NCBI GenBank assembly: GCA_001938485.1 | Contig: MQRK01254947.1 | Span: forward strand, 1 to 48,675 | Length of the DNA: 48,675 nucleotides | Reading direction: 5' to 3' | From: Girardia tigrina | Lineage: Eukaryota | Shown here: positions 1-48,675 of the stretch, one piece after another | How positions within the stretch are numbered: the stretch's first letter is position 1 | How the letters are laid out: the number at the start of each line of letters is the position of its first letter | Translations under genes and position numbers: made by a program | The notes under the pieces: generated by a model | What the model was told of the DNA's origin: nothing | The model's database searches: none | The model's input: only the letters and a program-made list of their open reading frames with translations

Positions 1-1510
1 CCTAATAGATTTAGGGAGCGTGATCAATAGAAAAGGGATAATGGAAATAATCGATGGAATAACAGGCAAAATTACTCAAATCAACGGTATATAGAACGGC
101 CAACATACACGAATAGGAAATACCCAGTAGCAGAGGTGGACGAACTAGATGATGAATTGTACATAAGAGAAGAATCTAGAAAGGGGACTATTCTGAACTG
201 AACGTATAGAAGAGAAGATGGCAAAAGACTGGAATCTCCCATAGGTAACAGAAAATTCAGAAATGATCAGGGAAACGAGGACGCACGATCACAGGGAGAA
301 GTGATCAGTGTGCTACAATAGGAACTCAATGTAGGTTTATGATTGATTATATGTATGAATGTGTTTGTGATTGTATGTTTGACGATGTGTTTGAAAATAT
401 TCCTCTGGAGATGTGTAGATTAGATAATGAACCCGAAGAACACGATGAAATATATGCTAAATGGATATAGAAAATGAGGAAAAAATTAAAAAGAATGCTG
501 AAGATGTATTGATAATACTGAAGTTTAACATAAATTATAAAGAATTGAAAGGTAGACCAAGTATAGAGTTCCGAATAAAGAATAAAAATGTCAATTGCCT
601 ACTAGATACAGGAGCTCGAGTCAATGTTATTAAAGCAGAGATAATTAAAGATATGAAAGATGTCAAGATCAAAGAAACTAAAAGACGAATACATTGTGCG
701 AAGGATTCAGAACTTATAAACTATGGTATTGTTCAACTTAAAGTGATAATTGAAAGAATGCAGAAAACAGTGGATTTCTTTGTGGTCAAAGATTTAGATC
801 CAGATTATTGCAGGAATAGATTTCTTGGACAAATTCAGGATTAAGTTAAAGAGAGAACCATCAAATACTAATGAGTTTCTGGTAATACGAGACAATCCAT
901 CAGACGGGGATAGATTGAGGAGAATAAAAGAGCTGTTTGAAAACAAAATTGACAACCAACTAATGGAACTTTTAACAGAATTTAAATCAATATTTATGGC
1001 CGACAAATGGGATATTGGAAGGATGTCAATGACCAAACACAAGATCGAAACTCATGGAGAACCAGTTTTAGTGAAACCTTATCGACAACCAAAACATTCC
1101 GAGGAAAAACTGGACGATATTATTCGAAATTATGAAGAAAACGATATTATAGAGAAATGCAGTTCACCGTGGAATTTCCCTCTAGTTTGTGTTTGGAAAA
1201 AGGAGAAACAGGACATTCGAGTATGTGTAGATTTTCGGCAATTGAATAAAATCACCGTTAGACCGGCATTCCCAATGCCGAATGTTGCGGAAATGTTGAA
1301 TACACTAATTGGAGCAAAGTATTTTAGTACAATCGATTTAGGAAACGCATACCATCAAGTGGAACTTGAAGATGAATCAAAAGTCAAAACAGCATTTTCA
1401 ACAAAGGATGGCCAATACTGTTTCAAGAGAATGCCATTTGGAATTGCAGCTGCACAGCAACGTTTCAAGAACTGATGGTAAGAGTTTTGGGTGAATTAAA
1501 TTGGAAAGCA
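1..1510 (+). mobile_element. Ty3/gypsy LTR retrotransposon fragment A (gag C-terminus, aspartic protease, N-terminal RT), frameshifted and truncated
   Basis: ORF 461-844 has protease LLDTGA. ORF 825-1475 has RT motifs SPWNFPLVCVWKK, IRVCVDFRQLN, YFSTIDL and FKRMPFG. Similarity stops after LGELNWK near 1510. Confidence 0.93.
270..313 (+). promoter_or_regulatory. -1 ribosomal frameshift signal at gag/pol junction of element A
   Basis: Slippery heptamer GGGAAAC at 270-276, followed by stem GCACGATCAC...GTGATC(A)GTGT. Same arrangement at 2354. Confidence 0.7.
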
Positions 1511-2353
1511 CTCAAGATAGCGCTCAAGAGAACTTCAAAACCAATTTTTGAAGAATTTTCACAGTTGACTATTATCAATCATTCAAATCAGTTTTTTTGA
1601 CTAAATATTGTATACTATTGTACAAAAAAGTTGTAAGTTGAATTTTTATTTAGTGTACTCTTATGATTATAATTAAATCCCATCTTTAACCTTATTTTTA
1701 TTTAATTATAGTAAAAAAAATTTTTTAACTATAATAATTGGTGTAAATTTGAATGCAAGCAATTATTTACAACACAAACAGATTCTTCACAACAATTTTC
1801 AGTGGTCATCCTTCTTTGATTAATATAGTTTTTGATTAAATATTTAAATATGAAAAAATCAATGAATGGGGAAATTTTAATATTACATTTTAATTTCTCA
1901 TAATTTTTATTGGATAAAAAGACATTATGTAATTTTTAAATAAACATTAATTTTTAAAATATATTAAATTTAATAAGTTAAAATCGTTTACTTATTTATA
2001 TTATTAAAATTCATAATTATCAAACTTTAATTAATTAGTACTTTAATTTAATATCATTAAATTAATTTCATTAGATTCAAATAATGAATCAAATAACATA
2101 TCAATCCCATCTGAGTAGGAGAGTCACAAATCTAAACAGCATACAAACAACAAACTTACAACATTCACAATTATCCCTCACAATAAAGAACAAATAACCC
2201 ACGAAATCATCAGAGGCATCAAAATCAAAGATATGATATTGCAGAAATGCATGATGACAACGATTACAACGAATATGAAGAAACACGATCAAATGAAGGA
2301 AATTCGAGGTAAAGAATGCGTACAGATAATAGGCAAGTATACGAGAAAGACCA

Positions 2354-2394
2354 GGGAAACGAGGATACACAATCACAAGGAGAGGTGATCAGTG
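2354..2394 (+). promoter_or_regulatory. -1 ribosomal frameshift signal of element B
   Basis: GGGAAAC at 2354-2360 plus downstream hairpin homologous to 283-313. Confidence 0.65.
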
Positions 2395-4735
2395 TGCTTC
2401 ACTAAAAAGTAAAAATGTGTGTGTATGTGATTGTGTATGTAATGGTATGTTGGATTGTGTGTTGGAAGATACCCCTCTCGAAGTTTGTGAATTAGATAGT
2501 TGGAAAGAAGAATTTGAAACATACTGTTTTGATAAGGAGATAAAGACAAAATTGCAAAAGTTGAAACAGGAAGAAATTTTGGAAATATCAAAGCTCAATA
2601 TTAGATATGACAAATTGAATGGAAGATCAAGCATTGAATTTAATACAAAGTATATGAATGTTGAATGTCTTTTGGATACCGGTGCCAAAGTAAATGTTGT
2701 TAAAGCAGATATACTTAAAAGTATGAAAGATGTTCAGATAGAAAAAAACGAGTAAACGTATTCATTGTACAAATGATTCAGAACTTATAAATTATGGAAT
2801 TGTTAAATTAAAAGTAATAATTGAAGGAGTACAAAAAATTATAGAGTTTTATGTTGTCAAAGAACTCAACCCAGAAATGATAGCAGGTGTTGCCTTTTTG
2901 GACAAATTTGGAATAAAACTAAAGAAGGAAATTATAGATTCAAGTGACATATGGATGATTAGAGATAGTCCAACAGATGATGACAGACTAAAGAGAATTA
3001 AAGAAATATTTAACACCAAAGTTGACAACGAACTAATGAGACTATTAACAGAATATAAATCAATATTCATGGCTGACAAGTGGGATGTTGGGAAAACTTC
3101 CTTAACGAAACACAAAATAGAAACTCTTGGAGAATCAGTCTTAGTGAAGCCTTATCGATTACCACAACATTCTGAAGAGAAACTAAATGATGTCATTAGA
3201 AATTTTGAAGAAAACGGTATAATTGAAAAGTGTAGTTCTCCATGGAACTTCTCTCTGGTGTGTGTATGGAAAAAAGAGAAACAAGACATCCGAGTATGTG
3301 TCGATTTTTGACAGTTCAATAAAATTACTGTAAGACTGGCATTCCCCATGCCAAATGTGGATGACATGTTAAACACTTTGAATGGAGCAAAATATTTTAG
3401 TACAATCGATGTAGGAAATGCATATTATCAGGTTGAATTAGAAGAAGATTCAAAGATTAAAACTGCGTTTTCCACAAAGAATGGTCAATATTGTTTTAAA
3501 AGAATGCCTTTTGGAATTGCAGCGGCTCCAGCTACCTTTCAAGAATTAATGGTGAAAGTTCTAGGAGATTTGAATTGGAAAGAAGCAGTCGTATATTTTC
3601 GATGATATTTTGATTTTTGCAAAAGATAGAGAAGAACATCTTCAAAGAATACATAACGTTTTTGAAAAAATTAAAGAATCCGGCTTGAGAATAAATCCCG
3701 AGAAATGTCAATTCCTAGTAGAAAAAACGAAATTTTTAGGATATGTCATAAGTAAAGAAGGTATTGAGACAGATAAAACAACGATTGATGCAATTAGAAA
3801 ATTTCAAAACCCATCATGTATCAAACATTTAAGAAGCTTTTTGGGTTTGACGAATTACTGTAGGAAATTCATAAAGGATTACGCTAGATATGCAAAGGTT
3901 TTAGAAGGCTTATGTGGTAAGAGCAAGGATAAAAAACTTATTTGGATTGAAGAATGTGATGAAGCTTTTCAAAAATTAAAAGAAAGAATGATTAAGACAC
4001 CAATTTTGGCATACCCTGATTTTTCAAAAGACTTTATACTCGATACAGACGCAAGTTTTGATACAATAGAAGCGGTGCTATTACCGAAAGACATTTGTGG
4101 AAGAGAAAGAGTAATTGCATATAGTTCCCATAAAATGAATAAACGTGAACTTGGTTATTGAATTACAAGGAAAGAACTGCTTGCAATTTATTATTTCACT
4201 CAACATTTTAAACATTTTTTGTATGGGAAAAAAATTTTGTTACGAACGGATCATAAAGCTATCACTTTTATGATGACTACGAAAAACGCTATTACACCAC
4301 AGTTTCAAACATGGATAAATTTCCTTAGTGGTCTTGACATGAAAATAGAATATCGGAAAGGTGAGAAACATTCAAATGCTGATGCGATGTCTAAAAATTC
4401 TTGTGAAATGTGTAGCCAATGTCAGACGATATATGAAAAAGCCAAGAAAGGAAAGATCAAGACGAGAATTCTTGCATTGAACGAAGAGTCAGAGGGTTTC
4501 AAATGGCAAAAGAATAATAAAGAAATAAAACAAATTGTTGAAGATATCAGAAAAGGGAAAACGAGGAAATTGTTACGGTCGAAAAATGTTACAGTCATCC
4601 ACGAACACGCAAACATAACAAATAACAGACACCGAAGAAAACAAAGAAAAAATCAGCAATTTTCATACATATATTTGAAACCTTATAACACAATGACCCC
4701 TTATATTCGGTTCCCTCGAAGCTCGTAGATGAAAA

Positions 4736-5538
4736 CTAAAAAACAATCATAAACGAATAAAATAGACAAAGTCGATAAAAAATTACCCGATAATAGAAAG
4801 AAGACCGACCCCACATAACACGCAAAACGAGCAATCTGGGATGACAACCCGCCGAGGATTTTCATACCCCGAGAATAGTTATAGATTCTGAAAGAAAAAA
4901 GAATTAAAATAGACCAAAAACTTAATATAATCGCCTACCGAATTGTCCATGGGAGTTGAGAGGTCAACTGACCCCCTCCGGATAGCCCCTTGCAGGATGA
5001 ATACCTGGGCGGAACGTATGGGTTGACAACGAACACTTGCAAGCAGTTATTATCCTTAAAGAGCAAGAAATTAATTAAAAAACTAGTCAGAATTAACAAA
5101 GTCACTTACTGGACGACCCGATGAGGCTACGGGGTCAGCCGACCCTCCCGTAATAGGTTATCGCACGGGCAATCCGTGGAAGAAACCCGCGAAGCCACCG
5201 GACCACCCTGAGTAAAGTTATGGGCCCTGAAAGTTCAAACAATTAATTAGGATAAACAAAGCTTAATTAAAAACTTACCATGAGTCACCCGCAAAGTCCA
5301 AAATTAGAAGTCGGCTGACAAGTCCAATGACTCGGCCGCATACCGACTCTAAAAATTTGCAGAGTGTGTCACGACACACAGGCACGATTCCTATAATAAA
5401 AAAGAATTTTCAAAATTTAAAAATTTTTAAAAGGGACACACCTACCCGGATTGACCAATCAGGATCGCGGAAAAGCCCAGACACTTATCTGGCGGAGATC
5501 TATTGGCCCTCAGAGATTGAAAGGGTGTTTCATCAACC
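4736..5538 (-). ncRNA. Array of five short GT-AG introns and 93-117 nt GC-rich exons inside the giant LTR (spliced, apparently non-coding)
   Basis: Minus-strand introns 5391-5445, 5227-5278, 5055-5109, 4888-4938 and 4736-4786 (55, 52, 55, 51, 51 nt). Donors GTAGGT, GTAAGT, GTAAGT, GTAGGC, GTAATT; each has a U-rich tract ending in AG. Exon 5110-5226 has stops in all three frames. Confidence 0.7.
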
Positions 5539-5773
5539 CTATAAAAAGGAGAACCACTTCGTCATTATCGCACAGCTATAATTACACAATTATAATCACA
5601 CAAAAAAAATTACACAAATATAATTACATAATTATCGCAAAGATCACCACGTGGTTGAAATCCATTGAGGAGACGACGAAACCGTTTTGAGGCCGCGAAT
5701 TCCACAATCACAAAAAAAACTACAACGAATCAATCGGGACCGGAGCGTCTAACAATCAACCGACGAGACGAAT

Positions 5774-5868
5774 AACTGATTCAGAACTAAACGAACGCCA
5801 GGGGAACCCCATTACGCGTCGATACACAAAGTCCGATTACATTCTTCCGTGACTGATTTTTCTATTGG
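5774..5868 (-). promoter_or_regulatory. Candidate LTR core promoter: Inr TCAGTT plus upstream CCAAT
   Basis: TCAGTT on the minus strand at 5779-5774, CCAAT at 5868-5864, directly upstream of the exon/intron array. Confidence 0.4.
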
Positions 5869-6058
5869 GCTCAGTTGTTATCATCAATGTAAATTTAACT
5901 TTTATATTTATTTGTTATCTATTATGAACTTCAATAATTTATGTATTTATGAGTTTTGTTTATTTGACATTTGATTTAATTATACTATATATAAGTAGTT
6001 TACTTTTCATAGAAAGAACTAAATAGCGCCGTCGTCGCCGCCGTCCGTCGTTCCAGTT

Positions 6059-6244
6059 ATGAATGCTCGCATTACGAACCCGTTTATCGAGCGCTTAGAG
6101 AATATTCTGGGACCCCTTCCGGATTTCGAGGTAGATGAGAACAACAATGCAGTCCGGGTCGCATTGCCACTAATTGTTAGCGACGTACGGTCGATAACCC
6201 TGGGCGAGATGCTCGAGTCGAATGGGCTGCACCATTTAGTATAA
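6059..6244 (+). CDS. 61-aa orphan ORF in the giant LTR, antisense to the LTR
   Basis: ATG-initiated, GC-richer than flanks. TATATATAAG at 5986-5995 and AATAAA at 6274-6279. No recognisable domain. Confidence 0.45.
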   Translation: MNARITNPFIERLENILGPLPDFEVDENNNAVRVALPLIVSDVRSITLGEMLESNGLHHLV

Positions 6245-7842
6245 CGGCGCGGAAGTCGCTCAGCAAATTGATAAATAAAGTTTTATAAACTGCAGTTTAA
6301 TTTTTTTTATTCGATTTAGAACTTACTCCCATTTGGTGACTTTAGGAATTTTATTTTTATAAGTTTTGTTATTAAGTCTTTAATATTAATAGTTGAGTAT
6401 CGGTTTTATTGATGAACGTTCAAGAGTATTTAATAAACATGAAAGTCGAGTTATTACATGGATATGTAAGGGTGTTTATTCGATAATAGGCGAGAGTATA
6501 AATTTTGCTAACGGGTGCTCAGAGATAATTTAGCGTAATTAAGGAGCTCGAATGAATTTATATTTAGTTTTGTATTACTAACAGTTTCTATCTTAATTAT
6601 TTTAATATGAAAGATTATAAATACCTTGATTCTGAACCCCGCAGCAACTCGTCAAACGTCTTACACATAATCGGTTCAACGGCGAGCATCATTCGAAATA
6701 TTGCTCAAGGTCGTTGATTAAAGTGCGATATTAAAACAAACGCGGAGGCAACCAGTTTTGAGAAATGCGACTTTATTGATATAAATAAGTTAATTTTAAC
6801 GATTTCCTATCGGTGCAGGTCAAATAACAACGATATTCTATATTATATATATTTAGTTTTATGATTATTTCAGATGGTTAAAATTGATTTTTAGGATTAA
6901 CTTTCGAATTAAACGATAAATTTACGATTTTGAATTAAAAGATAATTTTATTTACTCTAGTTTTGGTTCTGATAATTTTAATAATTTTATAGTTTTACAA
7001 CCGATTCTAATTTAGGTAGAACTAATGTTTATTCTAATACGTAAATCGTACAAAGTAATGACTCGAATCCTTAACGAATTATGAATATTAAATTAGTAAA
7101 TTTTCGCTAGTAAATTAAGTTGGTGTTACTATTAGTAATTTGAGTCGAAATTGTTTCATATTTTATTCTGCTAACATTATAACAAAATGTAACTGAGTGG
7201 ATTTGCGATTATCGACAAAGAATTTTGTTAAGGAATTTTTCTAAAGAATTTAAAAATCAAAATGCGTTTGCGAATGTTGAGTTATTTTGAATGAAATAGT
7301 GCGAAATTATATTTTGTTAATAAGGGATTCTATTAATAATTTAAATTATTTTGAGCGGAATCGTTACACTTTTGTTAATTAGGAATTGCTAAATAATTGA
7401 TGGATCAAATCGATATCAGAGTTTTATAGCAATTTAAATGACGAATCCCTCAATGTTAATTATGCAGCAGATTAATATCACGATGATATTTTGCGATACA
7501 GTATAACGTAAAACATATAAACGATTGCCAGGGGATTTGCTGCTAATATAAGGACTATGTAGTTACACTGCCGAAGATGAATTGACATTACAGGATAATT
7601 TTGGATAATTGAAAGTTCTAGGAGTATAAGCTATCCTTCTGCGAGTGCCGCAAGTTTCACGTTACAAACTCAACATAACATAACTTAACACTGCCCTAAG
7701 TCTTGAAAATTTATACCACAATGCCACAGTTCGACAAAACCGTACACAACATTGCCACAAGTATAACACGACACATAACACAACAGTGCAACAAGTTTGA
7801 CAATACATAAAGATGACGATTCTGAACACATTACGAAAATCA

Positions 7843-8088
7843 TCCCCGAGCGACGCTCCGCTAGGCGGGGGGCCCATAGCCCATCCCGTCTTGAACCGAA
7901 CCCGAAGGTCCTCCAGACTCTTCACTGTTAGACAGATGTTGAGCGAGGAGAGACGTCCGACCCAGGTGAAATAAATAAATAAGAATTAGGTTAAACATTA
8001 AAATTTGAGATCGGGTTGTGGTGGACCCTTAACCAACCACTGGGGGCTCAGAGCACTTAAAAGTGTTGTGAACAGAGGGGTCGTGACA
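7843..8088 (-). ncRNA. Conserved structured RNA element at the LTR (inferred U3) terminus
   Basis: Compensatory changes versus 47041-47290: GTGGT/ACCAC to GTGAC/GTCAC; GTC-T-CTCC/GGAG-GAC to GCC-T-CTTC/GAAG-GGC; CTGT/ACAG to CTGC/GCAG. Includes a cUUCGg side loop. Confidence 0.65.
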
Positions 8089-9092
8089 AAATGGACACTA
8101 AAAAATGACATCGTGGCAACTCAGGACAATAAATACTGGATCCCAAAAGAAAAACGAACAGATTTCATTGAATAGATGCACATGCTGTTATACCATGCTG
8201 GTAGTAAAAAAGTCTATAACTATCGTCGAGAAGATTTTGACATGGAAAATATGAGGAATTTCATTAAAGAAGTAGTCCAAAGTTGTTTAAATTGTCAAAA
8301 AAGAAAGACATAAACTTCGAAAACGAAAGAAAAACATATAAAATTGTCGGCAGATGAACCTTTCCAGAAAATATACATGGATTTCTGTGGACCATTCAAA
8401 AGAAACATAAACGGATATCAATACGTACTTGCAATAGTAGACCAATTCAGTAGATATATTAGCCTGAATGCAGTTGCTAGTCAAGATGAAAAAAACAGTT
8501 CGTAGAGTGATATTGGACAGATGGATATGGAAATTTGGACATCCAAAGTAAATCCATGTTGATATAAGAAAAACATTTGAATAGGCTTTGTTCAAAGATA
8601 CAGTTAAAAAATTCAAAGTCGATAGTATCTATTCAAGTCCATATCATCATAATACAAATGGGATAGTGGAAAGACAATTTCGAACAATCAGGGATGCTAT
8701 AAATATTAGAATGAAGGACGGAAACTACAGAGATTGGACAGAAGTTTTGTCGGAAATAGAATTTATGTTGAATAGTACAATTCAAGCTATGACAGGTGTT
8801 TCACCGGCTGAAATAATATTTGGGAGACAATTAAGACATTGATGGAAAAACAATAAAGAAACTAACGGAAACCAAGTTAATGTCGAACAAAATATGGAGC
8901 CAAGAAGAGTTTTTGAAATTGGAGACAGAGTGTTGATAAAAAAAGAAAATATATCAAAAGAAGATGACCGTTACATGGGTCCGGCAATTGTGTTGAAACG
9001 AAATCACGAAAGGAGTTACGAGTTACAGCTCGAAGATGGTAGAACTTTGATTAGAAATGTTGAATGGCTAAAGCCATTTAAACCGACGGGGA

Positions 9093-9550
9093 TGTGAGGA
9101 ATGTTTTGAATTGTGTATTGATACTGTGCATGTATAATGTTGATTCGGATTGTGCCTCTCCTACACAGATGGATGATTGATATTTTCTTTGATTCTTAAC
9201 TAATTAAAAATAATTTAATTTAATTGTAAAGTAAAAAGATTTAAAATGATTTTTGAATGTATTATTTATTTTTTAATGTAATTTAAAATTTTAATATATG
9301 TTAATATATTTTAATAATATGTTCTTTTTTTAAAAAAATGTTTAGATTTAATTTCAACCAATTAGATTCTTTATAATTAATAATTTTTATTAACAGATTT
9401 TCATTTATTGAAAATAATTAGTTTGAACTCAGAAATATATTGATCAAGAGAGATGTCAAATAGTGAATGCGCTTGTGATATTAATAAATGTTGTAAAACT
9501 CATATTGATGTTGTTAATAATCATAAAATATAATTGTCAGGAACACCGCA
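9093..9550 (+). mobile_element. 3' LTR of gypsy element B (~460 bp)
   Basis: Purine tract GACGGGGA then TGTGAGG at 9093. AATAAA near 9483. Ends CCGCA at 9550; the end is inferred because no 5' LTR is available to compare. Confidence 0.6.
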
Positions 9551-9670
9551 AATTATAATATTATACACTAACAAATTTTTAACTTAATCCATATTTTAAA
9601 ATTGTAAATAAAAAAGAATAATGAATAAAACTTCAATCAGTTATTAATTTTTTGAAAATTAATTGAAACA

Positions 9671-11632
9671 TTATTTCGCCGGTAATCCATGTAATGTTAA
9701 GTTATATTTGGAAATGATTTCTTGTGGAATTAGTTTCTCAAAATTTTGAAAGAAGGTACGATAGACAGAAATGATTGTCGCCTCCGAGACTCCGATAATA
9801 TCACTGATTTCTGTTTGAAGAAAGTTTAAAGATTTTACAACAATCAAATAATAACTTACGTTTCTTGGAAACATTTTCCTTCAGTAAGAGACTGGCCATG
9901 TAAATTGATGCACCGATGATCGAATGAGAAGTTTTACTAATCAACTTTTCTACTGATTTCGCAAGTACTCTGGCCAAAATTTCAACTTGTTTGTTTTTTA
10001 TTGACAATTGATAGCAAAATCGGCCCATTTGTTCAAACACATTCAGTGGTTTGGTTCCTAATTTCAATGCATTGATTATCTTCTTTGTCATTTTCCCAAT
10101 ATGCCTCAATGAACAATTCGACACAGTACAAATCTCTGAATGGTTTAAGTTAAATCTCCAGGTTTCATATCAGAAATCAAAAACTATTAATTATCAAACT
10201 CAAATATTTTATATTTGGTTTTATTAAAATTATTTCAGGTTGCTAACAATAAAGAACAAAATCCTAATGAACAGAAAATTGTTTGTAGAAAGGTCATATA
10301 ATATCCTTCAAAATATTTAAAAGGATATCGATTTTATATTACTATTTATATTTATTAGGTCTTTTATAATTAAAATAAGTAGTTATACTAGGGTAACCAT
10401 ACGTCCGCAGTTTCCCGAACACATCCGGGTTTGTATGTTCATTTCATAAAATTTTCATCTAATTTTTAATTATTATCCGATAAATTTCATGTTAACTGTA
10501 AAAATATGTCAAATTAAACGGTATTATTGAAAGAAGCCGTAAATTTACGACGAGAATCACGTATTAGTATTAATATTTGAACATTGTCGTTTAATTAAAC
10601 ATTTGAAATTCAAATTCTGTATAATGATAATTTAGAAAAACGTCTTTCAGCTTAATCTTTTGTCATCCCCAAAATATACAACTTTTTAATGTATAAAGTA
10701 GGATACAAATTATTACATACAACTCTATTTTTAATGTTTTTCTTTTATAAATATTTTATTAAAATGAATATCTTTCTGATATTTTTATAAGAAATATTTT
10801 TTATAATAATATTTTTTTAAGGTTGGGAGTATATTGAGTTAAACGATATGTCTCTTGGTATAGAATGACGATAATGTATTTTCGGTTCCAGTGATTTAAA
10901 ATGTGTTATTACCAAATATTTTTTACTATTTAGAAGTACAATCGGTCAAATTTAAAAAGAAAGTTATTAACGAATCATCTTTACAATTTAAGTATACCTT
11001 TCAAGGTCCGAGTAACATCATAATTCCTGCAAGCGATGTATATACAAGCACAAGCGATTTGTTCCTTGTTTAGTCTTGTAAATCCTCCCATTTCAGTTAG
11101 TTTCTTTACTATTGACAATGCGTCTTTCTAAAAATTTATTATTAATAATTAAGTTATAGACCTATACAAACCTGTGTGCTTAAATCAATTTTTAAACGGA
11201 CCCCGAGTGTTAGAATGTGAGTTCTGTATTGTTTAATCATTCTTTCAGCAGAAGATTCTGAAGTTCGACTTTTATATTTCGGATTTCCATTTTCGTCGAA
11301 ATATCTCGAATCATAATAATGTTGAATTGTTATAGATGTTGTCGGATCTAAATCGTTGCTATCTTCAACAGCTGCGACCCTAGAATTGTCGACCCCATCA
11401 TCATTTGCAAAAGACCGCCATTCAGCATCAAAATAGATGACTCTAAATAATATTAAGTCAACTACACCTTAACAAACTTTTTACCGTTCTGCAACAATTA
11501 AACCACACTTAGGACATATTAAATTCCCAGCTTTATAATCTTCAATTAAAGTAGCACCAGGATGATATTTGCAATGGACTCTACTAAAGAGTTTTTTAAT
11601 AATTAAAATATTATACCAACACTCTTTTCCAT
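9671..11632 (-). CDS. GTF2B: Transcription initiation factor IIB-like protein (divergent), 6 exons, ~308 aa
   Basis: Exons 11632-11617 (tentative), 11578-11485, 11442-11172, 11127-10998, 10135-9860, 9810-9671 join in frame through GT-AG introns (38, 42, 44, 862, 49 nt). Zn ribbon CKYH...CPKC, B-reader [20 protein letters not shown], cyclin repeats [17 protein letters not shown] and [21 protein letters not shown]. Exon 1 needs a weak GAG acceptor, so the start is uncertain. Confidence 0.9.
10389..10430 (+). mobile_element. hAT-type terminal remnant within TFIIB intron 4
   Basis: TAGGGTAACCATACGTCC resembles hAT TIRs. No partner TIR found. Confidence 0.4.
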
Positions 11633-12670
11633 TAGCTTACCTTATTTGTTTATTGTTATTTGGTTTTAAATTAACTTATTTAGATATTTAAACTAATTAA
11701 CTTTTTGTTATTTAAAAATGAATGTATTTTTAAGAATTTCTTCAATCATCTTCGAAATAAATTAGGTAAATTAAAAAAACATGTTCAATAAATTATCAAA
11801 TTTTTAATTTTAATTTACATAAAGTAATTTTATTTTAAAGTATTTCGTTTCGAAAATATTACAAATAAAACATAGCTTTAATATAATTAATAATAATTTT
11901 TAATGACTTATTTTGTTTTAATCTTTAATTATATTTATGTTTTTTGTGATTTTATTATGTTTAAAAAAACATTTCCAAAGAAATTATTGAAGCAGTAAAA
12001 AGCTTTAAATTTATCAATATTATTAATAGAAAATAATTAAAATGAAATATTATTTTTTTAATTTTTATATATTTTCTAGTTTAAATAATCAAATCATTAA
12101 AAAATAAGAGGTAAAAATTAAGTTTTAAATTTTCAAAAATACAAATTATTTTTGATTTAATTTAATAAGGGGGTGTTTTTCAATCGACCCTGAAAAGGAA
12201 AGACTAAATAAGTTGACCTAATAAATATATTAATTTAATACTTTTCACAACGATATTTATTTATTAAAATAATCATGGAATTGATAATTAAAGTTACAAA
12301 TTCGAAACTAAAAGAAATGTACAAAAAGTATATAAAATTAAAAACAATTTTCTTCTTAAAAAATCTAAATGAAAATCGACATTATATTTTATTAAATGAG
12401 TTATAATATATATAACTTTACTAAATAAAATCCTATTAAAATAATATTCAGAAATATTTCTTCTTGAATCTTTTTTCGATGTCACGATAAGCTAAATGTA
12501 AAATTAATTTACATATAAAAAATAAAATTTTATAACTTATTTTATTTTTGAAACCTTCATGTTCTTTTCGATAGTTAAGTTTAATCAATAATTACATTAA
12601 AACTAGTTATGGTTGCTGAAAAATGTATCATAAATGAAATTCTTAAGCTTTAAAATAATTTTTTAACGAT

Positions 12671-12705
12671 AATATATTTCGACGAATCAACCGCCATCGG
12701 CACTG
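12671..12705 (-). ncRNA. Degenerate hammerhead-like copy (relatives on + at ~15205-15244 and ~15690-15730)
   Basis: Retains GAUGGCGG..UCGAAAUAUAUU, but the CUGANGA core is mutated. Confidence 0.4.
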
Positions 12706-13039
12706 GTTAATTTATTGATTAATGATTAATTAATTACTAAATACTTTAATTTGATTAAAATTAAATTAGTATAATAAATTAGTTTTAGAAAAATATTTCA
12801 AGTAGCTTAAAAATTTATTATCATTAAAATGCAACAGAAAATTTTATATAATTCTTATTCTTCTACTTAATTTTTTTTTAATTTAATTGATTGTTAAATA
12901 TTGTTAATAAAACTGTCTTTATTAATAATAAATTTAATGGCGATTTTATATCTTTTATGAAATTCGTTAAGTTAAAATAAAAAAAATATTTTAAAGATAA
13001 ATTTAAAAAATAATTGCAATTTTTACAATTTTTTATTAA

Positions 13040-13078
13040 CGCAATATATTTCGACGGAATATCCGTCATCATCAGGCG
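13040..13078 (-). ncRNA. Minimal type I hammerhead ribozyme (Penelope-like element type)
   Basis: CGC-CUGAUGA-U-GACGGA(UAU)UCCGUC-GAAA-UAUA-UU-GCG: stem I, intact core, 6-bp stem II, palindromic stem III loop; AATAAA follows. Confidence 0.8.
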
Positions 13079-14035
13079 ATTCTGATTGTAGCTGTTAAGT
13101 TTATATATGTTAAAATGTTGATTATGTAGTCAATTGTGTAATTACTGTTTCACACAAAAACTTTCTATAAAGTTGATGAGTTAGATTGATTGGACATTAA
13201 TTGCTGGATTGTCCGCTTTAATTATTAATGCCTCACACGAGACTCTTTCATTGGGAAGTTATATTTTAAAATGACGACTTTTAAATTTTAATATTTTAAA
13301 GATTTATGATTCACAAAAAATGATAACAATTTATTCAATTTTATGAAATTCGGATTTTTTTCATTGATTTTTATACTTTAATTTATTTCATTCAAAACAT
13401 ATTACAAGAAATTATTGTTATGAAAATATATTTAGGAGTTTTAAATTAAATTAATAATAAATTAAAGAAACTAAATAAGATTTTAAATAAATTATTAATT
13501 AAGATGATTTTTTTACAAATTTAATTTCATGAATTTCTATTAAAGATATTTTCTATATAATATGTCTAGAAACAAAATAAATTTCTTTAAAATCATTTAA
13601 ATATTTTCACAGGGTATAAATATTAATATAATTAACAAAATGCTTTATTTTTAATTAAATTGCGAAATAAAAGTGTTCATAAATTGAACCAAAACTTTTA
13701 AGTCACAGTAACATAGAAGGTCAGGGTCAAAAATCCTGTTATAAAAATCTGAAGTTTTTATAATCACGGAATTTACATTAGATTTTCAAAAATTCGGTTG
13801 AAAAAGAAATTAAATGATGTCAAAAGATTAAAATATTAATAATTCTTCCTTTTTCTCTCTTTAAATTTGACATCAAATATATTACAGCATCTTTGATGTT
13901 ACAATTTCTTTATAAATATTAAAATAATTTAAGAAGCATAACAATACACATAATAAAATTAATTAAAAACTTTAATATAAATAAAATAAAGTATTTTAAA
14001 TAATTAAACTTGAATAATATATTAATCTGTAAAAC

Positions 14036-14037
<2 letters not shown>

Positions 14038-14076
<39 letters not shown>
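14038..14076. repeat. (AT)n microsatellite (others near 15340, 15826, 23018, 24387, 24803, 24864)
   Basis: Direct reading. Confidence 0.95.
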
Positions 14077-14078
<2 letters not shown>

Positions 14079-14145
14079 CGCGTAGACTTTGTATCTTAAA
14101 AGATGAAAGAATGATCTTTAAACTAAGCTGTTGGAATATCCATTG

Positions 14146-14568
14146 CGGGCGAGTAGCCAGGGGAGGTGATTGGGTGGATTTCCACCCCCCTGATAAAATG
14201 CTTTAAAAATTGTTTAAAAAAATTATTACGAAAAACAAGACTTAGAGGAACGGGACCTCTCGTTTTTCCCCCAATTAAAATCCAATTGGGCGTTCCCATT
14301 TTAATCCACGTTTTCGGCCTTACTGGCGATGCTGAAAACAAAGATTAATATAGAAACCCTTGATTGGATTTTAATCGGGGAGAAAAAAGGAGGTCCGAGG
14401 AACGTTTAAGGAGCTTAAGGATCGTTTAAGTTTAGAGAGTTAAAATCGGGAGACAACCCCTCCCCTGAAAAAATTAAAACATAATTAGCCACCCCAATTA
14501 TATTTAAGATTGCTAGATCTTTCAGGAATTTTTTTCCACCCCCCTCTGAAATCCTGACTACGCCGCTG
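14146..14568. mobile_element. hAT-family MITE (423 bp)
   Basis: 8-bp TSD ATCCATTG at 14138-14145 and 14569-14576. Imperfect TIRs (..GTAGCCAGG / CCTGACTAC..CTG) and an internal inverted repeat. Confidence 0.85.
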
Positions 14569-14923
14569 ATCCATTGTATCATATTTTTTTATAATGCTTA
14601 AAGAAACGATCCTTTTTTGTTGTCAATATTTTACAATTATTTAAAAAAACATTTTATTCCTTTTGATTTAAAATTTTGATTTTATTAAATCTTTAAAAAA
14701 CCCGAGTTAAATAAGAGTATTTCGACAGGGGTTGGCTCGACGAAGTCTAATGATCAAATGTTATTAGATTTTGCGATGATCAACAATGATAAACAGAAGT
14801 TGTAAAAAGATTCTTTAAAATAATATTTATCAAAAGCTTTATACGTTATTTATCTTTCAGATCAATTTGTTTTTTTTTTGTTATTAACTTTTCTTTAAAG
14901 TGTCTTTCTTATCAATATATATT

Positions 14924-15821
14924 ATATTATAGTTTTATTTATAGAAAACAGAATCTATCTCTTTTACAGATTTTTTCAAATTTTCTTTATTTTATATGTT
15001 TTTGTATCTTTTATGTTCGATTTCTCAATAAATGATTCTTTTATTTTTATTTATTTAATTTTTTATTTACTAACTTATATATTTATTTGTGTTTGAAAAT
15101 AAGCGTTTCTTTATTTATTTATTAAAAAGTATTAATAAGCTAAGATAATTGTTAAATCAGAATTTTTATAATAAGGCTTTAATAATTAGTAAATCAATAA
15201 ATCAGTCAATGCTGATGGCGGTCGATCCTTCGAAATATATTGTCATGTTGCTTTTTGATTTCATATGAAGAAAACGATTTTATTAATATTTAATATATTA
15301 AAATGATATTGTATCAATTATTAAAAATTTAAATAATACATATATATATATATATATATNNNNNNNNNNNNNNNNNNNNNNNNNNNNNNNNNNNNNNNNN
15401 NNNNNNNNNATATTATAGTTTTATTTATAGAAAACAGAATCTATCTCTTTTACAGATTTTTTCAAATTTTCTTTATTTTATATGTTTTTGTATCTTTTAT
15501 GTTCGATTTCTCAATAAATGATTCTTTTCTTTTTATTTATTTAATTTTTTATTTACTAACTTATATATTTATTTGTGTTTGAAAATAAGCGTTTCTTTAT
15601 TTATTTATTAAAAAGTATTATTAAGCTAAGATAATTGTTAAATCAGAATTTTTATAATAAGGCTTTAATAATTAGTAAATCAATAAGTCAGTCAATGCTG
15701 ATGGCGGTCGATCCTTCGAAATATATTGTCATGTTGCTTTTTGATTTCATATGAAGAAAACGATTTTATTAATATTTTATATATTAAAATGATATTGTAT
15801 CAATTATTAAAAATTTAAATA

Positions 15822-15845
<24 letters not shown>
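14924..15845 (+). repeat. ~435-bp direct duplication across an N gap (probable haplotype overlap)
   Basis: 14924-15359 recurs at 15410-15845 with about four substitutions; both copies end in (AT)n. Confidence 0.8.
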
Positions 15846-15863
<18 letters not shown>

Positions 15864-16785
15864 AAACATTATTTTTAATTTTATTCACCGTTTGTACCTT
15901 TTTTTATTTCGAATTCGTATATTTAATTTCCCATCTTTTATACGCAAAGGGGTATTGATGGCCATTTAATAACAAAAATATTTTTAACTTATACTAAAAA
16001 GTATTATATTCAATGAAATTTAAATTTAAAAATGTACATTTACATCTTATTATATTTCATTATATAATTTACAGTCTATTTAATGATATAATTTATTAAA
16101 TTAAAATATATATTTCAAATTTTAATAATTTTATTAAATTAATGTCCAAATTTTGTCTCTTGTTTTACAGAATTTCATGATTTTTATTTAATACTTCATT
16201 TTGATTAATTTCTTTTATTTAAAAAATTTTTACTGCCTCATAAATTGATTTTGAAGAAATGTTTGAGAGAATTTTATTGAAAATGTTATAAATGTTACAA
16301 AAAATTAAAATATCACGAAATAAATATTAATATATGTGTAAAGATTGAAATAAAAGAATGTCGTTAATATTTCTGATCATAAAATATATTTTTAAATGAC
16401 TTTCTTTCATTTTGATATTAAAAAATGTCATTATTATTTATATTTATAAAAATATTTGATAGGAAAATTCCGAGAAGACGCAGTGAAGTATTTAGTTTGT
16501 GAAATCCTATAAAGCTGATGATGGAGTCGGCAAACCTTGGGTCGGATCATTTGAAGATTGCAACAACTTAAGAATCCAACTTTAGAATCTCTTGAGAAAT
16601 TTACATTTAACCTGAATGTTTAAATTTGGATTCATAGTTGTAGCCAGAAGAAATTGATGGTACTGGCCCCAAGATTAATTATATTTTATGAAATAACATA
16701 ATATATAAGGGATATAATAAATTGTAATCTATTCATGCAGAAAAATATTTTTTAAAAAAAACATGACTTTAAAATAAAAATATTT

Positions 16786-16963
16786 TTAAACAAAAATAAC
16801 ACCATTTTAATTTTAAATTTTTATTCGAAAACATGTTTCGCCACTTTTGTGGCATCTTCAGTTCTGTATTTAATTAGAAAGTTATTGTTTATATAGAAAA
16901 GAAAGTGGCGAAACATGTTTTCGAATAAAAATTTAAAATTAAAATGGTGTTATTTTTGTTTAA
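16786..16963. repeat. 62-bp inverted repeat of a Penelope-like pseudo-LTR end
   Basis: Arms 16786-16847 and 16902-16963. The left arm overlaps a hammerhead; the right arm holds only its 3' half. Confidence 0.75.
16827..16864 (-). ncRNA. Minimal type I hammerhead ribozyme
   Basis: GAA-CUGAAGA-U-GCCAC(AAAA)GUGGC-GAAA-CAUG-UU-UUC; AATAAA follows. Confidence 0.8.
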
Positions 16964-17721
16964 TGACGAAATTGCCATTTGATTTAAAGAAACTTAAAAA
17001 TATTTTTATATAATATTTATTAGCATTCAGACAGAACTAATGTCGATAAATGCATAAATGAATGAAGTTAACGTATAAAGCTCAACCATAGTTTGCTCTA
17101 AGTGCATTTTTCTCCAAAAGACGAATCTCGGTCTACATTTTAACATTTTTTTTTCTAAAAATGTGTTTCTGGTACATAATTTATTTATAATTTTACTTGC
17201 CTAATTTTAAATTGCCCAAAATATCAATTCCAAAACCAAAAATATTCCAAACTACTCCGAAAAAAACAGTTTTAAAAAACAATCCTGTCACTATATCCCA
17301 TATAACATCAGAAGACCATTTATAAATCGTTCGTTCTGGATGTGGAGACCTCGAGGCGTTGAACCGTGGATTAGTTTTTTTAAAATGGTTTTAATATTTA
17401 AGACAGTTGTATTAAAAAAATCAATATCCGTACGGATGTACGATTTCAATATTGAAAATAAAATAGAAATTGATAAATGTACGTAAATATACTTGTTATT
17501 TCGTTTACTAAACTCTCGTAAAACAAAAACACTTTCTAAATATTATACGTGTTATTGTAAATGAAGATATTTTATTAATACAAATATATAATTTTCTAAT
17601 TGATAAGAGAAAATTAGAAACGACACAAATAAGTTTTCAAAAACTGTGTACCTCAGATTATTTTTACGTTGTTTCATAACGATAACTTTGACACAAATAA
17701 TATATAATTTAGTTCATTGTT

Positions 17722-20045
17722 AACACTATATTCGCCCCCTTCCGACAGGCTGCACCTCCCAAACACCACGAGCTGGATTATCCGATTTGACCCGCTCATA
17801 TAACTGCTTTACGATCTCGGACACGTGTGGTTCCACTGGGTCGTTCTTAGTCAGTATCGCTGGCAAGCCGTTTAACAACACTGCATGCTGGTCGCAACCA
17901 TCCGCACACCGGATAGTGGTCCTTTAATCTTCCAGTCCACGCGAAAAGGATACACCGTGTAAGGCGCTCCGGTAGTTCCGGGATACTCCTGTCCTAACCC
18001 AACTGCAACTGTCCTTCCGCTCCCATTTTATTGCCAACCCCAAGACGCGACCACAGTCAATGGCTACTGGGGGCTTTGCTTAGAGCCCATATTTCTTCTG
18101 TACAGACAAGAGATGCTATACCCAGACGTTCACGGTGTTTACCACGATGTCATCATGGTATGCATCAGCGTTGGCTTGCACCAATGGGTCATATCTCAAT
18201 ACATGCATAAGGACTTTCTGCATGATTTTTGGTGCAATACTTAACCCGAACCCGAGTTGAGTTAAGTACCACGATCGGCCCTCATGATGTACCACTTGAT
18301 ATACCTACAATGATTGATCCACCTTGATCTGCAGGTAGGGACACCGTAAGTCGACTTTTGCAATTTTGTGTCCCATTGCGGCGCGAATTCCATAGTTTCT
18401 CTGTGCACACTAGACTCCCTATGGTGTGACTGGAGATTGAATCATTCAAGTTCCGGTAGTCGTGAACCGGCCGGACCTTCTCCTTCACTTTAGCATGACC
18501 GTCATTAAGGGCAATGACGGTCGTCGTTGACTCTCGCATTCCACTATCCACCCATTTGATTTCCACTCTTTTAACTCCATATTTACTTCGACTTGATGCT
18601 CTTTGGCCGATGAATATTCTGCCACGCTGTTCTGCACTGGAGGTTCTCGCCCTTTCTTCCAGTGCCAGCGCACCGTCCAGAATTGACGGTCGAAATATGC
18701 GCTAAAATCGGTGTCCGAAATCTGAATTGTTGCCCTCTGCCTTGTGGCATCTCATACTTTGAGTCAACCGTCACCACTCCGACGGGTGACGACTGTACTG
18801 CACACAGTCGGATTCTTCCTGTCGATCTCTTCCAAGCCTGGCTTCTGATTGGGGCCAGTTGATCCACCCGGACCGAATGTTGGTTCCGCTCCGCTTTTCC
18901 CGACGTGGGTACCTCCAAACATGGAAATCATGTCCATTCCCAGCAACATATCCGTGCCTATTCCACTCAGGTTTCGGGCGAGCAGAACCCAACACCGCAT
19001 CTGGCGTCCGGACACGCTGACGTCCAGCCAGGCACCGAATTTAATCACCGTCGGACCGAGCACTGTTTGAAGCTTCTCGGATTCTCGTTCCGCGTGATTC
19101 TCGGGAACCAACCTCTGGTCGATCATAGACACCGAGCACCCAGTATCCACCAGTGCTCTCACAGCTCGCTCCTCGACTCGGACTTCGACTGTGAGCAGAT
19201 CCACGACATAACTCGCAGACACCCCACCCGCGCAACGGTGAGGGCCTGCTAGTCTTTTCCTAGACGTTGCTGGCGGTGTGGGCATTCAGCACAAAGGTGG
19301 TGTGCTGAATCACAAATGAAGCAATGCCTCTGCTTACCCTTGATAGTGGATTTATCCCATTCTTCGTCCTCCTTTCGGCTCCGCTGCCCGTGGCCACAAC
19401 GGTTGTAGTTCGAGTGATGCGCTCGATTTCCGGCATTTTTGTATTTTGTCGCTGCCGCTGTCACGTTTGCCGGTTCACTGTTCCCCGGTCCTTTATCATC
19501 GGCAGCCAACGATGGCGCCATTGTCGTCGTGTCACTTATCCACCGCTTGCTGATGCGGAGCAGCGCGCGTGCCATCGATATTATTTCATCAAGCGGAAAT
19601 TCTTTCCTTATCGCTTCTGCCGATAAGGTTAACCGCACATAAAGGCCTGTCTCAGAAAAAAATTCCTGCGGTTATTGCCCGTGACTAACCGTTGTCGCGA
19701 GCCGTCGCAGATAAGATGCGAATTCTTCAACTGCTTCGCCTGGTCGAAGATATCTCGAATGGAATTTTGCAGACACATCCCTCGGGTCAGGACCATAGGC
19801 GCTCAGCAGCGCTTCTTTTACCGCCTAGTAGCACCCCTGCTTTCCGCTAGGTAACCCGGAAAACAATTCAAACGCTCGACCCTCGAGCAGTATTGGCAGA
19901 GCAACCGCCTTTTCAATGTCGCAAAAGGCTGCCGTCACCTCAAATTTGCGACACCATTCTGCGAAATTTCCGGATCCATCGAATAACCGGACTTCATCTG
20001 TGAATCTTATTTTGTTCATCAGCCACGATAGCTTGACGAAGACCT
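17722..20045 (-). mobile_element. GC-rich Ty3/gypsy internal fragment C (gag, CCHC knuckle, protease, RT, connection), no LTRs
   Basis: Gag FDGSGNFAEW..LLEGRAF; CFICDSAHHLCAEC; ALVDTGCS; RPVHDYRNLN; LGFGLSIAPKIM; YHDD; HYPVCGWLRPACS. Truncated at the start of RNase H. Confidence 0.9.
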
Positions 20046-21179
20046 GAATAGAAATATATTTTAAAATAAACTAACATTACAGCAATTATTAATTTAAACA
20101 AACGGATTTATTAATAATTTAATAAATCCATATAAAATCACACCACAGTAATTAATTTTGTTTTCTTTTCCGAATCAATATTGTTCTATTAACATTGTTT
20201 ATTCAAATGTTTCATGAACTTATTTGATGTGTGTGTGCATGTATTAGATAGGGAAGAAACTTAGACCTTTTAACGGAAGGAAGTGTCGAAGAAGACATCC
20301 ATAATCTAAAATTTGTTTTGACAAATATAAACTCACTAATGAAGAAAATTTATAAATGTGACTTATCAAAATAAGGTTATCCTATCTTTTTCTTTTTTAT
20401 TTCCACTTATAACATTATGAAGTCCGGTATTTGATTGGTTTACTGGATGTATATTTTTATTAAGTAAAGGCGACTTGATTTAAAGGAGACACGGTGTCTT
20501 GATTTTTTATCAAAGAATCTACTTTACTTTGGCAAATTAAATCTTATTTAAATCTTATTTCCAACAAATTACTATCAGTTTTTATTTGATTATAGGGAAA
20601 CGATAATCTTTTATTGTCGCATACTTGTCACTGGATCAAGATAATACTGGCCACCCAATGTCCTGCTGTTGATTATTCTTTCCAGGTTTATTCATACTCC
20701 CTGACTGAAGTGTGTCCGATGTGGATTTCTCTGTTTTTTTGGTATATTTTCAATTTTTCTAATGTCATTATATTTATAATATTAAATATTCTTCTTGGAC
20801 CATCTTTTTCAATTTATTTTTGCGTTGCCGTATTCAAACATTTATAACCCAGTATTAAAGCCAGACTTCACAACAATGATCTGGTAGTATATATCCGACT
20901 AAGCTCTGTTGTTTAATTCCAGTAATTATGTTAGTGTTGAAGCTGTCCGGCGACAGGTTATAACATTGTATTGTAATAAAACTTGCATTTTTGTGCACCA
21001 CATCAGTAGTTTACCATATTTGTCTAATACACGAATATTGATGATATCCCCAGATTCTGATGCCGTTTCCAATTTCCGCTTATTTATATTATATAATTAT
21101 ATAAAACTTGAATTATTTTTATAAAAAATTATTTCTCTTTACAAAATAATATTATTTAACCATTAAACCGTATCATGAG

Positions 21180-22860
21180 GTAAATCGCATTCTGTCAAAA
21201 TTGCCTTTTCAACATTAATGCAAAATATTACATCTATCATTCATTGTTCTTAAGCTACTTATTTATCAAACCTGTAAAGATAACGTTTTAGTCTATTAGT
21301 AAAATTTTGGAATTCACAAAAGATTCTCATAGTGTGAAACCAATGCACCGAGTTTCTAAACCTTGTCCATGAAATAAAAGTCGTTCACCACAGTTTTTTA
21401 TCTCAATTATCGGTTCCACCAATTCTCGAATCGTTTGACGTGTATTTTCTTAAAGAAATTTGTTTTATCACTTTTCATAAAACAGATTTGGTTGACCATT
21501 GTAGGTCCCGTTTAAAGGACTGAAAAAGTCCCGCCCTTAAAATCAAAATTCCCATTTTTAAAGCTTGAAAATCAACAGCGGATGGTAGTTTCAGACATTA
21601 CTTCATTTTAATAGAAAGAAAAGATCTCACAAGCAGCTTCAGTAGCGTTAATTTCACGATTTAATTTAAAAATCTGATGGTATCGAAAATAAGCCATTTT
21701 ATATATTTGATACTCTCATAGAGGAGCTTCGGCTCCTCATATAATAAAATTGGAACACTTAGATTGAGTATTGTGAGAGCGATTTGTATAAGACGGAAAA
21801 AACCGTGAGTGGAAAAGGATATAATGTAACAAACCAAAAGCATAAAGTTCCTCCTGAGGCAAGTTACGCTTCTCGGTTACAAGTCAAGCGGCATTAGGCA
21901 TCAAATACCTCTCAAATACATCGATCGTTCTTAGGAATATTATATGTAGAGTTGGTAAATGCGGCCTCCAATAGGGCGTCGAGATGTAATGGATTCGTTT
22001 CGCCCTACCTAATAGATGGTAGATTATTGTACCTCTGGTCCCAGGGAGCAATCTTTATGAATTTCGATACACAAAAGGTAACTTGAAGGCTATAAAAACG
22101 GAGGTGCAGTATAATGGCGAAACAAAGGTAAAGAGAATGTGAAGGTGGGTAGATACTAGGCTGTACAAGTCCCTCAAGGGGCTGATACTATCTGATACTA
22201 TCAGCCGACCTAGGCGGATGTATAAATATCTCGGCTATTGCCTGAGTGACGGTTGTAATGTGATGGTGTGTCTGTGTGGTAGTGTGGTGCCTGTGTGGCA
22301 TGCGGAGACATTCACTCAATTGAAGGGTACAGGGGGAGGCCGCTAGTGAAAGAACTCCTGTGAAAACCCGGACACATGTAAAGGACGCCCGAAAGGGTCG
22401 ATACTTGGTGTGAATGCAACCAATATCAACCGGGTCTGAAATGCCCTTAGACCCCAAATAAATTGAAAATAAAACACAAGTATGTTTTCAAATCACACGT
22501 ATCTTCATAAAATGGTACAACAAAATTATCATACAATAAAATTACCATTTTCTGAACGTACGTGTGATTTTAGGAAAAGTCTAAAGAAAAGGTTTCTTTG
22601 GGTTTTAATTTGCGGGTGATCTTCATAACTCATAATCTATCGAGATATTTCTCAAATAAATTAAAAACTCCACGGGGTGTCGAAGCTAATCAAGTATATC
22701 AATTTAAATGCCACAAGTTTGAATCCTTATACGTCGGAGAAACAAATCCTAATCTCCGCACTTGAATAGTTGAACACACCAAATTGAGTAAGAATAGCTC
22801 GATTCCCGACTATATTAAAAATGCAGAAATAGAGATAAAGTTAACTATGAAACTGAATTT
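21180..22860 (+). mobile_element. Penelope-like element remnant (RT thumb, weak; GIY-YIG endonuclease), split by an insertion
   Basis: 22540-22820 translates to KLPF..LRVIF..KTP..NQVYQFKC...YVGET..L..*IVEH (GIY-YIG). 21180-21499 has weak LPF and LVH thumb-like remnants. Confidence 0.65.
21500..22456. mobile_element. ~957-bp hairpin-rich insertion, possible solo LTR
   Basis: Termini TGTAGGTC...GACCCCA, GC-richer than flanks, interrupts the Penelope remnant. No clean TSD. Confidence 0.45.
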
Positions 22861-23016
22861 ACAGTTTTGACGAAAAAATTTGACACATTGTTCGGTTTTG
22901 TTTTTAAATTAAGTTTTGTTAAAATTTATTCTTTAAATATTTCTTTTATAGAAGTAGAGTAAAAAAGGTTAATTTAATTTTAATATTAAAATTATATATA
23001 TATTTATATAAAATGG

Positions 23017-23064
<48 letters not shown>

Positions 23065-24383
23065 AAAATTAACATTTGTTGAAAAAAATGTTCAAATTGT
23101 TTTAATGTTTTACGATAACACCGTAATTGGCTTTGTATAATAAAATAACGAAATAAAAATTGAATTGAATCTATCGATTTTTATTTATTTTCATTATCCA
23201 AAGATAATTTCAATTATTTATCGTCAAACGATGATCAAGTGCTTTTCCAGTAAATTATTGAATAAAATTGGCAATTGTTCTCTGGTCTACGTATACAATC
23301 GGGTCTTAGCGAACGTTATCGACGATGTTGTGATCGTGAATGAAATAATTGTTATGAGTTTCTTGACTTAATCGACACGATTTCTGCTGTCATTCCCATT
23401 CGATATCTGCCTCAAATTGCAGAGTGGAGATCAAGTGTTCAGAAAATACGTAAATATTCCCAAGTCAGTCAGCGAGTTCATACAATTAATAACATGTGGC
23501 GCGGGGATTTCGATCGACACTGCATGCTGATTGAGGGTGATGCATGTATGCATTTGTGTTGTTATTATATATATTGGGTATTAAATTATCTTTAATCTCA
23601 AATATTTACTTTTTAAACACAAATCTTAAATCTTTAATCGTAAATCTTTATTCTTTAAACTTTAATCTTTATATCTTTGATCTGACTCCAATTAATCAGA
23701 AAGGACTTCCAACATAAATATATGAATAATGAACACAAATTCTTATATGAAACTTTATTTCAAATAACAAAAATTAACAAGTCAAAATAATAATAATAAT
23801 TCAATTCTTGATGACAGAACACAAACACAAAACAATATTTCGTACGAGTTAATAGATTACAGTAAAAACTGTGAATCTCCCAAAACGAACGATATTGTAC
23901 TTTTAAAATAAACCTTTTTCTCCCATTTAGGATACTTATGGTTTACCAATATTTTAAAAGAATAAAATGAAAATAAAATAAATTTTGTATTTACGTTACT
24001 TGTTACAGAGACTTCTTCTTTGAGTAAATTTCTTGCAGATATTTTTGGGCAAACTAAAACTAAATTTGCTGCTGTTTATATAGCAGTTTTCATCAGCCTT
24101 GAAAATTGATGAAGTAAAACAAAGATTTTTAATCTTTATTTATAATTTTTGGTGAAGTAAAACAAACATTTATAATTTTTAATTCCAAGTTTTGTTAAAC
24201 TAAATATTATTTTGTTTGAAATTAAGAATTTTACTAAAAGAATTATTTAAAAATTTTCCTTTATAAAATTTAATCAAAAGTGTTCACATATATTATTCGA
24301 AACCCTAACATATATATTTATATTTGAATATAGATGGTAATGATAATAATAATAATATAAATAATAATAAAAATAGAGATAAA

Positions 24384-24431
<48 letters not shown>

Positions 24432-24722
24432 GATAATAAAAATGACAATGATTTACATAATAATGTAATCGAACACATTCCGTCCCCACTGATGATTCGT
24501 AGGAGATCAAAATATAATAAAATGTGCTTCCACCGCGCTGCTGCCGCAACACATATCATGTGAGGATAGTCACTGAGGCATTATTAATAAAACATTTAAA
24601 ACAATGCTTAAATGTTCAAAGTAAATTATCCAATTATAATAATTTTTTTAATATTAAAAAAATAAAAATAAATTGTGCAAGTCAATTTGCCATATAAATA
24701 TTTTGTAATCCGAAATTACTTC

Positions 24723-24759
24723 ACAACTGATGATGCCTTAATAGCGAAACAGGTTTTGT
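24723..24759 (+). ncRNA. Minimal hammerhead ribozyme (partly decayed) in a pseudo-LTR-like stretch between (AT)n tracts
   Basis: ACAA-CUGAUGA-U-GC(CUUAAUA)GC-GAAA-CAGG-UU-UUGU; AATAAA downstream. Confidence 0.6.
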
Positions 24760-24883
24760 ATGATAAAAAGCTAATAAAATAGCAATTTTTCTTTATTTTG
24801 TTTATATATATATNNNNNNNNNNNNNNNNNNNNNNNNNNNNNNNNNNNNNNNNNNNNNNNNNNTATATATATATATATATAAT

Positions 24884-25081
24884 ATGGGTACGCAGCCTCT
24901 AATTTTTTTTTAATCCATTTTTATAACAAAATTCTGAGTTTCAAAATTTGACCTTTATTGCACAAAAAGGTCAAGTTCTGGAATTTTTACACCTCACATG
25001 TTATATATCAAAATACTCGCCTTGACGAGTAGATTTAGAATATGCAAAAATTAGAGGCTGCGTACCCATTGTGCCACCCTG
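24884..25081. mobile_element. Tc1/mariner-type MITE
   Basis: Inverted repeat ATGGGTACGCAGCCTCTAATTTTT. Right end CCACCCTG followed by TA; left tip lost in (AT)n. Confidence 0.7.
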
Positions 25082-25550
25082 TATATATACAAAATAAAAG
25101 TTAAATATATTTTTTATTTTCAATTTAAAAAGCAAAATAAATTTTTTTCAGTCAATAATCTCAGACAAATTCGAATAGAAACTAAATTTATTTTATGTAA
25201 ATAAGAAAATTATTTTAAAAAATTTGTTTAAATAATCTAATTATTATCATTACGAAATAAAAAATTCAAATTCGCAAGACAATTATGAGTGAAGTGAAAT
25301 TAGTAACGATACATTGGCCAGTTGTCTGAAACAATTGGTAATGAATTTTGAAGAGAGTAAAGAATCATTTATCAATGTTTTTATTCATGTTTTTAATTAA
25401 TTATCGGATAATGTTTGTTATATTATAATTATCAAATAATATCCGCAAAATCGTTTTGACCTATATCACGCTAAAGTGATCGATAATATGACATCAAAAC
25501 TCATCTATTCATACGAGTAAGTCACTTTTTCGGTCAATCTAAGTCGCAGT

Positions 25551-26135
25551 TTTACTTATTTGGTACGACTGTTATACTGCCCCCCACATGTTATATAATC
25601 GGTGAAGATTTATATATTCTTTAAGATTAATTATTTATTTAATTACTTTATTTAATAAATTAATAATAATTAATTTAATTTATTTAAATTAATTAATTAA
25701 TTTAATTAATCGAATAAATAAATTTTAATTAATTATTTATTTATTTTGTAATTTAATTTAATAATTATTTTATTCTTTAAGATTAATTATTATTTAATTA
25801 CTTTATTTATTAAATTAATAATAATTAATTAAATTTATTTTAATTAATTAATTTAATTCATTGAATAAATAAATTAGTGAATCAATAAATCAATTATTAC
25901 ATAAATGAATAAAAAGTAAATAAAGTAAAGAATAAATTAATTATTGAATGAATAAATTATTTAATTTGATTTGATTGAATTTTAATTAATAATTAATTAT
26001 TTCATTTTTTATTAATTAATTAACAATTTTATTCATCCATTAAACCACCTATTCTTCTAATTCGAAACGAAATTATGTAATCTATACATTACATAATATA
26101 TGGGGGCAGTATAACATTCGTTCCCATAAAGATAA
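25551..26135. mobile_element. MITE-like element with TIRs and an almost pure A/T interior
   Basis: TGTTATACTGCCCCC (~25570) and GGGGGCAGTATAACA (~26102). Interior has a ~155-bp tandem duplication. Superfamily unassigned. Confidence 0.6.
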
Positions 26136-26308
26136 AAGGTTGCCAAACTCATAACCAAAAAACACAAATACCTTTGCAAAAGACAAAAAAATAAGATTGT
26201 CCTTTGTAATGAGTGTAAGAAATCTGTGAGGTTATTACACAAGGTGCATCTCTAAAAAGATTCCAACAGTATTCATTCAGATTCAGTTGTAGGTTTTTTT
26301 TAAATTGA

Positions 26309-26478
26309 AACTTAAAAAGCAAAGACTCATTTAAATAGTGTTTATTTCTTTAAATTTTGCACATTTCCTTCACTGAATATTTTTGGTAGATGCCTAAACT
26401 AATGTAATATTCAGTGAAGGAAATGTGTAAAATTTAAAGAAATAAACACTATTTTAATGAGTCTTTGCTTTTTAAGTT
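26309..26478. repeat. Fold-back inverted repeat, 73-bp arms, 24-nt spacer
   Basis: 26309-26381 is the reverse complement of 26406-26478 with about three mismatches. Confidence 0.9.
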
Positions 26479-26535
26479 ATGGACTTAATATTCCTAGTGG
26501 TATTTAGAACACTAATTGGATTTTTAATACATTTA

Positions 26536-28492
26536 CAGTCAACTCTATCTATTTTCACAAATTTAGGACCGGATAAATTGGAAAAAAGTAAAATTATAAA
26601 AATTGCTATGTAATTTCACATATATAATTTAATGGAAAAACAGCACTGATAAATATTATAATATATTATTAATTCACCAAATAACAAAAATTTACCATAA
26701 AAAATCCAATATAATCATAACAAGAAAATTCTTAAATCATACAGTCATAAAAAAATCATAAATCAAAATAATCGACAAGTGTCTTTTGCTTTGAATTTTT
26801 CTTCTAATTTGATTAAAATCAATTTTCAATATTTTTAATATTCTAATTTCATTATTACTTTTTTTGTTCTTGTTCCTCTAAAAATTTTATCAATGTGTTA
26901 CATGCATTTGTTGCTTCTTTATAAGTTGTGGGAATTATATGGCTCTGTGAAGATGAAGATTCATTTGTTTCCAAAAATTCATCATCTAAATTGTTTGTTA
27001 ATTCATCATTATTTAACTCAACATTTAGTTTATACTCTTCTCTATCTATAACTTCTTCAATAGAAATAAATTCTTCAACTGTCATTGGATCACTAATATT
27101 AATCTTCTTAATCAAGTATTCTAATTCTTTTTCGTCCTTTCGAGCAATGCTTGTCTTGTCCAATGAACTCAATGCAGACTTGATAAGTTTCGTATGCTTC
27201 CAACAATTTTGAATTGTTTCAGTGGATACATCATCCCACGCACTAACAACATATTTAATTGCTTGTAATAAATTAATTTTATTATTAATAATGCCATTAT
27301 TATCTGCAAAAGAATCAAGTAAATAATTTAAAAATCTTTTTCGATATTTTCTTTTGAATGATGCAATGATTCCGGCATTGAGTGGTTGTAACCTCGCGGT
27401 TGTATTGGGTGGTAAAAAATGAACATTTATAGATTTTAAGTTCATATATTAATTATTAATTTTGTCATCCACGCGTTGGTATTTGATTTGTAAATGTAAA
27501 AGAAACATCGTGGGTTTTGAGACGTTCCTATGATGAGTGGCTCACATTTCCCTGTTCCCGTTACATTTGTACATAAAGCTATAGTTATGCACTCTTTATC
27601 TTTTTTTCTTACCAGCTATCCTCTGGGATGCTAATGTTTTGTCAGGCTCTAATCGGTAGTAAACTGCTGTTTCATCAAAATTAAACATCATTAGGATTGT
27701 ATTGGCTTATTAAATTTTGGAAAATAAGTAAGGATTCGTTAACAAGATCTCCATCTACATTTCATACCTCTCAATGAATGTGTTGTTTTTTAATCCCATG
27801 TCTTTGTTTGAAGTCTGAGAGCCATCTATCTGAAAAATTAATTCTTTCATTGTACAGAATGCGTAATTTATCACATATTCTTTTTCCTTGATTATAAATT
27901 ATTTCATCAGTTAATATCAATCTCACTTCATTTATATAAAACTATTCAATCAAATCTTTTTCTAATTGTGGATGCCTGACATTACCAGTTCTAAATGAAT
28001 TTGGATTCACTATCTGGCTTATTTCGATATCAAATTGAGGAGAATTAATGATTTTAGTGACAGTCGATCGATCAATGGTTTTCTTAAATTCTTTCTTAAT
28101 CCAGTGTAACAACGAATAACAAATCTATAAAGTTTATTTTTCAATAACAAATACAATTAAATAGATATTATTTAAACAAATAATTATCTATATTTTTTCA
28201 TGTTAAATATTTCATTTAATAAATAAATTTAACATGTAACATCCAGGAAACCAATTGTTCATGTGTTAGTTTATTGTTCGCTTTGTAATGTTCATAGAGC
28301 TTTGCTTTTTCCCGCTTTGGTGAGTGAAACATTGCACTTTTTAATATGGACCATGTTTTGATGGGTTCGGATTTGTTAAATTTATTTAAAAATTTTGAAA
28401 ATAAGCAATTAAATTAAATTGATTGAAATATTTAAACAAAGTGTGAAATTGTCCAATTGTGAAATTATTGAGCGTGAAAATAGAGTTGACTG
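26536..28492 (-). mobile_element. pogo/Tigger-like DNA transposon (CENP-B HTH plus DDE), internally deleted
   Basis: TIR CAGTCAACTCTAT / ATAGAGTTGACTG with TA TSD. FNFDETA (~27680), FLPPNTTARLQPLNAGIIASFK (ORF 26855-27445), HPQLEKDL HTH (~27970). Confidence 0.92.
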
Positions 28493-30342
28493 TATTTGTA
28501 TCACAACTTGAATCGCCACTTGGACAATTCTCCATAAAACTTTCGTAGCTAGACATCGTTCTTGATTGATAAATTCAATTCTATTTCTCAACGTCTTATT
28601 ATTTAAAGAAATTTAAATTACAATTCGATTTCAAAAATAATTTATAATATAAATTACAAAAATAATTTTTATTATTTTAGAAAATATTTTATATATATTA
28701 TTTATGACATATTAATTTAATTTTAAAGTAAGTTTTTTAAATTCTAAAATTGAATAAATACTTCGACGTTTTAAAATATCAATCTTCTATCTGGGTGGGA
28801 GAAACACAATCCTAAAACAACATACAATAAACACCACTCAAAATATTCCTCACAATTATTATCAATTATTTTTATATTTTATTTTATTTTGATTTATGAG
28901 TTATTATTATTATGGAAAATAATAACGCAAAATTATATTCTAAAAATATTTAATTATTCAAAATATACACGTGATAATCCAATTATTTAAACAATTGGCA
29001 TTTTAATAAATCATATTTATTTACATTGGGGAGTTAATTATTTGAATGTTTCGAACCATATTTTATATAAAATAATTATTAAGTTAGTTTACATTTAATA
29101 TTTACTAATATTAATTTATATCTCACAATTATTATTATTTATCTTGGATATTAAAATAAAAAATAAAATAAATTATATTATTTTTTTATTAAAACATTGA
29201 ATTATTTTAAAAAATTTCCAGAAATTTTCTATTTTAAATAGTCTCACCACATATAAACAATATAATTTTTCAATATAGTAATATCAACAAATTTTTCAAT
29301 CGAGCAAGTAGGCCAGAAAATATTTTATTGCACCAATTTGTATCTTTTACTTCAAAAGATGTGTTACTGTGGTTTTCAATTTATCCGTGTTTCAAATGTC
29401 GTTTAATGTGATGAAACAAGAGAAAATTTATGAGACCAAATTCCACAAAGCCACTTTCATGAAGAGTTAATATTGCTACAGAACGTTTGTTCATTTGATC
29501 TTTATTAGACTGAAAAAATTATTTGTCTTTGGGGCTTTCATTCCCCTTTCTTCGCAATTTGAATAACATTAACATAACACTCCCTTTAATGTTACCTCAT
29601 AGATTTCAGAAAAGGGTCACTATATGGTGTCATTGATGGACGGGTTGTCCATTTGTGTAGATGTGATGCTCTATTTGGTTATTTATCTCAGATGTTGTCT
29701 TTTTTCGCTGTCTTTTAAGTGTTGGAAAATAATTTCTTTTATTTTTGTATTTTCAATAGTTTCCAGTTTGATTTCCTTCTTTTCAATTATTTCTCTGTTT
29801 TTATTAACCGTTTGATTATTTATTTTTATTTCCATTATAGTTGAATTGAAATTTTCCTTTGTTGCTAGTGTATTAATGCTTCTTTTCCAAGTTTTCTTTT
29901 TATTATAAAAGTTTGTTATTTTTGTTTTGTTGTGAGTTTGTATAGTTCAAATGCGATTTGATGGTTTTTGTTTCAAATCAAAGTACTGGTTTTTGTCGTT
30001 ACTAATAATTTTTGGGTTCTTACAATCTACCAGTAGGTTATGGTGTGCGAGAAAATCAGCATCTAATATTGGACAGTTAACTGAAGCTTCTACGAAATTC
30101 CAGGATAATTTTTCTTTATTTAACATTATTTCTCTCATCTCGTGACCGAACTTTTCTATAGTACTCCCCCCATTTATTGCGTATAACGTAGTGGGAGATT
30201 TATATTTGATTGGACATTTGTATTTTAACCTTAAATTCAATGGTAAAATTAATAACGCAGGACCTGTGTCAACTAAAAACATATAATTACTATTTACATC
30301 GTGCACCGTAAATGTGGCTAAAGTCTCAATACGCAAAGGTAC

Positions 30343-31826
30343 TGTGATAACTCACATTTGACATCAAAATATTTATATTATTTATTCGGCTATTAATATT
30401 ATATCTCAGATTATTATTAACATGTTATTAACTATTATTTATTATGTATATGTATGTGGGAAAATCTGATATTTTGGGGGAGAAAGGCCGGTGGACATAA
30501 CATAAAATACCTCAAATTTTAATTGAGGTACAGGCTGCCATGATGATTACTTGCTCCAACGTGTCGCGATCCGTTTCCGCCCATCCATTTGATCGGGGGG
30601 CGCTGGCGCTCGGTGAGCGCGTGCTCGTGACACACGTCTTTCGCGCCCATTATCGATTTATTGAGGAGTGGATAATTCGATAGCGACGCTTTTGCCGCGC
30701 GCAAATACGATGAGAATCGATTTGCGTTTGGCGGAATTACTTGACGGAAATTGGTTTTCTTTGTCGTTATTCGGGCTTAGAAAATTAAAATCACGCATGG
30801 AAACGTTTCTAATTGTTTAGCAGAATCGATTGGGAACAAATACAGTCGATAATTCAATATAATCTCTATTCATAAATTTAAAATCTCGAAAATTTTTTAT
30901 TGTATTTATATTTATATTTAAACAATTTATATTTAAACAATTTTACAAATTTTTATTTTCAATTCGACATTTTTATTTACATTAAGAAAGTTATTATTTA
31001 ATGTTCGATTGTTGTCGATTCGACTTTTTTTCTTGAGTTTTTTTAAATTTTAATAAGAAAATTTTTTTGATATTAAATGAAAAGGGGAAAAATTGACACG
31101 TGAAAAAAAAGTTTATTAATTTTAATTAAATTATTTAAATGTTGTGTGATCTAGTGGTCACTACAGTATTATATGTATTATTATTAAAATATATTTTACG
31201 TCTTAATGACATGATGTCCTTAAGATTATTTAAAATTAAAAATTTAATAAAATTAATTGTACGATAATATCGATTAAAAAATAATACATCACAATCAAAA
31301 AAGTATTTATATTTATACTAACCTGGAGGATTGTGATTGCGTTTTTTTGTTTTGAGTCATCAATTGTATATTAACATTTATTCAGTGGTCTTTGCATATT
31401 TTTGTTTATCAATTCGATCCTATATCCAATCATCTAATCTTATAACAATCATAGAACCGTATAATCAAGAATAAAAACAAACAAATTTTATTCCTTACTC
31501 GTTTACGCATCTATCGAAAAAAAAGAAGCTGAAGATAAAACATTTTTCCTATTTCCTATCAAAGTTTTACTGCCAAAAGATAATTGTTTTTTGAATTGTT
31601 GCGAGTTTTGAAATATTGAAGTAATTTATTTATTATTTATTTCCTTATAATTACCTCTCCTGTTTATATCGAAGTGTTTCAATTTATTGTACCTTCTTTT
31701 TCTTTGTGTTAATTTAATTATAACAAATAAATATTATATATCTAAAAAATTCATTTATATTTTTTTTGTTAAAACTAAATTTTTTTGGCAACCGAATAGT
31801 CGTTGATCAATTAATTTAGTTTTACA
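30343..31826. mobile_element. Solo LTR (1484 bp)
   Basis: TGTGATAA...TTTTACA termini; 5-bp TSD GGTAC/GGTGC (one mismatch). Removing it rejoins gag and protease of element D. Confidence 0.8.
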
Positions 31827-32802
31827 GGTGCTTTTGAGTGAGACGGATTTAGTTTAAAGAAGGAAATTCGCACGGTGATGTACATTTGTATGATTTTTCC
31901 CCAAATTTATGATGATAGAAACAATATCCTGATTCATTTTTCTTCCACGGTTTTTTGCAAATTTCTTTCCAATTTCGTTTGTTTTATAAATATTTTCTTT
32001 GTTTTTTGTTTCTTTATTTAATTTTAGTTTTATAATTCATTTGTTTCGGTTTCCAAATTGTTCAATTTTTTAAGTATTTCATTTAGTACTACGATGATTT
32101 TTCTCTCATTCGATTTTTTTTCAGTGTTGTTTACATCATTAGTTCTTTGAAAACCTTGTTAGTAAATTTTGTCAGCTCTTTCAGCCATTTCTTGAACTTC
32201 TATTATATTATTTGCTGCCAGTAGTTTCCTCGTTTCTTCGGGTAGTGATCTCATGAAGATTATTTTTATGATTTCATCGCTATTATCATCTATTAGATCC
32301 ATCTTGTTTTTTATTATTTTTAAATTTTCCGATGGTTTTCTGTCTCCTAGGTAGTTTTCGTTGATGCATTGCTCAAACACTCTGTTTTTTTAATTATTGT
32401 TAAGTTGTTTAATATTTTCTTTAGACTTTCACAATGTCTATTTGATTCCATAATTTTATCGATATGGGGGGTTATTTTGATTAATATTTTTGTTGGTAAT
32501 TTGTTTATTGCTGTTGCACAGGTTGTTATCTCGTCTGTGTATTAGTTTGGACACTGTGTCAATGTAGGTAATCCAGCCGTTTGGTGAGTCGTATGTGTCG
32601 GTGAAAGAATCTAGGGTGTCTAATTTTTGTCTTTTGAAAATAAGTTGTTTTATATTATCTGTGTTTGTTGTTGAACTGTTGTTATTTTGCTTTGTTTTTT
32701 GACATTTTGTCGTTTTGTTGTTTTGCCTGAAGTGAAGTTTTCTTTCTCAGCATGTTTCTTTTATTTTTTTTTTAAAATCGGAAGTGAGTTTCTATTTTTT
32801 TT

Positions 32803-32814
32803 CTTCTGACACCA
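32803..32814 (-). promoter_or_regulatory. Primer-binding site, probably tRNA-Leu
   Basis: TGGTGTCAGAAG upstream of gag; tRNA assignment is from memory. Confidence 0.6.
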
Positions 32815-34863
32815 GTTATTGAAGATCGATGAATTGTCTTCAATTAAATAGAATAATTGAAAATATCCAACAAAGAATTATCAAATAGATAAAAAGATAA
32901 ATCCAACTATAAATTTTGATTCAATTAAAATAATCTATTACATTATTCTAATTTATGAACACACCCACGTGACAGCTATTATTGTTGGTCACTTCACTGT
33001 CTATTTTGAAAGAGATATAAATAATCCATTTGCACCATCTTTAAATTTCTCATTAAAGTATGATTTTCAAAATCTGCTATAATATGAATTTATAAAACGT
33101 AGAAACTAATAAAAAAAACCAATTTAATCATTTAAATAAAAATCTATATTGATGGATTAAAATTTATCAAAAATTAATATTTTATCGAATGAGTTGTTGT
33201 GTAATAAGAAGAGTCTCAAAATTTGGTCGTATTTAAGGCTACCAAGAAAATTACTCTCGATTAAAATAAAAGTACAAATCCAATCACACAACAAATGACG
33301 CAGAAAATGATTTGACTGAGGCCAGAAATTGTAACAATGAGTCACTCTAATGACAATTGTGTTATTCGCCCGAATGTCAAAATTGGTAAGAGTAACAACA
33401 CCACTACTCTGTTTTCATAATTTTTGACCATCGACTTTACACCACTCTCTGACACAAATACACTAATTGATTTTCGGTATGATTTTTACTGCTTTGTGTC
33501 TCAAATATTATTTTTATCAGACTTTTTTATCTGTTCATTTTATATGTAAATTAATTCTTTATTCAATTGTTGGATAAAGAGTTTTATTTATTAACAGTTA
33601 TAAAATTACTCGATGTGAGTGCCTATTAATTTTACGTACTCGGGTTTTGTCAGAAGCTCTTGGAACCGTTCAAGAATCTGAATGGAGGTGGATACATCGA
33701 TAAACCGGGTAGGGACGCCGACCCGTTTCACTCGTGTTCAAGAATACATTCGATCTATGTTACGATTTCGGTAATGAATCGGAATCAATCAAAAATCTAA
33801 CTTTTGATTTTTGGTTATCAAGTTTCACTTGATAAACAAATTTGGTCAATTTAAAAATTGTTTTTAGATATAAATAATTATATGAATTTAAGTTATCAAA
33901 ATTAAAATATATTTAATCCAAATTTTTAATTAACTTTTAAATTATTTAACTTTAAAAAATTATTTTTACACAAGTTTTAAATTTAACTAAAATTATTTAT
34001 AACCTCAATTTATTTTTTAAGCTCCTCCGGAATAAAGGTGATTCTCACAAAATGTTTCTGAATAACAATTTTCTATTTAATATCTTCCACAAGATTATAT
34101 CTTCTAAATGAATTTTCTTTTTGATAACTTATACAATAATACATTTTTCTTAACCAATTTCCAATTAGATGTCTTCCACAATAATTAATTCTCCCCAATG
34201 AAGTATTGAAATTGAATATTGATCCTTTAATTTTATAAAAAAACTATTATAAAACTTTTTCCAAACTTTACCCTTAACATAATAAAAAACTATTGCTAAA
34301 TCAATCTTTATTTACCTTTTTATAGATATCTTTAACTACGCTTAATTTTGATTCATACGTGTTATTTCAATTCAACTTCAATAACTTTGATTCCTACGCA
34401 TTATTTCAATTCAACTTACATTTTTGGTCTCTAGACCTTTACAATTTTTTATTGTTAATTTTTTTATAAATAATAATTTTTATAGTTAAAATTTTTTTTA
34501 TTTATTTACTTTTTAATATAAATATTATGTAAATAATAATACTCTATTACTATTTTTTAAAAGTTTATTTAATCAACAAAAACAAAATACACAAAACACT
34601 TTCCCCAACACTATAGAAATTTATTAATTATGACATTAACAAACAGATTTTCAAAGCTTTTCGATTAAAGCTCTATTTGACACTAGTAATTTATTAATGT
34701 CATCTTGCTTCGTTAGCCATTTTAAAGCATTTTCAAATGCAGGCTCCTAAAATTAGCATGATTATTACGCAATATTTGTATAATTAAAATTAATTACGGA
34801 ATTTTGTGCATTTTCTTTATCTATTATCAATAATGCTCTCTTCATAATTTCCACTGTTCTATC

Positions 34864-36200
34864 TGTTGCGTTCCCATCTCTCAACAACATTTTTGCGAGC
34901 TCTGAGCCCCCAGCCGCTTTCTGATATAAACGACAACTCATTATTTACACTCTCCATGTACAGGGCGAACGGACACGTCTCCTCCATGTATATCAGCAAG
35001 CTGTATACACTTCGGAGCGCCTTCGGGTTTCAAACCAGCATCGGGGATGGCCCGGCCGGTAGCTGCAGCGTTTGTATAGTTGATCTATATTCTATTTATA
35101 TGTGTTATATTTACATTTTATTTACTTTGATCAGAGTGAAGAGAGCCTCGAAGAAGCAGACAACGACCATCCAGCGTGATCGCCGGGGACGGTTCGCGTC
35201 GCCTCTAAAAGGTTCTTCAGCTCTTTTATCTTGATTAACATGTAAACTACTTCGTACCAAATCGAAACTTACCTTTTATTGTATATACAGAACGTTAAAG
35301 GCTGTATTCTAATTTTCGGGGTTTAATTAAAGTTAGTTAAATTCTGAAATATGAAATAAATAATTCGTAAACTGAAATTGATTACGTTATATAAAACTAT
35401 TAAAACTAAGGTTATCAACACAACTTAAGGTTATGTTTAAGCATACTTATTACTACTGAAAGGTACCAAATAACTAAAGGATTAACACTTAAATTATCAT
35501 GAAATAATGGTGAACATTTGTAAGTAGATAAATCATTTATTTACATAAATAGATTTTTCAAAACAAAACAAAGACATAACTCTGATTAATAGGAAATTAA
35601 AATTAAGGTTATTACTCGGTGGAAATTTTTACAATTACTTACGAAAAGTCAAATTATGAAATATTAAATATGATTGAGGATGAATAACGCTACTAAAATC
35701 AGGATTATTACACTATATGGATTAACATGTTACTGTCAACAAATATCAAAATATCATAGGTTTAAAATTATTATTGCGACAAAGGTTTTACTATTTCGAA
35801 TCACATCTCCGGGATTATTAAACTAAATTACGCTATGTACAATCAGATCACTCCCGTTACGCTATTAGTTACATGCCATCGTTGGGTGGCAACTCTCATA
35901 ACCAAAGGTAGATCGACGATCCTTTCTCATTTTTCTTAGTTCCTGATTATTCAGATGGAGTTTATCAATGTAATTAAGTGACAGTCGGGAGTTTAACATG
36001 GTTTTGAATAATTCAATATCAAAATAAGATTTAATATAATCGCAAAATAAATGAAACTAAAATTAAAATCGGAAAATTATATTTAAAAACAAATAACAGA
36101 TTACATAAAAGTAAAAACGAATCAAATACGATATCAAACCATACCTTTGATTTGTTATCAATAAATTATATATAAATTATTCTACTCAAATGTGCAAAAT
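34864..36200 (+). mobile_element. 5' part of a large LTR of a second family sharing the structured terminal motif; right end undefined
   Basis: Starts TGTTGCG. Shares GCTCTGAGCCCCCAG, CGTCTCCTC and GGAG..CCTTCGGGTT with the 8088 and 47041 termini, and is homologous to 44747-45031. Confidence 0.55.
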
Positions 36201-36208
36201 AAATGATA

Positions 36209-36615
36209 TTAGGTTGTCCTAAAAGTTCCTGGTCAAGAATGAAAAATACAATTTTTTGTGCAAGAATTTATTTTAAATAAATAACAATTAATCTTCAAAG
36301 TACAGCCCATCGTTTTCGACTATTTTCTGCCTAAGGTCTACAAGCTTTCGGATCTTGTCAAAGTACCATTCGGCTGCTTCGAATTGAAGAACTCGTGACA
36401 TGCTTGTTTAACTTCATCGAATGCTTTGAATCGGTTGCCTTTCAAGAAGTGTTGCATGGATCGGAAGAGGCCAGAGTCGGATGGAGCGCAATCAGGGTTG
36501 TAAGCAGGGTGCGGTAGGATTTCGACTCCATCCAACTCTTGGAACCTTCCTGTGGTCTTCTTGTCGGTATGCGGCTTGGCATTGTCTTGCTGAAGCAGTG
36601 CACATTTTCGGTTTG
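36209..36615 (-). mobile_element. mariner transposon 3' fragment
   Basis: LLQQDNAKPH...LPHPAYNPDCAPSD (YSPDLAPSD motif); C-terminal GLYFED after a frameshift; TIR TTAGGTTG next to TA at 36207-36208. Confidence 0.9.
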
Positions 36616-37308
36616 TAAAAATATAAAACTCAGTTCCTTTGAGAATCAAAAAACCAGTTATATTTTTCTTTGTTCACTGAAATACTCCTTATAACTGAAT
36701 TCTTTATTTCTAACCAAAAAAAATGTTTAACTATTATAACAATTAACTAAATTAATCAAACAAAATACTTTTATTTGAAGTTTGGTTAATTTAGTTAATA
36801 ACAATACCAACAAAAAAAACTAATTGTTATCAATGATAATGAACACGATCGTCCGATAAAACAATAAACCTTTAAAGTTCACAACTTTCTTTTTTTTATT
36901 ACGAGAGGTGTTGTAAAGGATGTCGTCCGAAATATAAAGTCGGTCAGAATAATGATATACGATATAATGAGTTGCGAGATTCGACCAATGTTAAAGGAAA
37001 TTAGATTATGCGCAGTTGACTTCAATGTCTATTTCACAATTAATTCTTTTCTTGGATAATTGTGATAGATTATTTATCGACTTTTCATTTGAATTCAAAA
37101 TTCAATGATATAATTTCATTAATAATAATAATAATAATTTTAATGTCTTTCGACAGTTCATTTCTTTTATTTCTTTGGCTATTCTTGTACTATCTTTTCT
37201 GTTTTTTTAATAAATTAAAATTTGAACATGTCTTTGTATTACAGTTCTTCTGATTTGAACAAAATTTTTCTCTATCTGTTTGTCTTTCAAAACTCACTGC
37301 GGATAAAA

Positions 37309-37740
37309 CTAAATTAGATGTCTTAGGATGACAACTAGAATCGACAGGACAGATCCTGATAAGCAACTGGCAGCTGTTCTAGGAATAAAATATAAACGAT
37401 AAAAAAACCTTCCCTTCCCCTTTCATAAATAATTACCTGATTGCACGAAGAAATAAACGGTTGATTATCTGTATATTGCACAGAAACACATGACAGTCTG
37501 GCAAATACATAATTACTTACAGCAACTGAAGCACACATGTGCGGGCGAGTTCTGGTTGAGAGGTAAAAATTTGAATAAACAGGATGATTGCAATCATGCA
37601 ATACATCTCTCATCCTGCAAATAGACAACCGAGAATCATATCAAAATAAACATGTCAAATCGCGAACCGAAATCAGGATAAACAACTTACTGGATATTCA
37701 TGCATACACACAGGATGCCCGAACACATCGGGTAATACAT
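37309..37740 (-). other. Candidate multi-exon transcript; splicing yields an 81-aa ORF of unknown function
   Basis: Introns 37615-37690, 37469-37520 and 37379-37436 (GTAAGT, GTAAGT, GTAATT...AG). Spliced frame MYYPMCSG...ILRHLI* is open. No recognisable domain. Confidence 0.4.
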
Positions 37741-38225
37741 GCGGCCAAGAGATGCTACCGATTTTTGATTCACAGTTGTCTCGCAAGAGATACCTTTTAA
37801 TTTATTATTGTAATATTATTATTAACTTGAACCACAATAACTGAACCAACAGTTTCAATTTCTTTTATTTTTTAATATTACAATCGGCTTCAAATACAAA
37901 GTTTGTTTAACAATTGAGGATTCCAAAAATTAAACTTTTTTTATCAAATATTTTTTCCCAATTTTTTATGACTTTCTTATAAAAGTCAGGGTATTTATAC
38001 TCATTATTGATTTATATTTTTTTCCATTTTGTTTTCCTTGGTGCACTTGCACCTAAATTAATGCATAAATGTCAATTTCAAAATAAGTGCACATGCATAG
38101 TAATTTTTTTCTCTCCTACTTTGGAAAGGTGCACTTGCACTGATATTATTAACATTAATGATTATTTGATGGAATTATTATTTATTATTTACAAAACTTG
38201 GTAAGTTTTGTTTTAAACAAATTTT

Positions 38226-38480
38226 TTAATATATTTTTTTATAAATTAACGTTTGAATAATAATTATGATATAAATAATTATAATAATAATAAATATAAT
38301 AATAATACTGAAAATCAATACATTAATAATAATAGGAATATTAAAATAAAAATTATGATGATAATAGTAATGATTATATAAATAATTAATAATAAATGAT
38401 AATAATACTAATAACAATAATACTAATAATAATAAAATATAATAATGATAATAAAAATAATATTATAACAATAATACTAA
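38226..38480. repeat. (AAT)n-like low-complexity tract
   Basis: Imperfect AAT/ATA repeats. Confidence 0.8.
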
Positions 38481-39601
38481 AAATACGAACATATCTCAAG
38501 GAATAATATCCCTATAAGCTTCCTCGCGTCCCTGAGTGTTTGCTCAAACAACGGTGTAAAAATAACCTAAAATCCCAATCTAGGTATTTGAAGTGATTTT
38601 TACTTATGAAATAATAATAAAAAATGAAAATTAAATTGATAATGTATAATTTAAAACGCGTAATAATGTAGCAAAAAAAGAAGGTAATAATTAAGTATCA
38701 CAGTAAAAGAAAAGGAGCTGGTTGGGACCAAAAAAAGTATGACAAAAATATATGTACTTTGTACTATAGTCCTTGTAAACTGAAGCTTCGAATGCGTACG
38801 ACTGGTTTGAGTTAGACTTGGATTTGGATTAGTATTTGGATCTAGAGAGAGATTGAGACTCGATTGTTATTTATACTATAGTCTTTTGTAACACAGAAAC
38901 TTCGAGGAGTACAATGTCAATTTATTTGTTGAGAGACAGTAATAATGGTAGGATAATCTAGGATTGAGTTGCGATAGATAAATTTTCTTTAATTTATTTT
39001 GAGGTAGAACAATTCTGCTGTCAGGCAAGTTTTTTTTTAAATAAAATTTTAATTGTGATTTCATAAATCAATTTTCATTGATTTATTTAAATTTTATAAT
39101 TTGAAATTTATGCTTGACTACATAATGTAGTTAAGCTAAATATAATAAAGATAATAAAGATAATTAAGATAATAAAGATAATTAATAATAAAATATAATA
39201 AAGATAATTTAAATAATAAATTAAAAAAGTAGTAGAGAATTTAATAAGGATTACTCAGAATCATTTATACAATACCCCCCACTTCAGAAGTGGAACGTAC
39301 ACTGATGGGTATTAATTTTAGATTTCTTTGATTTTTGAGGTTATGATTACCATTAGAAAAAATGTCGGCCGTATTATTGTCTTGAACCTTTGCTCTATAA
39401 GGGCCGGTAAAACGGTTTCCGAAGGTGGTTGGATTAATGATTTTTTCGTAAGCCATTGCGTCCAATGTATGTGATTTTACCACGTTTTTATTAACTTACT
39501 TTCTTGTATGTCTGTCTGTCTGTTTGTTTGTAAATCTTGCGATCGATTTTTCGACCACTTTCAGTCATCCAAATGAGCTGAATTTTTTTATACAGGCTTG
39601 G

Positions 39602-40691
39602 TTCCGATGACAATACAATTTGATAAAAAAAATTTTGAAAAAAAATAATTTATATTTATTATTCTATTTTTTAGAAATTTATTGTAATATATTATTTTTT
39701 TATATTTATTGTTGAAAAGAATTTTGTCGTATTAAAAAAGAAAATAAACGACCTAAATTTATTTCTAGACAAAATAAACTACAGACTCAAATCAACTAAT
39801 GATTCATATATTTTGGAGCGCCGCCGTTGCATGGGCCCACTGGTCCAGCCGAGCTCGCACTCCAGGGCTTAAAATAATATAACATTTGAGAGCCCTGTTA
39901 TCGTCTCGATGATGGATGCAAATTGCGTGATGCCTATGTTGTTCATAGTAATCCAGCACCCTGACGGCTAGTGCATAGTTCCTAGTTCTTGCCAAGCATT
40001 TTTCGAGATCCTTTCTCTTATCCTTATTGTGAATTCGTTTTAGTCCTTCTTCCTGTAAAATAAAATTATAGTCATAAATTAATATACAAATAATAATTAA
40101 CCTTAATCTCGGCAATTTTTTNNNNNNNNNNNNNNNNNNNNNNNNNNNNNNNNNNNNNNNNNNNNNNNNNNTTCCGATGACAATACAATTTGATAAAAAA
40201 AATTTTGAAAAAAAATAATTTATATTTATTATTCTATTTTTTAGAAATTTATTGTAATATATTATTTTTTTATATTTATTGTTGAAAAGAATTTTGTCGT
40301 ATTAAAAAAGAAAATAAACGACCTAAATTTATTTCTAGACAAAATAAACTACAGACTCAAATCAACTAATGATTCATATATTTTGGAGCGCCGCCGTTGC
40401 ATGGGCCCACTGGTCCAGCCGAGCTCGCACTCCAGGNCTTAAAATAATATAACATTTGAGAGCCCTGTTATCGTCTCGATGATGGATGCAAATTGCGTGA
40501 TGCCTATGTTGTTCATAGTAATCCAGCACCCTGACGGCTAGTGCATAGTTCCTAGTTCTTGCCAAGCATTTTTCGAGATCCTTTCTCTTATCCTTATTGT
40601 GAATTCGTTTTAGTCCTTCTTCCTGTAAAATAAAATTATAGTCATAAATTAATATACAAATAATAATTAACCTTAATCTCGGCAATTTTTT
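39602..40691 (+). repeat. 520-bp identical duplication across an N gap (probable assembly overlap)
   Basis: 39602-40121 equals 40172-40691 apart from one N. Confidence 0.85.
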
Positions 40692-40740
40692 CACACAGAT
40701 ATCCCTTGATATCGTTTCTCAAATGTGTTGCATTTGCCAT
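40374..40740 (-). CDS. Intact two-exon orphan gene (105 aa) inside the CACG-TIR element
   Basis: Exon 1 40740-40672 MANATHLRNDIKGYLCEKIAEIK; 49-nt GT-AG intron 40671-40623; exon 2 40622-40374 EEGLKRI...AALQNI* (one N at 40437). AATAAA at 40333-40328. Confidence 0.6.
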
Positions 40741-43700
40741 TTAAATTAGAGGAATAAAAGATTGGCTGTGGCACTGCTTTAAGTACCAATTGCCATTGTT
40801 CGACTTCAGTCTCGAACGTAATCTAATCGAGTCGTGTTGTTTTCAACTGACGACTTACAAAAAAAATTTATTTCTTTATCAATTGTACAAGTTTACTTGC
40901 GATAAAAGTCTAGACAATTGTGCATACGGCAGCAGTACGATACGCGCAGACGAGACATTTACGTTTTTCGTTTTTGAAATAACATTTATATTTTATTTTA
41001 TATTTTAAATTGCTTTTTAAAAAATATTTTCTGATTTTTCAAATTAATTTCAATTTTAAATTAATTTTATTAATATTATTATTTTAATAAAATTCATTTT
41101 TAATTTTTAATATGACATTTCTGTTAATTTTTTCAACTTTAAAATATTCTTAGTTGCAATACTAATACTAATTATTGTTACTATAATTACCATAGCAATA
41201 ATAATGATTATTGATAAACTTCCTGACAGGATGAAGTTATTTTTTAATAAAACAATAATATTATTAATAAAAAATTTTTTTTATAAAAACAACCACGTTT
41301 TTCAAGCATTACCAATGCACTAAAAGGAGGAAAATAATTTTTTTCTAGACATGTGAGAAATTTTATACCTAANNNNNNNNNNNNNNNNNNNNNNNNNNNN
41401 NNNNNNNNNNNNNNNNNNNNNNNNNNNNNNNNNNNNNNNNNNNNNNNNNNNNNNNNNNNNNNNNNNNNNNNNNNNNNNNNNNNNNNNNNNNNNNNNNNNN
41501 NNNNNNNNNNNNNNNNNNNNNNNNTCTGAATTACTGCTATTAGTAACTGCTATTTCCTCTTTACTGCTTTTTAGTAACAATCGATCATTTCTATACCCCA
41601 CGTTTTTGGTTAGGTATAAAATTTCTCACATGTCTAGAAAAAATTATTTTCCTACTTTTAGTGCATTGGTAATGCTTGAAAAACGTGGTTGTTTTTATAA
41701 AAAAATTTTTTTATTAATAATTTTGTTTTGGTGACAGATCTGAATCAAATAATTTCACGAAAGATCTCTTTCCACACAATTTTTCTAACCGTGAAATACC
41801 TAAAGACGAATTAGGTTTAAGTCTCAGGGAGAAAAGAGCTTCTGGAAGGATGTCTAACCAGTTTGAGTCATTTCCTTTAAGTCGTATTGTTTGTTTGAGA
41901 TATCTGTTAAAGATCTCGACTTTACCATTGGAGTTTGGGTTATATGGAGTGGTTCTGATTTTAACAATACCAAAAGATGTGCAAAACTTTTTGAATAGAT
42001 CAGATTCAAACTGTCGCCCTTGATCTGATATTAATTTTTTTGAGGGCCATATCTACAAATCCAGTTCTCCTTGATTGCTTTGATTATTGTTACTGAGGAA
42101 ATATCTGGCACTGGAATGGCTTCCAAACCATGATGAAAAACGATCAATTATAGTGACTATGTATTTTATTTCGCGATTTGGTGGAAGCGGACCGATTATA
42201 TCTACGTGAATAATATCGAATATGCCCCCTTCCTTAAATTGTATTTTCCTGATTGTTATTCTACTTCTAGATTTCTTTAAACGATAACGATATTCATAAT
42301 GACCAAAATTGTGTATTGAAGCGATACAAGTTTGTCTCAGGTTTTTAGGAATCAAAGGACGAAAATGTCAGACAACGAAACGTCATACCAAATTCCTTTA
42401 CTTTCTTTCAATTTGATTGATGGATAGTTGGCACATTCTTTTACCACTTCTAATTGTTTACCAAGACGGTCACTAGTGGTAAGATTAGGGTAAAAATTTA
42501 TACAACCTACGGGATTACGAGACATAAAATCTGCGGCTACATTGGAATTCCCAGACACGTATTTGAAACAACAATGGAATTGCGAGATATAACAAGTTTG
42601 AGTCAATTGTCGAGGCGTAAGATCTTTTAAAGATAGTAACTGAAGAAGAGGTTTGTGACCTGTGACAATTGTGAACTTACGGTCCTCTAAGAAATGTCGA
42701 AAATGTTTGATAGACTTGTAGATGGCTAAAAGTTCCCTATCAAAAGTTGAATATCTTCGTTCTGTTTCTTTTAATTTTGAAGAGTAAAAAGCAATAGGAT
42801 AGACTACATCGTTTAATCTTTGTTCAAAAACACTACCGATGACATAGGAGGACGCGTCGGTGGTTAAATATAATTCCGATCCTTTTTGTAAGCAAGTTAA
42901 CTTGGTAATGTTTTTTAAAGCTTTTTTACCTCTAAGAAAGCTACCTCTAGAACTTCGTTCCAAGTAATTTTGTCAAGTTTCTTTTTTTCTTTTATTGTTT
43001 TAGTAAAAGGAGACAATAGCAGTGAACAGTCTTTTATAAATTGGTGGTAGAATTGATCATACCATAAATTCGGCGGATCTCTCTTACGTTATTAGATGGT
43101 TTAAGATCTAGGATGTATTGGATCTTCCCATTAATTGAACTGAGACTGTTTTCACTGATAGTGTGACCAAAAAAATCCACACTTTGCAAAAAGTAAGAAC
43201 ATTTTTTTAAATTTATTTTTAGGTTTTGTTTATCTAAAACTTCTAAAACTTCAATTAGATGATTTTCATGCTCTTTTATATATCTAGAACCCACCAAAAT
43301 GTCGTCTAAATAAACTACAACATGTTTTGAATTTCGAAAAATTTGGTCCATGGCTCGTTAGAATGAAGCGGTCGCATTCTTCAAACCAAAAGACATACGA
43401 ATAAACTCGAAGAGACCAAAAGGAGTAGTAACCGCCGTTTTACAAACGTCTTCTTCGGCCATAGGAATTTGATAATACGCTTGAATCAAATCGATTTTAC
43501 TGAAGATTTTTGCGCCTGGCAGTCGAGTAGTGACATCTTTTATTAAAGGAAGAGGGTACTCATCTTTCAAAGTTATCGCATTAAGTTTACGATAGTCTCC
43601 ACAGCAATGCCAATCACCATTCGGTTTTTTTGCATGAGTAATGCTGAAGACCAGTGGGAAGACGAACTTCTTGTAATTTTACGGGCTTCCAAGTCTAGAA

Positions 43701-44434
43701 AGATTTCTTTGGCGGCTTCAAGTTTGTCTGGTGGAAGCACCGAACTCGAGAATGGACCGGTAAGCCTTTCGTAATAATATTGTGAGCAACACAGTTAGAA
43801 CCATCTACGTCAGAAAATAGGTTGAATAACTTTGGGAAGAGTGTTAAGAGTCGTTGAACAAATACTTTGTTAGTGGTTATTTTGTCTAGATCGATGTTTA
43901 ATTCAGTAGTCACACCAGTAGAATATTCAGAAGTACCGCTAGTTAGTACGTCATTCGTATAAAGCAAATTGACAGAATGATTAACCGTGTCGGCAGTTAT
44001 AGTGGAAGAAGGAAGATCTACCAGAGTTTTTAGAGTGAATTTTTTTTTAAATTTTCCCGAATTAAAGAAAATATAGTTTCGAGTGGGGGTTTTTTATTTC
44101 TAATCTGGAGACAAGAATTGTTAGTGATGCAGTTTTTTTGGAATGATCGAATGTGATGAATCATGATTAATCCGGATGGATTTATTTCGACAATCAACTA
44201 AAAAATTATAATAGGCTAAAAAATCTGCGCCACTACGAAATACCACTGGATTAAATTATCCCCAATATTCAATGTTAATGGAATGCGACCGTAAGAACGA
44301 ATAACAGAACCATTAGCTGCAGTTAAATTATTTTTGGGTTTGTTTAAAAAAATTTGGAGTTAACGAAATTTAATGGAACTACAGACAATGAGAACCAGAG
44401 TCAATAAGAAAACTTGAATTAATATTACTCGGAT

Positions 44435-44501
44435 GCACCGAGAAAACCGAAAAGACACCATCCACTAACGGTGCGTGAGTGGATGGTGTAAATCGTTTAA
44501 A
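44435..44501 (-). promoter_or_regulatory. -1 frameshift signal with H-type pseudoknot (element E gag/pol)
   Basis: UUUAAAC (44501-44495), 5-nt spacer, 12-bp stem ACACCAUCCACU/AGUGGAUGGUGU, loop GCACCG pairing with CGGUGC (44440-44435). Confidence 0.85.
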
Positions 44502-44746
44502 TTACGGACCTTAAAAGAGCAAGGTTTGATGCATTTATTTCTTTCTTGAAGCATTTATTTGTTAACGAAAATAATAATCAATTTAAAAATATTTACAACA
44601 AAATAACAAGAATAATCAATTTAAAAATAATTAAATAAATAATGTTATATACAACCTAAAATAAAAATAATAAAATATTGTTATATACAATATACAACCC
44701 CAACATAAATATGTTAGAAAATGTTTGTGGTATAAACGAAAATATT

Positions 44747-45031
44747 GAAGAGTGGCGAAGAACCTTTTATAGATAGCACAGGTCGACCACAGTATGCATA
44801 GGAGCACGTGGTTCGATCGTCGCTTATCTCTTTAAGGCTCTCTTTGTCCGTCATAATGATTAACTATGGAAGTTACAATGCGCAATAAGAAATAATAACC
44901 ATGATGATAAATAAGCAAAGTATGGGAGCAATCTATCAACCCCTCAGACGCTGAGGCTACCGTTCGGGCCTTACTCGTTACGGGCTCGAACCCGAAGGCG
45001 CTCCGAAGCGTATACAACTCGTTGATATACA
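44747..45031 (-). mobile_element. LTR fragment homologous to ~34986-35226
   Basis: Shared TGTATATCA..TGTATAC.CTTCGGAGCGCCTTCGGGTT, AAGAGAGCCT and AAAAGGTTCTTC blocks. Confidence 0.75.
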
Positions 45032-45234
45032 AATAATTTGGAATATTGAATAACCTTTGGTGATATAATATTTACACGACAAGGCACTAAAAGATTTTGT
45101 TTATATCTTCAATACATTTCAAACATTCAATTTTGCAAAAGATTATCAATTGACTATTTGTCTGACTACCCTCATATGACTATAAATAAAAAAATAAAAA
45201 TAACGAAGACAATTTTTTTAAATTGAAAAAAATA

Positions 45235-45900
45235 AGTTATCTCTGCAAAGTAGTAACTTTCCCCGTTCCCACAAACCACGAACACGCATCAATGATCAAA
45301 ATCGAAGACACAGCCGCCCACCGGACTACATAAATGGAACAAAGTATCAATTATCAAGGACACCGAAATAACTAGCAGACTCGATTTTGTACACAATCAC
45401 TTTATGATTTAATTAATTATCATCAAAATTTAAAACTAATTAAAACTGCCGAACAAATTTCAATTTTCTGAAAAAAGCAAATTATTTTCTCATTTCAAAC
45501 AAAATAAAAAGAGATTGTTTAAATATATTACAATAATTTATTTATCGAATTATCAAATAATCAATTGAACTTTCAACCCAATTAAAATTCAATAAAAAAA
45601 ATAAATTCCAATAAAACAATTCAAATATTCATTATAACTAAGCTATATCGACGGTTCTGCTATTTACACCTCCCCTTCCCTACAAGAAACATCGGTTACT
45701 ACATTATTAATGTTATATACTTTATCTACAGGTGGCATCTTAACCCTCACGCCACGGTCCTCCTCACCTTCGGTACTTTACCCTTATTTACTTGTGCTCT
45801 ATCCTCTCCGACTACAACTTCCACTTGCTCCTCGACTACCCTAAGATTATCGACTTTATAATATCTCCTTTCTACTTTATTCTCGCACTCCTTCGTATCA
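45235..45900 (-). mobile_element. 3' end of an LTR retrotransposon: low-complexity pol tail, PPT and 3' LTR
   Basis: PPT AGGGAAGGGGAGG (45681-45669) directly followed by TGTAAATAG at 45668. Distal end approximate. Confidence 0.5.
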
Positions 45901-46970
45901 CTACCATAATTCGAAAAGGCCAATAAATAAAATCGGTAGATACTTTAAGTCAAAATAGAAAAATATTTAAGTTAAATGATCAAAAACAAACGTCCAATTG
46001 TATTAAAATGTATTCGACCGTTTTAGAAGCAAATAACAAAAGACAAAATTAAATCATTAAATAAAGAGAGCAGTCACATAAAATAAATAAAATCAAAATG
46101 AAATGGATGAAATTATGTCAAATTAAGTAATAAATAAAACACGGCGCGAAGCTCACCTCTCCACTATTCGATACTAATATGGATAATAACGTTCTTCGAA
46201 TTTCTAATCTTCTCGATACAAAAATTTAGTTCGTATATTACAAATAGGTCATCGTTTTTGATTCTGGCAAAATGCGTGAATGACTTATAGCGAAGTAATA
46301 TGAAATAATTATAAAAATTGTGGGGCTAAAATGTGTGTCGTAACACTGTCGGTTTCCTGTTCGATGTGCTGGGTATATAAACTTAACAGGATATGCACCA
46401 GATTCAATACACTCGTTATCCTGTGTAAGCATGTCGTTCGAGGCTCTAATGTTTATGTGACAAGATTGTTAGAGATATCTGGGGCTGATTTTATACAACT
46501 ATCTGGCGATACCCAACAAAGAACCTTATTAAAATAAGATCTTAATTTAACTTATTTCAAATCAAAAGACGAGACTTTCCTTTAGTAAAATAATATTTTA
46601 TATCGTATATAACAGTTACAACTTCTTTACAATGTTTTACAATAATTACAAGTTTTTAAAAAGATAGTGTGACCCCTTAATTATACCCTATTTACGTTAA
46701 AGGTCTGGTTCTCGTTCAGAGCCTTTAATGATTTTAGAAAGAGCGGTAATCCCCGTTAATGAATAAAAATAAAACACAATATTAATAATAATGTAGATTT
46801 TATTTAAATTTAGTTTATTATTATAGATAGAAATTACGATTTTAATAAATTAAAGAACATTGTTTAAACATCTTGGTCACAGTGTAGCTGGATCAATTAA
46901 TCCAAGATATAGCCCAGGAAAATTAATCTCTTCCTCTTGCGATATCAGTCAGAATGTCTCTTCTCCAATT

Positions 46971-47040
46971 AATTATCAACGGCCGGAAAAATAATAGCAA
47001 ATTTCTCGAAAATTATCAACGGTCGGAAAATTAATGGCAA
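46971..47040 (+). repeat. Short tandem repeat (~40-bp unit, two copies) at the LTR insertion site
   Basis: AATTATCAACGG(C/T)CGGAAAA(A/T)TAAT(A/G)GCAA occurs twice. Confidence 0.7.
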
Positions 47041-48500
47041 TGTCACGACCCATTCGTTCGTAGCAGTTTTGAACGCTCAGAGCCCCCAGTGACTATTAAG
47101 GGTCAGTCACAACCCAGTCTTAGTTTATTACTCAACTATGACTATATATATTACTTATACTTTATAGGGTCGGACGCCTCTTCTCGCTCGACATCTGCCT
47201 GGCAGTGCCGAGTCTGAAGGGCCTGTGGGTTCGGATAAAGATGGGATGTGCTATGGGCCCCCCACCTAGCGGAGTGTCGCTCGGGGATGATATTTTCCTA
47301 ACTATAAGTCGATGCCTTATCATTTATTGTTATGTTTATTGTGTATTATGAATCTTATGGCAATGTTATGTTTGCGTGTGGACTTAGTGCATCTGTTTGT
47401 CGTGTCTAATTAACTTACAGCTGTTATGTATATCCGTAAACTCGCTGTAGTGGTGTATATTTTCTTGCGGATGCATTACACATGTTTGTCCGATCTGTAA
47501 TGTTTATGTGAGTGGTTTTCACTTGCAGCATTGTGATGGGTCATCCAACTTGTGGCACTGTATATGTCATGGCGTAACTGGAGAAGACATCATGTTATAA
47601 CACATCATCATTGTGTCGTATCAGAACTATCTTTAGTTATTATTATTTATCATCGTATCATTCAAGAGTCGACAGTCAACAGCAGCTCTAAATAAACCGG
47701 TTCTATTTTCATTCTATCGATGCGAATTTACGAGATTTATATCGGTCAGCTTTACAGAGCTCGAATCAATTCGTTACGGGTTCATAAATCGCTTAATCCG
47801 TAAATTCCTATAGCTCGATTTCACTATACACTTTCCTAGTCAAATTACTCGCGAAAATTAGTTTTTATAAAATTCATATCTTCTATTTTATTTTATCGGT
47901 TTCCTTTAAAGACAATCACGCAAGACAAAACACTCAAGGTAGATTTGTTACCGATACTCATTTAACTCAATCCTTAAAAACTGTTCATCAAGTTGAATCG
48001 ACTAATTACATAAATTCGTATCTCGTTCGGTTGTGAAATCTATCTAAAATATATTTTCTGTCGAGATAAATCAAATTCACTTTATATTAAATCATAACCC
48101 GTTAGAAAATTAAAATATCGAATTGTAATTCCTTAAAATTTGATCAGATTAAAATATTCCTCATTAATACAAATACTTATATATAAATTTGATCAAAATA
48201 AATTAATTAGATATATACATTTTTCCATTTATCTAATAATTTAAAGCGAATAACTAAAATACGATTATGAATTTTTATCGATGCAATTTAATTATAAAAT
48301 TCAATATCAACTCTCTAAAATTCGGTTACTAAGGCTGTTTGTTTAAAATATTCAAATTATATCCTAACCTTGGAGCACATTTTCGGTTCTCAAGAAAATT
48401 TTAATCAAAAGGTTTTTTAACTCATTTTAAGAAAATAACCGCATAGATGGAGCAGGTAATTCTTTTCATTTTTATAATCCTCACTTTCTGATTTCAATTT
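47041..48500 (+). mobile_element. Diverged partial copy of the giant LTR family
   Basis: Starts TGTCACGACCC. 47041-47291 aligns to the reverse complement of 7841-8088 and has the same ACTTRYRGCA-like motif array. Right boundary not defined. Confidence 0.75.
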
Positions 48501-48675
48501 TCGTTCTTTGCAGTTCGTACAAAGTAGTATGAAAATGGGCATTCTGTCGACCACCCCCATGGCGCCCTAAGGCCAAAAAATCTCCCCTCACACACACCCC
48601 ACTAAAATTTATTTTAAATCGAACGCCAAGCAGGTTTTGTACTTTTAATTATTGATTGATGGTGACTTTATATAT

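Follow-up and report, generated by a model that had tools for sequence, protein, structure and literature searches.

The window analysed here is a 48,675-nucleotide contig of Girardia tigrina that contains a solo LTR of a Burro-like giant Gypsy element, and this LTR carries five short introns that lie antisense to the element. The five antisense introns are real and probably spliced, with junctions for introns A to D in contigs that are probably RNA. With a probability of about one half, the array would be a self-contained antisense non-coding unit in which splicing, and not sequence, regulates the sense promoter of the LTR in cis.

Limits and strand of the LTR

The LTR and the features that define its limits are the following.

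4571..8088, + strand: solo LTR of a Burro-like giant Gypsy element, 3518 bp, with TG..CA ends and the target-site duplication (TSD) AAAT
4567..4570, + strand: left TSD AAAT, with its right copy at 8089-8092
3574..4570, + strand: RT/RNase H portion of a decayed Gypsy pol that is unrelated and that the LTR interrupts; the integrase part resumes past 8092
7837..8088, + strand: 3' block kept across LTR subfamilies, likely the U5 end

The empty site is seen as a joint that skips the whole LTR in contigs of runs X1, X2, and X4. A search of the species' own genome returned at least 44 matches (40 scored of 1424 candidates). Both LTR ends were present in 15 of 20 fetched stretches, with lengths of 3.0-3.75 kb, and 13 of these 15 have a 4-bp TSD; the majority of the two-ended copies examined are solo LTRs. 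Ginger-type DNA transposons feature TG..CA ends, a 4-bp TSD, and introns. Such a transposon would also have terminal inverted repeats and its own transposase and would lack a primer site (PBS). Assignment to that type was rejected, as only a few terminal bases of the LTR are inverted and other copies are flanked by a PBS and gag-pol.

The LTR runs on the + strand, because a PBS follows the 8088-type end, a purine tract precedes the 4571-type start, and gag-pol lies on the same strand. A shared PBS and internal sequence were found beyond the 8088-type end in 10 of 30 fetched loci, which are a subset of 242 matches from several subfamilies. Both ends were searched for a following TGG, and the opposite, 4571-type end showed no PBS or internal continuation in 18 loci, duplicates apart. 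The PBS is complementary to host tRNA-Pro(TGG) genes. In other copies the 4571-type start is preceded by a common internal 3' end, which includes a short purine tract, and the pol ORFs there have the same orientation; the genome holds 103 such junctions. The window's own subfamily occurs in both positions: before the PBS at locus L199, which is 92% identical to the window copy over the intron array and then reaches the PBS, and after the purine tract at loci L132, L167, L170, and L172. The five introns are therefore antisense, 165-875 nt from the LTR 5' end, and they lie in U3, because they are upstream whether genomic RNA starts near the TATA box or nearer the 3' block. The initial annotation had placed the array in the R/U5 of a minus-strand LTR; its position inside an LTR, now 4571-8088, stands, and the strand and the R/U5 assignment had to be given up. 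The paradox that reverse transcription of spliced RNA should remove the introns is dissolved, since genomic RNA cannot splice antisense introns, and the proposal that splicing sorts mRNA from packaged genome fails because the introns are antisense to genomic RNA.

Hairpins occur in the highly conserved 7837-8088 block, and the primer-site start (TGGGGGCTC) is present there a second time, about 45 nt inside the LTR end; an Rfam scan of the block gave no match at E ≤ 1. AATAAA near the LTR 3' end is not conserved among copies, so the R/U5 limits are not fixed by that signal. At L177 (G000:C219236) and L185 (G000:C214077) a single LTR has a purine tract before it and a PBS after it, like tandem elements sharing an LTR. 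Elsewhere in the window, the 3' portion of a diverged same-family LTR lies at 47041-48675 (- strand), cut by the contig end, and two related decayed Gypsy pol copies lie in tandem at 1-1500 and 2200-9100 (+ strand). Further Gypsy fragments and a DDE_1 transposase fragment are found at 18280-19670, 42050-44100, and 26855-27448, all on the - strand.

The parent element

In one contig, which includes short N gaps, the parent's internal region measures ~23.7 kb between the PBS and the 3' LTR. Pfam domains in the parent comprise gag, CCHC, ubiquitin-like, mononegavirus-type fusion protein, protease, dUTPase, RT, RNase H, and integrase. The order PR-RT-RH-IN is that expected of Ty3/Gypsy, and a fusion-glycoprotein env (PF24664, E down to 4e-86) is located between gag and pol, upstream of the protease. 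The dUTPase between PR and RT and the ubiquitin-like domain after gag are weak matches below curated cut-offs (E of 9e-4 and 2e-4), found at the expected places in two copies each. The parent is, from its domain content, a Burro-like giant Gypsy that matches the published Burro anatomy (PMC6431247). The available portion of that account describes a planarian element that is alike in its ~24 kb internal region, gag, CCHC and ubiquitin-like domains, fusion env between gag and pol, and dUTPase between PR and RT. For the BIR, BCL2, MATH, and ankyrin cargo of Burro, the scanned subset of ORF pieces of at least 150 aa gave no Pfam match. No named Burro protein was among the 120 matches listed. The same portion of PMC6431247 mentions neither introns nor an ORF in the LTR.

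Loci L167, L168, and L172 feature a large additional sense ORF (750-1000 aa pieces) between integrase and the 3' LTR, without a clear Pfam family. Very different LTR 5' subfamilies adjoin a nearly identical internal 3' end and the LTRs appear mosaic, which suggests frequent U3 swapping.

The antisense introns and their junctions

The array consists of five minus-strand GT..AG blocks of 51-55 nt with a GC content of 0.20-0.25, and the intron-flanking segments are 93, 112, 117, 116, and 101 nt long with a GC content of 0.46-0.61. The five blocks and the segment lengths given in the initial annotation were confirmed.

5391..5445, - strand: antisense intron A, 55 nt; CT..AC joint in three X1 contigs and one X6 contig
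5227..5278, - strand: antisense intron B, 52 nt; joined at 5227-5281 in X1 with one intervening letter, and a 20-nt loose end matches the next exon
5110..5226, - strand: exon 3, 117 nt (~120 nt in relatives), length-conserved and, by its stops, non-coding
5055..5109, - strand: antisense intron C, 55 nt; CT..AC joint in X5 and a 15-nt loose end in X1
4888..4938, - strand: antisense intron D, 51 nt; one X1 contig has a joint of 51 nt
4736..4786, - strand: predicted antisense intron E, 51 nt; all 28 close copies keep its GT and AG

Four of the five introns are thus skipped in contigs, as spliced alignment had been expected to reveal; the joints are all from unstranded contigs of a single sample (runs X1, X5, and X6), which is taken to be RNA by a guess. 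The contigs with skipped introns A to D are probably RNA. The X6 contig with the intron A joint has 67 nt on its short side, and the joint of intron D reads CT..AC in copies carrying the common base at 4887. Exon 4 and intron D together repeat exon 3 and intron C as a tandem duplicate (score 98 versus 50 ± 9 in 300 shuffles). No joint for intron E was found in any contig aligned; a counterpart of this intron (a homologous intron) occurs in three diverged groups. The first contig alignment gave 14 joints, of which the non-intron ones are the empty site or are not GT..AG. No intron junction was seen in the contigs of X2, X3, and X4, and the X2 contigs retain the introns; X2 and X4 are leaf-litter runs recorded as RNA. 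Runs X7 to X9 contained almost none of the sequence words sought and were left out of the alignment. In X1 the contig depth falls at the introns, an observation set aside because depth does not rank the parts.

Intronless genomic copies, which had also been proposed as a check, were searched for with exact patterns at junctions C and A, and none was found in the fragmentary assembly. Intron-bearing genomic matches at junction C number 70, and this disparity counts against a DNA origin of the joints. The donor of intron C is lost in 7 of these 70 copies, with an alternative GT 4 nt inside (read by eye). A sixth candidate intron at 5627-5576 was rejected as a variable short repeat of 3-52 nt across copies.

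The blocks had been likened in size to the introns of a host TFIIB gene. The short introns of that divergent gene, located at 9671-11632 of the window (- strand), are indeed 42, 44, and 49 nt long, and the gene has a fourth intron of 862 nt. Homology searches found no close relative of this gene.

Conservation of the splice architecture

Among 27 close copies (one partial copy dropped), 5 of 540 splice-dinucleotide positions deviate from the majority base of their column, versus 5.4% in intron interiors and 3.9% in exons, so that the splice-site conservation foreseen in the initial annotation was found. A diverged set was formed from 46 LTR 5' ends in 28 groups. A fixed intron rule, set after seeing the window, identified 62 minus-strand candidates in the 28 groups, some of which share a donor, versus a mean of 18.4 and a maximum of 30 in 100 local shuffles of 20-nt tiles. 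On the plus strand of the same groups the rule identified 2 candidates, versus 2 in the shuffles. Four of the 28 diverged groups have no intron candidate, and because of this and the loss of the intron C donor described above, each intron is dispensable.

Nineteen non-redundant diverged LTRs were chosen by an exonic motif that is present in 28 of the 46. The acceptor AG of intron B falls within 1 nt in all 19, the donor of intron C lies at 0 or -4 in 18, and intron C is 48-56 nt long in all 19, at a mean exon identity of 0.58. Donor A is located 87-95 nt from the TATA box in six groups, and the number of introns per LTR varies from about 2 to 5 across the family. Splice sites, intron size, and an exon length of ~120 nt are kept while exon sequence drifts, the pattern of an apparently selected unit. 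Part of the exon conservation may act at the DNA level, since the exons hold promoter motifs.

Promoter, transcript ends, and the sense small ORF

Four further features of the LTR bear on transcription.

5540..5549, + strand: predicted TATA box of the sense promoter; CCAAT boxes lie at 5455 and 5502, and TGAGTCA, which is AP-1-like, at 5281
4666..4675, - strand: predicted poly(A) signal of the antisense unit, AATATA within AATA[T/A/C]ATGTA, with a T/GT-rich tract after it
5774..5779, - strand: Inr-like TCAGTT
6059..6244, + strand: sense small ORF inside the LTR, 61 aa

The sequences at 5540-5549, 5455, 5502, and 5281 are what we take to be TATA, CCAAT, and AP-1-like motifs. They are kept in 25-27 of the 27 close copies, and a TATA box with two CCAAT-type boxes is present in 15 of the 28 diverged groups. 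The Inr-like TCAGTT, which had been put forward as the start at 5779, is not conserved (TCAGT in 4 of the 25 covering copies) and was abandoned. The spliced X6 contig is unbroken to 5711, past the TATA box; being an unstranded contig, it is not proof of one molecule.

The poly(A)-like motif is present in 27 of 27 close copies, and in 18 of the 28 groups it is found on the minus strand, 76-142 nt inward of the LTR start, versus 0.06 in shuffles, for a motif that was picked post hoc. AAUAAA, AAUAUA, and AAUACA are among the poly(A) signals reported for a planarian, and the available part of the survey reports no UGUA element (PMC5068929), which leaves the TGTA part of the motif unexplained. An extra AATAAA is found 46 nt into the internal region in five of five elements checked. 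AATAAA/ATTAAA is not depleted within the array (16 versus 11.6), a result that gives no support for protection from early cleavage.

The small ORF faces the antisense unit head to head. All 38 segments examined have it open, with some loci counted twice, and its dN/dS is 0.36-0.38 over 51 distinct peptides in pairs that are not independent; as far as sequence tells, it is under purifying selection. It has no Pfam match, and one full-length relative (P0121) was found among 1.84 billion representatives. Across groups the ORF is 56-64 aa long with a core of P-x-I-I-[ID]-[DE]-V-[RT]-S-I, which we presume to resemble a SUMO-interacting motif. A candidate sense 5' UTR intron is located at 5889-6027 (+ strand), between the TATA box and the small ORF, with a donor-like TGTAA(A/T)(G/T)T in most full LTRs. 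No junction was seen for a sense intron near 5889-6013, and one X3 contig crosses the 3' part unspliced.

Relation to known systems

The initial annotation knew of no precedent for this architecture, and a close one exists in the non-LTR elements TART and HeT-A. The antisense RNAs of these Drosophila telomeric elements are, in the available portions of the sources (PMC1636488, PMC2615633), non-coding with several short introns in terminal repeats or UTR, like the array here, and the TART antisense introns are mostly 53-104 nt. Intron size and spacing are also similar across diverged subfamilies, and in the same portions the function of the TART/HeT-A antisense RNAs is left unresolved. The array here differs in that it is found in the LTR of an env-bearing Gypsy whose solo LTRs are dispersed genome-wide, in its higher density (one intron per ~165 nt), and in a start and end predicted inside the LTR, unlike the kilobase runs of TART/HeT-A. 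By analogy, the array would work like the TART/HeT-A antisense RNAs without being a member of that class.

LTR-driven antisense RNA, as predicted here, has been described for BLV AS1/AS2, HTLV-1 hbz, and HIV-1 Ast. In the sections available, these RNAs are spliced in BLV and HTLV, partly non-coding, and proposed as regulators of the sense promoter (PMC4855707, PMC10186651). In these sections the retroviral antisense RNAs leave the 3' LTR and extend through internal sequence, with BLV joints that span ~1.1 and 5.5 kb, unlike the several 50-nt introns found here wholly within U3. The plant and fly LTR elements Grande, RIRE2, Retand, and micropia feature antisense transcription that is conserved within the family, as here; their antisense ORFs and RNAs lie in the internal region, and the available text mentions no intron array (PMC7264820). 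Among the papers that a literature search listed, a set without the original Burro paper, none describes an array of antisense introns within an LTR of this class of retrotransposon.

Proposed mechanism and alternatives

In the cis reading, RNA polymerase II would start at or downstream (+) of the sense TATA box at 5540, and antisense transcription would run backwards over the TATA, CCAAT, and AP-1-like sites. Two to five introns of ~50 nt would be spliced from this transcript, which is predicted to end at the poly(A) signal ~100 nt inside the LTR 5' end. The introns would be copied intact at every retrotransposition, because they face away from genomic RNA. Action in cis is proposed because processing signals and position are conserved, sequence drifts, and the predicted reach is short. 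A spliced non-coding RNA from the LTR had been the third option of the initial annotation, and the antisense unit fits it. Multi-exonic enhancer lincRNAs offer a precedent for spliced non-coding RNA that acts in cis; in the available portion of PMC7035876 their splicing is conserved without sequence-dependent function and is linked to stronger cis activity. They differ in that they belong to mammalian host enhancers and not a mobile element, and that evidence is correlative. We lean slightly towards the prediction that the spliced antisense transcript keeps the promoter open rather than shut.

A wider and tentative proposal is that the LTR is a two-gene control cassette, in which the multi-intron antisense RNA and the 61-aa sense protein would face each other across one TATA/CCAAT promoter. 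It would work as an on/off switch comparable to the latency circuits that complex retroviruses have; splicing itself would be the selected trait, and every solo LTR in the genome would carry the cassette.

The spliced antisense RNA could instead act in trans as a self-restraint, being exported and feeding piRNA or dsRNA silencing of genomic RNA, a reading that we regard as unlikely. Trans silencing has been proposed for the TART/HeT-A antisense RNAs, which share the architecture, in the parts of PMC1636488 and PMC2615633 available, and PMC8532177, in the part available, describes the transposon piRNAs of a planarian as mostly antisense and Burro elements as PIWI targets. The free drift of the exons fits such silencing, as exon sequence would need to match its own copy only. 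The predicted ends argue against it, in that they hold the RNA to ~1 kb of U3, away from gag-pol.

It is quite unlikely that the array is a promoter at the DNA level, built of GC-rich factor-binding or nucleosome modules with AT-rich linkers, and that leaky divergent transcription yields the splice sites as a by-product without a function. The exons do contain CCAAT, AP-1-like, and palindromic motifs, the donor-to-donor spacing of 131-196 nt (mostly 141-177 nt) is near a nucleosome repeat, exon 2 is 90, 100, or 112 nt long in steps near one helical turn, and single donors can disappear. A DNA-level array leaves unexplained, however, the strand-specific enrichment over composition-matched shuffles, the donor that reappears 4 nt away where the usual one is absent, the intron lengths near the host minimum, and the conserved poly(A)-like motif. 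A conserved RNA fold of exon 3 was considered and rejected as weak, with 5 of 100 column shuffles reaching its score. Exon 3 holds a small GGGTC-N4-G(A/G)CCC hairpin or palindrome, and the constant part of the fold is this 5-bp hairpin alone, with one-sided changes only; single-sequence fold z-scores lie between -1.6 and +1.1.

That the spliced RNA encodes a short, fast-evolving protein is improbable. Exon 3 gives a hint of protein with indels of only +6 and -12 among the 19 diverged LTRs, and a spliced ATG ORF of 92-103 aa is present in 11 of the 28 close copies. The longest ORFs of other groups are in different frames, however, and ORFs of this length are reached in 3-5% of shuffles (a 96-aa ORF in 5%). 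In all 28 close copies every one of the three frames of the spliced array contains 4-16 stops, which bears out the earlier statement that no continuous ORF results. In exon 3 each of the six frames has stops in 9-18 of 18 diverged sequences (one with Ns dropped), and the same 18 gave no codon-phase signal (p = 0.76). The dN/dS of the antisense exon is 0.64-0.99, and the same method gives 0.36-0.38 for the sense ORF; within the close subfamily the antisense value is 0.29-1.74, which is uninformative, and the frame with uniformly low values carries 10-16 stops. Exon ends also slide by 1 and 4 nt among diverged LTRs. From stops everywhere and the lack of a shared frame, the antisense transcript is classed as non-coding.

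A set of sense introns in R/U5, serving to separate mRNA from the packaged genome, would account for introns that exist and are spliced, but this has next to no probability, as the PBS, purine tract, and gag-pol all lie on the opposite strand and the 18 tested ends gave no sign of a second family using the LTR in reverse.

Significance

Why antisense RNAs of retroelements should have introns has been described as enigmatic since the papers on TART and HeT-A. This family gives dozens of diverged natural versions of such a unit, in which splice sites and lengths are kept and sequence drifts. The unit is short enough for a reporter and has many natural versions, and the intron question is therefore directly testable. 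The spliced-antisense pattern would thereby extend to LTR elements. Burro-like LTRs are not bare promoters, and every solo LTR would bring the host genome both a spliced non-coding gene and a gene for a small protein.

Follow-up and report, generated by a model that had tools for sequence, protein, structure and literature searches.

The 3' end of a long terminal repeat (LTR) in the Girardia tigrina genome carries a covarying RNA domain, modelled from 80 aligned copies, which we regard as real, and its conserved single-stranded blocks match the host tRNA-Pro. The module is the U5 end of the LTR and lies in the 5' leader, just upstream of the primer-binding site (PBS), of an element that is a Burro-like giant gypsy retroelement. 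Set beside known systems, the module is best read as a multipartite domain for primer-tRNA capture and activation, which would vary on the extended primer contacts of the Ty1, Ty3, gypsy and HIV type. The window, the whole 48,675-nt stretch that was analysed, is a single contig of a 1.43-Gb AT-rich assembly. An earlier note on it had proposed that an LTR terminus holds a cis-acting RNA element that covaries and is unannotated, and this proposal is borne out, an Rfam scan having returned no match; the element had been located at 7843-8088, but the conserved unit is slightly larger (7839-8088).

The LTR and the element behind it

The module closes a solo LTR of 3,518 bp (4571-8088, + strand, TG...CA), the ends of which were set by relatives with unrelated flanks. 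A target-site duplication (TSD), AAAT, flanks it at 4567-4570 and 8089-8092, and the empty-site joint that connects 4566 to 8089 is present in contigs of all four runs, from three samples. The LTR sits inside the pol of another gypsy element, between RNase H and integrase, and this decayed host pol (2333-9097, + strand), with RT and RNase H before the insertion and integrase after it, serves as context only. An internal TGTCACGAC at 5367 was considered as an LTR end and rejected. Within the LTR, a TATA-like box at 5540-5546 (+ strand) is, from its sequence, a putative U3 promoter, and a 73-codon open frame occupies 6023-6244 (+ strand). Elsewhere in the window, two related gypsy pol regions, 74% identical, stand in tandem at 259-1508 and 2344-3582, and two short frames at 9671-10169 (- strand) resemble what we take to be a TFIIB/cyclin-fold fragment. 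Near-perfect, MITE-like inverted repeats of 62-119 nt occur at 41254-41727, 26309-26478 and 16786-16963, and near-identical direct duplications beside N gaps at 14924-15845 and 39602-40691 are probably assembly artefacts.

The 255 nt up to 8088 are common to the relatives, many of which part sharply at about 7836. A TSD-matched far end was found at 2.1-3.9 kb in 12 of 20 long genomic regions, and 143 termini have no common flank apart from duplicates of one locus; these units are therefore solo LTRs. A self-contained single-repeat element was also considered, and was rejected after PBS-flanked copies turned up. The 13-mer core of the module, at the inner site described below, has 4,159 exact matches in the genome, compared with 8 for a reversed control, and exact 18-nt PBS sites number 189 (control 0); by these two counts solo LTRs dominate the genome, in a ratio that assembly fragmentation may inflate. 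A depth peak over the module was also seen in contigs of RNA runs, which may reflect sequence common to families.

The host tRNA-Pro(UGG) ends in CCCGGCUGAGCCC followed by CCA. In an unbiased sample, an 18-nt tRNA-Pro PBS lies directly beyond the terminus in 3 of 30 copies, and among 32 PBS loci examined, 31 come after such an LTR end and one is unrelated. In 5' LTRs, the 3' terminus of the LTR is followed by a U-rich linker of 4-5 nt and then by the 18-nt PBS, which at one locus (L175) extends into a longer tRNA complement. Since the canonical tRNA-Pro PBS comes after this LTR end, the sense strand is the one opposite to that read in the earlier note and the module stands at the U5-side end, not close to the genomic RNA's 3' end as had been proposed. 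A 3' copy of part of the module may also be present in the RNA, depending on the poly(A) site, and AATAAA occurs at 6274, 6432 and 7970 of the window LTR; no 3' LTR with a PPT was found on the contigs fetched, which are fragmented.

Accessory ORFs and a TRAF/MATH ORF follow the PBS, together with gag, CCHC, a ubiquitin-like domain, a Monjiviricetes-type fusion protein, protease, dUTPase and RT. The gag-env-pol arrangement with the ubiquitin-like domain, env before protease and dUTPase before RT was found in one element behind an A/B-type LTR (L271, L343), across one scaffold gap, and the MATH/TRAF accessory ORF in an element with a family E LTR (L265). In the latter, an open TRAF-like ORF of 455 aa with a zinc finger and MATH spans L265:7339-8706, about 700 nt past the PBS. 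No Pfam match to BCL2 was obtained at E≤0.01. The element is likened to Burro by the published description of its proteins: as far as the available part of that account goes (PMC6431247), Burro, or GYPSM1, of planarians has the same long LTRs, the same upstream accessory ORFs including a TRAF/MATH ORF, and the same CCHC-bearing gag and ubiquitin-like domain, with env placed after gag and before protease, and dUTPase after protease and before RT. By itself this layout would make a planarian host likely. This part of the account deals with proteins only and gives no PBS, solo LTR or LTR RNA structure (PMC6431247).

Covariation and the predicted fold

The sequence GCTCWGAGCCCCCAG occurs exactly at 8040-8054 (- strand), 34899-34913 (+ strand) and 47075-47089 (+ strand), and five matches at ≤3 mismatches were found in the window against 0.09 expected. 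Besides the module of the solo LTR, the window holds a complete module at an LTR end (47041-47290, - strand), a complete but decayed module of a second lineage (34864-35085, - strand) and a truncated copy that keeps only the 5' box, hairpin H2, the anti-T box and upper H3 (44936-45031, + strand); a profile search of the window gave no further copy. The pairings quoted in the earlier note are all present in the sequence. Its shared block holds for three of these four copies, but the copy at 44936-45031 has neither the block nor the GTGGT/ACCAC stem, and one arm of its long hairpin is missing. The note was right that more than one family is involved, but its count of two was too low, as at least four LTR lineages carry the module. 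A further diverged lineage (L222, L229) keeps the 5' box, the anti-T box, H3 and the inner site, and seems, in the copies at hand, to have lost the LTR terminus.

For the covariation analysis, 192 segments were clustered at 93% identity into 82 representatives, 80 of which were aligned on the sense strand, leaving out L218 and L239, whose upstream sequence is non-homologous. RNAalifold predicts 29 pairs from the 80 rows, 24 of them with two-sided change. In a 47-pair model, which was drawn partly from the same 80-row alignment used to test it, 91.4% of positions are paired and 36 pairs show change on both sides, while slid controls reach 39-48%. Significance was estimated with our own test modelled on R-scape, which applied an APC-corrected G statistic to 230 columns and drew on 60 tree-based nulls; in this test the top five column pairs are all Watson-Crick pairs of the proposed helices (E 0.03, 0.07, 0.10, 0.20 and 1.5). 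Under this phylogeny-aware null, 8 of the 47 proposed pairs have p<1.1e-3, and they are spread across H2, H3, P4 and pseudoknot stem 2. The covariation that the earlier note had seen in four copies thus persists in a deeper and more diverse alignment. The strand it had chosen did not survive the wobble pairs, which count 295 G-U against 109 A-C cells, favour G-U in 66 versus 10 of 80 sequences and do so in 8 of the 9 columns with ≥10 such cells; the fold is therefore favoured on the sense strand of the element.

The module begins with a 5' box, which is followed by hairpin H2 (7864-7890, + strand), predicted to have 10 pairs and a 3' bulge; all 10 pairs show two-sided change, and pair 125/143 reaches p=7.8e-6. 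The long bulged hairpin H3 (7909-7953, + strand) corresponds to that of the earlier note, its bulged bases being A on the + strand, and pairs 186/192, 185/193, 169/214 and 179/200 are significant. The long-range helix P4 would join 7955-7963 (5' strand of the helix, + strand) to the LTR 3' terminus, which provides its 3' strand (8078-8088, + strand), and its pair 222/403 tops the covariation of the whole alignment (E=0.03; A-U 35, U-A 33, C-G 7). An AT-rich spacer of variable length and sequence (7964-8012, + strand) separates P4 from a likely H-type pseudoknot, predicted at 8013-8040 (+ strand) from stems S1 (8013-8017/8025-8029) and S2 (8018-8023/8035-8040). Two pairs of S2 reach p=2.4e-4 and 7.4e-4, and S1, which is 91.5% paired with a G-C/A-U swap and a best p of 3.2e-3, is suggestive only and apparently missing in family E. 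In our reading, the pseudoknot would have the classical short loop 1 and A-rich loop 3 on the sense strand only. A conserved hairpin in the 5' box was tried in three registers and failed the covariation test.

At the gathering threshold, Rfam gave no match to the module in the window; under relaxed settings it gave one chance match outside the module (E 2.1), and none at E≤1 in eight loci. Covariance models of ribozyme, IRES, T-box and tRNA families did not match the module, and ARAGORN called no tRNA in it. Likenesses to HDV, pistol, hammerhead, group II D5, RNase MRP and SECIS were dropped, their cores being missing and Rfam giving no match.

Complementarity to tRNA-Pro

Judged by the host tRNA sequence, the near-invariant block of the earlier note is a second complement of the tRNA-Pro 3' end, placed inside the LTR. 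This inner site (8041-8051, + strand) measures 11 nt in the window, with a core of 9 nt, and in 29 of the 32 PBS loci a 9-11-nt complement of this kind lies 50-77 nt upstream of the PBS; of the remaining three, two miss the stretch through a gap or contig end, and one is the unrelated locus. The core is exact in 65 of 80 copies and the 11-mer in 27. The site matches tRNA-Pro including the non-encoded CCA (z -2.8, 1 of 100 shuffles), with z between -2.2 and -3.0 in each of three families. Its position 10 varies (A 36, U 31, C 6), which leaves only 9 constant bp, and a small 3-bp hairpin overlapping the site (8046-8048/8052-8054; closing pair G-C 42, G-U 34) sequesters part of it.

The energy tests behind these scores compared eight blocks with tRNA-Pro, with 12 other host tRNAs (the controls being 12 non-Pro anticodon types only) and with shuffles, in 40 of the 80 rows or in up to 8 rows per family. 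In these tests, the 5' box (7839-7862, + strand) scores as a complement of tRNA-Pro nt 1-24, that is the 5' acceptor strand and the D arm (z -2.9, 0 of 100 shuffles, better than the 12 other host tRNAs). The best duplex covers nt 1-24 in 46 of the 80 copies and stays inside nt 1-25 in at least 64, most copies sharing one register; the columns that pair are conserved, and those that vary (103-106) lie opposite tRNA nt 10-14, which are weakly paired. By family, the best tRNA is always a tRNA-Pro. With Pro(UGG), the shuffles that score as well number 0 of 600 in families C/D, 5 of 600 in E and 124 of 600 in A/B, the last of which is not significant; in A/B the best partner is Pro(CGG), at -23.2 versus -18.8 for the best non-Pro tRNA, the shuffles having been made with Pro(UGG). 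In LTR A, other stretches score equally well with Pro(UGG).

The third box, GAACCCG (7898-7904, + strand), is complementary, like a PAS, to the T arm of tRNA-Pro and occurs exactly in 53 of 80 copies. It is weak by energy (z -1.3, equalled by 12 of 100 shuffles; by family -1.1 to -2.6) and tRNA-Arg scores better, so that the anti-T box is not specific to tRNA-Pro. The cUUCGg side loop stressed in the earlier note is the reverse of this box; covariation does not support it as a loop, and the bases in its middle are variable.

None of the five helix-forming blocks matches a tRNA (z +0.2, +0.7, +0.7, -0.4 and +1.4). Few independent events stand behind the tRNA matches, because all copies share ancestry, and eight blocks were tried. 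Between families, identity is 39-61% in the module and 31-41% in the spacer and upstream flank. The blocks are ordered D arm, T arm and acceptor, which is neither a tRNA copy nor a circular permutation of one, and no family with a switched primer was found, against which co-switching could show.

A gypsy-like element of another host, on a metagenome contig (Ga0316188_10003102; L331/L332), has a different tRNA-Pro PBS, with an inner site 50 nt before it. Both of its LTR copies bear the inner site followed by GAG(C/T), with a hairpin just before the site, and the anti-T and anti-D-like words GAACCC and ATCATTCCC stand about 70 nt upstream; these words are exact matches of 5-6 nt that other tRNAs equal, and alone they are not significant. 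The LTR measures about 710 bp, a PPT is present, and AATAAA lies 163 nt before the inner site, with all module-like parts downstream of it. A tRNA-Pro PBS follows each of the two LTR copies, which is a tandem arrangement. The other matches of the collection scan, at 8 of 10 metagenome loci, at both prokaryote loci and at all 3 + 1 viral ones, look like chance or like tandem repeats, which leaves only L331/L332, on one contig, as a fit.

Models of primer handling

The earlier note had offered export, packaging, stability or catalysis as functions. The match between the primer tRNA and the conserved single-stranded blocks speaks for primer handling more than for export, stability or catalysis, and we consider it probable that the folded leader presents three tRNA-Pro-binding boxes, which P4 holds beside the PBS, and so helps to capture, open and activate the primer. 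In such a model, the pseudoknot and the 3-bp hairpin would stack on either side of the inner 9-11-nt site, which would leave UGGGG free for the CCA end of tRNA-Pro. After opening of the tRNA, the 5' box would pair with nt 1-24 and GAACCCG with the T arm, in the manner of the HIV PAS and the Ty1/Ty3 boxes. By folding back the end of the LTR, P4 would bring the true PBS up against the domain, and priming at the PBS would yield an intact integrase end. Because priming from the inner site would lose that end, the inner site would serve docking or a second tRNA; either a single tRNA would move on from there to the PBS, or two would be bound.

A bolder and rather unlikely version is a tRNA loading dock. 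Here the pseudoknot-stacked inner site would catch the CCA of tRNA-Pro while the tRNA is folded and uncharged, much as a T-box does, the D-arm and T-arm boxes would unfold it, and the PBS would receive it; RNA structure would then select the primer, possibly sensing charging, in a gypsy lineage present in more than one animal group. In the T-box riboswitch antiterminator, a UGGN stretch between helices can pair with the CCA end of a tRNA, which is an analogy only: the module has no T-box family match, and no terminator or specifier loop was identified in it.

Extended primer contacts are known, in the available parts of the respective accounts, from Ty1 (PMC3592414), Ty3 (PMC5371799), Drosophila gypsy (PMC1635307) and HIV-1 (PMC11181671). 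The multipartite PBS of Ty1 (boxes 0, 1 and 2.1; PMC3592414) and the bipartite PBS of Ty3 (PMC5371799) likewise involve extra RNA boxes, to which the primer tRNA is paired through its T and D arms, and Ty1 also has a pseudoknot near its PBS (PMC3592414). As described there, these elements have short PBSs, with boxes placed downstream or in U3 (PMC3592414, PMC5371799), whereas here the PBS has the full 18 nt, every box is upstream within the LTR and the acceptor-end site is duplicated. Drosophila gypsy similarly has a second, 11-nt site for its primer tRNA, but that site is reported to pair with the anticodon/T stems and to lie close to the 3' end of the RNA (PMC1635307), while here the 3' acceptor complement is repeated 50-77 nt from the PBS. 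The HIV-1 PAS has the same topology, a short T-arm-complementary motif upstream of the PBS, and the part of its account compared describes no anti-D-arm box, duplicate acceptor site or pseudoknot (PMC11181671). Helenus TRIMs, as far as their account was available, also carry tRNA-related sequence inside the LTR, but as a colinear tRNA-like Pol III promoter without complementarity to its PBS (PMC10886601), whereas here the complements are short and non-colinear and no tRNA gene was found; a Helenus-type tRNA-derived LTR promoter was rejected, as there is no tRNA call and the block order is not colinear. The compared parts of an errantivirus survey (PMC13524379) and a planarian genome comparison (PMC11410931) make no mention of a primer-docking feature. 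The available portions of the literature searched describe neither a duplicated acceptor-end site nor a Burro LTR structure; the primary Burro paper, supplements and Repbase, which lie outside this comparison, may bear on novelty.

Among the competing explanations, it is unlikely that the fold is instead a packaging, dimerisation or nuclear-export signal for Gag or a host protein, with the inner site at most touching the tRNA. The bulged A residues of H3 are conserved and its internal loop is rich in purines, and the 5' leaders of Ty1 and retroviruses, in the parts of the accounts available, overlap such signals with primer signals (PMC3592414, PMC11181671), so that this may be a second role and not an alternative; nevertheless, the best-conserved unpaired columns are the tRNA-complementary ones, and the apical loops vary in size and sequence with no common palindrome. 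We find improbable an IRES-like or translation element, in which the pseudoknot and hairpins would bring ribosomes to the first accessory ORF, some 110-140 nt past the PBS. An ORF does start soon after the PBS in many copies, the leader would reach up to 2.5 kb if the TATA at 5540 marks the start, and Drosophila gypsy has a 5' IRES according to the available part of its account (PMC1635307), yet the module matches no IRES family, and its duplicated tRNA 3'-end complement and anti-D-arm box would be left unexplained.

The tRNA-like matches could also be relics of primer read-through or captured tRNA copies, kept for intramolecular pairing or as DNA sites near the integrase end, which appears quite improbable. 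Read-through does happen, as the extended PBS of L175 shows, and the 5' CCCC could pair intramolecularly with the inner GGGGG, but the blocks are not colinear with a tRNA copy, persist in lineages whose neighbouring DNA is unalignable, and include a column (344) that varies freely opposite an invariant would-be intramolecular partner, while the inner site is repeated in a different host. Finally, it is highly improbable that the active molecule is the opposite-strand RNA of the earlier note, or minus strong-stop DNA, with cUUCGg and bulged-U motifs and possibly a self-cleaving ribozyme: the opposite strand briefly exists as strong-stop DNA, Watson-Crick covariation is blind to strand and column 179/200 favours that strand, but the wobble cells (295:109), the pseudoknot loops as we read them, a cUUCGg stem with one constant pair and variable middle bases, and the lack of a ribozyme family match at E≤10 or E≤1 speak against it.

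How LTR elements choose and unfold their primer tRNA is known from a few yeast, fly and retroviral models, and the extra contacts are disputed. With thousands of natural copies in several lineages, the module would offer an evolutionary footprint of a complete primer-handling domain, in which the duplicate acceptor-end site inside the LTR is a feature absent from the accounts compared. It also gives a marker for orienting and finding Burro-type LTRs, and tools that search for the PBS can misplace the LTR end by about 50 nt.
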